64,000 bases of DNA, taken from Podarcis gaigeae. Lineage: Eukaryota. The notes beneath the pieces were generated by a model that did no database searches, had not been told where the DNA came from, and worked only from the letters and a program-made list of their open reading frames with translations. A program made the position numbers and the translations under genes. Below, one piece after another: positions 1 to 64,000 of this stretch (positions are counted from its first letter, which is position 1; the number at the start of each line of letters is the position of its first letter). The stretch lies in the NCBI GenBank assembly GCA_964106915.2, contig OZ066919.1; one strand, given 5' to 3'.

Positions 1-440
1 AGCTTGCAGGCTAAGATGCCAACGTTCGATCTACGATGCTTGGCCTTTCGAGGATTTCCCCCTTGTAAGTTCTGAACACTGCTGAAATAAAACTTTTAAA
101 AACTGGATGAATTTATAATGCAATATTTTCTCTCTCCCCTGCCACCTGACCCGCCTTTGGCCTGTGACAATTCTTTCTCAGTTTTTGCTAACAATGCATT
201 CCAGAGAGCATGAGACGTACAACAGGAACTCAGCTGTCGAAAGGCACAGAGCTGCCTTTCTAACAAGCCTCGGTTTTCTGCCTGCCCCTCTCCGATTATA
301 TTTTTGTGCTCTCATGATTAGCTCCCGGTAGGAGCCAAGCTATGAATCTCTCCCCAGCCCTGGCTTTTTATTAGTATGGCCCATGCAGGTTTGGTGAGAT
401 GGAACAGCTATAACTCTGAGATGCTGAATAGGAAACCTTC

Positions 441-455
441 ATTTGCATGAAAATG
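441..455 (+). promoter_or_regulatory. Octamer / near Oct-Sox composite motif in a repeat-free block
   Basis: ATTTGCATGAAAATG: a perfect octamer, one mismatch from ATTTGCATGACAATG. Confidence 0.3.
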
Positions 456-2680
456 AGGACGCCCTGCTGGCCACCGTGCCTGGATCAACTAATAAATATT
501 TGCAGCATTTTGTTCTCATTAAATATATGCAGACACGAGAAGCACAAACAATGTCTCCTTCTGGCACGCAGCCTCGGCGGAAGGCCTGGGGAAGGACACT
601 GTGCAACCAAGGAAAAGCTCTTCAGGAATAATTTAGAAGAAACAAAAATCCATTAGCTGGGCTGAGAGGAGTCAACCCACAACCCACAGAAACAGCTTTG
701 CCTAGTTTGGCTTTCAACCCCATCAGTCAGTGACAGCCCCACGTGCATTTGCTAGAACATGCCTACAAGATGTGGCTTTTGATATGGCATTGCAGACATG
801 GCTCTCAGATAAATTTATGGTGTCTCACTGAGTGCCAAAGTGGTTATGCAAACAGACTTTGCATCCCTTGAAAATGCAGGGCAGTGACCTCAGATCTGAA
901 AGGCTTCTGGCTCACACAGTAAGATCAGATGCTTGTAGCTGGATCGCTTTCTCCCTTTGCACTCTCGCTGTGGTCTCCTGTGGCTTGATCCTGTGAGCTG
1001 CTGCACTGAAGTAGATCTGACTCATGAGAGCTTGAGCTGTGATCCTGTTGTGGTTTGTGTTGTATTGTGGACAAATAAAAAAAGGGTTCAACCTTACTTG
1101 GATAGCACATTCATTTTCCCCTACCATGAAAATAGATACGGAAGATTATAGAAAATAGATTATGGAAAACGATATGTTATCCTGTTGGTTAAGATTAAAA
1201 ATAGCAAACACATTCTCTGAGTACTTATGCTTATGCAGGCAGCATGGCCCCTTCCACACACAAGAGGGAGGTGTCATCAGCCTTAGAGAACTCCCCAATC
1301 TTTGCAGAAGCGCATATCATGTTTAGGGGGAAATAATGTGGGGAGTGGGCAGCCCGAAACAGCCCAATGCAGACTGAGTGTGCTCTGTGGCCATGGAGTG
1401 CTGACTGACTGTTGGAAGGGGAATAGAAAACCAGGAGGTGGGGGATATAACAGAACATCCTGGAATTGGACATGGCTAGCTGGATGAAACCCTGAGCAGA
1501 AGTACTCTATACTGCAGGACTCTGTTGCAGGTCCCACTTATATTTCATAAACTACCAATAAAATGGCATATTATGATGTCCACTAAAGACTCCAGGAAGT
1601 CTGAAAATGCTACAGAGACAGATCTGGTTGGTAGTACTTTTTCCACTCTGCGCTCCAGTAATTACTTGTCAGTTTTCAGATTTGAATAGACACTGGCCAT
1701 ATTCATTCTTCCTCATTAGCGGCTTGGCTCTTCACAATGACTAATCATTGATGAGCAATCAAGATTATGTAGAAATGCAGCTTACACCTACGTCCTAGGA
1801 TGGATGTTGAGACAAGTATTCTGCCTGTGTGGATGTGTGGAATAAGAGTGAGTCTGGCTGACAAGGGGCAAGAAATTTGAGTTTTTGCAGCTGGCTAGGG
1901 AAAAAGGCAAGCTGGGAAGGCTGCTGTTACTTCCAAGGACAAATGCTGTTTCATTGTAAGTGCTTCCTTTCTGTGTGCCAACCTGCACCTTGGTTTCATT
2001 GCTAGATTAATCAATTAAAATTTTACTTGATCAATCCATGGAAGCCATTTTTAGTCAGTGGGGACACATTTTAATCAATAAGGTCATTTCCTGCACTGGC
2101 TCAAGAAGTCACATCCAAATGTTGTATTAATATTCAATGTATCCCTCAATTATGAAAGAATTCAATGACAACTTATTATGCAACTAATATTCTTTAATAG
2201 GTTGACAGTCCTACAAAAGTGGGAAATGGATTAAAACGTACTCATCCCTATGCAGAATCTGGGAATGGCATGATGAATGTCTACCAGTGGCTGCTTATCT
2301 TTATATGAGTGTCTCATAACGTTGCACATATCCCTTAAGAGGGCCCAAGTAAATGTTGCAGACAGGCAAAAGGTCAACAGGGGCGGAATATAGTGAACAG
2401 TATTCTTTACACTCAAGTCAATCTCAGTGTGGTAGCTGTCATCTAGGTTGATGCATCTATAAGCTATGAATGCATGAGTCTTTAAAAATGGATGTGGAAA
2501 GCCTGACTCTGTTGCTGGGCAGTAAGAGATTCATATGCATCCTCGCAAATACCTTGCACGGTGCAGCCCATTCTTCATGGGAGCTTTACCTAGAAGGCAG
2601 TGCACTGTTCACATTTCTTTCGGTGACAGACTGTGCTTTGGGGATATGGACACACATAGCTTTTCAAGGCACATCCGTCA

Positions 2681-2710
2681 GCACACACACACACACATGC
2701 ACACACACAC
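2681..2710. repeat. (CA)n microsatellite, interrupted
   Basis: Direct reading. Confidence 0.9.
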
Positions 2711-3964
2711 TTTCTTTTCTTTAATAGCTTTTAATAATTAAGTCTAGCTGAGAAGCTTTGATTGCATTATACACTTAGTGGGTTAATTAGAAACCTCTAA
2801 ATAAGTTGCAAACTGGTTCCTCCGGACTCGGCCCATTGGTCATTCCCCCAGCTAAAATGCTTGATTCTCTGGAGGGCTCGGGTTTGAGAATTGAATGGAA
2901 GTAATTGCTACCAATAAGTAAGACTACAAAGTTAAGTAATTTAATTTTGCCCCCTCCCTCTTCCCCAAACCCCCAGGAACAGCTGTGTAACACTATCAAT
3001 AAAAATCCCTTTAAAAGGTTAAGTGGGTGTTCTATTGGAAATGCTTAGAATCAGGGGAAATCCAGTAAAGATGTTTAGCAGAGTGATAAGGTTCTCATTG
3101 AATGAATGTTCTCCCTCACCCATCAAAGTCTTCTTTGTGATTGCTTGCATGTCTTCCATGTATACCCATGCAGCTAACTTTTCCTTCTTGGAGGGCTCTG
3201 CTTCCTCCCAAGAATGCTCGTCTCCCCTATTTGTATTATTGGCAGCACAAGAAGAGATATTTGCAAAGCAATGGGAGGTGGCTGGCTTTGGAGCCTGTCC
3301 TACTCATTGCTTATGATGATTAGCTAGTCAACTGAGATCTCACAAGGTTCTGCAGCATTTGTGAGATCTTGGCAGCTCCAATCTTGGGAGACCTGGGATT
3401 CTGGGTTTCCCTGGAGTCAGGGCATTCAAATGGGAGCAACAGCACCAGGTGGGAAGTTGTGTCATGGAAAGCCAGGACAAACCACCAAGCGGAGCAAGGA
3501 GCTAGGTAGCAATCACAACTCTCCCCTCCCCTGTTATTGCTCCCATTTTAACCAACATTATAGCAGTCAATTTCGGGGGGCGGGGGGCAGGGAATCAAAG
3601 TTGTGGCCATTTAGCTCCAGCACTCCTTAGCTGCCACATAGAAGATGCACATGAGAAAAAACTCCTCAACTCACTTCTCCACCTTGAAACCAGCAATGCT
3701 TTTGGCTCAATCTCCTTATCAATGAAGCATGCTCAAAGATTGGCTTTTATTAACTGACTCCTTGCTAGAGCTTTCTGCAAGTCCTGCTGAGCTGCAGGCA
3801 GTTTAAAGTTCCTTTAACTGTCAAGCTTATTGCGCCTACCTCTATGATCACAACTGCCTGCCAAGTTGCTTCTTTTAAATTGGCCACCTGTAATGAAGCC
3901 TGGGAGTTTAGTTGCCTTTCGTGCAGGGGATGTTTTCTTTTAAAAGGTAATCAGTTGTTGTTTT

Positions 3965-4130
3965 TACATGTGTATCTTTCACTTCCTTCATAGAGCTCAG
4001 AGTGGTGTTTTAGCTTCACAGCACCCCCTGAGATAGACAAGCTGAGAGATAGAGAGCTGCATAGCAAGAAGTCCTACTAAGATTAATAACTTGACAGGGG
4101 TTGCATCTGGGTCTCCCAATCTATGCTCAA
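3965..4130 (-). mobile_element. Degraded MIR/Squam3-like SINE
   Basis: Weak similarity to 56455-56682 (GAGCTCAGAGTGG, TCACAGCACCCCCTGAGATAG, GCTGAGAGA). Confidence 0.4.
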
Positions 4131-5136
4131 CATCTTAGCAGAATTCAAGTCAGTCCACTATCCATCCAGGTAACTGAACCTTTTTTTTTTTGCCAATTGT
4201 GTCAGGGTATTTTGCAGTTGATGGGCATTGATGTCCTAGCCTCAGCTCCCCCAGTGAATTGTATTATTGATAATACCTCATGAAGCCAATGCAGAGTACA
4301 GGGCAGGAATCATCACTCTTGCTCTGGATGGTTTAACACGTTCACCTTTCTCCATGCTCCCCACACTTCTGTTGGCACCTTGTGAAAGCTTTCACAAAAA
4401 GCTTTTCACTTTTCCATTCTATATTGGCTCTCTCTTAAGTCCCAAACTACCTACCATTTCATAATCACTCTACAATGCATCCAACTGCTCGCTCTCTCTG
4501 CTATCAATAACATCTGCTCTTGCTTAATTGTATCAGAACACCTGACAAATACTCCATTTCCTCAATCTCTCCTAATATTCCATTCCTAAGCCATGCTTGA
4601 ACTCTCCTTATTACATAGTAGGGACTGTTCCTTCCAGGCACTGCAGGAGATAATAAAAAAAATGAAGCGCTTGTAGTATTTTCATGCTGTTAAGCCCAAC
4701 ATGTTATTTTAGGCCAGGGTTTCTTAAAATTGGATGGCAGGTCCCCAAACTGCAACAATGAAAACAACAGCAATTGTTGCGTGTTGAGGTCCCCAATCCA
4801 CCCCCCAAAATAACTCACAACGGACACGTAATTTTTGTTTAAGATTTTTGGCATGATTTTGGCCACAACTTTATTAAAATACAAACTGTGAGTGGTTGTT
4901 TAGGCATTGGTTAAGACTATCTGTCCCCCCGCCTGGGGACAGAACTGACTTCCGGGCACCACCGAAAGACAGTGCGGGGGAAAGCAAGTCGGGGAAGAAT
5001 TGGAGCTGAGATACAGACCCTCAACTCTCACCCGCCTGCTCCCCGAAGGCTTGCCGGCCCTAGTCCCATTCCAGGGATTGGACGAAAAGATGGCAAGCCC
5101 CAGGATTCCTTTAACGGAATTCCCTTTCCGCAGCAA

Positions 5137-5208
5137 CCATGGAGGGGCAGGCCCAGCCTATCCTGAACCCCTCCATGGAGGGGTAGGCCCAGCCTATCCT
5201 AAACCCCT
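5137..5208. repeat. 36-bp tandem duplication inside copy A
   Basis: CCATGGAGGGG(C/T)AGGCCCAGCCTATCCT(G/A)AACCCCT x2 with 2 mismatches. Confidence 0.95.
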
Positions 5209-5271
5209 CCTCCACCAGATTTATAACCAATGCCTAACCACAACCTTACAAGTTGTGACGATTTGCTACGC

Positions 5272-5324
5272 AGTAGGCAAAAACCACCCAGCCAGCCAAT
5301 TTGCCAGGTGGAAAAATTCCTACC
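5272..5324 (-). ncRNA. Predicted ENE-like RNA element (U-rich internal loop between two helices), copy A
   Basis: Minus-strand RNA GGUAGG-AAUUUUU-CCACCUGGC-(AAAUUGGCUG)-GCUGGGUGG-UUUUUG-CCUACU. The layout matches the KSHV PAN ENE. Confidence 0.55.
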
Positions 5325-5653
5325 AGGCCCCTGCTCAAAGGCAGACAACCCCATGACAGGCATAGCAAGGTCAATGCAACAACCCCTTATTCTAGGGCGG
5401 GTGGGCGGGTGATCCGTTGCACGCAGCAAAAGAGAAAGTACAAGGCTGCGTGCAGAGTATTTAAACCTTTTACCCCTCCCACCAAAATTGCAACATAACT
5501 TTTGCCCCAGCAACTCGGCAATCCAATCAATGCCCCCTAGCCATCTTGGAGAACTTACCCAGCAACAAAGGGGTGGCTCAGTAGACCCCACCGCAACACG
5601 TGCTCTCCCTGAAGGAGAACACGCTTTGTCCTATATCTGCTGCATACAAAGAT

Positions 5654-5669
5654 CCAGCAGATGGCAGCA
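5654..5669 (+). promoter_or_regulatory. Candidate CTCF site
   Basis: CCAGCAGATGGCAGCA fits the CTCF core consensus CCASYAGRKGGCRS. Motif match only. Confidence 0.45.
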
Positions 5670-6825
5670 TGGAATGTTTTTGTGTGTTATATATTCCATT
5701 TTGTAAATAGATTTGATGCAGTGTTCAAAAGCATTTTCCTGAAATACAGCACTTTATCCAGAAGAAAGCTGAAAGTAAGCACAGATATCCTGATATCTTA
5801 TAGTTTTAAGTGACTTGGTTAAACATAAGGTGATCTAGTCCCATTGGAGTAAACTCCAATAGTTTTTGGCAAACACTGGGGTTTCCTTGCAATGGAAATT
5901 AGCTTTAAGTCCTTATAATTATATATGGATTACTATCTATGGGTTGGGCATGAGATAGATGGGTGGATGTGCTGCAGTTGGTGGACATCTGGCCCATAGG
6001 TCTTTAAAAGGATATTTCCCCCTTTGTTGTTTGGATTCAATGTCTGTGATACCAAACGCATCCCTATGCCATGTGATTTCTTTTTGTAGAAGCTGTAATA
6101 TCACTACTTTTTTGATAAGATTAGGGATATGGCTGGTATTTTGCTGGGTTCTAGACAAGGGGAAACTAGCATTTCCATGCGAAGGCAGTTGGGGTCCCTG
6201 TGCATCAGCCCTCATTGAAATCTTGCCACTTGCTATCCTTCATCACACAGAAAACACTAATAGTATTGCCGTGTCTCCACTTGCTCTTGCTTGTGAGATA
6301 TTAATGTGAAAGATAATATATTGGCCAGAATCAATACTTTTCCTGACTTAGTAAAGATCACCATCCATCAGTCCCTTCTTTCATTTGATAAAATCCTCTT
6401 ATGTCACTTTTACTTAGACTGATGAGATCACAGTGGCCCTTTTGTTTCATGATCAATGGAGCCAAGATGAAATATTGTCCTATAAATTAGCACCTCTGGA
6501 TCAAGACTATGAGATTCCCCCAATGGCTGCCAAGAGGACTCACCAAACATCATAATAAAGCACAGCACAGTCTAATGAGTTAATTAATTTAGAGCTGGAA
6601 TTTGCTGCACTAACACATGCTGGGAATTAGCAATATAATATCCAAACAATATACCATGAACTCTGTTTGGTGGTTCCTCAAGAATCTTGAGTCAAGATGT
6701 ACAGACTTTAGTCCAAATTATTCCTACACACAGAGGTCAACTAAATATGATGATGATGAAACACAGGTTACCAAATCAGTTTGTTTTCTCTCTCTTATAA
6801 TATGAAGGTAAAACCTAGAAGGCAT

Positions 6826-7662
6826 TTGCGTGGGCAGGCGGAGTCCCCCAAACCCTGGGTGGCCCCCGTGTGGAATAACGACACAATACAATGTGCTATG
6901 GGATTGAAATTGACCACACCTTTATTATGTTTCAGATGTGGGTAGATCTTGGCTCAGGCATTGGACGTTCATCCCTCCCAGTCCCCCGCCGGGGACCTGG
7001 GGAACATCAGGATTATTCAGTTTGTGGGGGGGATGGGCTGGCTCTGGAGAACATATGTTCAAGCAGAGAGAGCCCGCCCCCATTACGCCGTCATCACAGG
7101 GGAGAGCAATGACAACCTCTAGGTGTACGGCCAAAGCCTCCCCTCAAACAACCCCTTTAACAGGGAACCCTGGTATCGCCGCCACAAAGAGGAGGGGGGG
7201 CATGGGTCATTGCTGCATGCCCCCCCCCATTTAGGGAAGATAAACTAAAGGATTCTGCCCAAGGCCTGATACCACCAAAGTTGTGACGTTTTGCTATGGG
7301 AAAGGCAAACCTGCCAATGCAGGAAAATTCCATTCCGGCTCTTCAACAGCGACCTTGACCTAGCAGCGCCCGCGTACCTGTGGAGAAAAGGTTAACCTGC
7401 AAAAGAAGCCTTAACTGAGGGTGGGTAGGGTGGGAGAAGCTCTGGAGCCAACTGACAATTCCCAGGTAAGATCCTCCGCCTATTGTGTGGGCAGGTGTTC
7501 CCTCCCCCTACCTGGCCTGATCACCTTGGCAACGCCTCCACAGGTGGGATTGGGCAACTGGCTGAGGTAGGTGGAGACCTCCAGGTATCCCACCTGGGGA
7601 AGGCGAAGCCAAGCCTGTGCTAATGGTGCCTCATAGGGTCCAGGGGGCTGCGTGCGACCCCC
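6826..7662 (-). mobile_element. GC-rich LTR-like non-coding retroelement unit, copy B (diverged relative of copy A)
   Basis: Shares with copy A, in the same order: TTGCGTG end, CCACA(A/C)CTTTATT poly(A) signal block (AATAAA on minus at 6921-6926), AGGCATTGG, GTCCCC-CGCC-GGGGAC hairpin, CCTTTAAC, AAGTTGTGACG.TTTGCTA, AGGCAAA...GGAAAATTCC and GGGYGGG tracts. Right boundary approximate. Confidence 0.65.
7299..7336 (-). ncRNA. Predicted ENE-like RNA element, copy B
   Basis: Minus-strand RNA GGAAUGG-AAUUUU-CCUGC-(AUUG)-GCAGG-UUUG-CCUUUCC. The stem sequences differ from copy A but pairing is kept. Confidence 0.5.
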
Positions 7663-10600
7663 ATTTAATGTGGGGAGTGGTCATTGTAGCAGATATCTGT
7701 GGGGCGCTTAACCCACTAATTCTTTCTTGCAAAACTCACCCCAAATTTCTTTGCACTGATTACCCCTCAGTCAGACTCTGAAACTAGAAGTGAGTTCAGT
7801 TGGGGGGGGGGGGGAAGGAATTGTATTGGAGAGCAGATGGGGAGAAAATAATTGCAAGAAATAATTGACAGATCTGGAGGAGTTGAGTCACTGCCATCCA
7901 CTCAGAAGTGCTCTTGCCCAATCAACATGCAGTTAAGACTATGTTTTTGCTGAGCAAATGTCTAGTTTAAGTTTCAGTGCATTCCATAGCACATCCCACC
8001 AAAGGATATATTGGAAGCCAAAGAAGAGAAAGATGCTGCCTCTCAGCAGTGAATCGGGTGGGGGGTAGTGTTGCAGACACATGATGCTTCCACATACCAG
8101 CCCCAGCACTGTCCCTTCCTGTCCCTCTTGCTCAGTCCCTGAAGCACCCACCCTCCTGCCCTTGAATGGCAGTAGAGGTAAGAGGGGAAGATTTTTTTGT
8201 CTGTAGTCTTGTTGGCCATGGGAAACTTGGGTCCCCTTCCCACACTCTATTCTTTATATGGGGGAAGGCAGAGTAGTATGAGAGTGGTGAGCCCCCTGAG
8301 ACACCCATAGCATAGCTCTTGATGGGGAGGCTGCTGGCTGCCTCCCACCTCTGCCAGAACCTGCACAGTTTGAAATGGCTGCAGATCTCATTTAATAAAA
8401 TGGTGGCCCTAGTTATTCATTATCCATCTCTCTCCTCTTTCTTCTGGATATGGGAACAGTAGGGATCCTTCCAAAATCTGATTGGATATTTCCACCTGAT
8501 ATTACCTGCTCTTGATTCTCAGATTTGTGATGGCTTCTCGCCAAAATTATGCTAAAACAAATATTTCCGGGTAAATATGATCTGAATAGTTTCTATACAA
8601 GTGTGGCTGAACCCACATCCTTTGATGACTTCTCTAGAACAACTCTGGTTCATAGTGGGATTGTGTGTGTGTTATGGAAAACTGGAACTTGAACAAACTC
8701 TGCAGAATCAAAACCCAGGATTTAAATTTGGACTGCATTAGCACAAACAGCTGTAATCAAATGATTTTATATACAGTTACAACTGTAGTCACATATGTTT
8801 GGTCTGATTTTCAGAATTTTTTTCTGTGCAAAAATGCTAGCAATGAGCTAGTCTGGTATTTTCTAAAGTTTCCTAAAGTTCTGTACAAGTTTCATACTTT
8901 TAAAGTTACAGATAATTTCAGTGCAGCTAGCAGACACACACTTACACACCCACGTTGTGAGCTATTTGGTGAGAAGTAGTTATTGTGCATACAACAAATG
9001 CCAGAGGAAATTACAGAGCTCCTTCTTTTAAACATAGAAAATAACCTCAATCTCTTGAAGTGAGAAAGCAATAAATACAATGTGGCCCATAAAGTTGTAC
9101 ACCATAGGGTAAAGTACATCCTGAGAATAGATACCAATGGATGGATGCTGCTGTTTTCTAGCTAATATGCCCCTGTTGCATCATTTGCTGTTCAGTGACA
9201 TTGAAGTATCTTGAAACAACCAGCCTGGATTGAATGATGAATGATGCAGCGCAGCTCGAAGGTTCAGCTCTTTCTTTTTTTAGCCTGGCAATTTGGCAGG
9301 GATTTGTTCCAAACAAGTTTACCGCTGTTCCCAAAGTGCACCTGTCAGGGTTCAAGGTAAACAAAACTTTGCTGTTGATTCTTTTTGTACATAAACCACA
9401 GGACTTCACCTTCTTTCTGGCTACATAGCTGCCACTTCACTGTAGCAGAGGGCTAAGAGCTACAGAAACTTTGGTACCAAGAACTTTGAGCAAGGGTGCC
9501 CATGTAGCCAGGCATCCCAGCATGGAATGTTTGTCCCATCCCTGTCACTGCCCACACTGTGCCCTCCCTATCTGAGCTGCTGCCGCTGCCACAGATTGTG
9601 TGCCCAAATAAATCTAGGGACCCTATTCTTCAAGCATTACCAGAGCCCGTCACAGGGAAATATGCAACTGCTCCACTTCCATAATCAGGACTTTGTGTTC
9701 CTCGGCTGACAGCAAAGGAGGAGGTAAATAGCTGCTTATTGCTTGGCTTCTCATTCCTCTGAAAAAGAGATAGCGGTGAAGTGATGAGTTACACACCTGT
9801 CTTATTGAAGGTGAGAGCTTGTAGTGTGATTCTAACATTTTCTCCCTTTCTTATTCTGAAGGTTATTCTTGCAACTTTAATTGAGATGATATATTAATAG
9901 CTGAAATATCTTTCACATTTTTCAGTGGATTTTCCAGAGCCTATCATTATTAATGTGTCAACAGGTCTTCTCTTTCTCTTCAGCTCCAGATGGTGGCCTG
10001 AGGTATTTTTATTTTTATTACTTTAAAATTAGGTTGTTCATAAAATAATTATTATTAATAATAATGTTGACTCTTCCGTTAACACCACTGCTTCAAATAA
10101 ACTCAGCACCTTTCTTCCAATGTTGTTAATAAGGTAGCAGTGAAACTATAAGAATGAGGGGGCGGGCAGAATGCCTTGGTCTGTGTTGTCAGAATAAAGA
10201 AGGAGGTATCATACCCCCACCCAACTTTTTTATCCAAACTATTCTGGACTCATTGCCTCTTTACCCATACACAATGAAGTCAGGTTTAGATTAGGGATGT
10301 GTGATGGATTTCATTTCTGTGAATTCTGATGCAAACTACCATGATCCACTGATGTGCAGATTGAAACAAAATTATAATTTGGATTTTGAACATCTCCAAA
10401 TTGTGTGGTGCAATGCTTGGCTAAAGAATATATGTGCCAAAATGCATGCTTTAGGATACAACCTGTTTTAAAAGGTTTACACTGAGATAATGTGTACATT
10501 CCTTTAGTAGTGCACCTGGTGCCATTCTAGTACAGGCAACTCCCCATTCAAGTGGGGGTTACATTCCAGGTCTCCACACGCATAAACAAAACTCACATAA

Positions 10601-10901
10601 GTGGAGAGCTTGCTGCAGTACATATAGCTTCCTGCCCAACAGCTGCTAAGTGGGGTAGTACAGCAGTAGCAAGAGCTTCCACATGCCATTTTGGAGCACT
10701 TGTTGTTTTGGCTCACTGCTGTTCCCTTCGGGCTCTGGGGAGGGTCTCCTTGTGAGCCACAAGACTTTCCAGCTCTCTCCCACCATTTCAGGTTAGAACT
10801 GAATTATTTATTTATTCCCCAGTGCCACACATATACACGGTCACCTGCGAGTCAATAGCATATAAATTGTGGGTGCCTTCTAGGAAATTATGAGTGTCTT
10901 T

Positions 10902-11330
10902 TAGGGATGGATGAATCTGTCAACTTTGGACAAATTAGAAACAGGGAGAAATACCAATCTTAAATTCAGTTTACCACATTTCTACATCACATTGTGATTT
11001 TTTAAAAAAATCATCATTTTTAATTCATCAGCATTGTAGTGCATATTCTAATATACTCAATTTAAATGTAACTTTGCCTATTCTATACATTTTTGCAAGC
11101 AGCATTTTAATGTATTTTTAATGAATTGACACAGTTTTATGCACTGTTTCTCCCAACGTTCCCATTTTTGTACATATGCTTTAGTTGGAAAGCTGTTCTG
11201 CAAAAATTTGGAGAAGTGTGAATTTTCAGGAAGGCCATAACACCAAGTGCCTTTCTGGTCTCAGGTCTTGATCTTGGTGAGTAAATGCATTCATGAATAG
11301 GTCAAAATGCTGCTTATTTTGAATTTTCTT
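10902..11330. mobile_element. Old AT-rich non-autonomous DNA-transposon-like repeat
   Basis: Starts TAGGGATGGATGAATCTGTC and is colinear with 46835-47222. A related fragment lies at about 10292-10490. Confidence 0.5.
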
Positions 11331-11395
11331 CAGCCATAACAAGAAGCTACATCATGGACTACCATGTCCTCCAGGATTTGAGATCTCACCTAGAT

Positions 11396-11536
11396 CAGAT
11401 GTGGGGAACCTGTGGCCCTCCTGATGTTGCTGGACTCCCACTCTCATCAGCTCCAGCCAGCCAGCCAGCTCAATAGTCAGGGATAATGGGAGTTGTAGTC
11501 CAATAACATCTGAAAGGCCGTAAATTCCGTAGTCCC
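11396..11536. mobile_element. ~140-bp palindromic hAT-like MITE (lizard GGACTACAACTCCCA family)
   Basis: Inverted arms GATGTTGCTGGACT...GGGAGTTGTAGTCCAATAACATC. Further copies at 19089-19203, 29298-29421, 45179-45292 and 50645-50772. Confidence 0.75.
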
Positions 11537-12875
11537 AATGCAGAAGCTTGATAAGGAGCTGGAGCGCGGTGGCTCTCACTCAAGTAATGCCAGGAAGAAC
11601 AGGTGTTGTGCCTGTGTTGCTACAATAGACTAACAGAGAATACTTATTTAGTTTTAAATAAGTTTACCATTGCTGCTGGTCTCTGTAAGTCCCTCAAGGC
11701 CACCATACAATTTACTGTAGATGGAAAACTTGGTCATAGCTTGGGATAACCTGGTGGCAACTTATTTTGAGTGCAATCTTTCTGTTTTGGACAGAAATAT
11801 AACTGCACAGGGCAGCAAATGAACCACACTGCTGTATTGTCATAGCATTAGCTCAACAGCAAGCCAAGAGATATGTGTCATTATGTTAATGCACTTGTCT
11901 GCCTCAGAACAGTGTCCCCAGCACTCCTATCCATCATGTAAATGCCTTGCAGAAACAGTCTTCTGGATTCTCTTTGTGTACTTGCTGTCACTGCTATGGG
12001 AAGTAATGGCCTGAAATCATTCACACCATTAGTTTTAATGGATTAGAACTGTGTCATTTAAGGTAAGGTACAGGTGCGAGTGGGCTTGCAGAGTGCATCT
12101 CTACCCACATGCCACTGGCTAGTGTTACTCTGAGGGTTAAAAAGAAAATGAAAAGAAGAAGAAGACATTTTCCTCATCACCTTGGGAATGAAAGTGATGC
12201 ATTTTCCAACTGTCCCCACTGGAGGTCAGTGGAACATTGTTTACCATTGTTTGCTAGAACAAAGAAACTGCAAAACAGTGACATTTCAAGGGTGAATGTA
12301 TATCTTTTTCAGTGTCTTTGTTATTGTACATCTACAGATAATTCTGTAAATTGTCCATAATGCCTAGTTTTAATGGTCACCATTCCATGCTTTATGGGAC
12401 ATTAAATCAGTGTTTGTTTTATTGGCATAATTGCTTATTTAGATGCACAGAAACTGCCAGAAAAAGGTGCCCCCTTGTGCTCTCTAGGTGCTTGGGGTAT
12501 AACTTAATAATATGCAAAGCACAGTGGTGTGTTTTAAAATAATTCTCTAAAGGCAGAAAATGCCTGGGCTCCTGCCCCCTATATTCGGTACCGTCTTCCC
12601 AACTAAGCCTGGTGCTCTAGAAAGAATGTCTCTCATGGCTGCATCAACTCTGTATCAGCAGTGTACTTGAAAATGGTGCTAATCATTGATGCAATAGCAT
12701 TGCAGTACTTAATGACTGGAGCCAGGCAGTTCAGGGTGCAATCCTGTGGAGAGCATCTGAAACACAAATAAAAATAAATTTGCTGAAGGAGGCAACATCA
12801 GGCACTGTAGGTGGCAGTGCCAGACATCATGAAAAAAACAAAGTAATGAAATAAAACTATAAAACAGGAGCTGTA

Positions 12876-13285
12876 GGGTACATTCAGAGATGGGGAATAT
12901 TGCATTTTCCTGGTTATCATGCTAGCACCTCTGTACCTGTTGTGTTATGGAGATGTGGCTTTTGGACTGATATAAAAGCACATTTTGCTACATTCCATTC
13001 AGACCAGTGGGTGTGGTGTGGTACAACAGTGACTGTCACTGGATGTCGTTATTCCTCCATCGTCTCCACACATGTGTGCTTCTGTTCCTCCATCATTCAG
13101 CCAGGAAAATGGCAGGAAAGAACTGTGCGAACTCTCATGATTTTCCAGGTTAATGGGCTTGCAAATGGATTTATTTATGGAGTCAAATAACATGAATATC
13201 AGCACCAATGGAGGTCATTTTTACATCACATGAAAGCTCAAATATAATGTGGAAATTAACACTTAGGGAAACGTCTTGAAAATGG
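12876..13285 (+). mobile_element. Non-autonomous DNA transposon remnant, paralog of 24199-24949
   Basis: Colinear with 24199-24949 (CATTCAGA.ATGGG, TGTGGCTTTT.GACTGATAT, TTTTCCAGGTTAA, TCAAATAACATGAA, AAGCTCAAATAT). It lacks the SINE insertion and the right TIR. Confidence 0.75.
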
Positions 13286-13312
13286 AATAAACTGCCATTT
13301 ATTCCTAAATCA

Positions 13313-13460
13313 GTGGTAGTGCTTTGCAATTCCTGGCACCTCCAGATAGAACTGGGAATCTCTTCTATCTGAAATGCAGGAGAGCCCCCGCTGATCAAAA
13401 TCTGAGCTAGATGGTTGAGTGGTAGGACTTCTAGAAATAGGGCAGTTTCCTATGTTCCTG
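13313..13460 (+). mobile_element. Degraded tRNA-derived SINE (same family as 43818-44405)
   Basis: CCTGGCACCTCCAG...CTGAGCTAGATGG...GGCAGTTTCCTATGTTCCT. Another copy at about 41005-41185. Confidence 0.6.
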
Positions 13461-14404
13461 TTAGGAACTATTTGTGTATCTGAGGGGTGACTGATGCCAT
13501 TTCTTTTTTCCTGGCTAAGTAACCATCAAGATTTCTCCTTGTGCAACAGGACTCTTTCCTACCCTGTACATGTACGCACACACGCACGCGCACACACATA
13601 TTGTTCTCTCCTCATCTGCTCTGGGGGATGTTCAGATGGAGAAGAGGGGTGAATCCTGTGGCACATGTGGAATTCCTTTCAATGGTGGGACTGTTACTTA
13701 GGGCTGTGTCGAATACAGTCCTCAGTAAATAATGTCTGATATCAGTGGTGTGGGACCATGCCATGGTAAAGCAGCTTCCATATTCCTGTAGCCAGGCATG
13801 AACTGAACCTCAGCAATAAAACACTTCTCCATACCTTCTAAGTCAAGATGTCAACATGGGGAGTAGGAGAACTGAACTGTCTTGTTTCGGCTCATGATGA
13901 CTCGCTTATGAAACAGTAAAGGTTTAAAGATGAAGAAGCCTTAGAACAGGGACTAGCGATAACATTAAGCAAATATCCCATTTGAATATGCTAGCAGAAG
14001 AAATGTGAATTTAGGCTATAGTGTGTTTGTATACTAAATGTATTTGAAACATAGCAAGCATTTTGTTCCTTTTCTGTGTGGTTTGCAAGTAGAAATTAAT
14101 TAACTCCATTGATGATAATGAGGTTACTTCAGGTTTACGTCAACATTATGGCGAACAGAAGGTAGAATTGTTCAGCAAATGGTTTGAAAGTCTTTCTTGT
14201 ACATGAATAAGCATTGAATGCACATTAGAAAGGAATGAAAGCCATTGTTATTGCTATTATTTAACACAGCTGTCTCTTATTTCCACTACATAATTCTTGT
14301 CTAAATGTACATAACGTCTCCTGCTTGCGAGCTGATAGAGCTCAGGTGACTGACTATGACTCACCAAGCAAAACAGGATTGCTGACATGAGAGGAAAGAA
14401 CAGT

Positions 14405-14440
14405 GGGTTGGATCCATACCATTAGTTGCACTTAGTTCCC

Positions 14441-14471
<31 letters not shown>

Positions 14472-14741
14472 CATGGAAGGTAAGACTAACAATGGCTAAT
14501 AGTCATTATAGCTATACATTACCTTCAGAACCAGAGGCAGTATGCTTCTGAATACCAATAGAAGGGGACACACATGTCCTACTTTTGTGCTTCACATTAG
14601 CATCCATTCCCATAGGTGGTTGAGAACAGAATGTTGGACTACATGGGCTTTTGATCTGCTCCATCAAAGCACTTCTCATGACATTTGTTCCATCATTGCT
14701 GATGGCAACTAAGTGTGCCCAACTTAATTTGGATCCAACCC
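14405..14741. mobile_element. PIF/Harbinger-like MITE with nested microsatellite and SINE-like insert
   Basis: Perfect 12-bp TIR GGGTTGGATCCA (14405-14416 / 14730-14741) flanked by a 3-bp direct repeat AGT. Contains (GATT)n and a SINE-like segment at about 14498-14682. Confidence 0.7.
14442..14471. repeat. (GATT)n microsatellite
   Basis: Direct reading. Confidence 0.95.
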
Positions 14742-17700
14742 AGTTATTTATAGGAGGCTCTAATATAAGGTCATGTTCTCTGATATAATGGTAAAATATA
14801 TCTGATCCAATGGGTTAGTGCTGATAGCCAGCCTTCAGGGAGAGGAAATCCATAGTCCTAAACTAACATATAAGGCAGGAGAGTATTCTAGAGCTGTGCA
14901 CAAATGATCCCTTGAAAGTCTCCATCCTGTTGTGGACAGAAAAGTGGAGCGGAGGGAACTATTTCACCAAATTTATCCAATGGATGGGCCCCACTATTAG
15001 CCATGACAGTAGCATAGCTTCTCTCCCCTGCCCCCAAGTTTTTGTTGTTGCTGCTACAGCAGACAACTGTGTTGTTTTGCATTCTCCACAATGCCCTGGA
15101 CCTGCAGCATTTTGTAGCCACTGCCACAAAAAATGGTGGAAAATATTCAAATCTATCACTGAAGATCCATTTTCTAGTGGGTGGTGGTGAGAAAAAGAAA
15201 AATCACACCATTTTTTCCAGAAATACATCATCTGGGAAATTTTAGTTCAACTTTCGATTATCCTTCCCAGACACTATGACTGCTTCTAAAATCATTCTGA
15301 GTGCACACTTAATCACTGTGCATAAATAAAAGCATATTAGGTAGCAACACTGACATGTGCCGGCTATGATAAAACAATGAAGCCTCTTTTTTTTTCAATT
15401 GTCTAAGCTGTTATAGTTACCTGGCTTCTTAAATCTAGATAGAATGTGTCTACTAGCTCTAAGAAGGTCTTCCCAGAGAGTGGACAGCTTCTCTGTCCTT
15501 GAAAAATAACACTTAGTAGTGTCTGGGAAAAGATATACTAAATCAGAGAAGGAAGTTGTTGGAAGATTCTTCTCCTTTAGTAGAATTCATGTCTCACTTT
15601 CCATCGTCTGAGGCTGAAAATTCTTCCCCAACTTCAGTCATGCTCAAATTGAGCCATTGTTGAGGTGGTTCTACCTATGGTGACAAAATATTAGTGTAAG
15701 TACGGTGCTATAGATGTGAAAAAAGATGGCCTGGGACATTGAAGATGTAGGTTTGTAAGCATGTTGAATATTTGCAGTTGGGCACATATTTTGCAGTTTC
15801 CATATTAATACCCATATTCTGAGGTTTTTTTGCTCATTCCCTCCCCTTGCAGGAGTCAACAAAAATTGCAGAAAACTATGAAGTTAGGGAAACATCACCT
15901 ACATTTCGAATCTAATCTGGGGATGACATAAGTAAACACCCTGTCCTGATCTGATATGCAGACACTTAGAAAATGTATTGCACCCAGCTTCCTTGGAAAA
16001 GCTGCTCTTTGGGAATTGGATGGACAATATAGGAAATGTAGAATCTTTTCATTTGTATGCCTGGTTTTCTTTATTGGCATGACTCGAGGTAAATTTAGAA
16101 ATAGTGCAGTAGCCAAGTGGGCAATTTGCCAACTGCTTTCACATGGGGAAAATAATACACAGGATCATAAGCAAAACAACTCTTCATTATGATTCATGGA
16201 TAATTTTGGGACACTTTAGCAACCAATTCATCCTGATTAGCCAATTAAATGCAGGAACCTATGTGCAACCCTGAACCATGGAGTTTAGATCAATGCATTG
16301 AAATAATGAAAGACTGTCCTGGAAGAGAGATTGCTTGTTCTTGAGAGTATGCTAGGACTCAAGAAACACTCACATAATCACTGTGAATGTGCAGCTTCTT
16401 TAACGACCTTGGCATCTGCTTAAATGTCTCCCAGTGAAATAAATGGAACTGATATACACACTTCTCTGAATATTCGTGTTATTTCAGAGTTGTTCAGCAA
16501 TGGCACCATTTTTATTCCCATACTGCTGCATCTTTCCAGGACTTCTTTTCTGAACTTCATATTCTTAGCCTCATTTGACCTCACTTCTTTTTAGGCTGTG
16601 GGGTTGATGCATGTAGCTTTTCTTCACACTTGTCTTTGGGGGCATCACATCAGTTGTAGCATACTGTTGTCATTGACGAAATAATGTCACCAATCATAAT
16701 AAAGGGCCAGCGAGGGTAAATGAGTCTAAGGACAGTGTGGTCAAAGATGCAGAAGAAGAGCACATGGAAGAGGCATGATGTAAGCCTGTTTGGCTCACTG
16801 TGCCTCTGTTGTACCAGCAGTTCTTCAAATCATGCTGGCAAAACCAACACTGTCCTGCATACAGAAGTTGTTATAAAGTCTCCAGAAGCATCACCAATAG
16901 GGGGAAAGTATTATTTGTTTAATAACACAGCTCAGCTTGCCGCTTTGTCAATGGAATCATGCACATGAAATACTCCCTCCAAATGCTCAAGAACACAGCA
17001 GAGTTCTTCCTTTTTGGCTATAGTTTAAGAGCATTCAGAGCACATTTCTGCCAGCACACCAGCAGGTTTCAGCGAGAGAACACACAATTGTAGTTAATTG
17101 ATCATTTTCACAGAGAAGAAATTTAGAAGGACTTTCTAATTCGTGTCTTTTTTTGACCGCTTTTAAGCATCTAACAAAAGGCGTTCCTTTTCTTTTCACT
17201 TGGGTTCTTCTTATTTCTATTTAAAATGATCTTCCCTGTCTGCAGTTACTTCTATTTGAGAGAAAAAGAAGAAGATACCAAGTACATTCTGATTTGGTAT
17301 GCTTAATCTTCAACATTGTGAAACCATTCACAGTTTTGCAATTATATGCTAAATGGGCACCAAGGTCATTTTGTACTCATCTGTGACTTTCTAATGAAAG
17401 GCACAGATGTCATTAAAAGCACAGTTCATTCTTTTTTAAAAAGCACGTCTTTGAACACACATTTATTCATGGGCTTCAGGAAATGTATATATAACACATT
17501 TGGTTGCCACTTTGCTTGAGCCAAATTACTTGTGCTCAGTGGTGTTTCTCTCTTTATATATTTGTTAGTTACAAAACCAAACCAAGATCCATATAAACCC
17601 AATAAAATCCAAGGGGTTAGAAGGTGAGCCACTGCAACAGCTGATGAATGCTGTGAGAGCCAGGAATTGGCTCCATTGATGGTTCAAGAGCATTGTCATA

Positions 17701-18080
17701 CACTAGCAGTTGTCTCCAGTTTTTGCTATAAGTAGCATGCTGTTGAGTGGCACATGTCACCCTGGAGTAGGAGCAGTGAGGAATGATAACCTTTCCAAAC
17801 CCCATAGCATAGCGCAAAGACACTGGAAAATATCTCTCTGTGTGTGACTTTCTTACAGGACAGCAGAGTTGATAACAAAGGTTGTCTGCCCACAGAATTT
17901 CCCATTCAGTTAAATGGGAGTGTAAACCGAGCTGAGTCCACCACTGAAATGAATGGAAAAATCTACTTACATAGGCCTTAAGTGAGCACATCAGGATATT
18001 ACATTTCAGGAATTCAGAACAATGAACTCACATCCCATTGGTTCCAATTGCATTTAAGTGACTGTGTCTTTATGATAGAG

Positions 18081-18084
<4 letters not shown>

Positions 18085-18128
<44 letters not shown>
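18085..18128. repeat. (CT)n microsatellite
   Basis: Direct reading. Confidence 0.97.
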
Positions 18129-18131
<3 letters not shown>

Positions 18132-18614
18132 ATTTCTATACTGCCTTTTACCAAATAGTCACAGGACTTTTTTTAAAAAAAGCCATAAATACATAATATA
18201 AAATATTAAAGCAGCAAGGTCAAAGAAGACAAATATTAGTGAACCCTTAGCAAATGAGATGTGGAAGAAAGGGATGTGGAGGTGTGAAGAGAGAATACTT
18301 AGCGATGGCAAAGGGCAAGATTCCTTTGTAGGGGATTTTTGGGGGTTATTTAAAGGTTGGCTTGTGGGGTGCACTTTTTTTGCTAACTCTGTTCTATTGA
18401 AAGGAGGCCTGCTGTTATGTCATTTGGCTGACTGGTTCATTCTTCTGGTCACACTTAAGAGTGAGACCAGTGAAACCCCTGAGGTAACCCAACTATCTGT
18501 CCACCAGCCAACTCAAAGGGATGGGGGGAAGGGAGCTGCCCTTTGGCCCTTGATGCTGTAGTCCACTGAATGCTGGCCAGTGGGTCTAGGGTAGGGAAGC
18601 CAGATGACCTTGTA

Positions 18615-18765
18615 GTTCACCTGCTTGTAGGCTTCCCACAGACATCTGGTTGGCCACTGTGAGAGGTAAAGATAAAGGAAAAGGACCCCTGGATGATTAA
18701 GTCCTGGAGAAAAAGGATGCTGGTCTAGATGGGACTTGATCCAACAGGCTCTTCTTATGTTCTCA
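18615..18765 (+). mobile_element. 3' part of a CR1-tailed SINE/LINE-like repeat
   Basis: GGCTTCCCACAGACATCTGGTTGGCCACTGTGAG...GGATGCTGG.CTAGATGGG..TTGATCCAACAGGCTCTTCTTATGTTCT. Other copies at about 14498-14682, 40366-40445 and 61668-61745. Confidence 0.65.
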
Positions 18766-19088
18766 TTATTAGGTGAGCAGGCAATGATCCAGTGATCCAG
18801 GATCATTGATCCAGTGCATAGAGCTGGGGTGGGTGGATTTTGTCCAAAGGAAAGTAGATCCATCTCCATTGTTCATTAGATTGTATCTTTCTAACCACAC
18901 GTATGTGGGCAATGTTATTGCTCATTGCAGATCCTTCTAGTCAATGAAGAGTGACCCTTACCCCCCATCTGGTCTCTTCCCTCAATTTGGGTGGGTGTGT
19001 TGCTATCTAATCAATCTATCCATCCATCTTCTTTTTGCAAAGTTTCCCACAGGACCCACTACATGCCTAGTTTCCCAATCCCATAAGT

Positions 19089-19203
19089 CAGGGGTGTTGA
19101 TGAGCTCCAGCTTCCATTAGCTGCAGCCAGCATGACCAGCAATTGAGGATTATGGGAGTTGTAGTCCATCAACATCTGGAGGGCCACAAGTTCATCAACC
19201 CTG
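19089..19203. mobile_element. Palindromic hAT-like MITE copy
   Basis: CAGGGGTG...GGGAGTTGTAGTCCATCAACATCTGGAGGGCCAC...CCCTG. Confidence 0.7.
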
Positions 19204-21479
19204 CTTAAATACTGAGATTTTTTTTTAAGCCACTTGCAATGTGGGTCAGGGGATGTGTGATTCAGAAATGACAGAAAGCTCCACACTGTACATCACACCT
19301 CCATGGATAGTCCTCTGGACTGTGTTCCTGGTCTTAATATTAGATTCTTTTAAGGCAACTATCAGCATTCTCTGGGGAGGAAAAGCATTTAAATAATTAC
19401 TTTCGTTTGTGAAATTCTGGTGATGATTTCCCCACAAATAACTATATTATGAACTCCTTCCAGTCCCTCCCCCCACAATGTGTTTGACCTCCTCCAGCTG
19501 CTCTCTTCGCAACCCCCTCTCCCACTTTAAAACCTTCCCTTTAATTGCTTGCATTAATGCCCCGAGGTTCTGTGAGAGAAGCTACAGAAACCTTGATTTT
19601 ATTTTCCCAAGGAAGCAATTACAAATCTGGGTTAATATGAAATCAAGTTGTTTGTAAATGCAACTGTTTAAAGTTTGCCTCCAGGGAAATCATGCAAAAA
19701 TAGGGCATTTTCTACCATTTGGATCTGTGCCAGTCAGCCAGCTCCACCTATGCTATAAATCAGATCATCAATTACAATCTGAAGAACATGGCATATGCAT
19801 TTAAAGAAACATGTTTAGCCAGAAAGTTTTTAATAATAGGATGAGTCTTTCTTTCATGGGAAACAATCCTGTAGTTTACCTGCACCTTGATAAAGCAAGA
19901 TGCAGCAGGTTGTGACTACCTGACATTTCTGAAGCAGCCACACTTTTAAGGCAAAACAAAGCCATACAGAAGAAACTGAATGAATTGATAGTGGGCCCTT
20001 AGATTGGTGTGTTTTTAGGTATTTGTGGCCTCTTTCGGAATGCCTTTTATTTTTCTTAGGCAGAGGCAATTCAGAGCAAGGGCAATTTTTCCTGCATTGT
20101 ATTGACCTCACTCCGAATTACCATAATTTCCCCACAGCTCCATGATCACATAGCCAATTCTTATGGACTACTCAGCATTGTGATGCCACCATACTCATTA
20201 CATGACCCCTGATTGAGTGAGATCACCTAGTGAAGAAAAGTTGTTAAAGCTGGTAGTGAAGCTGTAGCAGAACTGGAGAACAGTGTTTGTGAACTGCTAT
20301 GAAAAGAAAGGAGGAAAAGGCACATTTAAGCATGGGGGGGAGAGGTGTTAATTCACACACATCTGCAAAAGTCCTGCTTTCACTTATTCGTGAGTGAATA
20401 TTCAGCTCAGGTCTAACTTAGAATAAAAGGAGATAAGAACATGAGCGCATTTTCTTCTCAATGCTAAACATATTTTTTTTGCATTGATTTCCCCACACAT
20501 TCAGGAAAGTTTTATATTATAGGCCTCTTGATGATGGCAGGAACAGGAGAGACCTTGAAACCTTTGAATTAAATATGATCCAAATTTACAGCTGAGTGAA
20601 GGATGAAAGATTAATAGGGTTTTCTTTCAGTGTGCTGTAAATCTGAAACTCTGGCGCTGGTTGCAGTGGTAAATTTCAAGCACCCAACTCCTAGTCATGA
20701 GCAAGCAGAGTGCACCAGGTTGCCATTATAAGCCTGTAGCACAGAATTATTCCAGTAGCAGTTTATATGGGGAAGAAACTGAAGGATAAATCATCCTCGG
20801 GTATAAGCCTTGCCCTATCCCTTGAGTCCTTGATATTATAATCTTTGACATCCCATCCTCCATCTATCTGGCCCCGCTCAGAGCCCTTGACCTAATCTTT
20901 CCTGTAGTCCTTGATTCAACAAAATTCTCTACATTTATTGCAGCTCAGCCTGTGCCGTTGCATTTTGCAGCCAATCAAAACATTTGTTTCAATCTGGAAA
21001 TACTATGAGCCAAACCTTTTCCATTTTCTGTAGCTTGAATGTCAAGCTGAGCCTCAAGCCATTTCTTCTGAGCTCAAATTCTAAGGAATCTCGCTTTTAT
21101 TTTTTTAACACTGTACTTGCAAAGTTCTTGCTGATTAGTCATTAGTAAGTTCGTTATTGTGAACCAAATAGGCAAATTAGTGAGCAGTGGGTTTCCCTAA
21201 GAAGCACTCAAGGCATGTGTTATGTTAGGATGGTGGGGATATTCTCATAATGCTAATATTGGAGCATCCGTTTGTTTAATCCCAACATTAACCATGCAAG
21301 CTCACATAGTAATGCTTGGTAGCTCTGCCATAAGTGTGGGATACTTTCCACTCTGCAGCCCATACCACACTGACCTAGTATGAGTGGTTGGCTAGGTCAG
21401 GCACTGGACTGGCGAAGGGCCCCAAGGTTCAGAAGGGACCAGCCTACCACCGACTTGAACTCAGCCCCTCAGGCTGGAA

Positions 21480-21690
21480 GGATGCCATCTTCATTCTCTG
21501 TGGCAGCCCCTAACTTGTGGAACTGCATCCCCACAGATGTGCATCTGGTGCCTTCATTATACAGCTGAAGAGGCACCTCTTTACCCTGCCTTTTTTTGGA
21601 CCCACCTTATTTTTTAGGGTTGTAAATTGTTGTAAATTGCTTTAAATGCTGCAACCCACTCTGGGACCTGAGGGTGAAGGAAGAGAAGTC
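21480..21690 (+). mobile_element. L2 LINE 3' fragment
   Basis: Translates to FSVAAPNLWNCIP, the L2 ORF2 C-terminal AFSVAAPxLWNxLP motif, followed by an L2-type 3' UTR. Confidence 0.75.
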
Positions 21691-24198
21691 AAATCACCAT
21701 CATCACCATCATCATGAAGCTCAGGCACCTGGGGAGGCAGTAGAAAGTAGACCATAAGAGAGATGTGAGGAAGGAAGGGAGGAAGGAATTACACAAACGC
21801 CCCTTGGCCATGCTGGAAGTAGTTGAAATGAAGGAAAAGCCTTCCACCCCAAGCATGAGAATTGTACCAAATTTCTCTCTCCTCTTATATAAATTTTCAA
21901 ATGCAATTTCTTGACAGCACTGCCAGTGTGCATCATTGAGGGGGCAGAATTAGCTCTGTGCATTCCTACAGGCTCCTTCACGTATCCAACAGTGAATAAC
22001 TGAAGAGGGCTAATATATTTGAATTTACTATAATAATTCTTTAAAGTCTCTTTTAACTTCTCTCATCTACATACTGTTCATTGAGGATTCTCCTTTGTTG
22101 TTCCTTCATGTACTCTGGCAACACTTTCGACCAATCAGTGTTCCTTCATCACACAGTAAGAAAATCGCTTTATAATAAATTCCTGGCAATAAGCCTAACT
22201 AGAGCCGACATGCTATCAAGGCTCCATATACAGTTTTTACCTGCTGAGTGTATGACTGAGGACTTCGGGTGTTCAGTGAGACTGAACTGATTACTACTAA
22301 AAATGTTATTTGCTTGAGCGAGGCCTGGATTTGTCCAGTTTCTGATTGTAGACTTTCAGTTTCAATATGCTTTAGGGAACATTCTCTTGTAACAGGTCAC
22401 TCCAAATCCTTGTCTGTCACAGATTTGAATTAAACATGCCAAGTTGACTGCTACGAATGTAATGAATTTGCACAACCTAATGCACAACACAAAAATCCTC
22501 TGTCATTTTAAAGATTGTAATTCTGTTCTATTAAAATCAATATAAGCGTTGTATGGATTTCTATTGGAGTAGGTTTGCAGCCTTAATTTTTGGTTTTCAA
22601 TGATATCTGAAAGGCTGCTTAAAAAAGAATAGAACAGTTTTTGCCTGTAAACGGGAGGATTAGAGATAATGGGTTTAAGCTGAAACGGTACAAATGCAGG
22701 TTGGGTGTTGGGGAAAATGATTATAAGAACAGCTGGACAATACATTAAGATACAGAGGGAGTTTAGGGTATCTTGATCTGTAGTAAAATTTCAAGACCTT
22801 ATGTAAGTGCCTGTCTTACTTAGGTGGTAGATTTCAGATTTTATTTGTTTTGCTTTAGGGTATGATGCTGGAGGAGTAGATTCTTTTTCTTTGATTCTGT
22901 GAATTCCCCACCTTTCTGTATCAGGCACGAGCCTTGGGCATGCTTGGGGGGAAAGAGAGAGTTGTATATAATTGTTTGACGCCAAGCAACTGGGATAATA
23001 TGGTGGAGTTAATCCAGATTAATCCCTTTCCATACCTCATGCTGGCTAGAGGGGAAAATGCAGACAAGGTAATTATCACAACATTTTTTTGTTAAAGCTT
23101 CCAGCCTCTCTCCTGGTGGGAATTAAAGCAGTTGGTTGAATGTGAGAGATGCAGAAGCAAACAGATGCAAGGTGACTGAGCCAAACTCAGGACATTCCAA
23201 CAAAAGTGAATTTTGAAAACACCTGCTAAGGGGATGAGGAACCTGGACTTTCTCCTGTGAACTTTGACTTTTTCTCAGAACACACTCAAGAGGAAGTGCC
23301 AAGAGTGCTCTTCTCCCATTTGCCCTTGACCTGGAAATGATGAGACCATGCAGCAATATTGATTGCCATATTTCATCGGAGAAGACACTGTACAGATGTG
23401 CCTCTTCACCTGTCTGCCCCTTGGTCTCAAAATGTCCTGAGCTTTCTAATTAGAGCAGAAAACAAGACTTGAGAAGGAACAGATGGCAGCGAGGTGTGAG
23501 CAAGGATTTGAAAGAGTCGCAGGCAGTTTGCTAACAGCCTCTCTCAGGTCCCAGAGGGAAAGTCCTACTGCTTCCCCTCATCTATTAGGAGACAGAAGGT
23601 TGTGACGAGAACTTGGAAGAGGAGAGTAACAAGGGTTTGCCTTATGCAACCTGTGTGATATGAACATCACATTTGGATTTATTTCCAATCACAACTCATT
23701 CTACAGCCCATGCCTGAATCTTCACAATCCACTATAGGGGGGAAATCACAATTATGCTAAATACACTTCAGAATACCTATTGGCCATATCCAGGTAAATA
23801 AATGTTCACATTCTAGGAACAGGCAACGATGGCTAGGTGTGATATTGTGTTCACACTGTTTCATGCCATGTGAGCAGAAGCATAAAGATTGAGTTTTCCT
23901 TACAGACTGTTTTAGAAAGTGTGTACAAAGTTAGGGGAGGACTAAAAGCCTGCTCCTGCTCCCCAGTCATTGTACAATTCCCTTACACACACAAAATGCA
24001 TGTACTATATAGGGCTAAAGTGAACAGGAAAATGTCAAAACATTATACAGCCAGTGAGATTTGGCTGTATGATTATGTCACTGAGAGCAAGAGAAGATAA
24101 TTTAAATGTGTAAGCAAACATTTCCATAAGGAATGAAAAAATTCCCCCCAAAATAGTACTCACCGCACCACCCACATTGGCAAAAAAAAATTAACAAA

Positions 24199-24949
24199 GG
24201 ATGCATTCAGACATGGGCAATATCTCATTGGTTTTCCTGATTATAATGCTAGTGCTTCTTTCCCATTTTCTAATGTTCCTTTCACACTGTTGCATTACAG
24301 AACTGTGGCTTTTTGACTGATATGCCACTATGTTGTGCTATATTTCATTCACACCACTGGGCATGGTCACACAACAATGAGTGTAAAATGTTGCTACTCC
24401 CCTCCCCTCCCTTTCCGTACATGTGTGCTTCTGAAGAAGAAGAGTTTGGATTTGATATCCCGCCTTTCACTCCCTTTAAGGAGTCTCAAAGCGGCTAACA
24501 TTCTCCTTTCCCTTCCTCCCCCACAACAAACACTCTGTGAGGTGGGTGGGGCTGAGAGACTTCAAAGAAGTGTGACTGGCCCAAGGTCACTCAGCAGCTG
24601 CATGTGGAGGAGCGGAGACGCGACCTGGTTCCCCAGATTACGAGACTACCGCTCTTAACCACTACACCACACTGGCTCTGTTCCTTCATTAACCCCCCCC
24701 CACACACCAAAACAGCAGGAATGTGCCAGTATACTACCCCAAATTTTGCCACTTTATTCTCACAATTTTCCAGGTTAAGGTGGGTGCAAATGGATATTTA
24801 TTGGAATCAAATAACATGAAAATGAGCACTAAATTTGTGCTATATTCTATTAGTTTACCAGAAGTGGCTTTTATGTTGTGTGGAAGCTCAAATATTATGC
24901 AGAAATTAAGAGTTAGGGAAATGTTGGGCAAGTCCATGTGAATGCAGCC
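24199..24949 (+). mobile_element. PIF/Harbinger-like non-autonomous DNA transposon hosting a SINE
   Basis: Imperfect TIRs GGATGCATTCAGACATGG / CCATGTGAATGCAGCC with AAA on both flanks. Paralog at 12876-13285. Confidence 0.65.
24434..24676 (-). mobile_element. Full-length young Squam3-like tRNA/CORE SINE
   Basis: Minus strand GCCAGTGTGGTGTAGTGGTTAAGAGCGGTAG (A box)...CTCCTCCACATGCAGCTGCTGAGTGACCTTGGGCCAGTCAC...(CTT)n tail. CpGs retained. TCTG direct repeat at both ends. Confidence 0.9.
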
Positions 24950-27900
24950 AAAGAATGGTGAGTCGTTTTGGCTCAGCCTGATATTTTTATTTCAGGTAAA
25001 GATTCTAGACAAAGAGGGCTGCTGTTCAAGTTCCAGTCAGACAACTCTTTCCCACATGACATTATCATTATTATAGGCTGTGTAAGCTTGTTCCTCTCCC
25101 ACAATACTTCTTATAAACTGAACATAAATTTTGTGACACTTTTGGGATGGAAGAGGTAGAAGTAGAACACTATGAACTTTAAGTTTCAATCTTAAGTTGT
25201 TGGAACAAGGAAGGGGATTTGTACAGAGAGTGGTTAATGACACTTTCTCCTTCACATTTTATTCTAACAAGCAGCTCAGAGTTCTACCATGTTATTTGCT
25301 TTTCCAACAAGAGATATTTCCCAAAGGAGTTTGAGTGTGTGTAGCTACATTTCATTTCTTAGTTAATTCTTACAACACAGATGCCAAGAGGCTGGGCATT
25401 AGAAAGCACGTGGGGCTGCATTCAAGAAATCAAGCTTTGTGATCCATCCCTGTTATCAGTTCTGTGCAATAGCATTTAATCATCTTAAACTTCACCAACT
25501 GGAATAATTAAACTGTCTCTGTTATTTCAATATTCATTGAACAACCCACGTTTTGCTTTCTTCGTCGATTCATCCACTGGTTCTCGTTAATCTACAGCAG
25601 GGAAGAAGTGTTCTCCAGTGGTTTGATTGCTTTGAAAAACACTATAATTTGTAAGCAAATTGGGAAGCTTTGAAATGAAATGAAAGCATCAGTGACTAGA
25701 CAAGCAAAGCTCACCTTTCTCCTTTCCAGTGAAATGTTTCAGACCAGTGCTCATCATTGCCATGAATTACACCATAACGTCAATGGGCCCTTCCAGCTTT
25801 TGATTAAACTGTAGCTATTAAGGTTCCTGGGGGAAAACAAAACAAAACAGGTAATATCTTGCTTGTAATATCTTTGTTGGGAAATTCACTTCCAGCAGCT
25901 CAAGCAGTGTCAATAAAGGTGATTTGCCATCATAAAGCAGAAAATAAGATGGGAAATACAGATGAAGTCATTGACCTGACTGTTGTGCTCTTGTTATGGG
26001 GAGAGATTATTTCACTTTAAAGAAAAACAATATGCTTCATACAACAGGGGTGAGGGGAAAAATCTCCTCTTGTTCACAGTCCCTTCACTTTTCCTAATCT
26101 TGAAGGGGAGAGGAATGTGGTGGTGCCGACTTCCCTTTCATCTCTTGAACACAGCAATAATAAATATGTGATCATGAATCCATTGGATTTCTTTTCTAGA
26201 AAGAAAAGAAGAGTCACAATTCAATTGAGTTTGATGCTTAAAATATATCTATGCATATTTTACTTCCTAATTGTATTTGGAGAATCTGGGAATTAATGTA
26301 AACAATGCTCACTTCTGTTAAATTATTTCTCTGTGAGTTAGCTTTACTGTGCTTTCCACTGTCTTTCAGTTTTGTATGTCAAATTGCTTTGAGAACAGGA
26401 GCTTATGCAATTTGCCTATATTTCTTCATGTATTTTTTTCAAACCACTAAGTCTTCTATATGTATTAATTGTTGCACATATTGAAATGTTGTGATTCTTA
26501 TTTTCTTTTAGTTTGTTATGGAAAACATGAGTGCAGATTCCCATCAACAAGATTATGGGCTATGGTGGGAAGAGGACACACATTCCTAGGCAAATCAACA
26601 GGCCCAACCCAAAGAACATTGCAGTGTAGATGGGAATGTTCATTCTTTGTTGCTTTGCTCTGGCTCCAGTACACTCCCACTGCTAGTGTTTGAAGCCAAG
26701 TACACATGTCATTAGCCACAATTCATATGTATCCTGTATTTTCTTGAGAATTACTCCTGTTTGAGGTATTTTCCCCCAAGCCAGTTTCCATCCATTTTGA
26801 AACTGCAAGCTGTGGTTAAGCTGAGATGTGTACAGTTCAGATAATCAGTGCACATGTGCAGATGACAGTTTCATTGAACAGGATTTCAGGGGTTGCAGGC
26901 ATGAGGAAACAGATCAGGTAATACACATAAGCTGCCAATGCACTTCTATCTATCTTTCTCTCTTCCCACCCAAGGGGCTGCCGGGTGAGAGACAAAATGC
27001 TGTTGCCAGGGGTGTGAAGTGATCAACCCCATCACTCTCTCCTTTCATCACTCTACCCATTTCATCTCCCCCACATTTCCCCTGTCTTGCACTCCTCTCT
27101 GTCCAAGCCCCACCCCCACCCTGCTGCCCATCACTTAATATTAGGGCAAGGGCTACAGGTTCCCTATCCCGACTTAGATACACAGGATCTAAAGTATCAT
27201 TAACAAATCTCCAGTCTCCCAATCCATTTAAGCATGTCTACCATGTTATATATAGAATCGCCTAGGAAGTATTTAGTTAGGTGAGCTCCTCTTTCTGTTT
27301 GATATTTGATGTCATGAGAATCATAGAATCTGTTTTAAAATATGTTATGCAGGTTTTTATTTTTTTAACATTTCATTTGTTGTCTGTACTCCACCTTTTG
27401 CTTTAGAAGGAAGAGGAAGGACATGCAACTAGCTGCAATTCCTATTTCAATGCAAATCTGTTGTTGGTAATTGTAGTTTAGCAATTGTCTCACCCTTCAG
27501 CTCAGCAATGATGAAAGATTCATGGGTGTGAATTATTAGCTGTGCCATTTACCTTGGAAATGCTCTCAACACTGTTGTATTTATTTTTGGAAGTTTTCTT
27601 TTGTTCCGTTCTGAATCTCATTATTCTGTAATTGTTGAGAACATTATTGTTAACAGGAGATGGTATAAAATATCTACCTTTCAAGAAGAGGACAGTTTAA
27701 TAAATCTGGAGGCTGGATTCTATCCTGCTTCCCCCCCCTTCCAGACTTGTAGTGTTGTCATTCTGCTGATTGTAATGGGATTGTTCTAACTTATAGGAGA
27801 ATGCTGATTCCAACAGCCCTTTGCTGTGAGAACCACATTCTCATGTGCTCTGATGGACTTTTGATGTGTAGTCTAGTGTAGGGTTTTATATCCATATCAC

Positions 27901-28651
27901 TAGAGGTATTTCAGCAGGTGAGAAAGCCCCATTGTGCTAGCTGGAGTCCTTGTGTTGGCTTCCACTAGCAGAATGAATTGGTTGAACCCAGCCTTACGGC
28001 TGCAAACACCCACCCATTTTCATTGTCTCTATGATTATACTGTCACCGAAATTAAGGGAGGTTGTGCAGCAGAGGGAGGATGGAACTCTTAGTTTATAGC
28101 TTTAGGAAGCTACATTTCAGAGCTAGTTTTAAGATTTGGTCCTTGTGAAGCATCTCATGTGGCACGTGGCATACGGACCCTGTAACTGAAGGCTGTGTCT
28201 CTCTGCTGCAAGAAAGGCACAGCAAATCATGATGGATACATTTCCACCCATCCGAACAGACAATTTAGCACCACAACTCCTAATGGATCAGGCGTCTGCT
28301 AAAAGCGAATAATTGCTCAGATGTGAAGCTTGGCTTTCCTGATGAGAGGGATTTATGACATGTCAGGCTCCAGACATAAACGATAGCATCATATTATGCT
28401 AATTCTCATCATGCTCATGTGTGTGATGTGACACACTATAACACAAAATGACTGCCTAACATTTATAAGAAATACGAAGGGATGCCCCCACTACTAATTT
28501 GTAGTGGAAATATCAAACACATCACTAAAGGTTAACAACACCATCCTGGTGACTGGAAATGCTGGCCTGCTTGCAGATATAAGCAATAAATGCATTTTTG
28601 TGCCAACTAAACTATCCATGGTGAAATGAAATGTCCTTATTTCATTGAGTG

Positions 28652-28916
28652 TGTTATGTAGTGAAGTTTCACCCTGGGCCAGCTGGGGGATACTGTATAT
28701 AGTTTTCACTCAGGTCTGTAGATAGTTTTCACTCAGGTCCACGTCAGTTATTTTAGGCAGGAACTCTGGGCTGTTGTTCCTACAATGTTGACAGCCGGCT
28801 GCCTATAAAAGCAGGCCGGCTGAGCTGTTTGCAGTCAGTTCTATTCCAGCTTACAAAATAAAGAGCTACTTGGAGAAATCGCTGTGTCGTCTGCTATGTC
28901 AACCCACAACTTAACA
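28652..28916 (+). mobile_element. Solo LTR (265 bp) with 5-bp TSD
   Basis: TGTTA...TAACA termini; GAGTG at 28647-28651 and 28917-28921; TATAAAA at 28804-28810; AATAAA at 28857-28862; internal 23-bp tandem duplication 28693-28738. Confidence 0.92.
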
Positions 28917-29454
28917 GAGTGGTTTATTCTTCCTGCACTGCCCAGTGGTAAATAAAGCATATTATTCTGTGACCTAAAATCCCTTGGGACTCCCATTATA
29001 TTTTATCCTCTCTTCCAAGATTTCCATACTGGTGCTTTCCTGCTTGCACAATCTCACAATGTAGACAGCAGAGTTATCTACTGGTGTAATTATCTACTCA
29101 AAACTAGTATAGTATAGCTGTGACTAGGAGACTGATGAGCTATGAATTGGGAAGTCATGGGTTTATATCTCACTTGTGTGTTACTGCCTGCCATTTTTTA
29201 TACTGACCCAGCATTGTGGGCTCCAATTGTGGTAATTTTGTTTGCAACATGTAATTCATCTGGAATCCCCCAATTGCTGCCCTCCAGATCTATAATCCAG
29301 GAGTAGATAATGTAACACCCATTAGATGTTGTGGGCTGCAACTCCAATCAACCCAATATAGCATAGTCATCCCTCAGAGATTATGATAGTCGTAGTCTCA
29401 CAACACCTGGAAGGAACCCAAACTGCAGTACTGCTGTCTTGTTTGGTATCTAGT

Positions 29455-29525
29455 ATTTTAGTCCTGATCTTTAAGAAAGGCAGTTGGGGTGACCCTCAAA
29501 ACTATCACCCAGTCAGTCTTCTAAT
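29455..29525 (+). mobile_element. CR1 ORF2 micro-fragment
   Basis: Translates to VLIFKKGSWGDPQNYHPVSL, matching the CR1 motif PIFKKGxxxDPxNYRPVSL upstream of the RT domain. Confidence 0.75.
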
Positions 29526-31689
29526 GGTTTCTGCCAGAATACATGCCCCCCTTTTAAAAAAAGGTTAGAATGGTTAGAAGAGTGGGCTGAAGTAAATAAG
29601 TTCCTCTCTCCTACATAGATGGTTTTCCCAAGGGGCATAGTATAATGGAGCAGACTCTCTTTAATTATCATATGCAAGCATATGTTATAATTGCACACCC
29701 CAAAAAGCTGTGGATAGTATTCAATGACTATGTGCCACCAATGCAACAATTTCTGCTTATACAACAGGACAACCCCCCTCACCTAGCCCTGTATCTGCCT
29801 TTCATTCTCCCCAAGTATTCTGTAGAAGGTCAGGGGAAGCCCTATAACAGATTTAAGGGGTGCAGTGGGGGAGCACATGCTAGAAATCCTTGCATGAATG
29901 GAACATTCATACAGCAGTGTTGCATTCAACCCTGTATGTTGCATTTATTCATCTCTCATCTGACTCTGACCATTGACCAACAGAGTCCATGAGAAAAAAC
30001 TAACTGTTGCTTCATTAGATAAGTGGCTGCTGTTTCTTATATAACAGCTTTGCTGTTATACTCAAGTTAAAACTCAAACTTAATTCGGGGGCTCTCGTTC
30101 TGATCTGGTATTTACACCAGGGTTGCAGTCTTGCACCTCTGTAATTTAATCTTTAGAGAAATGATGTAGTTCAGGAGCTCCCTTCGCCTTCCCCTCCCAC
30201 TCAACTGGTAATCACAAAATTCCAGTGCTTCTTTATGCAGATTATATGGCTCTTATTTCATTATCCCAAGTAGGTATGAAAAGATTACTTTCTAATTTCA
30301 GAACTTATTGCAAGCAGGAAGGTTTATCTATTAATTATATTAAGGCTAAATTGGGGGGTGTTTGCCAAAAGGCATAAACAGCATAAATGGGTCCTGAATC
30401 ATCATTCAATCAAAGAGTGTAGTTAGCTTTAGCTATTTAGGGCTTAATTTTGTGGAAATGCTCCGTGGCACATTCATTTTGAGGCAATTAAAATTTCATC
30501 TGACCATTCATTGGGGGCTATAATGAAACTTTATTAAACTGAGGGTCACTGTTAGAACCGTTGCTCAAAATTTGCTTAGCGAAAACTGCATCTGACTTGT
30601 TATAGAGTGCAGCAATCTGAGGTGGCTGTAATACAGGTGAACCTGATATAATTCAAAGTACGTTTTTTGTACTATTAGCAGTTCCACATACAATGCATTT
30701 GGTACACTACTTAGAATCTTATTTTACTTAACACATTCCCATACTACTACACATTTCGGAGTGGTGTGTGAAAAAAATCCACGGAAAATAAGACAAGAAA
30801 ACAATAAAATATTATAATAAATCCCAAACACATTTAAATGTTACAAAGTTACAATGTTACAAAGCTAGACCGGATTCTGCAGATGTATGCCAAGCTTCAG
30901 GCTTCCCCCACATGTGACCAGGTTGATCTGGGTACACAATGCAGGGCACAAAAGCCGCCAGAAATGTATTGTGAGAGAGGTGGTTGGTTTGCGTCACTTG
31001 AAAAGAAATGACATGTACAATAGGTTGGCCCATGTGTAAATATTCTAAGACTATCAGAAGAAAGGACATATCATGTATTTGAATGTGAGGAATAGTACAA
31101 TTCCATTCTATATCAGCTGGGAGTCCCCTGAGGCTCCCTTCATATATAAACCACAACCTTCCTTGAGGTAGCCTATACATAGCCTATTTCCCTTTATCAA
31201 TAGGGCACAGATGCCTTTGGGAGACATTGTTTGCTTCTCAGACAAAGAAACCATCCACGCTCAAGAAAGAGGCACTGGGCAGGTTTTCAGGTGTGAAAAC
31301 AAGCCACAGATGAGAACAAGATATTATTCTTCACGGGAGACGCTTATGAGAAGTACATCAAAGCCCCCTAATGACAAGCTGGGAGCGATACTACAGCAAG
31401 GAATAATCATAACAAGCAGATGAAGGGGAGTTAACCATTACTAGAGTAGCTCTCACAGCTTGCTAGCCTTGCGAGAGGTGCCTGATCTCCATCAACGATG
31501 TAGGACTACAGACTGTTAGTGCGTATGAAATAAGATGAATTATTAACTGAAAGGCTGGGGGAATCATCTCCAAACTTGGAGCTTAACATTCTATGTATTT
31601 GTTAATAACATCCTCTCCCCCTGCCCGCCCCGGCCACACATAATGTACAAATTAGAGAAAGCAAACCGGGGTTTATACTAGAACAACCA

Positions 31690-33050
31690 TCACATGTCTC
31701 CTGTCTACCAGCATCGGCATATATTATCTCCATTAGATGAGCATGCATTTAATTGAGCTGAAGGACAAACACGCAAATGTTGAGGGTTTGATTATTTTTC
31801 TCAGCTGGGGGAGCAGTGCCAGGCCATCCTCTCTCCGACACTGTGCATCAATTAGGTCTTGAGAGGCGACAGTAACCTAAACCGAACCTGGAGATGCTCC
31901 ACTGGGTCCCTGGGAGAGTTCAGGAGCTCCGTTTGGGTTGAAAGCGTGATGTTTTCCCACAAGGGAACCACCAGTCACAATAATTACATTGCTGTCTACT
32001 CGTAATATGATTTATTTAGATGTTGCCTTATGAATTAATTCCCTCTAATTGCTGCTCCTCTCGCTGTAAATCAAGGTTTCCTGCTTTCTGTGGAGCAGCG
32101 AACATGATCCTACACTGCCATAATTAGTCCAATTAGAAAGGAAGGCAGATGTGGGGAGCCAATTACTTGCAGGAATATGTCTGCTCCAATGTATTCTGAG
32201 TGCCATTCGATTGAAATTTAATAGCAACTTAATAAAACATTGTTTTATTCATAAACCAAACTCCCTTTGGGCTATTAGTTTTCCTGAGGAGACAGTTCCA
32301 ATGAGTTTTATGGCTGGTGAGTTAAGGGTCTTCTTAAAGAGGTAAATCGGGAGCAGATCCATTGAAATGTATGGATGCAGGCTGGGTGAGGGAAATGAGA
32401 ATTGACTCCCTTTTCTGCAGTAACATTTCTTACTCTTCCCACGGAGAGAATGAAATTAATGACTTTGCCTCCCGAATCAGTGCAAACGTCAGAAGCTGTT
32501 CAAACTGTTTGTCACAGCCAGGTCTTTACTCCATGTGGTGGAACTCTTGTTACTGAAAGCCTTGCCTTAGGCAACACCCTCAATCAAATAGACCAAATCA
32601 GAGTAAACATCCACACACATCTGACCCGTTTGGTAAGCATTCCCTGAAGCTTCATGTCACCGTGCTTGATGTTGCTGTGCCCCCAAAGAGCAAACTCATC
32701 AAAAGTGAGATGTACGTTATACAGGAGAAAACAACTCAAAATCTGTCTGAGCCCAAGAACTGGGAGAAACGATACATGATAAATAAAACAGAAGAGAAAT
32801 AGGGGGCAAGCACGGTTATTGGGCAGCTTAAAAGAGGGCTAACCCCCCCGACCTGTACACTGGGTGATATTGGCCAGTTTGCTGCTTTGCTCTGATTGAG
32901 TTCAAACTGCTGAGACGCGCAGTCGTCCCTGTGAAATTTGAGCAAGTAAAGAGGTGACTCATTCCAAATGGGCATTAAGCAGAAAATGGGTTGTTTCACA
33001 GGGTGCAAGGCACAAAACATTTACAATCCTATTTGCCAAGTGCCCTTATG
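31690..33050. promoter_or_regulatory. Candidate conserved non-coding element / developmental enhancer
   Basis: About 1.4 kb with no recognisable TE. TAATTA at 31981 and 32121, Pbx-Hox TGATTTAT at 32008-32015, Hox/Cdx TTTTATGG at 32306-32313, CpGs retained. Conservation not tested. Confidence 0.5.
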
Positions 33051-33667
33051 GAGTTTGTTGTGACTAGGGTTGCCATACAGAAGGAAGAAGCTTGGTTTTT
33101 TTTAATGTTAAATATATGGTAGTCAGATTGCTCCATTAGCTAGAAATCGCTGTTTGCAACTTCCCCACACCAAGTAGGAAGAGCAGAAAGCTTGTGATGG
33201 ATGTAACTTGATATTACATCTCAGCATAGCATCAGCAAGGCTCTTAATTTGTTGTCCCTCCTGCTCTGGAAAGCAAGACAGGGGGCAAATTTGGCTGTCG
33301 TGCTGGTTTCAGTTTGCAGTGCCTTGGATGAACCATCACTCCCAAGTCACAGTGAGCAGAATTTACCATTTTTAAAGCAAAACACTTCAGTTATTTGCTG
33401 TGTATCTGGCACTGCAGGTATCAGGGCTACTGGATGTCTTGACCCATGATTATACGATAGAATGAGGGATGGCCGAAATGTTCGCAAGCTATGTAGAATG
33501 GCATTGGGGTTGTATTTAGACTGCACATTTTTTCAGCAGCTAATTCTCTTTAGGTTTAAAAGCATTATAGCCTTTATTCCCAGCCAGAGAATTACGTGGT
33601 TCAGGTCCCTGTGGCCTACCTAACCTTGAGTTCTAGACCTGAGGGGCATGGAGATCTTAAGAATGTA

Positions 33668-33960
33668 GGGTTGTATTCACTTATGTCCCACCAACGATGG
33701 AAGGTCCTTTGATCCAGTGGGGGCTTCTGAATCATTGGAATGAGAAAGGGAGTTAATTTTCACATATTCCTCCATTGCAGCCTTCATTCCCCTTCCCCAA
33801 GATGCTCTAGAGGATTGGGAAAAATTGCATGAGAGAGGGTGGAGTATCTATGTGAAGGGGAACTGGTGAAAATAGCCTCCTTTCCCTTAGATGGGAATCT
33901 ACACTGGACCAATAAGCTTTGGAAGCGGGCGGGGTGTAACTATAACCATGGATACAACCC
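33668..33960. mobile_element. MITE with GGGTTG-type TIRs
   Basis: GGGTTGTATTCA / TGGATACAACCC, related to the TIRs of 14405-14741. Confidence 0.55.
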
Positions 33961-36764
33961 ACAGAAACTTTCCCAGGGAAAATATTTAGCAACTTAAAGA
34001 TTCAATGACCACAAAGATATCATAAACAGCAGTTACTAAACTATGTTGCCTTTAGTTATGTGCTATGGAAGATTATATAACTATAATATTTTATATAAAT
34101 ATTATATTGTTAATTATTATTTTATTAAAATAGAACTATTTATATAAATATATTAATAATAAATATGAAAACAACTCTTGTGTTTACCTCTTCCGACGAT
34201 CCAGAGGGGTGTGTGTGTGCATTGCCTTAACAATATTAGAAACGGCACTGACCTAACTTTGTTCATCTTTATGCATGGTTTCTGGAATCTCTCTAGGCTA
34301 TATGAGTTTTGTATATGTATGTTTGAATTTAATAGGATGTACTGAACTTACAAATTAATTAACTCTCACATTCAAACAAAATTAAATGTCTAAACCTCTA
34401 ATTTTGGTAAATTGATGTTTCAGTGAGCTAAAGGTAGCTTACATAAGATCAATAAAAACAAGACAATCCCTTTCATCAAGGTTACAGTCTTAAGGATGTG
34501 AAACAAAAGGGAAAGGGGGATTAGAATGGAAAAGGAAAACAAGCAAAGTTAGGCACTAGTTCCTAAATTTACATAAGCCCTTTTCAGGTATTCTAACCTA
34601 CAGAATTCCAACAGCAAGAGGAGGCCAGAGAGGGGATGTGTTATTAAGCCCAACACCTCCAGTACATTACCCTTGTTATTCTGATGGCACATGGTGGCAC
34701 CATTGCAGGCATGTCAATTTGATGTGTGAGAAGGGGTGGGGCGAAGGACTTCACCCCTGCTCTCCCTCTCAGGTAGGTAGAATCATGTATTGATAGTGAT
34801 GCCTGAAGAGAGCCTGACTAGTTGGAATACAAAAGTTCAGGGATAGAAGGAGCTGAATGGAGCTGATGGAGTGGTCCTGCTACCCATTGATCCATCTCCT
34901 GCAGCCTGAAAAAGCAGCTGCTGCCAGTGGTTAGAGAGCGAAACCTGATGGAGCCACATGTAAGCATAGCCAATGGAGCAGTCCTGCTTCCCACTCCTCC
35001 TGTGCTTCTGCCTGAAGGAATGAATGCTGTCAGGTAACAAAGGAGAGAGGGAGAAATCCAGAAGAACTAGCTTCAGCAAAACTCATGGAGTGGTTCAAAT
35101 ATTCGAATTTGACTATGTTTTGAATACTTCTTTCAGCTGTTATAAAATGTTTATAACTCAGGAATTTATAGAATATTTATAATTCAGTCAGAATAAACTA
35201 CCCAGGGCTAGGCGGAGCAATGATCTGACTCATTATAAAGCAGATTTTTTAATGTTCATTTATGTGTGTATTTTACAGATGCACAGATTCCCTGCCTCCC
35301 AGTCTTCCAGGGCTTCAAGGTTGGTTGTCAAAACAAATTCAAAGGGAAACAAGGAGTGAGGTGGGAGAAAGTGCTGGGCAGAACAGGCTGATGCCGCAAG
35401 GGACAAACGGAATTGGTACATAATTGATATGGCATTGATTTACCAAAGCTGAACACATTTCAAACAGTAGGACTTCCATATCTGTGTAACATTATGACAT
35501 GAGTTATAGACAATCCAAGCAGTTTTCTGGTTGAATTAGCCAGCTAGGGGATTAAGAAAGATAAAAGAGAAGAACTGAGATCACAGCCTGTGCCCAGACT
35601 AACATAAATTTAGAGCTAGCTTCAGATCTAGTGAAACAATGCTCTGTTTCTTGTCCATCCCACGAGGGCAGTGTCGGTAGTAAAATCTGTGATGAAGTGA
35701 TGAGGACAGCAGACCACAGCTCAGAAACTCAGGGACCATAGCCAGCATGTAATAAATATCCTGAGGATAAGATGATCAGACAGACAGATACTTGCCTGAG
35801 AAAGATCAGGTGTTCACCAAAAAGAAATCGCAGTATGATAATATGCAATTTTGTCTTATGTGCTGTGGACAAGGCCATCGTATGATGACTTTTATGAACT
35901 TGGACCGATTTACAGCAGTAGGATATATGGCTCATTGACTCAAAGTGAGGTACCATTGATTTCTCCATACTGGGATTAAAGCCCATTGATTTTGTTAGAG
36001 AAATTGTTGAAAAATCTGGCAGCATTGTTTTTCAAGGCTCAGAAGCCAGAAGGAAAATATTTATGACATTTTAAAATGTCATTAGTGTAAAAATTGGATT
36101 CATTTTTTGGGGGGGGGGGGGTGGATCTGACTATATGGTTGAACATTTGGGGTTGGTCATACCAGATCAACTACAAATGTCACAGAGTTGCTTTTACTCA
36201 CATGTATCTTGAGGCCTATCCTGGGCCAAATTTAGTTTTAATTTCAAGTCATTTCCTGGAGTTAGCAGTGATCATCACGAATTCATACTTTGTGTGTAAA
36301 TTATTCTGGATTTTGGAGAAACTTTAAACAAACATGTCTGAATATTCTGAATTTGTTAAAAACATTCACCAACACTTTCTTAGGAGGGGGGAAAAACAGG
36401 ATAAATGTAGCTTGTAAATTTCTGCAATACTGTATGCGCATTTTTACTTGAAATAGACATGGTACAGGATTGCATTGTAACCTCCTGAACTTTCCCTAGG
36501 ACTGAACACTTCTGATTCAATCCCAGAAGCATTGTTGGCCAAGCAAAGACAAACCTTTGTTCTACTGTTTGGCATTTAGTTTGTTTATAACATGATCCCT
36601 TGTTTGAAGATGGAGATTATCAGCAATTAAATTTGGTTCGCAAGTTCAGAACACAACTATATTTTATCTCAGATTTAAATGGAAGCTCAGTCTCCTACAC
36701 CTGTTTTCAAAGAAGAAATACAATACCTGCTGTGAATGACATTATTATTTACGATAATCAATTA

Positions 36765-36875
36765 CATGTATATCCTGTATTTCCTCCAAGGAACTTAAAA
36801 TGGCATACACAAGCCTTGCCCCCCATTTATCTTCACAACCACACAGTGAGGTAGGTTAGACTGAGGAAGTATGCT
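36765..36875 (-). mobile_element. MIR/Squam3-like SINE 3' fragment
   Basis: CCAAGGAACTTAA..TGGCATAC..CCCCATTTATCTTCACAACCAC..GTGAGGTAGGTTAGACTGAG, similar to 56455-56682. Confidence 0.65.
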
Positions 36876-39800
36876 AGACCAAGGACTGCATGATATACAG
36901 TGTGGGCCATGTGCATCCTAGGGCTGCAAGATCCCCACTCTGGTCTAGATGCGCAAAAACTGCTATTCAGAAAAATAATAGACATGGTGTCTTTCTCCCA
37001 AGCATTTTGAATGGACACAATAGAGGCACTGCCTCACCAACCTCAATCTGCCTTCAGCCAGCAGTTGCCTGCCTTTCTTCCTAGTTACAACCAGGCCTGG
37101 GATGGCACTCCCTGTCAGCTTCTTCCTCCTTAGATTCGGTGTTGTCCTTGTAGAACTCAGCATGTATAGAACTAGAATTAATTGGCTCTGTGTTCCATTG
37201 GCTGTCTTTGCAATAGTCATTGGCTCTGGCTCCACCTACTGTTAACCTCCTTATGCCCTACTAGTGTCAATGGACACCAGCCACCACAGCTTCATTGGAA
37301 TCCTTCCACCAACCACACACTTAACTGAATAACTGCGACCCAGTATCAACCTCATGTTTGGTGAATTCTAAGTTTAGGACACCATTCAGCCACCTCTTAA
37401 CCACAAAATTCAACCACCTCTTACCTTGATTGGGAAATGTGTGTTTTTCTTCCTGTGTAAACATTCCTATTAGACAGTCACTGGCTTGCTCATGCTCAAA
37501 AATGGTCAGTTTCCTCCCTTTGTAACTGCCCCCTCCCCAGCCTGGAGAAGGGATTTATTTGACATCACATTGTTTGTTTACTTTGCAAAGTGATCGATAA
37601 AACATTAAGTGGAGAGAAGCAAAGACTCAGCACTTTCACTAGTAATTAATTGAACAATGAAGCATTCTCAACATAGGTTTCTGCAGTGAGAAAGGCATAT
37701 CCATGGGAAGAAACAAACTGAGTTTTACACCTGCCTTTAATTTGACTAAAACGGAACTGAAATGGCTGGTGTTTGCGACATTTCCATTACCTACAGAGCT
37801 TGGTTTTTGTTTTGTTTTTTACATTGGATGCTGGCCCATCTATTTTCTCCTATCTAGTGCACAGGAGACAACCATGATCCTAATTGGGCCATTAGGAGAG
37901 GTGTTGAAATGTTGCTAATTGTCAAAGGCAATTAAGTGTAGCAACATGTCACAGGTAAATTAACGAGACTCCAGGTGTTATGAGCAAGTTGCATTCATTT
38001 TGGTAGAAAACAAACACTGTCTCATCTGCATATTACCCATCATTTTCTTTCTGTCCATTTCACAGAAAATTGCACAGCAGGCCTGGAAATGCAGGCTTTT
38101 TTTAAGCAACATGGCCTTAAAATATGTTATTTGGGGTTTTCCATTAAAGGACAAATGTCCTCATATTACATTCATTTCGGAAGTTAGCTTCATGAGTGGT
38201 GTCATGGTTTGACATTCCTCAGATGTTCTGTCCGCATCAAGAACACCCGTGATCTTTCAGTTTAGTTTGATCAAAATCTGGTGACAGCCTAAGGACAGTC
38301 CTGAGAAATCTTGCATGTCCATGGGAAAATGTTTGGATTTTTTGAAATTCCTTAGATACTATGTTTTTAAAACTTCCCTTGGAACTCTGTATTGGAGAGT
38401 GGTATAGAAATTCCTCAAATAATTTCGCGAGATAAGAATATTTTACCCAAGGAGGAATCTCCACAGCCAACTAACTAACATCCAGGTCTACTCAGCCTCT
38501 GGATAACACTGCAAGTAGAGACTCAACATTGACATTTTCAGCTTTAAAGATATTCCCTTGTTATTCCCATACTACATGCTAGCCTTTCAACGAGTATCTC
38601 CTGCTTCAATCTTTAAACATCCCTGAAAACATTTCCATGCCACCAGGCTTACGTAGGCAATGAAGAAAATATATTTCCTTAGTGGTTAGTAGACGGTCTT
38701 TGATTTTAAATTTTAACATAATTTTTAAAGTTTGTTGTTATATTTTATTATATATTATATAGGCATTGTGGTGAACCCCTTTGATATTTTTATGATATAG
38801 CAGTATATAAATATGTTTTTATAAAGAAATAATCAAGTAGAAGGATGAGGAGGCACTTGTGGGCAAGGCATGAACCTGTCAAGTTCAGACCCCAAGCTTA
38901 CAAATCAAGTAAGAAGATGCATATATTCACAAACTGCCTGAGATCTATGCCCTTTCAATATGTGCCTCTTTTGGAAAAAGAACACAGTGGATACAACTGA
39001 AAATGGTTATCAATGTTTCCCTGTGTGGGCTACCAAATACCCATCAAATCAGCTTGGGGTGCTGTGCTCTCTCACACATTTTGGGGGCTCTGTGATATCA
39101 TGCAAGGTCACATCTCACATGTTTTGTCCAAAAATGTACATTTTGAGGCTCCGCAATGTCACATGGGTCACATGACTCATGAAGGAGTGGGGTCATGTCC
39201 TGGATTCTAAGGTAAAAATGTTGGAGGGTATGCTACCAGAGTGTCTGAGAGGAGAAGGAGAGACCAGATCTTTTTCTTTCCTTCCATCATGCAGTTTCTG
39301 CTACCCTGGTAGGCAAGTTTTATAAAGGGAAAGGAGGTGGGAATTGGAAGTGCAAATATGTGTATGAGAGAGCATGTTTGAGGACTGGGCAGACCAGATT
39401 TTCTTTGAAATAAGCATTAGGGTCATCTAAAGCTGTATGTGAGTCCAGCAAGCACTGCTGGCATCTCTATAAATAGTCTACAAAAGGAGATCCAATTTCA
39501 CTGGGGCCTTACCTTGTTCCTTACGTAATTATTACTCTAGTATAGGGATCAACAACTGGAAGCTCTGTGGTTCCATAGGAAAACCTGGTATCAATCCGAG
39601 ATACCAGGCTACAGATAAAAGGGTGTTGTGGATGTTAGCTACAGGTCTTGTCAACAGCCCACTTTGAAACGGGGAATGGAAGTTGGCGATCCACAGCTTT
39701 ATCAGCATCCCACTAGTGGCTACCAAAAATCTAAGTTGTTGACCAGGCCTCTCCCCCATGTATGTCATGAATAGAATCTTGATCTGTTAGGGTCCAGCCT

Positions 39801-40453
39801 AAGATTTAATTCAACAGAGCTTATAGTCAATAAACATTTGCTTTTGGAGTCGTACCGAGTAGCTGCTTATCATCAGAGGAGTAAATGAATATGTCACCAT
39901 TTTGGCTATGTTGCATAAACACTGAGAGAGATTTATATCAACCAGGTTCTCTGGCAGCAATAAAAGAACTTACTCTTTGAAACTGCCTGGATTTAATGCA
40001 AAGTATAGTCTGCTATCCAGTAGGACACATATTTCAGAGAGCTGGTCTTTAGATCTTTGGGTTATTTCTTATAATGCCTTTTAAATAAATAGGTGGATGT
40101 TCCTCATCTATGCTGACATCAGAAGACACATGAAAAAGTAGACCATAAATCACTATATACATCTATCTTTGCAAGCGTGGAGTGACATCTGCTTCTATGC
40201 ACTCACTTCCATACTGCTCCAGGAATGCTGGCATTGGAAGTAATGCCTCCCCAAGTCAAGTAATACTGGAGTAGCCTTGAAACTAGAGCTGTGTAATAAT
40301 GGCCTTCTCTGCCTTATTTGTGGGCAGAAAAAATGAGAAGGCCACTTAAGCTGTTCTGCTCAGGACCTGCTTGGGGGCTTCCCATAGACATTCAGATTTC
40401 CTGACTAGATGGGCCTTTGACTTGATCCAACAGGCTCTTCTATTTTTTATATA

Positions 40454-40694
40454 CAGTGGTACCTTGGTTTACAAACTTTACCCGTTCTGGAAGTCCGTTC
40501 TTAAACTGAAACCATTCTTAAACCGAGGCGCGCTTTCCCTAATGAGGCCTTCTGATGCCAGTGCCCTTCCACCATTTGGATTCCATTCTTAGACCAAGGT
40601 AAAGTTCGCAAACCGGGACACTGCTTCCAGTTTTGCGGAGTTCGTGAACTGAATTGTTCGTAAACAGGACTATTCTTAAACCGAGAAACCACTG
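40454..40694. mobile_element. Tc1/mariner (Tigger/pogo-like) MITE, complete
   Basis: TIRs CAGTGGTACCTTGGTTTA / TAAACCGAGAAACCACTG with TA TSD at 40452-40453 and 40695-40696. Confidence 0.9.
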
Positions 40695-40921
40695 TATTGT
40701 TTCATAGCTTTATTTATTGACATTGTGGTTACTTGTACCTGTTCTTAGTTGAGGTGTTTTTTTTAAAAAAAAACACAACCCCAACATGTTTATATATATT
40801 GTTGTTTGCTTGATCTGTTGTAAGCCACTTTGAGCAGAATTTTGTGGAAAAGTAGTATAGCAATAAACAAATGGTGATGTGTAATTCCATGCTTCCATTC
40901 CCAGACAATTCAGGATGAAAG

Positions 40922-40938
40922 TCTATCATCTATCTATC

Positions 40939-40980
<42 letters not shown>
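40922..40980. repeat. (TCTA)n microsatellite
   Basis: Direct reading. Confidence 0.95.
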
Positions 40981-42140
40981 TTACAAAGTGGCCTAGGATT
41001 AGGAAATTACAGTGGCAGGCCACATGTTCTGCATGCCAGCATTTCCAACCTCAATCCTTAGTATCTGTTGCCAGTTAAATAGGATCTTGACTAGGGTGTT
41101 CTGCAGTAAACTCTGCCTGAGACTCCATTCAGAGTAGAGAATAGTGGGTCTGGTATAGGGTATGGCAATTTCTTATGCCCATATTTCTAACTAATGTTTG
41201 AACTAAGGAGGATGGGAGAAGCCGCACAAGAATTATGTATGTTTGTTCTTTCTTGGAGCACAACCCAAGGCAAAGGGCATCTGAGAGATGCATCAGAGTC
41301 TTTGAAGCAGTGCTCACCATTCAGAGACATTCCCAGATAGAATAATATAGCTCCAGTTCTATTTTGAGGCAGGCAAGCAAGCAGGCAGTCATTCATTTGT
41401 ATGGGCCTTTCTCCCCCTGCTCTCTCTTTCACAAGGCTCTTAATGAGACAGGCAAACAGCTGCTCCAAGTCTCTGTGAGTGTGAAGAGACAGGAAGCTAC
41501 ATCATAAACACCACTGCAATTTCTGTGTTGTGTTTTGTTAATGGCACTTTTCATCTTGTTTCCCCCTCCAATCTCATCCTATTTTCTGTCATTCGCTTTC
41601 CCTTTGATCATGGTGTTTCATACATTGCTGCTTTCCATTGGAGGGCTAGAAGGCAACATTTCCCCTCTTCATCCTGTATAACTCGAAGCATAGTAGCCTT
41701 TGTCTGCAGTACTGGGTCACATGCCCCCCTCTTGTGAAGTGTGTACCATTAAAGCTGCATTTCTGACCCAGCAGCTCGATGCCATGGAGCAGCTATGTTC
41801 ATTCTGGAGTGAATGAAGCTCACTTGCAGTGATAGGGTGGGCACATTTGTCACTATTCATGAAGGCTTTGTAAGGAAAGAACTGAAGCAATCTGCAGTTC
41901 TCTCTGTCTCTCTGGCATCCTATAGCAGGGATGAGGCCAAAAAGTGTTTGTCGTGGAAGTATAAACATGTGTCCTGCATTGGACTGCAAAATTGATCCAG
42001 TCCTCAAGCTCTGAACCTGGCTAAGAAACAGTTGCTAGCGGAAGCAGAGTTGGCTCACTTATATTTGCTGCCTGAGGTGAAAGACAAGATGGCGTCCACA
42101 TTCCACTTACAGAACCTGACTGGATTGCAGTATAATCTTA

Positions 42141-42216
42141 GGTCACAACCACACCATACATTTTAAACACTATTAGACCACTTTAAGTGCTTTAAATGCA
42201 TGGCCTGGATGCGACC
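42141..42216. mobile_element. 76-bp PIF/Harbinger-like MITE
   Basis: 23-bp imperfect TIR (18/23) with TTA on both sides. Sits inside an older GCTGCCTGAGG-type repeat (about 42040-42402). Confidence 0.65.
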
Positions 42217-43089
42217 TTAGTTCAGCACCAGTGATAGGACAGTATATTTCATTGCACCTGAAGGAAAGCTAGCTACAAAGGTGCAAGGCAGGCCATTTCA
42301 CACACACATCTTTGTCTTCTAGCACCTTGCTATTGCTTTCTGCCCTCAGTACCTGTTGCCTGAGGCAGCTGCCTCATTTTGCCTTATAGTAGGGCTGGTC
42401 CTGTCACTAAGAGGCAGTTCCATATTGTTGCCCGTGGAAATGGTATGCATATGGAAGTGTATGATTTGCACAGAAGACATTCTGATGCACCCCACATGGA
42501 TCAGATCAGTTCCACTCATACGTTTGCATAATTGCATCTTTGTGGTAACCCCTCCGCCCATAGCTGTCAACGTTTTCCCTTTTTTAAGGGAAATTCCCTT
42601 ATTCCGAATAGGATTCCTTGCAAGAAAAGGGAAAAGTTGACAGCTATGCCTCTGCCCATGCCAGTTAAACTCAAAATATTCTTCAAACATAGCATTCCAG
42701 AGAAAGTTTGTTGTACAGGCTGGCCAACAACAGTCATTTATCTAGCAACTACTTTGCTACATCTTGTATCAGCCTTGGTTGTTTCTTTCTCCTCTTCCAG
42801 TCTAAATTACTTAAGAATCATCCAGAGAAAAGCCTCATCATAGGAGCTATAATTAGCACCCTTTGTGTTTTCTCTGTTCTTGATGTGATAGATCCTGTCC
42901 CTGCAAAGAGAGTGGAGATTGTGCATATTTGGGGGATGGCAACGGTGAACTCTAATTGTATATTATTAAAATAATATGATTTCCCCCTTTTATATAAGCT
43001 GCAGGCAATGCACTGTGTTTCCTTGAAATTTGGCACAGCTGGCCTTGATGGGAGCTGCAAAGGGTCTCCTGCAGGTGCTGCCACATAAT

Positions 43090-43170
43090 CTTTTGACACA
43101 TAGTGTCAGTAATTAAGTGTATAATTAAGAGAATGTCTGCAATTAATTCAATCAGTCTGTCAATCAAACC
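43090..43170. promoter_or_regulatory. TALE/homeodomain motif cluster (candidate enhancer core)
   Basis: TGACAC-ATA-GTGTCA palindrome (43094-43108), TAATTA x2 (43110, 43122), AATTAATT (43141), exact Pbx-Meis/Prep decamer TGATTGACAG on minus (43157-43166). Confidence 0.55.
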
Positions 43171-43817
43171 CACATTTCTAAGGGGCCTTTCATCCTAGCT
43201 TGCTTGGGAGCACTGCATAAAGCGAAATGCCAAGCATAATGTAACATTTTATTTAAGTTTTTAAATCAAAGGAGCTCTAATCAGTTCATCGTGGGCAAAT
43301 GAGTGTGATCTGAGCATTTGCAGGAGTAACACAGAACAGATCTGAGAAGAGTTTTAGGAATTATAATTTAGAAGAAGGCGAACTGTATCACTGACATTAA
43401 AGCCTGATGTTGTTCCCTTGAGACTGTCTGGGGTTGACCTCTCTATACAGTTGTCCACTTTCTTCCATTAATTATTCTATGACACACATCACTTGCCATA
43501 AGTACTGCATATCATTTGTATATCTGTTTCTAGTGAAAGGACTCAAAACTGCTCAGAAGATCAGCATCAACAAAGTGTCATTTGAAAGTACATGGCATTT
43601 GGGAATACAGATGTGGATTAATTTAATGATAATTACTCATGGACCTTGAAATTCTATTCTTCACGTCTTCCCAGCTTACCTTACCATTGGTGTTGAAATA
43701 GAATGCCTTCTCCCCTTCATGAGTAGCAAATTTGAGGGACAAAAGAGCTTTTGCATATGATTTAAATAAATTGGAAGTCTCACATTGGAGAAAATTGTCT
43801 GTCAGATACAGAATGAA

Positions 43818-44405
43818 GGGAGTTGCCATATAACAAGTCAGACTATTGCTCCATCTAACACAATGCTGTTTACAGTGACTGGATGCAGCACCCCAGAGTT
43901 TCAGGCAGGAGTCTCTTCCAGCTCTTCCTGGAGATGCCAGGGATTGAACTTTCAAACTTTAGCATGCAAGGCAGATGCTTTACAACAGAACTGGTAAAGG
44001 GGAGAGGGTGGGTCTGTGGTCTAAACCACTGAGCCTCTTGGGCTGGCTGATCAGAAGGTTGGCAGTTCAAATTCGCGCGATGGGGTGAGATCTTCTTGCT
44101 CTGTCCCAGCTCTTGCCAACCTAGCAGTTTGAAAGCATACCAATGCAAGTAGATAAATAGGTACTGCTGTGGTAGGAAGGTAAATTGTGTTTCCGTGTGC
44201 TCTGGCACCCATCATGGTGTTCTGTTGCACCAGAAGCAGTTTAGTCATGCTGGCCACATGACTCAAAATGCTGTTTGTGGACAAATGCAGGCTTCCTCGG
44301 CCTGAAGTGAAATGAGCACCGCACCCCATAATCGCATTTGACTGGACTTAGCCATTCAGTGGTCCTTTACCTTTACCTTTTTTACCACTGAGCTACAACC
44401 CCTCC
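43818..44405 (-). mobile_element. Older tRNA(Ala)-like-headed SINE, split by a Sauria SINE
   Basis: Minus-strand head GGGGTTGTAGCTCAGTGGTAAA continues, after the insert, as GCATCTGCCTTGCATGC..GTTCAATCCCTGGCATCTCCAGG. Confidence 0.75.
44000..44386 (+). mobile_element. Sauria SINE, full length
   Basis: 5' GGTGGGTCTGTGGTCTAAACCACTGAGCCTCTTGGG, GCCAACCTAGCAGTTTGAAAGCA, AGATAAATAGGTAC, TTTAGTCATGCTGGCCACATGAC and an (ACCTTT)n tail. Confidence 0.93.
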
Positions 44406-44431
44406 TATCGAAACTTAGTTGTGTAAAGTTC

Positions 44432-44560
44432 AGCTATGGCTTTGTAGGTCATAATTAGCACTTTGAATTGGGCCCAGATAGAAATAGGGAGCCAATGCAG
44501 TTGTTTCAGCAATGGGGTGATATGCTTCTGATACCTTTTCTGGGCCATCAGAAAACCATT
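44432..44560 (-). mobile_element. L2 ORF2 fragment
   Basis: Translates to HITPLLKQLHWLPISIWAQFKVLIMTYKAI, the classic L2 HITPxLxxLHWLP motif. Confidence 0.85.
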
Positions 44561-46389
44561 GGATCCATTAATCTCTTGGGGCAGAACATTCAAATTCTGG
44601 AGGTTGAAGAATCTGGGAAGTCTAAGCCACAGGTGAGCAGCCTGTGGCCCTGATCTCATTTCATTTGGTCCCTGATGCCTCCTAAAGTTGCCCCCATTCT
44701 TCAGTTCTTGCCTAGGATTAGGCATTCTAATCTGAGGTCACCATGGCAACTGTGGGTTTCATTTTCAAAGTAGTCATGGGATGAATATTTTATTAGTATA
44801 TTGAGGACAGATTTTCTTTCTTTCTTTAACTGATTTGGCATTCAGTAGCATAATGTTCAAACCCTGGGAGTTGTCACTAGTGCAATCAAGGGCCCATTGG
44901 TTGAGAGATGATCAAGAAGGCAAGGTGACCCAGACATGGTTAGAAATGACCTGACCATTGTCCACCACATCTCCCACTGCACACTGCTCTTTCAATCTAC
45001 TCTCTTTTGTGTGCTGCATTGTAATATTATATGTCAGCAATGTGTCAAGTCACTTATAATGAATGCTTGCCATACTGTTAGAAGTTTGTTGACAGGCATT
45101 GGTGCTGTGATGGCGAAGCAGCACCAATTAGAGTTTCTCTGCTCATTTCAATGAAGAGAATATCAGCATAGGCTAAAGCAGAGGTAGTCAACATGATGCC
45201 TTCCAGATATGGACTACAACTCCCATCAGCCCCAATCATCATTGGTTAGGAATGATGGAGCTATAGTCCACAACACCTAGAGACTACCCCTGCACAAAAT
45301 GAAGTATGACTAGATCAGTTCCATTCCTTGACATTAACTTGGCTTGCACAAGTGGTCTACACATGCACATACACAGGATCTAATGGCTGAAGAACAATGC
45401 TGCATTGTAATCTTTATCATAATCATCCTTATCAGCAATTATAACTGTGGAAGGAAGAGTAGTAGTTAGTAAGAGCTCAACTATAATGATTCTCAAAAGC
45501 ACTTAAAATAGATGAAAGGGCAACATGAATAAAGTCACAATTTCTTGTGTAATCCCTAATCCTGACACTGTGTGACCTTCTGTGAAAGGATTCTGTCTTT
45601 TCAAAAGTCTGTCATGCTTCTGTTTGTATGGGTAATGCTCACTCTGTGAAGTTAGATCTAAGAATGCTAGCAGTTGTCAAGCTTTCAAAAAAGGACACGT
45701 GAGCTCAGCCAGTTACTAGTATCAAGTCCCCCTTAGGCTGTAGTGACAAATTTTGTTTAGCACTGGAGACTTCTGAATAGCACTAAACAACAGCAGTTAG
45801 GACTGGTATCAGATTTCAGTTTCTGTAATTCTAATGTTTGCTATTGCCTTAATGAAAACAAATGAAGTATCACTGGTTAAGCTGCAATTGCCAGTGTGTG
45901 CATTCCTTACCAAAGGAGGGACCTCACCACCATCTTGTCTCATTCCCTCTCTGTTCTGGATGGAAATACCAATATGCATAAATAGCTCAAAGGCAAACGA
46001 CTGAATTCAAATGTCTGAAATTCCTCATCTTCCTTCTGAATCACAGTGAAACATACATGTTTTGCTCTCAATTTCATTGGGTCTAACCCTCCCTAGGCTG
46101 CCCATGTCACCTTCCTGAAAGTAGCTTATTAGTGTGAATTATTCTGCAGAAACATATATGATCTCCCAGGAATAGTTTCAATCTGCATATTTTCTTAGGG
46201 GCCAAATTTGATAAGACCCTTCAGTCTTAATCTGAATCTGACCCCTTGCATCTGCTATTTGCCTTGGAAGAATGGACATGAGCAGATCTTCCAATGCAAA
46301 TAGCAGGCACAGGGGCTGGATCTGGATTCCATCTCCCACCTGCCCAGTGTCTTCTACTGACATTTTAAAGGCTTTTCATGTAATTGTTA

Positions 46390-46448
46390 CTTGTGTGGAT
46401 GGTGTCTCATCTAGTCTGGCTCTAAATCAGGGGCAATGACAATAAAGA

Positions 46449-46488
<40 letters not shown>
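46390..46488 (+). mobile_element. LINE 3' tail (Rex1/Babar-like) with (TTA)n microsatellite
   Basis: CAATGACAATAAAG followed by (TTA)n at 46450-46488. Left boundary uncertain. Confidence 0.5.
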
Positions 46489-46490
<2 letters not shown>

Positions 46491-46665
46491 ACCTGAAGCA
46501 CCACTTTAGCTAATGGGGCCTCCTGCTGCTGCCGCGCTGTCGGACCACGATTTCTGTTCTCATCCTGAAGCAAAGTTCTTAACCTGAAGCACTATTTCTG
46601 GGTTAGCAGAGTCTGTAACCTGAAGTGTATGTAACCTGAAGCGTATGTAACCTGAGGTACCACTG
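46489..46665. mobile_element. Truncated Tigger/pogo-like MITE (one TIR)
   Basis: Ends AACCTGAGGTACCACTG, has subterminal TAACCTGAAG repeats, and its middle resembles 40454-40694. Confidence 0.8.
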
Positions 46666-46834
46666 CAAACAGAACAGCAAAGGGACTACTGCGTTTGTGA
46701 TCTACTTAGGCCTGTGGGATGCCATGGTAGTAGCTGGGTGTAAGGAATAGGACTGTTTGGGCAAAGGTGAGCAGTAATGCAGCTCAGTCCCAGCCATACA
46801 GAGTAAAAATACGGAAGTCAGGATCCCGTCGCTA

Positions 46835-47222
46835 AGAATGGAAGGACCTGTCAGCTTCGACTCATACTGTTCCTTGTTTTTCCAAGCTTAAAAACCAATT
46901 CTTCATATTTCTGCAGCAATTTGTGTGTGTTTAAAAAGAACATGTTCACATGATAATTCCTCAGTATTGCAGTGTGCATTTCTCCTAATAAACACAACTG
47001 TACATAATACTATGCACTTTTGTATGCTATTTTCAGTAGTACTGTATATTCGTTTTTAGGCACACTTTCCCCTAATGTATTTGTTTTGGAGAACTGTATA
47101 GCAAACTAAGATAGTTGCAAATTTTGAAGGATGGCTGTGTTTCAGTTCTCATATTGTTTCAGAAAGTGCAACTTTGATACATTCACCCTTGAATGTGAAC
47201 AGAATTGAGTGTCCCTCCCACC
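46835..47222. mobile_element. Old AT-rich non-autonomous repeat, paralog of 10902-11330
   Basis: Colinear patches (CTGTCA.CTT, TTGGAGAACTG/TTGGAAAGCTG, AATTTTGAAGGATGGC). Confidence 0.5.
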
Positions 47223-48065
47223 CCCTCCTGCTGGTGGACACGCATCTGCAGCAATAGCAGGCCTTTGTTTTTTTTACCATGTTTTACAATGTTAGTGGCT
47301 AAGAGTGCATCTTTTCTGATGATAATAACCTGGTTTGAGGAATTTCCTTTTAATCGTGGTTAATATTTATATTCCTCCCAACTCTTTTTGATACAGCTTG
47401 GGCACTTTCTGGAAAGAACGGAGCTCTGACATTAGGATTACTAGAGAGTAATTATATACAAATTATTATGCTATCCATAGTCATGTACGTGCTTATCTCT
47501 GGTTCTCAGATCTTGCTTCACTAAAAGGTGGATCAAAAGTCAAAGTGTTGCTTTGATTAAACCCATAATTAATCCTCGCTAGAAATCAGTTCCAAGGGCA
47601 ACCTTGTAAAACCCTAAGTAGCCTGTTTGTGATGCCTTATAGCAAAAAAAAAAAAAAAAAAAAGGGTCATGGAGATAACGCATGTGTGAAATGCTACCTT
47701 TGTTAAAATGATGAAAATCCACAGGGCATAAAGGGTACTGCTGATTTTAGAAAGGACTAAAACAGAAAGTGAGTGATTTTTTTAAAAAGTATTATATATA
47801 TATATGTGAGATTTTTAAAAACCGGAAAACATGTAGGTATATTACTCTTCAACACAAATCAAAATATCAAATAATCATTTTGAACAGAGAAATATTTTCT
47901 CTTCAAGTTTTATTTTTTTACGCTTGTAATAATTCAAGGCAAATTCTCTCTGTGTGTGTTTGGATTCTAATGGCAAAAAATATACCTTCAATGGAGTTGC
48001 ATATGCATGAATATGAATATTCATATGAATATTCTTTGCCTGGCTGTGTGGCATGAAGTCCGCTC

Positions 48066-48280
48066 CTTGCAAGTCCCTTTCCACCTGGCCTAGGGAGCGG
48101 GACACACACAATAGTCCTACTGAAGAGGCTCCTCTTGAGGCTAGAGGAACACCCCTCTGCTGTGGGGCATGAAGGCCAGTTACTTGCAAGGCCCTTTACA
48201 CCTGGCCTAGGGGGCGAGGCCCAGACTCACCCAGCCCTACTGAATCGGCTCCTCATGAGGCAGGAGGAACATTGCCCAGC
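48066..48280. repeat. Diverged 117-bp GC-rich tandem duplication
   Basis: Units start at 48066 and 48183: CTTGCAAG.CCCTTT.CACCTGGCCTAGGG...CCTACTGAA..GGCTCCTC.TGAGGC..GAGGAACA. Confidence 0.85.
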
Positions 48281-51200
48281 TATTGCTTTATTGCTTTAAT
48301 ATGCTGTAAACCACTTTGAGATTTTTATTTTTATTAAAAATATAAAGCTGTATAGAAATTTAAAAATAAACAAATAAATGCTTAAAATTTCCTCACAGTG
48401 TAAGGCACAGTGAAGTGTGTTGTGGTGACTGACTTGAGTAGGGTGGCTTAATTGTTTGTGGATTGTAATCTATCACAAGGGTGATAGATTACATTATTCT
48501 CAGGATACTTCTCAAACATTATGCCATCCACTCTTGAGTGTCTAGAAGTAAAGTCTTCAAAGGTATAAAGCCCTTGAGCTTAGATGATACCAAATCATCA
48601 GTGGCAGGGGAGGTTGCTGAGGGATGTATGGGCTTCAAGAAGATCTCTTCTGATTGTCAGTGATTTTTACCTTTCCAGAATACAAATGGTAAATATGTGA
48701 AACACAGCGACAAATCAATTTTTTCTTATTTTCAAGTGAAATTTCAAGCATTTTAAAACCACCCATTGATTACAATTAGGGCCAGATGTTGTTTTATGGA
48801 CTCAAAGAGATCAATACATAAATATTGCTTCATGATGTGAGGTGACATTGCAGTTCATGTCAGATCATTCAGATGATACTGAGCTGTATATGCCCTAACC
48901 TGAAACACATTACTCAGAAGTTAACCCCACTGATTTCACTGTAGTAAGTTTAATATGGTGGTCTATGTCAAATACATTGTGGAAATTTTATCTCTATGAA
49001 CGCACACAAATAGGAACACACACATATACCTGCAACTCAGAATTGTGTCTCTGTAATCAGGACTCAGTATACCTGCTTTGCCACTGGAAGTTCAGGAACA
49101 GCTTCCCTCTGCAAACCATTTAATGTGTGTGGAACTGTACTCCATTGAAATTCATCGTAGAATCAAATACACCATAGACTATAGTTCCTTTTCCCCACCT
49201 AGATGGGTGAGAACCAGCTTGACTTTAGAGTAGGCAAATTTGGCTTTCAGGAATCTGATGTACATACTGAGCATCTGTGTCCAAGTCCTGTGTATCTCTA
49301 GCCTAATTCTATTTAGCAGTTGAGAACTTTGACTATTTAATTTTGAGCTTTCGTATCATTGGGCAGGCAGTGTCGGGGTCCTGCAGAGGTACTGCCTTTG
49401 AGGGATGTTCAGGATTGGTAATTCTGCTTAGTTCTCACAAATATATGTGAGGCTGGACTGCTGCAATGTGACAATGGGTTCAATAAAACAGTGCCAACAT
49501 CTTCACATTAAACTGAAAGTGGGCGTCTGCAATGACAGAATTCTTGCTGAGGTCTGGGTTTCTAAGGAATATCACAAAGCTGCAGCCTTTTGAGTTTTTT
49601 CAAAATTGCTCTAAAATTAAGACTAGGAAGGAAGTGTGGGGAAAGAATACAGGCCTATACATTTTTGGAACTGAGCACTAAATCTTTCAGGGCAAATAAT
49701 GGATGCTGACAGTGCAAAGGCATTATTTGGTGCTGTTTGAAATTTGCCTGTCCTTGTTTTCCCACTCTGTGTCTCAGGGAGTTGAAAGCTATGAAAAGGC
49801 AATTACATTTGCTGAATGATTAGTGGGAGATGTGACATTTGTGTATGTCGAAAATGTTTAACTGCATTAACCTTTGCAAAATTTACACTGACACCTTAAA
49901 AATTATACATCTTGTGCGCCACTTGAAAAATCTGAAATGCCCTCCAATGTAAAGCTTATTTACATTTGCTTTTTTACAAAATAAATGGCCCTCATATTTG
50001 AAGAGAGTTTTGCCAGAAAGTTGAGAGTGCTGAAGCAAGGAAAGTCAAGTGTATGAAGGTGCTTGGTTGCCTCCCAATTGGAAAAGTGAAGTTGAAAAGC
50101 AAACAAAACCCGCACAGAATGCAAATTGCAAGAAGAAGACAAGTTCAAATACAAAATGCATAAGGTATTTAAGTCTCAAGGAAGCAGCTTGCAAACTTTT
50201 ATAGACCTTTACTTTAAAAAATAATAATACACAGGATGTCAGTAGATTTTCAAAATGTTTTCCCCAAATATATTCAAAGTGCAAACAGGCAATTAAAATA
50301 CTCTATGCCACTCTTCTTTTCATTGCCACTTCCCCCAGCATGCTCAGTTTCTGCTGGGACTGCTCACCTAACCAGGTTTCTTTCTTCTCTAAAGAGTCTT
50401 CCTCACTGGCGTCAATGTGAATGCTCAGCTGATTCAACTCCATGCCTCTTGTGCTTCACTCCACTGAAATCTGATTTGTTATGAGACAGACTCCGGTGGA
50501 ATGAAGGACAACAGAATCCATGGAACTTTCTTTGTGTACCTTGGTGACTGGGGCAAACAAACATGTCATGAGAAAAACAGTCAGTAGCAGACACAGGTTG
50601 AGTGAAAATTAACACTGGAAACAACATTAAAGGCAGTATTTGTACAGCTCTCCCCCCTCAACCTGATACCCCCCAGATGTTTTAGATGGAAACTCCCATC
50701 AGCTTGGCCAATGATCATGGATGATGCACATTTCTGCCCAAGGCTTCTGAAGGGCAGCAAGTTGGGGAAGATTTGTATCAGGCCCCCTTATTGTTTACTT
50801 AATATACTTTATGCTTGGATACCCCCCCCCATTTCAAACTATTCCTCCAGTACATCATCTTTTTGTTTAGCACACAGGGACATTGAAGAGGATTTGTTTT
50901 TCTCTGTATCCTCATCCTCTTTAGATTTATCCTTTTGTCATGAACTCTATCAGCAGGCAAGAAATTCTGAAGCACTTAAAGGATTATCCGTATGCTATCT
51001 TTGCAGCAGAGATCATTACAATATCTCTGGGAAAGCTTGCGGTTATTATTCATTTGTTGGACTTGTCGTCTAGTTTTGAGGATCAGATGCTTCACATCTG
51101 TGCATTTGTCCTCACATTTATAATAATTCAGAAATACCGACTTTTGAAATGGATGAACATCTGTAGGCAAATAGTTAGATAACACTTAGTATAAACAAGC

Positions 51201-53904
51201 CCCCAGCAAAACCTAATGGTTTATTTCTAATCTTGCCTAGAATCTTTTCTCTCTTAGGGTAAATTCAGGTGGCTGATGTTTTCACACTACTGTATCTCAT
51301 TTTCAGTCACAATAGGTAGGGGTCCACATGGACATCTGTTGCCTAAAGGGTCTAGCATGTAATGGATCCTGTTACTTCTATACTTTCAACAAGCTACCAA
51401 AATGTCACACAAGAATTCAGTGTACAATGTAATAGACACAATGCAATAGAAAGGGCAGGCCACAGGCTTATGCAAACAGAGTGATATGGACAGAAGTACT
51501 GGGATAGTTATGGACTGAAAGCAACACCTACTTTATTGTTTTCACAATCTGCTATTGTGGTAGATAATTTGTTAGGACAGGGGTTGGTTTTGTTTTGTGG
51601 ATGTGCCTGAGGAACCCACTGGAGATAAAACTGCTGTTTTATTACACCCTGTGGAAATACAGAAGAAAATGTGGGTATGACCCCAAAGATCTTACAGGGA
51701 AAAGTAATCAAAGGAAGAAAATTCACGAACAAGGGAACATTCAAAGTTTTCGCAGACATAGAAGGGTAATTCATACAGTGAAGTTTAAAATGGCGCTATT
51801 GAAATGAATTTCAAAGAGAGCAAATCATCATTTTCATCCTTTGTGGGAAGACGAGCTTGCTTTATTTCACAGCTTGTTGACTTAATTGTGGAAACTTTTA
51901 TTTAACATTCACTCTCGGATGTTGAATAGCAGCTTCCATTTAAAGGTGCATCTCTATTGATTTTCCAAATAATACAAATAAAAGAATAGAAAAGCACAAG
52001 AAAGGGTGGGACCAAAAAAGTGCATGAAAAAATGAGTTAAAATAAATGTCAGAAAAATCACCATGAGAAAAGAAATAATCATTTCCACTTTACATAGGAG
52101 GAAAGAAAACCTTATATCTAAGAATACCTTAACTAACATTTTATAATTCCCAATCATTGATTTAGCAGTCCAGTCCAGTCCTCTATATTTATTTGTTTAA
52201 TTTCATAAAAATGATAGACCATTTGATTGTAAAAACAACAAACCTCAAAGTGGTTCTCTTAGAGGTGAGCCTCACTGAATTTAATGGGACTTGCTCCTAA
52301 GTAAGTGTACATAGGATTGCCGTCTAATTTACATCCAAAATCTAGCTGTGAAGCAAAAAAGTGATGCTCCTACCATTTCATAGAGATCAAACTGAGAAGC
52401 TGAGAAAACAAACTCAAATGTACTATAGAGCATTCATTCCAGAGCATAGGACAGAATTCATTTTTCCTAAATCTCAAGAAATTGCATCAACATCCTATAC
52501 ACATTTACTTCCAAGTACATGTGTATAGGATTGGGTTCTTTTTAAATGTTTCCAAATAATGTTCCTTGTAGTGTCTAATAAATGGGTCCAAGATCTATGA
52601 AGCCAATTTAAGCCCTATACTGACAGAGTTCCTTCTTAAATTTTTAAATCATTAAGAAATAAATGTTTGGCATTTACTTAGAAATACATCCCTAGTGATG
52701 CATAATTCTGAGTATAGGTGGATAGGATTGAGTTGCAAAAATGTTTAGAAAAGTAGCTTTGATATAAACAGATTGTGTTGTGAATATTCCCCTGCAGAGA
52801 TAATGAGATCTTGTGATAGCGAGCAAAGATTCTAAATCCTGAGTTACTAAACCACAGAAGTGCTGATACAGGTCTTCAAAATGCTTGAAGGCTTTTCTTT
52901 TAATGTACAGACCTGCTTTTGCAAGTCCTCTCCCTTGGGTATGTTAAGACTTGTTTGTAGGTTTTTGGGAACTTCATAAGAACAAAAGGAACCTGTCTGC
53001 TGAAATTCCTCCCTGCAAACCTGACTTCTTTGTAATGCATTTTCATTAGGCATGTTTCTACGGGTCTTGGGTGAGATCAGCCCCCAGACTCTCAGCTTCC
53101 TTCCCAAAGTGTTAACCCTTTCCAAGGCCAAGCCTTTAGGGTGCATGAAACTTGAATAGAATGGAAACCAAGCTGAGGACATTAGTAATGCTCCCAGCCA
53201 ATAACTACCTAATAAGCAAACTGCAGGTTACCAAAGTGATAATGGCTGCAAGAATACAATGGGTGTTGTGGCGATGTGATGAAGCACATTCCACAGAAGG
53301 AGCTGACATCCAAAATTCCTTTTTGCAGGATCATTAAACAAGTGTACTAAACCATACCTGTTTGATAGACCTTAATCAGAGCTGTTTTAGACAATCTTGC
53401 ATTAGTTTCCAAGAGAGTTTTGAAAAGAGATGGTAAAGAACTATTACTATATACATTTGCATCCAAATTTCAAATCAAATTCTATCGGAAAGGTCTGAGT
53501 GAACTTAAAAACTGTCCTCTGAATGATCTTCAATGTTTCCTGGGCACATTAATGCAAGCTATATCCTAATTTATTAGGCAGAGCTACCATATGCTCAAAG
53601 AAAGGAAGACAGCTTTCTTCCCAAAAGCTGTCTTTTGTGCTCAGAGAGGACAATATTTCATGTGCTGAACTTTCAGTTGTTTCCATGTGTCTGAAATCAG
53701 TGCTACGGATACATATTCTCCTGATGAGAGGCCTTTCCAGTGTCATCCCCTAAAATAAGCCCCACAAGGTTGTCCATTTCCTTGTAGAAATGAATGCATG
53801 GAGGGGTGAAGCCGTGTTTGCTACCTGACCCCAACCTCTAACTGTTATGTGTTCAAGGCACCATTTGCACAAGAGCATATGCTCCTATCAGAGATGTTTG
53901 ACAT

Positions 53905-54032
53905 TGGTGGACTCTCCTTCACTGGAGGATTTTAAGCCATCTGTCTTGGATGCTTTAGTTGAGATTCCTGCATTGCACTGGGTCGGACTAGAAGACCCTT
54001 GGGCTCACTTCCAACTCTGCAGTTCTATGATT
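53905..54032 (+). mobile_element. CR1 LINE 3' end
   Basis: CTCTCCTTCACTGGAGG...GGACTAGAAGACC...TTCCAACTCT..TTCTATGATTC terminal motif. Confidence 0.85.
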
Positions 54033-54384
54033 CATATACCCAAACACGTGTGGGCATTCTACTTGTAAACTATATGCTCCAATTTTTGCAGCCGATGCAT
54101 CATGCATAGAAAATGAATGTATGCTTAGGTGTATGTGTGTCTAGCAAACCAATGCATGTTTAGGTTCCTATGAACATGGGCATCTTGGGAATATCGGAGG
54201 TGGGCTAGCAGTCCACAACCTCAACCTACAACCTGCAATCTCAACCTCCCTCCATTCATTTATATAATGGAATGAATGTTTGAAAGGGTCCATGCATTAT
54301 ACATCAAGCCAAGTCATTGGAATGCCAAGCTTTTTCATTTGAAAATCTTTCTACCTTTTTATGTTTGAGGTGCTTGCTGCACAA

Positions 54385-54535
54385 TTGGACTGCCTTCCTT
54401 GGAGATTTCTAAGCAGAGGTTGGATGGCCACCTGCCATGTATTATTTAGTTGAGATTCCTGCACCCCAGGGGGTTGGACTAGATGACCCTCAGGGGTCCT
54501 TTCCAACTCTACAACTCGATGATTCTTTGATTCTA
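54385..54535 (+). mobile_element. CR1 LINE 3' end
   Basis: AAGCAGAGGTTGGATGGCCA...GGGTTGGACTAGATGACC...TTCCAACTCT..GATTCT repeats. Confidence 0.85.
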
Positions 54536-55625
54536 ACCTGATTCATGTGGCTAGCTTTGAAGAGCCCAGAGTGGTTCTTCAAACCATTCTTGAATGAACT
54601 GGCTGGTTTTAGGCAGCTTTCTGAAAGATCAATTCCCCAAAACTTTAAAGCTGTTTTGAGGAGGTCTTTCTCCTTTCCTTTTCATTATATGATGCTGTGG
54701 GAATAGCATATGAGCACTTGGGGGGAAGAGAGCATGGGGTGGGGGTGAGAATCTCCCTATACAGATCAAGACATTCTGCCAGTTATTTTTTCTGCTTACA
54801 TTCCAACATCAATGAAAACAGCAATTTATCCCTGTTTAAATTCAAGGTACTTTATAATCCTAGACAAATAAATATGGATTTAAGACCTTGGGTCTTTTTA
54901 AGGAGAGAACATTAACAAGACTGGTGATCAGTTGATACTGCTGTAGTTCATATTGCTTTGACTTTCTCACAGCCATTATCTCTTCAGAGAATCTTGGGCA
55001 TTTTGGGGGGGGGGGGAATTCCCTGCCTCCCGCCACCATCCCAGCTATAGATGGAATGTGTTGAAAATCTTTCTTAAGGGTGAAATCCTGGGTCATTCAG
55101 GCTAAGTCTCTTTACAGTAAAGGTTTTGTGAGTGTACCCAAAATGAAAATTAAGGAGAAAATGGACACATGCACAGATGCTTGACACAGTACACTGCCTT
55201 CAATGAAATTTGGAATTTGGCTGTTGGGGTACATCTAGATGAGCACCATAAAGGAATGTGTATATACAAATAAATAAGCATGTTCTTCTCTGCTAATTAA
55301 AACGGGACTGCAAGGATTCCTAAGGGTAAAATGCAACAGTTTTGACATTCTGCATTCCATATTCTTTTTCTTCCTGCACCTCATTTCCTGTTATACTTTC
55401 TGCAGCTTCAACATGTTTACTTGAAAATACATCTCTCCTTTTTAGCAGGGCTTACTTCCAATTAAGTATATACAGGCTTTGAGACATAGTGTATCCTTTC
55501 CAGTCCTGGCTCTGCAGTAACATAACTCCCTATTCTGTCCTTTCCTTAACTATCAGCAAATGTTTATATTAAAGGATAACAGCAACAACAACAAACAAAT
55601 ATAATCATACTGTATAGTAACTCAC

Positions 55626-55722
55626 CTGTATTTTGATCAGTTTTGAATAGTTCCAGGCCTGGGGCATCTCGGCTTTTACTTTAAGCCATTACAAAAACAA
55701 ACAAACAAACAAACAAAAAAAT
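55626..55722 (-). other. Candidate 97-nt exon (UTR/lncRNA-like)
   Basis: Minus strand: ~25-nt polypyrimidine tract + TTCAG| acceptor and CAG|GTGAGT donor, both near consensus. No recognisable protein. Confidence 0.4.
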
Positions 55723-56454
55723 CTGAATCAAGAGAAAGAAAAAGGAAGAGAATATATAATATAAATTACCCTTTGCTTTTAAAAAAAAGTTGCTCTAAAA
55801 AAAGTAAAATAAAAATAGAAGAGAATAGATTTCAATCAAGGTTATATTGTTCATACAGATAGGCAGGGGAAATGGAAGAGAAATCAATTGAGCACTGAAA
55901 AAGAAAAGAAAAGAAAAAGAAAGCAATAAACTCATGTTAAAAGTATTTAAAAAACAATACAACAAGCAGCACAGATATAGGACTAAATGTCTGCCCGTTC
56001 AAGGTGGTGTCCATCAGTGTGAGTCTTTATTTGTCTTATGCATCAGGAGGGTTCCAGTTACCTAAATAACTTAACCAATAGGGAATGGAATCTCTCTACC
56101 TGGTTCCACCCACCCAGAACCTCACCCTCCAGGGATAAGTGCACCTTTGCATATCTGTTAGCAAACCTCACTTTTCCCCTGCACTCCATACCTTTTTAAA
56201 ATAAAGCCAAACCCGCAGAAAAGTGGCTCTTGAAGGGGATCCTTTTGAGAGCCTGCAAATGCAAGCTGACTGTCTCCAGTGAAGCGGGGGGTCTTTTTTC
56301 AGTCTGAGATTTTGCTATTAGAGAGGAAATTGCAGTGTTAGTGAGGATTTCTCTCGCATTTATCTGCAACACGTTTACTCCTTCTTTTGTGACAGGATTT
56401 CTTGGACCCATGAACACAAAGGTGGTGCCTTTCAGATGCTGTAGGACTATTATT

Positions 56455-56682
56455 ATTTTTATTTAACACATTTATATACCACCTTCTTTTCCAAGGAGCT
56501 CAAGGTGGTATACGTGGTCTCTCCCACCCCCACCCCCCATTTTTATACTCACAACTATGCTGTGAGGTAGCTTAGACTGAGGCAGTGACTGGCACCCAGT
56601 CACCCAGTGAGCTTCTTGGCCATGTGGTGATTTGAACCCTGGTGTCTCAGGTCCTAGTCTGACATTCTTAACCACTGCACCA
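56455..56682 (-). mobile_element. MIR/Squam3-like CORE SINE, near full length
   Basis: Minus-strand TGTGGTGCAGTGGTTAAGAATG (A box), GGTTCAAATC (B box), CTCACTGGGTGACTGGG..CCAGTCAC core and an A-rich tail. Confidence 0.8.
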
Positions 56683-59600
56683 CAATGGAGTACAATTCTG
56701 ACCATTTTTGACCAACCATTGGTCATGGTGGCTGAGGCCTATGGGATTTGGAGTTCAAGAGCATCTCAAAGCCACATGTTGGCTCTGCTGGTTTACATTA
56801 CTATCATATAAACCTACAAAGGAGTCTAAATATAACATTACATGAAGACAAAATAAGACAAGTGATTAACTTACAGAGCAGTACTTGAATAACAGAGTGG
56901 CAGAGTGGGCTCAGCCACTCTACCTTTATCATGGCTCCCTTAGCTGCTGTTTTTAAAAGGATAATGGGCAGGGGCATGATTTAGCTAAAACTGGAAGGAA
57001 TCATTGGTTGAATTAAGTGTCCCTCTACTTCCTCCGCCCCCAAAACCTATACTGTTGTAGAGAGACATTGGGAGGGGGAACCCCTCAATTGTAATGAATC
57101 CCTAGCTTATGTCTATGTAATGGGTGGGCCTCATTGAAATCAATGGGGTTTAACACTGAAAAGACACGTATTGAATTGGACTGTAGACATTTTTGTCCTG
57201 CTAATCCCACATTCCAGAACTGAGTACAAAATTGTTTTCTTGGCCAAATTCTTAGAGTCCCATAGAAATAACTGCTACATTTAATTAGAGATTAACAGAA
57301 ACAGAAGCGGAAATTTCTGCAATTCTCATGGTCATCTGAGGTCAGGAATGGAAATCATGCAAGTGAATATGAGCAGTAGTTGCTTTCATAGGTTTTTTTT
57401 TTTTTTTTTTAGTCTGCAAACATTATGGAAATAATTGCATTTTTTCCTGTATTAGTTTTGACCTTTCCATCCCATAGAAATTCATTGAAATTGATTATGT
57501 AATTAAAGGCATTATTAAGTATGTAAACTTTGGCCATAGTGCATAGCGAGACAAACAATGTAGGCTTTAGCTGAAACTGAACTGTGGTGGAATGGAAACA
57601 GTGCTGATTGCAATGAAATGCCTTCTTACATTCTAAACTGCAATAAACCCAAAATATACCCATTGACTTGGGTTGGACTTCTCAACCATCTAGCTGAAAA
57701 TAAAGGTCAAATCTTAGATGTTCAGTCTATACTTATTAGTATTACAACAGCCAACACAGATGGAATACAGGGGACTGAAGCTGTGAAGAATTAAATTACC
57801 CAGATGTCATTACATTATTATTGCACAGTATACGATATTTGCTTATAGAAGGATGTCAGTCAAGAAATGTTCTTACCAATCCATCTCTCCCAAGCACATT
57901 CACAGTTCACCTTTGGGGAAAATATGCTTGTGTGGTCCTGAAGCTTTGTTTGTTTTGACCTCTACATTTGTCCAGTAAATAAAATCAAGTTATTTACTTT
58001 GGCTGCTGGTTTGCAGGATCACACGCAATATAGGAAAGCTCAGGGCCACAGCATCTCTTGGAATTGTCCACTGTAAATCCAGACAAACAGCTGGAGAGTA
58101 ATTGTATGAAGGCTTTTCATCCCCCAAACCCGGCCTTGAATTTATTCATGACAGGTGAAAAACTGTCTTCTGAAGGAGCTGCCTATTCAGGAGTGAGGAA
58201 GTATCCGGTTCCATTCCATTGCAATTGTAATCTTACTTCTAGCAAAAGAATATATATGTTACTCAGGTGGCTGCTGCAGGTTTTCAGTACCACACAATTA
58301 TTAAAATATAACTGTGACACTTTGCTACTTCCCTACAGCAAGGAATGTATCACATTCATACAAGAAAAAGAATCCTATCCAAAAGGATCAAGTTCTGAAA
58401 TCTACATTTGGCCACAGACTGCCCATTTTCATTGTACTATATGTTGATTTATATGCATGTTGCGTTTTTGCTGTTGATTCTAGACAGAATAATGCTATTT
58501 ATTAGGAATGTGCTCTGTAGGTTTGTGTCATCCTAAAGCAGTTTCTAGAAACATGCACAAAGTGGGGTGGATGTGGTTTGAACATAGATTCACTGTGTTT
58601 CAAGTCACAGTGCACAGAATATGTGTTTAAGGTTGAACAAAAGATCCACATTTTGGATTGCTAAAAATACATTTCCAAGGATTGGTTCAAATTAGCTGAT
58701 TTTTCTAAAAGGGTGAAATTTGCCAAAAGTATTGTAGAAACTCAAAACTGTCCCCCAATGTTCTGCATTCTATAGATTATCGTATAACTTGTGACATGTG
58801 TGTGTTAAATTTATTTTCCTGGGTCACATGAAAGCAAATTGCCTCAAAAACACGTGAATTACATATCCCTGCAAAGTGCTGTGAATAATCTAATCCCACC
58901 ACTGGAAGCTAAATGGCAAGTTGAAGCTTGCATCTTTTATACCACCTGCCTCTGTGCATGATGTGGACTTATTTCAACACAGCCCTCTGGGTTAGTAAAA
59001 GCATACTGGGGGTGGTGACACATCATATGATCAGTCTATAGCTCACCAATGTTGATAGAAAGGCCAATTGTGGAAGAATCTACCAGGTTGCCTGAAAGGC
59101 CCCAAGAGACATGCAGTTTATTACTTGCTGAAAGTTGGAAAATTTGAAACATCGCTCTCCATTCTGCTGACTGCCAAGTCCGGTTGTTAGGGGCTGCAAA
59201 CAGAGCTTGTGATTCATCGAATTCTAGCCATTTGCTTTAAGAGCAGCAATTAGAGGTTCCCTTTGATTAGCATCCTTGTTCAATAATCGTAGGCGAGGTG
59301 GGATTTTTTGGTTCTCATCTGCATAGAATCAACCACATGCCAATTTTCTAAGGCTTGCACCTCATAAAAAAACAGAGCAACTGAACAGCAATATAGATTT
59401 CATTCAGAAAGCCAGTGCCGGCTGCTTTAATTGTTAAACTAAATGTACCAGGCAGTCCCCAAACACCTCCAGGGCAATAGAGCCTATAGAGCTAGTAGTT
59501 GTGGTGACTGTGTTAAGGGTCTCAGAAGGGATTCTCCGAAGGAAGGAAGATAAATAATTTTCAAGTGAAACAATTAAGGATGGGTTGTAATATAATTGTA

Positions 59601-59802
59601 GAACAATATCCTAGGGCCCTAAAGGTGCTTGGATTTTACTTCTTCATTAATTAAAGATAAGCCAGGATGGTCATGTTTAATTATTTAAAGATTCTTACCA
59701 ACATTTCTGGTCCTCATACACAGAGGAAGATTTTAGCTTATATTTACTATGAGTCCCCCCTCCCCCTCTCATACACACAGATAGAGATGCACTACCATGA
59801 AG

Positions 59803-60019
59803 AGAAGACTCCCTGGAAAAGACCCTGATGCTGGGAAAGATTGAGGGCACAAGGAGAAGGGGACGGCAGAGGACGAGATGGTTGGACAGTGTTCTCGAAG
59901 CTACTAACATGAGTCTGACCAAACTGCGGGAGGCAGTGGAAGACAGGAGTGCCTGGCGTGCTCTGGTCCAGGGGGTCACGAAGAGTCGGACATGACTAAA
60001 CGACTAAACAACATCAACA
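59803..60019 (+). mobile_element. 5'-truncated BovB (RTE) LINE with TSD
   Basis: Encodes DSLEKTLMLGKIEGTRRRGRQRTRWLD, ends GGGGTCACGAAGAGTCGGACATGACTAAACGACTAAAC(AAC)n, with a 9-bp TSD ACCATGAAG (59794-59802 / 60020-60028). Confidence 0.95.
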
Positions 60020-60405
60020 ACCATGAAGCTACAACTGCATTTTAAGAGTAGATCTCCTTACATGCAGAGTGAAATGATAATAATGCAATGCAAAAGATCC
60101 ACATTGCATGGACGAAACACACACGCAGAGGCAGAAAGGGGGTTATAATCGTAGGCTCCAATAATTGATTAAGTTTGGTGGGAAGTTTGTACACAGCTCA
60201 ATTTGAGACAAAGCTTTATTGGTAGCTTAGCTCTGGAACTTCTTTCTAGTGTCAATTTGCAACAAGAAGGGCCTGTTCCGATACATTTGTTGGCCTCCTT
60301 ACCAATATTTGACCTGAGCCGAGACTGATATGTACTGATATGTCTGACAATATATGTTGGCATGTTTACCTTATCCCACCACTTCTGAAGGAAGAACTGC
60401 CTAAC

Positions 60406-60594
60406 CAGAGGTGCCAACTTGAACAAAACATTGGGGGTGGGGGGGAGGTAAGCCCTGACCTGAATAATTGATCATATTATGTTGTACGTGCACACCATTT
60501 AAATGATAACGCCCATCAACTGAGGGGACATTATTTATTATTTTATTTTTGGGGGGAGCAAAAACCGCTTGGCCCCTAGGAGTTGGCTCCTATG
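60406..60594. mobile_element. hAT-like MITE with 8-bp TSD
   Basis: TIRs CAGAGGTGCCAACT / AGTTGGCTCCTATG (12/14); TSD TGCCTAAC / CGCCTAAC. Confidence 0.8.
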
Positions 60595-62303
60595 CGCCTA
60601 ACTGAAATTCTAACTGAAGTAAAGGGTGACAACTCGTTTCTCTGTGTTTCCACTGCTAAGAGAGGCCTGTATGAAATGACATGAGTGAGAGTGACTGCAT
60701 CAGTACAGTGGAACATTTTGCCCCATGAAGCCCAGATGGCCTATTAACTGGCTGCCTTTTGCTGCCTGGGGTGTGTCTCTCTGTGTGTATAATTCCAGCA
60801 GGTTTTTGCTGTGGTTATGTTTCCTCTTTGACTTTTGTTTTATTTTTAAGGTATATTTTATACAATAAAATAAATAAATTCAAAAGATGCACGATTTCAG
60901 GTTTCTCAAATGGGATTTTAAGGACATGATTATAAAAACACTGCTGCATCCTTTCTTTACCCACCCATGCTGTCTATCTCCTAGCAAATATAGTCGAATC
61001 ACAGAAATCCTCAGGCATACCTAGAAATTCAGATGCCACATTGCTTAGATGCCATGCAGCAGCCACCTGAGAGATTGCAACTACTCTCGGAGCTATAATC
61101 ATGTAATCATTTAGACTATTACTTTCAATATTTCCACCAAAGTTGGCAGTTTTTTTTCTTGTTGCCAATAAAATCATGTTCCATCCTGTAATGAGCAACA
61201 AATGAAATAATCTAACATTCAATCTCACCATTTAAAAAATTAAACACAGGGATAGAACCCTACAGACCAAGGAACTGTAAACTTCCCAACCAAACAGCAC
61301 ACGACTCAACAGGATTATGTGGTGTTGACTTTACTATCTTAGAAACCTCGAAGCCTAATATCAAACCTTGCCGCTTGTATATATGGAAGGACGTGATTTA
61401 CTTTCAGATCTTACCCCTCCCACCCACAGTTCCTGTGATTCACCCACTTAAAATTTTGCACAGTGGCCCAGATCCAGAAATCTTAATCTTCATGAGGAAA
61501 TGGGTTCCTACAAGCTATTTGGTATGCCAGGTGTGCAAAAGGTATGGTCTTGTGTGGGGAGTGAGGAGCCTAGATTGCCAAGCAGTGAGACAAGGCATGT
61601 CAGAATCTAACACCTTACCCCATCACCATTCTCATTCTTTCAATTTTAAATCCTGTTTCTGCTTTTGGGCTTTGCATAGGCAGTGAGAACAGGATGCTGG
61701 ACTTTTAGGGCCATTGGCCTGATCCAGCAGACCTCTTAAATTCTTTTCTTTTCTTTTTTGCATGTCCAGTATGCAGTCGATTCCAGTGGGGGTGGGGAAG
61801 CTGGAGTGCTCCTTCCCAGCTACTGAATATGTCAGAGTCCCTCAGAATAGCTTTTATTGAATGAGGGAATAGCAATTACCTCAGTACCTTTTAAATTAGA
61901 GAAAGCAGTACAACAATCCACACACTAATCTGAGAGTTCCCTTCTCTGCCATAGATATTTCATGACAATCACAGAGCAGTTGATTTCTAATGCTTGAATA
62001 TTTACCACACAAAATTATTATGTGTTATTAGGGCAATGCCTTTCTTAGGCCAGTCAAACTATCACCAAACAGTGTGCAAATGTTTCTGTTCCCTTGAGCA
62101 GGCTAGATGACAAACCAAGCTAGTTCTCTGGATCTTTGGCCCATGATAGACCCTAAATTGATAACTAACAGAAGGCCTCTAAAAATCTGAGAAAGTGGAA
62201 AGGGTGGTATCACTGTTGGACTGGAAGCAGGGGCTCCAGAAACCTCAGTTCATTTCCAACCCTGGTTGGAGCAAGTTGCTCACTGTGAATGATCCTTGAT
62301 CAT

Positions 62304-62342
62304 TCACCTGCTTTGGGACCAGCTCACCTGCTTTGGGACCAG
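62304..62342. repeat. 20-bp tandem duplication
   Basis: TCACCTGCTTTGGGACCAG x2. Confidence 0.95.
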
Positions 62343-62384
62343 AACTGGATACACAGGAATAACGTTACAGAAGGAGGCTCTTTT

Positions 62385-62475
62385 TGTGTAGCCATTCCAT
62401 AACTATCATGGCATCCCCTCCAAGATGCCATGTGTAGCCATTCCATAACTATCATGGCATCCCCTCCAAGATGCC
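62385..62475. repeat. 46-bp-period perfect tandem duplication
   Basis: TGTGTAGCCATTCCATAACTATCATGGCATCCCCTCCAAGATGCC x2. Confidence 0.97.
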
Positions 62476-63307
62476 TGGCCAAAAACCAGGCTGTGTTTCT
62501 TATGGACTGTGCTCCTGGGCAAAATCAAAGTGTGAGATTATGGCATCCACAATGGCCACTGTGTTCTTGTGTGAGAAAATGGAAGGTTCCAGTTTTCCTG
62601 GGGCAGTTGAGGAGTATGTCATGATCTATAACTGCACAGACACCTGAACAACAAATATCTGCATCTCAGTTACAAATCTGCAAACTAGGTAACCTGCATT
62701 GTCATCTCTTATGAGAAAATCATTGTGAAAGAGCTGTTGAGTATGAAGTAATCTAGAAGGCCTGGGAAAGGGCAGAATCGATTAGTGTTTGAATATCTTT
62801 AGGATAAAAAAGACGCTTGCTAGATGAATCATCCACCCTAAGAACTGAAATAGCCTTGAGGGTGAACACAGAAGGACAGAATAATTCCTATGTTTCTTCC
62901 AAGGCCTAAAAATAAAGCTTTAGTCTGCAGGCCTTGCCCTGCCCATGTGGCACTGTGATGGATGTGGGACTCTGTAATGGTGACATAAGGTGATTATTCA
63001 GCTGTTAGGAAACGAAGTCTAACTGTATTCTGGCTATTGCTTCTTTGAAATCCTGCACATTTCATCATGGGAAACAACAGGTTCCTTGAGAACCTATTGT
63101 CTCCCATGATGAAATGTTCAGGATTTCATCAGCATAACACACCTTTCTCCACTACTGAGAAACTAGCACTTTCCAAGGCACACTTTTCAAACTGCAATGC
63201 TGATAAGTGGGAATTTGGCCCCTTTTACAAAAGTGTGTTTTGGATGACAATGCCACTAGACTGTGGGAGAGGAAAGAAGCATCCCTTTGTGTGGAGAACA
63301 TCTTGTA

Positions 63308-63420
63308 GTAATAATAATAACAATAACAACAATAATTTATTACTTATACTCCGCCCATCTGGCCAGGCCTCCCCAGCCACTCCTGGCAGCTTCCAACAGA
63401 ATATTAAAACACAATAAAAC
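63308..63420 (-). mobile_element. L2-type LINE 3' tail with (TAA/CAA)n
   Basis: TTTATT..TATAC.CCGCCCATCTGGC..G..CCCCAGCCACTC.TGGC.GCTTCCAACA, the reverse of a common lacertid L2 3' end (from recall). Confidence 0.65.
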
Positions 63421-63494
63421 ATTTGTACTGAGAATAAGCCAAATAATTTATTTACTGTATATATCATGTTTCATCCCTGAGTTGAGTTAGTTAG

Positions 63495-64000
63495 GAATCT
63501 AAATTAGGTAAAATGTATAATACAAGAAACAAGGAATGTTGGAAATGTAAAGAAAAGGAGGGAAATTTCTATCACAGGTGGTGAAATTTTAGTAAGTTAA
63601 AAGCTTAATGGGAAATGATATATAATGAGTTAAAGAAAATGTACAAAAGTACCTTTGTTAAAAAAACCAGAAGCATTTTTGTTGCGTATAGTAGATGAGG
63701 AGATTCCAAAGAGAGACCAAAAACTGTTTATGTATGCAACAACGGCAGCAAGAACTCTTTTAGCCCCAAAATGGAAGCAACAAGAAAAACCAGTGATAGA
63801 AGAGTGGCAGATGAAAATGATGGATTATGCAGAACTGGTGAAACTGAATGGGAAAATCCAAAACCAGTGTGATCAAGCTGTCCAAAAAGACTGGAGTAAA
63901 TTTGTTCATTACCTGAAGGACAATTGTAAGCAATTAACAACACTAGCAGGGTTACTGTAAAAAGACTTGTAATGTTAATGATTATTACCTTTTTATATTT
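63495..64000 (+). mobile_element. L1-clade LINE ORF2 C-terminal remnant (defective)
   Basis: KLGKMYN..KECWKCKEKEGNFYHRW* zinc-knuckle region with in-frame stops, a +1 frameshift near 63660, then KPEAFLL..LFMYATTAARTLLAPKWK..W to a stop at 63960 and the start of the 3' UTR. Confidence 0.85.

Follow-up and report, generated by a model that had tools for sequence, protein, structure and literature searches.

Ngaro-like retrotransposons with an SGNH hydrolase, of the Xenopus DIRS-53_XT type, have gag-like, RT/RH, tyrosine recombinase (YR) and SGNH open reading frames and A1-B1-A2-B2 repeats (PMC9210276), and isolated end units, the solo AB units, are described in Cafeteria (PMC8547959). Both features were found again in the elements reported here. 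They differ in that a single-copy spacer of 165-190 bp divides A2 from B2 and bears structured motifs, whereas the available text of these two accounts describes no RNA structure of the repeats.

The ENEs of KSHV PAN, of plant and fungal transposable elements and of Evade, as far as the accessible parts of the sources go (PMC7583470, PMC12501189), share with a hairpin found here an internal loop rich in U that is flanked by two stems and closed by G-C pairs, and the ENE of Evade is likewise placed in a single-copy spacer, ahead of the terminal repeat containing the poly(A) signal. Unlike those ENEs, the present candidate has a single U-loop, an extra A.G plus an A-U/G-C/A.C step beneath it and only 3-5 U pairs, comes with a conserved long-range helix that reaches the 3′ end, and is hosted by a vertebrate YR element; its triplex is putative. 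Identical, duplicated poly(A) signals, one of them suppressed by RNA structure, are known from retroviruses (HIV-1 polyA hairpin, long R of HTLV-1 and BLV), where long-range folding also shortens distances near the 3′ end, according to the consulted portion of PMC12789967. Both traits have likely counterparts here. In contrast to retroviruses, the masking arm would lie outside the repeat, some 400 nt upstream, both signals stand in the 3′ part of the RNA, and context, not promoter proximity or U1, would decide between them.

Two solo end units and their coding relatives

In the window, that is, the whole stretch of 64,000 nucleotides of Podarcis gaigeae DNA that was analysed, two units were delimited, and copy A was divided as follows.

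4777-5628, minus strand: copy A, a solo A+spacer+B unit of 852 bp, with ends set by comparison of family copies
5408-5628, minus strand: repeat A, also the 5′ end (A1) of coding elements; 221 bp, about 99% identical to the 5′ ends of L101, L103 and L104, the match stopping at 5408
5458-5465, minus strand: TATA-like box in A, seen in the sequence, with a like word at the same place in related families
5240-5407, minus strand: single-copy spacer between A2 and B2, 168 bp, at whose edges A1 and B1 homology end
4777-5239, minus strand: repeat B, 463 bp, of which intact elements have two (B1, B2)
6826-7685, minus strand: copy B, 860 bp, a solo unit from another Ngaro family, whose coding relatives carry B1-A2-spacer-B2

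Copy A was found at 98-100% identity in at least 40 further places, from 4392 candidates, and copy B at 88-91% in at least 39, from 1739 candidates, each family having at least 40 copies in the genome. Local duplication as the origin of the two copies is ruled out, as they belong to two separate multi-copy families. The family of copy A is young, and copy B is an older solo unit.

Intact relatives show the order A1-gag-RT/RH-YR-hydrolase-B1-A2-spacer-B2. One family-A locus runs upstream into a gag-like ORF, RT/RH, a tyrosine recombinase, an SGNH hydrolase and then a second B. The ORFs of this locus matched RVT_1 (E 6.8e-14), Phage_integrase (E 9.6e-05, below the curated cut-off) and Lipase_GDSL (E 6.7e-4, for the SGNH hydrolase after the YR), and no match to the methyltransferase family was obtained in four ORFs. 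PF13472 was present on 7 of 21 homologues, and the closest named proteins are from lizards (36-62% identity). When 10-kb loci were fetched, 11 out of 20 had the B1/B2 pair, and 10 of those 11 had A1/A2 as well. We conclude that copies A and B are solo end units (A+spacer+B) of two families of tyrosine-recombinase retrotransposons, almost certainly Ngaro.

No target-site duplication was seen in the flanks inspected at 30 family-A loci and at both window units, only a 2-3 nt A-rich overlap. An ERV solo LTR identity was dropped, as there are no TG...CA ends and no duplication. The A+spacer+B form of the window units is the one expected to result from recombination between A1 and A2, and the solo copies are probably products of such events, carrying the B2 state only; the reciprocal A1-ORFs-B form was also found in the genome. 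Judging from the TATA-like box at 5458-5465, transcription would start about 25-30 nt downstream of it.

B1 and B2 are 100% identical in locus L061, and in L074-L228 they vary in concert along the whole of B (370-440 bp), before and after the poly(A) signal. Position-specific differences between them were seen only in copies that apparently duplicate one insertion. This concerted variation indicates that B is recopied whole, which is left unexplained both by the model favoured below and by a simple splint replication model.

Several side observations were made on these families and on the window. Hydrolase-bearing Ngaro elements are abundant in the genome (1450-1900 first-look candidates per search), and one Ngaro family has about 100 listed copies of identical score; contig C32 is strongly enriched. 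The element starts (5599-5625, minus strand) with a hairpin, and its stem is conserved from family to family. At 5137-5208 a hairpin is duplicated in tandem (36 bp), a feature that belongs to family A only and occurs in both B1 and B2 of L061. Distant metagenome relatives (L229, L230 and L232, 30-35% identity) have a hairpin and then UGGCGG after the stop codon, as before B1 here. A hairpin at 11423-11510, with a weak match to mir-5408 (32 bits, gathering 90), is probably a common repeat.

Long-range helices and the U-rich loop

A first-pass annotation had proposed that two nested long-range helices place the poly(A) site of each copy next to a U-rich, ENE-like loop. The features concerned are listed below, with the means by which each was established.

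5224-5237, minus strand: 5′ arm of helix 1, at the start of B (coordinate check, alignment, RNAalifold)
4900-4913, minus strand: 3′ arm of helix 1 (coordinate check, alignment)
7257-7269, minus strand: 5′ arm of helix 1 in copy B, partner 6954-6966 (coordinate check, family-B copies)
5105-5120, minus strand: conserved hairpin with a GUUAAA loop, within the helix-1 domain (3 of 6 pairs changed on both sides; recovered by RNAalifold)
5250-5259, minus strand: 5′ arm of helix 2, at the spacer end, only before B2 (coordinate check, alignment, ensemble folds)
4862-4871, minus strand: 3′ arm of helix 2, comprising the last two A of AAUAAA and 8 nt (coordinate check, alignment)
7277-7287, minus strand: 5′ arm of helix 2 in copy B, partner 6913-6923 (coordinate check)
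4870-4875, minus strand: AAUAAA of copy A, accompanied by UGUA (4883-4880) and by GU-rich sequence downstream; kept intact by all 30 family-A copies examined
6921-6926, minus strand: AAUAAA of copy B (coordinate check)
5271-5325, minus strand: ENE-like hairpin with lower stem, A.G mismatch, U5/U5 internal loop and upper stem (local minimum-energy fold; lower-stem covariation)
7299-7336, minus strand: ENE-like hairpin of copy B, with shorter U tracts (folds)

Helix 1 was found as described. In copy A, 4900-4913 and 5224-5237 are exact reverse complements over 14 bp, and a perfect long-range repeat of at least 14 bp arose in 2 of 2000 dinucleotide shuffles of unit A. In copy B, 6954-6964 and 7259-7269 pair over 11 bp, interrupted by one mismatch and showing the U-A to C-G swap, and the helix extends to 12/13 pairs in 22 of 30 family-B copies. 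It links the beginning of B to a segment 25-40 nt ahead of AAUAAA, and as both arms lie inside B it occurs in both B1 and B2. It had been taken as independent support for the ENE, a role it cannot fill since it is also present in B1, where there is no U-rich loop. The intervening 300 nt or so are enclosed by the pairing, as had been suggested, but do not simply loop out, as they contain further covarying hairpins. The GUUAAA loop of one of these (5105-5120, and its equivalents in the B repeats of relatives) is nearly invariant, and a complementary word, UUAA(C/U), stands 12-20 nt past helix 2 in several clades, weakly so in copy A's clade; a contact of this loop with the RNA 3′ end is possible.

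For the comparative analysis, families were gathered by protein searches in one genome and the family-B clade was added separately, giving an alignment of 17 spacer+B2 stretches, with 1-2 per family and 9 of the 17 rows from copy A's clade. The pairings proved to be conserved across these diverged families. When the structure was imposed, 93.8% of cells paired and 11 of 37 pairs were changed on both sides, compared to 5.3 in shuffles (0 of 500 reached 11) and 1-4 in slid controls, counts that are not probabilities, since the 16-18 elements share ancestry and themselves supplied the structure. Three of the 13 helix-1 pairs were changed on both sides over the 17 sequences, and in one clade (L208) the central pair is C-G, which breaks a CCAAT word on both arms. 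RNAalifold, which had been put forward as a check, recovered helix 1, the lower stem of the loop and the GUUAAA hairpin; it did not choose helix 2, however, pairing its 5′ arm locally, and it added a 4-bp pairing beside the lower stem. Folding z was −7.65 for copy A, with helices 1 and 2 in the minimum-energy fold, and −3.49 for copy B, with helix 1 only. A shortage of private changes in the helix arms was not seen in solo copies (P 0.2-0.9), which suggests that constraint acts on replicating elements and not on host solo copies.

Helix 2 also lies where it was claimed to lie in copy A (5250-5259/4862-4871, 10 bp, one G.U); a 170-nt spacer would contain a partner of this kind by chance with a probability of about 0.001 (at most one G.U) to 0.02 (any G.U). 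In the window, copy B has one private mismatch in the 3′ arm, a sign of decay, and all 11 of the 11 pairs form in 15 of 30 family-B copies. None of the 10 pairs covaries and 8 never vary, both arms being invariant in sequence; no family with altered helix-2 arms was found, so that zero covariation reflects a lack of variation rather than a refutation. The G.U pair is kept in 17 of 17 sequences, which points to pairing of the sense strand. The AAUAAA motif itself is present in 113 of 118 oriented loci (11 clusters at 88%). Helix 2 and the U-rich loop occur only before B2 because both begin in the single-copy spacer, and with the arm and the loop about 11 nt apart in that spacer their juxtaposition is specific. 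That helix 2 brings the poly(A) site beside the loop is thus supported in part: its probability exceeds 0.5 in 14 of 16 elements, but there is no covariation and the consensus fold puts the 5′ arm in a local hairpin. For the family-B clade the predicted probability of helix 2 is only 0.03-0.11. As helix 2 covers the last two to three A of AAUAAA, it could block the B2 signal instead of serving it; in ensemble folds the last three A are less open at B2 than at B1 in most elements, owing to this cover.

A local minimum-energy fold of ENE-like shape was obtained for 17 of 17 sequences (z −1.7 to −3.5), and the shape fits the description of ENEs in the accessible parts of PMC7583470, PMC12501189 and PMC13541005. 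U tracts, read by eye, are of 3-5 residues on the 5′ strand and 3-7 on the 3′ strand; both strands hold at least 3 U in all 17, between G-C closing pairs, with only about 3 per strand in the family-B clade, and the upper stem varies. In the lower stem, 5 of 8 pairs were changed on both sides. This stem had a probability above 0.5 in long context in 12 of 16 elements, 10 of 16 jointly with helix 2, and in copy A and its family the ENE-like stem reached only 0.02-0.27. We are confident that helix 1 and the loop are real RNA structure. That the loop is a working ENE, as its shape and position suggest, we hold to be evenly poised.

Rfam gave no relevant match in positions 1-12000 of the window (E≤5) or in 7 loci (E≤2). 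MALAT1-type ENEs have a similar layout of stem and U tracts, then a short A-run; whereas they use a genomic A-rich third strand and have a downstream tRNA-like element, the A-run here is of 2-4 A and variable, no tRNA-like element was matched in Rfam, and AAUAAA is conserved instead. A genomic third strand of that type was dropped on these grounds, as were, by eye and Rfam, an Sm site and hammerhead or HDV ribozymes.

No sequence holding the units was found on record as RNA. Four raw RNA runs of a related organism, at 85% likeness, gave 387 reads in both directions, at least 91% of which diverge beyond the stretch; their ends did not cluster, and poly(A) was absent from the 24 of 66 loose ends listed; a motif seen in these reads is absent from this genome. 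A metagenome scan yielded five short contigs, ending about 170-740 nt from the hydrolase match, with no recognisable helix-2 arm. The viral collection contained no protein relative, and none of its 93 matches to a 15-mer had partner arms.

A third helix upstream of B1

Intact elements have a further pairing, helix 3, whose 5′ arm is absent from solo units. That arm lies upstream of B1, around or overlapping the hydrolase stop codon, and is complementary to the 15-30 nt before AAUAAA; its sequence shifts clade by clade with that of its partner.

4884-4899, minus strand: 3′ arm of helix 3, fully paired only in B1 (folds, duplex energies)

In the solo or B2 context the 3′ arm forms only about 6 bp, with 5240-5245. 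Because the register shifts between clades, helix 3 was scored by duplex energy and not by column pair counts. The mean energy with the element's own partner was −28.6 kcal/mol, compared to −17.6 across clades, and the own partner beat 200 of 200 shuffles in 13 of 18 elements, although it was the best of all cross-clade partners in only 6 of 18. The helix is weak in copy A's clade, where four of five members were beaten by 8-18 of 200 shuffles, and in L215. In the family-B clade, the partner was predicted from the 3′ arm and then located. In 9 of 18 elements the pairing extends as far as the AAU of AAUAAA.

The AAU and the 15 nt that precede the signal were more open in the B2 than in the B1 context in 15 of 16 elements, with a mean unpaired value of 0.66 and 0.33, respectively. 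From these predicted folds, it is rather likely that the B1 poly(A) signal is damped by helix 3.

A proposed two-state fold and its alternatives

We favour the explanation that the helices form a two-state RNA fold, in which the poly(A) signal of B1 would be hidden and that of B2 usable, with its tail beside the U-rich loop; on the folds and alignments above, the case for it is about balanced. RNA to be copied into DNA would have to pass the B1 signal, since rebuilding of the ends would require the B1/A2 junction, in analogy to the ICR of DIRS-1, which the consulted portion of PMC7192593 gives as essential. At B1, helix 3 would stack on helix 1 and cover the upstream element, in several clades the AAU too, and cleavage would thereby be damped. 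At B2, the spacer supplies a short arm only, and the upstream element would stay open. Helix 2 would then anchor the sequence immediately 3′ of AAUAAA at a distance of about 11 nt from the loop's lower stem. It is from the lower-stem side that the third strand enters an ENE, starting from antiparallel Watson-Crick pairing with the 3′ U strand. The 3-5 U.A-U triples so formed may retard removal of the poly(A) tail from full-length RNA.

The foremost competing reading is a role in packaging or priming. The helices would again be real RNA structure, with B as a domain recognised by Gag or RT, helix 2 as a site of fixed sequence for a protein or primer, and the U-rich loop as a mismatch stack bound by protein instead of a poly(A) clamp. 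Such a role would account for helix-2 arms that are invariant beyond what pairing alone requires, for the invariant GUUAAA loop within B, and for B1 and B2 evolving together over their whole length, B being recopied as a unit; the primer of the DIRS order is, moreover, unknown according to the part of PMC7192593 at hand. Yet it leaves unexplained why helix 3 ends at AAUAAA and is present at B1 only, and why the strands of the loop are U-rich between G-C closing pairs, and we consider it unlikely.

Alternatively, helix 2 may be a self-priming duplex: the RNA 3′ end, cut after AAUAAA, would fold onto the spacer and start minus-strand DNA, and B2 would be wholly rebuilt from B1. Its 5′ arm and the left border of B are indeed 0-17 nt apart, no B1/B2 difference specific to a position was observed among separate insertions, and a 3′ hairpin primer has been suggested for DIRS-1 (PMC7192593, in the portion available). 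Recopying of arm and linker from the primer should, however, erase the G.U pair that is kept in 17 of 17 sequences, and the poly(A) tail would have to be removed first, which makes this distinctly unlikely.

That the three final A of AAUAAA are in most elements less open at B2 than at B1 would be expected if helix 2 masked B2 too, both signals being damped. Coding mRNAs would then end at B1 and genomic RNA elsewhere, and the loop would mainly stabilise an RNA of about 570 nt from the A2 or solo promoter; every solo unit does have the TATA-like box, the loop and AAUAAA in order. But the terminal A-U pairs of helix 2 can fray, and the solos, having no shortage of private arm changes (P 0.2-0.9), give no sign of selection on their RNAs, so that we find this most improbable. 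Finally, that the inverted repeats are DNA-level sites without an RNA role (opposed CCAAT boxes, in view of the ATTGG/CCAAT inside helix 1 in most families, or cDNA annealing sites, DIRS-1 cDNA being single-stranded in the accessible part of PMC7192593) is barely credible, as compensatory changes flank the CCAAT word and in L208 replace it, sense-strand G.U pairs recur, and the folding z of copy A is −7.65.

Under the two-state fold that we favour, one repeat with two exchangeable upstream partners might constitute a poly(A)-site switch in vertebrate Ngaro elements, the stop-codon arm silencing the first signal and the spacer arm clamping the second near an ENE, a proposal that we make tentatively. 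The literature searched, which did not extend to the main ENE survey and its supplements, held nothing linking Ngaro or DIRS repeats to an ENE or to poly(A) control, no account of how full-length RNA passes through two identical poly(A) signals in split-repeat (Ngaro/PAT) elements, and none of an RNA role of the repeats. The 2016 ENE survey (Tycowski) reportedly includes slime-mould and stickleback elements, and a YR element could already be listed in its supplements. Ngaro elements, transposon ENEs and structural poly(A) masking are each already known; within the literature searched, neither their combination nor any RNA structure of Ngaro repeats was found.

The analysis provides named helices together with compensatory variants that occur naturally in many families within one genome. 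Should the loop be an ENE, poly(A)-clamping elements would extend to a large group of vertebrate retrotransposons, with a built-in delivery of the tail to the loop across about 400 nt. If the proposed switch is true, a tyrosine-recombinase retrotransposon would possess an ENE with its own docking helix, and solo units, in their thousands, would provide promoter-ENE-poly(A) cassettes ready for use.

Follow-up and report, generated by a model that had tools for sequence, protein, structure and literature searches.

Two hairpin-bearing elements of the Podarcis gaigeae genome as solo terminal units of Ngaro retrotransposons with a conserved predicted RNA fold

The 64-kb stretch of DNA analyzed here (the window) contains two elements, A and B, that share a series of hairpins with little sequence between them in common. 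A preliminary description treated them as a candidate family of structured, ncRNA-like mobile elements, and so the question is whether they move as independent units or are remnants of something larger, and what the hairpins are for. Both elements were deduced, almost certainly, to be solo terminal units of Ngaro retrotransposons. The explanation that accounts best for the data as a whole, and which is held with fairly good confidence, is that the solos come from recombination between the repeats A1 and A2, that the shared hairpins are cis-signals of the parent element's RNA, and that a U-rich loop among them is predicted to clamp the poly(A) tail.

Identity of the elements and of their parents

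The limits of both elements were set from the flanks of genome copies. Element A was 98.5 to 100% identical to its genome copies (best 30 of the 41 matches listed), and element B was 88 to 91% identical to its own (among 40 matches listed, with 30 loci fetched). The end CACGCAA described for the minus strand of both was found by exact match as TTGCGTG at 4777 and 6826. The other boundary of element B, first placed at 7662, was moved to 7685 by the flanks of its genome copies and an exact-match check. The parts of the two elements are as follows.

4777 to 5627, minus strand: element A, a solo terminal unit (A-C-B) that belongs to a young Ngaro family (from its copies and its identity to the long copy L061)
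5408 to 5627, minus strand: repeat A of element A, 220 bp, equivalent to A1/A2 of long copies (query 1-220 against the 5' end of L073 to L077, 98.6 to 99.5% identity)
5458 to 5465, minus strand: TATA-like box, putative promoter, some 50 nt short of the end of repeat A
5240 to 5407, minus strand: spacer C of element A (168 bp), which separates A2 from B2 and is found once in a full element
4777 to 5239, minus strand: repeat B of element A, 463 bp, equivalent to B1/B2 (463-bp, 100% direct repeat in L061)
6826 to 7685, minus strand: element B, a solo unit (A-C-B) that belongs to a distant and older Ngaro family
7433 to 7685, minus strand: repeat A of element B
7278 to 7432, minus strand: spacer C of element B
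6826 to 7277, minus strand: repeat B of element B

All 851 bp of element A were 100% identical to the A2-C-B2 end of the long copy L061, and element B was 78% identical to the same end of the long copies L110 to L113 and L116. Between A and B, a 32-nt piece with 81% identity (E 1.7e-4) and an 18-nt piece (E 0.026) were the best that blastn aligned, in agreement with the earlier remark that sequence between the motifs is barely alignable. The absence of coding capacity was likewise borne out, with the longest Met-started ORF reaching 88 aa in A and, in B, 73 aa. The TATA-like box was recovered by exact match at the position described; an AT-rich box lies at this position in the 10 A-type long copies shown and was not evident in the B-type copy L116.

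Longer copies encoding reverse transcriptase (RT) and a tyrosine recombinase (YR), which the preliminary description had proposed to look for, were found, L061 being one. Complete copies read A1-gag-RT/RH-YR-SGNH-B1-A2-C-B2. In L061, B1-A2-C-B2 is preceded by ORFs that encode a CCCH-finger gag, RT (E 6.8e-14), a phage-integrase-type YR and a GDSL/SGNH protein; within this end, a 463-bp partial copy stands immediately upstream of the whole terminal unit as a 100% direct repeat. Four further copies (L119, L120, L125, and L128) were complete, with long ORFs and repeats that were 99 to 100% identical. Across the 13 units listed, A measured 210 to 263 bp, C 155 to 191 bp, and B 408 to 470 bp. The B-type parents, which are relatives of element B, are laid out in the same way; compared with the A-type, their YR is 45% and their RT/RH 65% identical. 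None of the 7 exact junction matches was a full-length copy of element B's own subfamily. The B/A junctions were in canonical order in 36 of 36 exact matches for the A-type and in 5 of 7 for the B-type.

The assignment of the parents to Ngaro rests on split direct repeats in the order A1-ORFs-B1-A2-B2, with the extra spacer C between A2 and B2, on Gag, RT/RNase H and a downstream YR encoded on one strand, and on the lack of any target-site duplication beyond a short shared core. RVT_1 scored above the Pfam cut-off, and RNase H was weak (E 0.005 to 0.03). Against the assignment, YR and SGNH scores were mostly under curated cut-offs: Phage_integrase was above its cut-off in L112 with E values of 1e-4 to 2e-3 in the other parents, and the SGNH ORF following YR matched Lipase_GDSL or GDSL_2 in 4 of 4 cases at E 5e-7 to 0.02, all below the cut-off. 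No methyltransferase family was detected in general Pfam scans of 17 parent ORFs; absence of this domain separates Ngaro from PAT and DIRS1-like elements. The comparison is confined to one species because none of the 597 pattern matches from a metagenome scan with RT alignment was confirmed as an outgroup. From the two possibilities offered at the outset, a non-autonomous unit or a solo terminal repeat, the solo terminal repeat was retained; a stand-alone ncRNA-like mobile family was not supported.

The conserved fold and its U-rich loop

The RNA features of the two elements, named as they read in the minus-strand RNA, are listed below.

5273 to 5323, minus strand: ENE-like motif of A, GUAGG/CCUAC lower stem, AAUUUUU / UUUUUG loop, CCACC/GGUGG upper stem
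7299 to 7336, minus strand: ENE-like motif of B, stems GGAAUGG/CCUUUCC and CCUGC/GCAGG, shorter U tract, one stem mismatch
5250 to 5259, minus strand: near-invariant C motif of A, GUCACAACUU, complementary to 4862-4871
7278 to 7287, minus strand: C motif of B, GUCACAACUU (exact match)
4881 to 5256, minus strand: long closing stem of the folded B domain, arms 5224-5256 and 4881-4913 (inverted repeat I1)
5137 to 5208, minus strand: G-rich/C-rich hairpin of A, doubled (unit of 36 bp) in some members of the subfamily
7194 to 7226, minus strand: G-rich/C-rich hairpin of B, arms at 7194 and 7216
5105 to 5120, minus strand: GUUAAA-loop hairpin of A (TTTAAC at 5110; helix 9 of the scored fold)
7152 to 7165, minus strand: GUUAAA-loop hairpin of B (TTTAAC at 7156; exact match)
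4923 to 4940, minus strand: GUCCCC/GGGGAC hairpin of A, before the 3' arm of the closing stem (helix 10)
6981 to 6996, minus strand: GUCCCC/GGGGAC hairpin of B (exact match)
4862 to 4875, minus strand: AAUAAA of A (4870-4875), then the C-motif partner
6912 to 6926, minus strand: AAUAAA of B (6921-6926) and the C-motif partner

Minus-strand folding gave z values of -6.6 for A and -2.4 for B against 20 shuffles. Neither element had an Rfam match at the gathering score; the only Rfam match in the 64-kb window was mir-205. The 89 regions extracted fell into 11 identity clusters, from which 15 representatives were chosen, and the fold was derived from an alignment of their C-plus-B region. Of the 61 pairs that RNAalifold predicted, 21 had two-sided changes; the ENE-like stems, the closing stem, both hairpins, and the helix between C and the poly(A) signal (the C-poly(A) helix) were all recovered. 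For the 50 pairs that were scored, 95.6% of cells were paired and 17 pairs had two-sided changes, compared with 8.6 in shuffles (0 of 500 reached 17) and 3 to 6 in slid controls; these figures are support and not proof, since the fold was scored on its own source alignment, with 15 hand-picked rows that are related and not independent and with 11 of the 61 pairs dropped. The preliminary description had proposed that the colinear hairpins are retained under selection for RNA structure, and the covarying pairs across the 15 representatives are in line with this; the hairpins exceed what chance would give. It was concluded that the fold of the C-plus-B region is very probably under selection.

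The individual helices differed in how they were conserved. The GTCCCC hairpins were located by exact match where they had been described, starting at 4923 and 6981, as were the TTTAAC-loop stems. The GUUAAA-loop hairpin was paired in 98.3% of cells with two-sided changes in 2 of its 4 pairs, and that of element B was weak in single-sequence folding (probability 0.0). The GTCCCC hairpin was kept by position more than by sequence (79.8% of cells paired). The closing stem had a pair probability of 0.98 to 1.0 in 12 of the 15 representatives, the remaining 3 being B-type rows misaligned at this point, and carried two-sided changes in L134. The G-rich/C-rich stem is present in both elements, as first noted, and is doubled in A; its retention does not extend to the whole family, being missing in the B-type relative L116. 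The copies of the 36-bp duplication at 5137-5208 are 94% identical. The duplication itself is polymorphic within the subfamily: of 70 copies, 47 have it and 20 lack it. AATAAA was invariant in 15 of 15 representatives. The shared hairpins are likely to be cis-acting signals of the parent's RNA.

In the predicted fold, two stems with closing G-C pairs flank a U-rich internal loop, which is the arrangement of an ENE. Two-sided changes were seen in 4 of the 7 pairs of the lower stem, and the U-rich loop and closing G-C pairs were kept. An ENE descriptor, built from these same Ngaro sequences, fitted 12 of the 15 representatives and gave one match in the 64-kb window and 0 in 20 shuffles. It did not fit element B of the window, an older and partly decayed copy with a mismatch in the lower stem. 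Taken alone, the ENE-like hairpin folded no better than shuffles (z -0.8 and -0.7). The PAN ENE forms five U-A-U triples. The U tracts here have five U per strand in element A and three to four in other families, falling to three in the B-type, L130, and L134 families. The ENE reading is also weakened by the two A's of the loop, which could pair with UU instead. From the modeled fold, the case for and against this loop working as an ENE triplex with poly(A) is judged to be evenly balanced.

The placement of the loop bears on the same point. The 10-mer GUCACAACUU of C sits 13 nt beyond the ENE-like loop; its complement is made up of the final two bases of AAUAAA and the eight that follow. This C-poly(A) helix was paired in 99.3% of cells, and because it is nearly invariant (8 of 10 pairs never vary) it draws no support from covariation; its probability was at least 0.7 in 8 of 15 single folds, 0.31 in element A, and 0.0 in element B of the window. 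In the B1 context, which lacks C, AAUAAA is preceded by a segment that pairs with the surroundings of the SGNH stop codon. Both families have this pre-B1 duplex, with different letters, and at most 8 of 200 shuffles reached it in 12 of 14 long copies.

The following mechanism is proposed. Transcription would start near the end of repeat A and could stop after either AAUAAA. Since C occurs once per element, between A2 and B2, only RNA reading through from B1 to B2 contains it. In the RNA ended at B2, the C 10-mer would pair just behind AAUAAA, with the long stem closing the B domain between them, so that the poly(A) tail would begin beside the U-rich loop. Tail and loop might then form U-A-U triples, which would stabilize the RNA holding both repeat sets, that is, the copyable RNA. 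By analogy, the tail of the B2-ended RNA would be shielded in the manner that passages on PAN and Evade describe (PMC7583470, PMC12501189). Against such a clamp, the C-poly(A) helix covers the last two A's of AAUAAA and could hinder processing in B2. In four shallow raw-read RNA runs (87 to 109 reads each, from an organism that is possibly not Podarcis gaigeae), nearly all reads fell within the terminal unit and ran in both orientations, while the ORFs had near-zero depth; with so few reads there was no pile-up of starts or ends and no 0.6-kb minus-strand transcript.

It is also possible, though we regard it with some doubt, that the conserved fold serves replication or packaging (dimerization, Gag binding, strand transfer, priming, or poly(A)-site choice) and that the loop is not a poly(A)-binding ENE. 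Most covarying helices are in B, away from the U-rich loop, AAUAAA is flanked by different partners in the B1 and B2 contexts, and the U tracts are short in several families, all of which would suit such a role. Set against it are the retention of U on both strands, the closing G-C pairs, and the 3' purine while the stems change on both sides, and the position of the U-rich loop beside the predicted tail.

Origin of the solo units and of their ends

A 17-mer of spacer C had 3,054 exact matches in the genome. Among the first 30 positional samples of these, 0 had B1 or internal sequence upstream, and within 70 A-subfamily copies (30 top matches and 40 of 42 further exact matches) B1 was joined upstream, as in a full-length element, in 1. 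L013 was flagged as well, but what lies near it is a separate copy at 67%. Within the set of 70, the variants most frequent among the solos also occurred in long copies. Recombination between A1 and A2 in an integrated copy would leave an A-C-B solo, and recombination between B1 and B2 would leave A1-internal-B. The latter product was found in 11 copies with clean ends; in the A-subfamily there were about 7 such copies and about 70 solos. This roughly 10:1 excess would be near the expectation for break-induced repair, since about 6.5 kb separates the A repeats compared with 0.4 kb for the B repeats. The solos were probably left by recombination between identical A1 and A2 repeats.

Alternatively, the A-C-B units could be mobile as short non-autonomous elements completed and integrated by the proteins of full-length copies, which is considered unlikely. 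The intermediate would be either a structured RNA of 0.6 kb transcribed from the A promoter or a small circle of DNA with a B/A junction. The abundance of solos is in keeping with such mobility: the spacer has 3,054 matches compared with 36 + 7 exact junction matches (the junction patterns are narrower than the spacer 17-mer, so these counts give no true ratio of solo to long copies), and the 30 positional samples lacked any full-length copy. The unit itself also holds a putative promoter, a structure, and a poly(A) signal, and the same question has been raised, in a passage of PMC6681497, for SIRE, the A2-B2 unit of VIPER. The sharing of solo variants with long copies, the existence of the B1 x B2 product, and the match of the 10:1 excess to a stretch that would be 16-fold longer between A than between B repeats all argue the other way. 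Integration of a mini-circle or symmetric circle was rejected, as none of the 36 junctions showed the permuted or tandem-solo insertions expected from it. That other families complete the unit in trans was likewise rejected, 0 of 70 copies being chimeric with another family at the predicted start or poly(A) site; this check bears on help from other families and not from copies of the same family. Five loci (L182, L185, L191, L206, and L207) are truncated or interrupted copies.

Both elements start and finish with AA. Of 30 A copies, 22 had an end-to-end duplication of exactly 2 nt, as had 17 of 26 B copies. Both ends were recognized in 45 of 70 copies; among insertions into other repeats, with the L002 row dropped as a self-match, the flanks overlapped by 2 nt in two of the three informative cases and by 1 nt in the third. 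In L023 the left end carries AT of the target and the right end AA. That there is no clean target-site duplication, as observed earlier, thus holds, only the 2-nt AA core being common to the ends of most copies. The suggestion of Ngaro-type integration by a tyrosine recombinase stands on this core and on the YR-encoding parents. The ERV/Gypsy LTR that had been kept as an alternative was dropped because the parents have split direct repeats and a gene for a tyrosine recombinase. Solo LTRs of ERV/Gypsy elements, or unrelated sequences sharing motifs by chance, are extremely improbable: a layout like that of an LTR, with a TATA-like box and AATAAA, would suit them, as would the low similarity of A to B, but the elements end in AA...CACGCAA and lack both TG...CA ends and a 4- to 6-bp duplication, and the parents lack a DDE integrase.

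Comparison with known systems

Both the element class and its solo units are already known, which limits the surprise, and the two elements are real remnants of a known kind whose RNA module is probably unreported. No report joining Ngaro or DIRS to an ENE-like structure, or a solo A-B unit to an ENE, was found in the literature searched, though the primary ENE survey, earlier Ngaro papers, or Repbase/Dfam entries may already contain the spacer or the ENE, and a term search of the 2026 ENE review did not return Ngaro (PMC13541005). If the U-rich loop is an ENE, ENEs would extend to tyrosine-recombinase retrotransposons and number thousands in one vertebrate genome. In any case, a covarying fold around two poly(A) signals and a module exclusive to B2 offer defined targets for studying how genomic RNA is chosen or protected. 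A broader proposal, that the vertebrate Ngaro spacer holds a working ENE and a tethering helix that mark and protect the one replicable transcript and also let the 0.85-kb A-C-B unit be copied as a short non-autonomous element, is speculative and quite unlikely; if true, thousands of A-C-B units would act as a portable promoter, RNA stabilizer, and poly(A) signal in the host genome.

ENEs are listed, in the part of PMC7583470 consulted, for plant, fungal, and slime-mold transposons and for stickleback retroviruses. The lizard loop resembles those described in passages on KSHV PAN, plant and fungal transposons, and Arabidopsis Evade in having a U-rich loop between two stems with closing G-C pairs, and it resembles the transposon ENEs in lying near the 3' end of the transposon RNA (PMC7583470, PMC12501189, PMC13541005). 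A MALAT1-type module, for which anole loci are reported (PMC10869381), was rejected, as the units end in AATAAA-bearing repeats and have no Rfam match.

A tested replication cycle is given for DIRS-1 only, and none was found in the passages on split-repeat elements such as Ngaro. The ends of the lizard elements fit a crossover at a short core, as passages on DIRS elements describe (PMC7192593). They differ from DIRS-1 as presented there in that the core is 2 nt and the repeats are direct, and the spacer C differs from the DIRS-1 internal complementary region in matching 10 nt beside the poly(A) signal rather than the two outer ends (PMC7192593).

The order A1-ORFs-B1-A2-B2 with gag, RT/RH, YR, and SGNH is that given for amphibian-type Ngaro, of the order DIRS (PMC9210276, PMC4157794). 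The likeness extends to split direct repeats and overlapping ORFs, and the general Pfam scans matched no methyltransferase; the difference lies in the 155- to 191-nt spacer C with its ENE-like loop between A2 and B2; the passages of PMC9210276 describe neither a spacer nor an RNA structure. Isolated terminal units are represented by the solo AB repeats of Cafeteria Ngaro (PMC8547959) and by SIRE of Trypanosoma cruzi VIPER, whose middle piece of about 30 bp is exclusive to it and whose mobility is called open (PMC6681497). According to these passages both consist, like the lizard units, of A2 + B2, whereas the lizard units reside in a vertebrate host, number thousands of copies, and have a longer middle piece with a conserved predicted fold.

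Long copies and expected recombination products

Long copies of the Ngaro parent, in the order A1-ORFs-B1-A2-C-B2, were accompanied by a form consisting of A1, internal sequence and a B repeat, with clean ends and without A2-C-B2 (L073-L077, L079, L080, L082, L083, L085 and L089). This form is the product that B1 × B2 recombination would be expected to leave. Internal ORFs were broken and internal duplications were present in two sets of lineages (L118, L121, L122, L124, L126 and L129; L081, L084, L086 and L090). Since their terminal repeats are nonetheless 99.6-100% identical, these lineages are likely to be non-autonomous long elements that were recently copied. For L061, the long copy whose A2-C-B2 end is identical to element A, A1 was not seen because a 200-N assembly gap (L061:9425-9624) covers its 5' end.

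A further family and neighbouring units

The spacer motif and loop recurred in a third abundant family (L131, L133, L138, L141 and L149), the A and B repeats of which are different. At L138:1140-1230, a solo unit's A repeat was preceded, via the usual junction, by approximately 45 nt similar to a B end, and neither B1 nor an ORF was recognised upstream. An older end may have received an insertion here.

Units of different Ngaro families lie less than 1.5 kb apart at window 4777-7685, and different-family units within 1.5 kb were also observed at 4 of the 58 other top-hit loci (L004, L008, L013 and L037). Other features of the window were the following.

48043-48271, tandem repeat, 117-bp unit, 1.9 copies, 80% matches
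50443-50516, minus strand, mir-205 precursor (Rfam match, 92.5 bits), which, taken together with a genome of 1.5 Gb, identifies the host as a vertebrate

Proposed circle integration

A full Ngaro circle would carry two B|A junctions (B1 joined to A2 in long copies), identical to each other. None of the 36 junction loci (L100-L109, L126-L129 and L160-L181) held a circularly permuted insertion, and it appears that the newly formed B|A junction of the circle is the only one that serves in integration.

What the first reader, a model, noticed from the sequence alone, without database searches (positions are those of the whole stretch)
5272..7336. ENE-like (poly(A) triple-helix) RNA module conserved by covariation in two diverged lizard retroelements
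Seen: on the minus strand both elements fold as lower helix / AA-U4-5 / upper helix / U3-5-G / lower helix. Copy A (5272-5324) is GGUAGG-AAUUUUU-CCACC..GGUGG-UUUUUG-CCUACU. Copy B (7299-7336) is GGAAUGG-AAUUUU-CCUGC..GCAGG-UUUG-CCUUUCC. The stems differ but still pair (CCACC/GGUGG vs CCUGC/GCAGG), while the loop signature is kept. G-U wobbles and the AAUAAA orientation both favour the minus strand. Established: a U-rich internal loop between two short helices is the ENE of KSHV PAN RNA and MALAT1/NEAT1; it captures A-rich or poly(A) RNA in a U-A-U triple helix and blocks decay. ENEs are known from plant and fungal TEs. Inference: a squamate retroelement family carries an ENE that stabilises a non-coding or genomic transcript. 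I do not know of this being described for these elements, but could not search.
Basis: partly seen in the sequence, partly recalled or inferred. Interest (0 to 1): 0.9.

Follow-up and report, generated by a model that had tools for sequence, protein, structure and literature searches.

The report
Conserved U-loop hairpin; ENE role unproven
Two old, diverged copies of a roughly 500-600-base non-coding unit share a real, conserved hairpin with a U-rich internal loop upstream of a conserved poly(A) signal, but only one copy has U tracts long enough for a poly(A)-clamping ENE, and nothing here shows that the units are retroelements.

Summary
The minus strand folds better. The two copies are true paralogs (nhmmer E=5e-12) over about 600 nt.

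Only two blocks are conserved:
- Block I: the hairpin, a 19-nt box and arm 1.
- Block II: arm 2 and an AAUAAAG-UGUGG-CA poly(A) signal.

The two blocks pair with each other in both copies (19/19 pairs). This closes a variable GC-rich domain of about 300 nt and puts the hairpin next to the predicted poly(A) site.

The lower stem of the hairpin keeps its pairing through three double substitutions. The loop letters and the flanking G-C pairs do not vary. The hairpin therefore looks like a real conserved element, most likely RNA on the minus strand.

The ENE reading stays open:
- Copy A fits a strict ENE descriptor (U5/U5; 0.025 expected per window).
- Copy B has only U4/U3 and a broken lower stem.
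- There is no Rfam match.
- In copy A the hairpin loses to other folds once flanking sequence is included.
- Only two sequences are available.

There is no reverse transcriptase, no target-site duplication and no third copy, so "retroelement family" is unverified. The decisive step is to collect genomic copies and run expression and oligo(A) tests.

The parts
5271..5325 (-). Copy A hairpin. Lower stem 5325-5319 with 5277-5271. 5' loop AAUUUUU 5318-5312. Upper stem 5311-5303 with 5292-5284. 3' loop UUUUUG 5283-5278.
   Evidence: It is the only strict U5/U5 descriptor match in the window (0.025 expected). Probability is 0.87-1.0 in isolation but 0.00-0.22 in element context.
7299..7336 (-). Copy B hairpin. 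Lower stem 7336-7330 with 7305-7299, containing a U.U mismatch. 5' loop AAUUUU 7329-7324. Upper stem 7323-7319 with 7314-7310. 3' loop UUUG 7309-7306.
   Evidence: It fails the contiguous-stem descriptor. Probability is 0.74-0.98 in mature-RNA context.
5250..5268 (-). Copy A 19-nt conserved box (UAGCAAAUCGUCACAACUU). Its 3' half pairs with the sequence just after AAUAAA.
   Evidence: only 2 hits in the window, 0.04 expected.
7278..7296 (-). Copy B 19-nt conserved box, 18/19 identical to copy A.
5224..5256 (-). Copy A arm 1 of the long-range helix. Core 5237-5224. TATAAA starts at 5225 and overlaps the arm's 3' end.
   Evidence: inverted repeat I1: 33 nt, 76% complementary, with a perfect 14-mer.
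4881..4913 (-). Copy A arm 2 of the long-range helix (core 4913-4900).
4859..4876 (-). Copy A conserved poly(A) signal context UAAUAAAGUUGUGGCCAA. AAUAAA is at 4875-4870. The conserved CA, the predicted cleavage site, is about 10 nt downstream.
   Evidence: Use of the site is inferred, not shown.
7259..7268 (-). Copy B arm 1 core (CAGGCCUUGG).
   Evidence: U-A in A becomes C-G in B at one pair.
6955..6964 (-). Copy B arm 2 core (CCAAUGCCUG).
6910..6927 (-). Copy B conserved poly(A) signal context (AAUAAA at 6926-6921).
4785..5410 (-). Copy A, full span of detectable homology with copy B. Secure from about 5345 to about 4850.
   Evidence: nhmmer E=4.8e-12; posterior probability is high only in Blocks I and II.
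6840..7435 (-). Copy B, full span of detectable homology with copy A. Secure from about 7345 to about 6905.

Best explanation
A and B are two diverged paralogous copies of a non-coding unit of about 500-600 nt. The unit reads on the minus strand and ends at a conserved polyadenylation signal.

Selection has kept two blocks:
- A 5' block: the stem-loop with a U-rich internal loop, a 19-nt box and arm 1.
- A 3' block: arm 2 and AAUAAAG-UGUGG-CA.

The two blocks pair with each other. This closes a variable, GC-rich, highly structured domain of about 300 nt, partly sequesters the AAUAAA region, and brings the stem-loop to within a few nucleotides of the predicted cleavage site.

The hairpin is therefore a real cis-element of an RNA 3'-end module that most likely acts on 3'-end processing or stability. 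It is ENE-like in shape. An ENE-type clamp on the nascent poly(A) tail is the leading specific mechanism for copy A. It is not conserved in copy B by known standards.

Shown: homology, the conserved blocks, conserved pairing and the compensatory changes. Inferred: transcription of the minus strand, use of the poly(A) site, and any effect on RNA stability.
For: - Homology: E=4.8e-12. Identity is 54% of aligned columns and is concentrated in columns 21-120 and 421-500.
- Long-range helix: 19/19 pairs in both copies, with one U-A to C-G double change, one G-C to G.U change and one conserved U.G. Slid controls give 4-9 pairs kept in both copies.
- Hairpin lower stem: 3 double-compensatory changes. 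Loop letters GGAAUUUU and UUUGCC are identical in both copies.
- The two G-C pairs on each side of the loop do not vary.
- The AAUAAA context is conserved at 17 of 18 positions, with a conserved CA about 10 nt downstream.
- The hairpins fold better on the minus strand.
- The whole-unit folds are unusually stable: z -6.2 for A and -2.8 for B.
Against: - Only two sequences are available, so no statistics on covariation are possible. My rough binomial for the lower stem is p about 0.07.
- Whole-unit folding z-scores are the same on the plus strand (-6.8 and -2.4). The inverted-repeat architecture is therefore strand-neutral, and the strand preference rests on a few wobble pairs and on the AAUAAA.
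- There are no expression data.
- In copy A the hairpin is out-competed in context.
- The conserved letters can also be read as DNA motifs.
Confidence: 0.4

Rival explanations
1. One reading: the hairpin is a true single-domain ENE. Its two U tracts clamp the transcript's poly(A) tail in a U.A-U triple helix and block deadenylation and decay. Here a long-range helix helps by tethering the poly(A) site next to the hairpin.
For: - Copy A has U5/U5 with C-G and G-C closing pairs, and it passes a strict descriptor (1 observed against 0.025 expected per window).
- The loop letters and flanking G-C pairs do not vary while the lower stem covaries.
- A conserved AAUAAA lies on the same strand. The conserved Block I-Block II helix would place the tail 2-4 nt from the junction that carries the hairpin.
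- ENEs inside TE LTRs and 3' regions are known, and some have been predicted in stickleback retroviruses (PMC13541005, PMC7583470).
Against: - Copy B has U4/U3, so at most 3 triples, and only 2 bp of lower stem next to the loop.
- AA and G spacers separate the U tracts from the lower stem.
- No Rfam match at E<=10.
- In mature-RNA context with an A30 tail the hairpin probability is 0.01-0.22 in A.
- At 0.025 strict matches per 64 kb, a genome of about 2 Gb would hold several hundred by chance.
- N=2, and there are no binding or expression data.
Confidence: 0.2
2. Block I is conserved as DNA, not RNA. It would be a cluster of transcription-factor sites in an LTR-like or host promoter/enhancer, and the hairpin would be a by-product of palindromic sites.
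For: Motifs seen by eye in the sequence and not tested:
- GGAATTTTCC in B fits the broad Rel/kappaB pattern GGRRNNYYCC. A has an 11-bp version.
- A CGTCA (CRE half-site) lies in the box.
- An ATTGG (inverted CCAAT) lies in arm 1.
- TATAAA starts at 5225 in A.
- GC/CACCC boxes lie at 5409-5395 and 7434-7419.

Both copies also sit in islands richer in GC and CpG (CpG o/e 0.4-0.57 against 0.18).
Against: - Binding sites do not predict the three compensatory double changes in the lower stem, or conserved complementarity between blocks about 300 nt apart.
- B lacks the TATA box.
- The motif matches are short, made by eye, and were not tested with any matrix or shuffle.
Confidence: 0.2
3. The two copies are neutral relics: old copies of some repeat or local duplication whose inverted repeats arose at the DNA level. 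The ENE-like look of copy A is chance, and there is no present function.
For: - Strict ENE descriptors arise by chance at about 0.025 per window.
- Folding z-scores are strand-symmetric.
- T runs change length easily, which would explain U5/U5 against U4/U3.
- No known RNA family matches.
Against: - Conservation is in blocks, not uniform. One block is 18/19 identical and another 17/18, against about 54% overall.
- Pairing is kept through double substitutions.
- CpG is retained well above background.
Confidence: 0.15
4. A MALAT1-style mini-triplex formed in cis. The conserved GCAAA(A/U) directly 3' of the hairpin folds back, pairs with the 3' loop strand UUUG(C), and is contacted by the 5' U tract. 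This gives 3-4 base triples with a register-setting G-C pair.
For: - UUUGC and GCAAA are complementary and invariant in both copies.
- This pairing appears in the MFE fold of copy B.
- MALAT1-like triple-helix loci are known in anole lizards (Zhang 2017, cited in PMC10869381).
- In MALAT1 the U-rich loop is interrupted by G/C that pair with the A-rich tract (PMC7583470).
Against: - No tRNA-like element lies downstream: ARAGORN finds 0 genes and Rfam has no mascRNA-menRNA match at E<=10.
- Only 5-6 nt link the lower stem to the tract, which is tight for folding back over 6-7 bp (inference).
- The tract is internal, not a 3' end.
Confidence: 0.05

Closest known systems
KSHV PAN RNA ENE (single-domain ENE)
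   Same: - Stem-loop with a U-rich internal loop between two short helices.
- G-C pairs bracket the loop.
- It lies upstream of a poly(A) site on the same strand.
- Copy A offers 5+5 U, the number of U.A-U triples seen in the PAN crystal structure (PMC7583470).
   Different: - AA and G spacers sit between the U tracts and the lower stem.
- Copy B has only 4+3 U.
- The hairpin is about 400 nt from AAUAAA in sequence. A long-range helix would bring the two together; I know of no such helix for PAN (from memory).
- No functional data.
ENEs and double-domain ENEs of transposable elements (plant and fungal TEs such as TWIFB1 and Arabidopsis Evade; also predicted in slime mold and stickleback retroviruses)
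   Same: If the units are TE-derived, this would be a U-rich internal loop in the 3' part of a TE transcript, protecting a poly(A) tail. G-C pairs next to the U tracts are essential in Evade (PMC12501189) and do not vary here.
   Different: - TE identity is not shown here.
- This is a single domain, not the double domain typical of plant TEs.
- The U tracts in copy B are shorter.
- The adenosine triad and pocket motif described for dENEs were not looked for here (PMC13541005).
MALAT1 / MALAT1-like triple helix plus mascRNA loci (dozens reported in anole lizards, Zhang et al. 2017, seen only through citing papers)
   Same: - U-rich loop ending in G, with a complementary genomically encoded GCAAA tract just downstream.
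- A reported lizard precedent for dispersed triple-helix elements.
   Different: - No tRNA-like RNase P substrate.
- The tract is only 3-4 A long and is internal.
- A canonical AAUAAA is present instead.
Retroviral 3'-end/LTR structures that involve the poly(A) signal (HIV-1 poly(A) hairpin; HTLV-1 Rex-responsive element bridging AAUAAA and the cleavage site). Recalled from memory, not tested.
   Same: A long-range helix encloses a large structured domain and includes, or abuts, the AAUAAA.
   Different: - No LTR features were verified (no TG..CA ends with a target-site duplication, no primer-binding site, no gag/pol nearby).
- In HTLV-1 the AAUAAA lies upstream of the structure. Here it lies at the 3' side.

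Membership tests
ENE (single-domain, PAN type) | Stem-loop with an internal loop made of two U tracts long enough for about 5 consecutive U.A-U triples | tested here: inconclusive
   Copy A is U5/U5, which meets it. Copy B is U4/U3, which does not. The family-level state is unknown with two copies.
ENE (single-domain, PAN type) | G-C pairs immediately flanking the U-rich loop (the lower stem is used for A-minor contacts) | tested here: inconclusive
   Upper side: C-G and C-G sit directly next to the U tracts in both copies. Lower side: two invariant G-C pairs, but separated from the U tracts by AA (5' strand) and G (3' strand). B's third lower pair is U.U.
ENE (single-domain, PAN type) | Lies in the 3' part of a polyadenylated transcript, or upstream of an A-rich tract | tested here: inconclusive
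   A conserved AAUAAAG-UGUGG-CA lies about 400 nt downstream on the same strand in both copies, and a conserved helix brings it next to the hairpin. Transcription and cleavage were not observed.
ENE (single-domain, PAN type) | Match to a curated covariance model | tested here: not met
   No Rfam 15 family of any kind matches either hairpin at E<=10. I could not verify which ENE models Rfam 15 holds, so this is weak evidence.
ENE (single-domain, PAN type) | Statistically supported covariation of both stems across many homologs | not testable with these tools
   Only two copies are reachable. There is no third copy in the window. Viral and metagenome scans gave nothing or chance hits. The ORF-based protein search was empty.
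ENE (single-domain, PAN type) | Binds oligo(A) or the poly(A) tail and stabilises a reporter; abolished by U-to-C loop mutations | not testable with these tools
   Needs experiments.
MALAT1-like triple helix plus mascRNA | tRNA-like structure directly after the A-rich tract (RNase P processing) | tested here: not met
   ARAGORN finds 0 genes in the window. No mascRNA-menRNA match at E<=10.
MALAT1-like triple helix plus mascRNA | Genomically encoded A-rich tract complementary to U-rich motif 2, including the G/C interruption | tested here: inconclusive
   UUUG(C) and GCAAA(A/U) are complementary and conserved, but this gives only 3-4 A-U pairs, and the tract is internal.
LTR retroelement / retroelement family | Reverse transcriptase, gag, pol or other TE coding remnants associated with the copies | tested here: not met
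   No Pfam TE domain in 20 ORFs of 70 aa or more within 1-14000, or in the 61 ORFs of 75 aa or more in the rest of the window. The longest ORF in the window is 130 aa and has no homolog.
LTR retroelement / retroelement family | TG...CA termini with 4-6 bp target-site duplications, or a poly(A) tail plus target-site duplication | tested here: inconclusive
   No candidate for A. One 6-bp candidate for B (7592/6860), at chance level. The 8-9-nt flank repeats are also at chance level. The sequence after A's CA site is A-rich; B's is not.
LTR retroelement / retroelement family | Many dispersed copies in the genome | not testable with these tools
   No eukaryotic genome or repeat library is on hand. 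Within the window there are only two copies, 2 kb apart and in the same orientation.

The most novel reading that the evidence does not exclude
A vertebrate (squamate) non-coding unit carries a single-domain ENE. A conserved long-range helix tethers the ENE to the unit's own cleavage/polyadenylation site, so that the nascent poly(A) tail emerges right at the foot of the U-rich hairpin. This would be a pre-organised poly(A) clamp, intermediate between the PAN type (free tail) and the MALAT1 type (tethered A-tract).
Probability: 0.15. Interest if true: 0.65.

Novelty: new variant of a known kind. Interest (0 to 1): 0.3.

Why it matters
If the hairpin does clamp poly(A), it would extend ENE-type triple helices to a reptile repeat or non-coding RNA. 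So far, vertebrate cases outside MALAT1/NEAT1 are MALAT1-like loci and predicted stickleback retroviral ENEs.

It would also show a new arrangement, in which a long-range helix delivers the tail to the clamp.

If it does not, the locus is still a small example of a paralog pair with conserved loops, covarying stems and a structure that sequesters the poly(A) signal. That is worth one genome-wide look, but it is not remarkable on present evidence.

Tried and rejected
1. More copies in the window. blastn, nhmmer with one sequence and nhmmer with a profile found none beyond A and B. The flanks of A and B are not homologous.
2. Copies elsewhere.
   - The 130-aa ORF spanning hairpin A has no homolog in the protein collection.
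   - Two viral contigs pattern scans were empty.
   - The metagenome scan gave 54 loci that match only around the 17-mer seed, so they are chance hits. Two of these contigs are labelled human gut metagenome. I took none for human sequence, and none was used further.
3. Known RNA families. Only mir-205 elsewhere in the window. Nothing at the locus. No tRNA or tRNA-like gene.
4. LTR or retroposon boundaries from TG..CA ends plus a target-site duplication, or from flank repeats: at chance level.
5. TE protein remnants: none.
6. Strand assignment from whole-unit folding: uninformative, because z-scores are equal on both strands.
7. Primer-binding-site readings were rejected as too weak. TGGTGGAGG... 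was compared with tRNA-Ala and TTTGGGGGAC... with tRNA-Pro, both by eye and from memory.
8. Zhang 2017 and Tycowski 2016 are not held in the library. Their content is cited only through papers that describe them.

The consensus lines that the alignment tool prints were ignored.
Full report
**What is there.**

- Folded alone, each gives the described lower helix / AAU4-5 / upper helix / U3-5G / lower helix.
- A is -23.9 kcal/mol with z -2.4 against dinucleotide shuffles. B is -14.6 with z -1.7.
- The plus-strand versions are weaker (-14.4 and -12.7, z about -1), because several pairs are G.U wobbles.
- A's upper stem extends to 9 bp. B's lower stem is 4 bp + U.U + 2 bp.

**Are the two copies related?** Yes.

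- A 19-nt box directly 3' of each hairpin is 18/19 identical and occurs nowhere else in the window (0.04 expected).
- nhmmer with A alone finds B at E=4.8e-12, spanning A 5410-4785 and B 7435-6840.
- The similarity comes in blocks. Overall identity is 54% of aligned columns. Posterior probability is high only in two blocks, plus small islands such as GUUAAAGG and GGCGGGGG:
  - Block I: hairpin, box and arm 1 (A about 5330-5224, B about 7340-7250).
  - Block II: arm 2 plus UAAUAAAG-UGUGG-CAA (A 4913-4859, B 6964-6910).
- The roughly 300 nt in between cannot be aligned, but it is GC-rich in both copies.
- There is no third copy in the window, and the flanks are unrelated.
- Both copies lie in islands of higher GC and CpG (CpG o/e 0.4-0.57 against 0.18 for the window).

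**Pairing evidence.**

- In the plain MAFFT alignment, which was not fitted to any structure, the lower stem is paired at 7/7 columns in A and 6/7 in B.
- Three of its column pairs changed on both sides (U.G to G-C, G-C to A-U, U-A to A-U) and one changed on one side. Sliding the partner by 1-3 columns gives 0-1 such changes.
- The two G-C pairs on each side of the loop, and the loop letters (GGAAUUUU and UUUGCC), are identical in both copies.
MAFFT and nhmmer align B's GCAGG with a different GCUGG in A. They treat A's GGUGG as part of a 10-nt A-specific insertion that looks like a local duplication.
- With two sequences no significance test is valid. My rough binomial for the lower stem alone is about 0.07.

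Block I and Block II are complementary.

- GUCACAACUU in the box pairs with AAAG(U/G)UGUGG(C/U), which overlaps the end of AAUAAA.
- (U/C)AGGC-UUGG pairs with CCAA-GCCU(A/G).
- RNAalifold predicts this helix. All 19 pairs hold in both copies, with one U-A to C-G double change, one G-C to G.U change and one conserved U.G. Slid controls keep 4-9 pairs in both copies.
- In A the arms are a 33-nt inverted repeat containing a perfect 14-mer.
- The helix closes the variable domain. It would place the hairpin about 11 nt from one strand, and the conserved CA about 10 nt after AAUAAA (2-4 nt beyond the other strand) at the same junction.
- Whole-unit folds are unusually stable (A z -6.2, B z -2.8), but equally so on the plus strand (-6.8 and -2.4).
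- The architecture is therefore strand-neutral. The case for the minus strand rests on the wobble pairs and on the conserved AAUAAA context. AAUAAA alone is common, at 63-68 per strand in the window.

**Does it qualify as an ENE?**

[quoted passage not shown] G-C pairs next to the U tracts are essential, and ENEs usually lie near the 3' end (PMC13541005, PMC12501189). PAN forms five U.A-U triples plus three A-minor contacts. Four consecutive triples are the least reported to support a triple helix in the MALAT1 context (PMC7583470).

*How the copies compare.*

- Copy A (U5/U5; stems of 7 and 9 bp) is the only match in the window to a strict descriptor. That descriptor gives 0.025 matches per shuffled window (10 of 400 shuffles). 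This is rare locally, but implies several hundred chance matches in a genome of about 2 Gb.
- Copy B (U4/U3) can offer three triples at most and fails the descriptor.
- In both copies AA and G separate the U tracts from the lower stem.
- No Rfam family matches at E<=10, even when each hairpin is searched alone. I could not check which ENE models Rfam 15 contains.

*Stability in context.* I modelled a mature RNA ending at the conserved CA with an A30 tail. The hairpin then has probability 0.74-0.98 in B but only 0.01-0.22 in A. In A a GGAA/UUCC self-hairpin and other pairings compete.

So the copy with good U tracts has the less secure hairpin, and the copy with the secure hairpin has poor U tracts.

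**Is it a retroelement?** I found no evidence.

- The longest ORF in the 64 kb is 130 aa. It overlaps hairpin A and has no homolog.
- No ORF of 70 aa or more within 1-14000, or of 75 aa or more elsewhere in the window, hits a TE domain in Pfam.
- Searches for TG..CA ends with a target-site duplication, and for flank repeats, gave only chance-level candidates.
- The two copies are 2 kb apart in the same orientation. This fits an old local duplication of a constrained element as well as it fits two insertions from diverged subfamilies.
- Block-wise conservation fits either selection in a TE lineage or selection in place.
- 'Lizard' was not verified either. The only anchor is a mir-205 precursor at 50443-50516.

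**Rivals.**

- *DNA regulatory cluster.* The conserved letters of Block I can also be read as DNA motifs: a Rel/kappaB-like palindrome, a CGTCA half-site, an inverted CCAAT, a TATAAA in A only, and GC/CACCC boxes upstream. These were matched by eye and not tested. They do not explain the compensatory changes or the complementarity across 300 nt.
- *MALAT1-style cis mini-triplex.* This would use the invariant GCAAA just downstream. It is conceivable, but there is no tRNA-like element, and only 3-4 triples would form.
- *Neutral relic.* This is disfavoured by the block-wise conservation and by the retained pairing.

**Verdict.**

That hairpin is part of a larger conserved fold that involves the poly(A) signal.
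- The ENE function is possible for copy A, is not conserved by known criteria in copy B, and cannot be tested here. I put it at about 0.15-0.2.
- The retroelement label is unsupported.
- Precedents exist: TE ENEs in plants and fungi, predicted stickleback retroviral ENEs, and MALAT1-like loci in anole. Even if true, this would be a new variant of a known kind rather than a new kind.

Noticed in passing
window 50443-50516 (-): mir-205 microRNA precursor, Rfam RF00656, 92.5 bits, E=4e-22. It is the only Rfam match in the window above the gathering score.
   Followed up: no
window 5137-5208: A 36-nt unit repeated twice in tandem (94% identical) inside the variable domain of copy A. Copy B has only one diverged unit at the aligned place.
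   Followed up: partly
window 5454-5418 (-) and 5465-5458 (-): A perfect 10-bp hairpin with a 17-nt loop lies just 3' of a TATA-like TTTAAATA, upstream of hairpin A. It is present in copy A only. It could mark a promoter and leader hairpin, or be unrelated.
   Followed up: no
window 4650-5650 and 6750-7600: Both copies lie in islands of higher GC (0.5-0.59) and CpG o/e (0.4-0.57 against 0.18 for the window). Only 2 CpGs are at aligned positions in the two copies.
   Followed up: partly
window 7209-7229 and 7801-7821: Inverted repeat built on long C and G runs (21 nt, 76% complementary, 571 nt apart). One arm is the G9 run inside copy B.
   Followed up: no
window 52909-52964 (+): A second, loose match to the ENE-like descriptor (U4/U3; stems of 8 and 6 bp; 20-nt apical loop). 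It is at chance level (0.6 expected per window) and is not related to copies A and B.
   Followed up: partly
window about 5333 (-), about 7372 (-), about 5556-5550 (-): Splice-acceptor-like pyrimidine-CAG|G motifs lie just 5' of both hairpins, and a GGTAAGT donor-like motif lies upstream in A. The units might be terminal exons rather than repeats. Seen by eye only.
   Followed up: no
whole window: No ORF longer than 130 aa, no recognisable TE protein domain and almost no internal repeats in 64 kb. This is a gene-poor, repeat-poor stretch around mir-205.
   Followed up: partly
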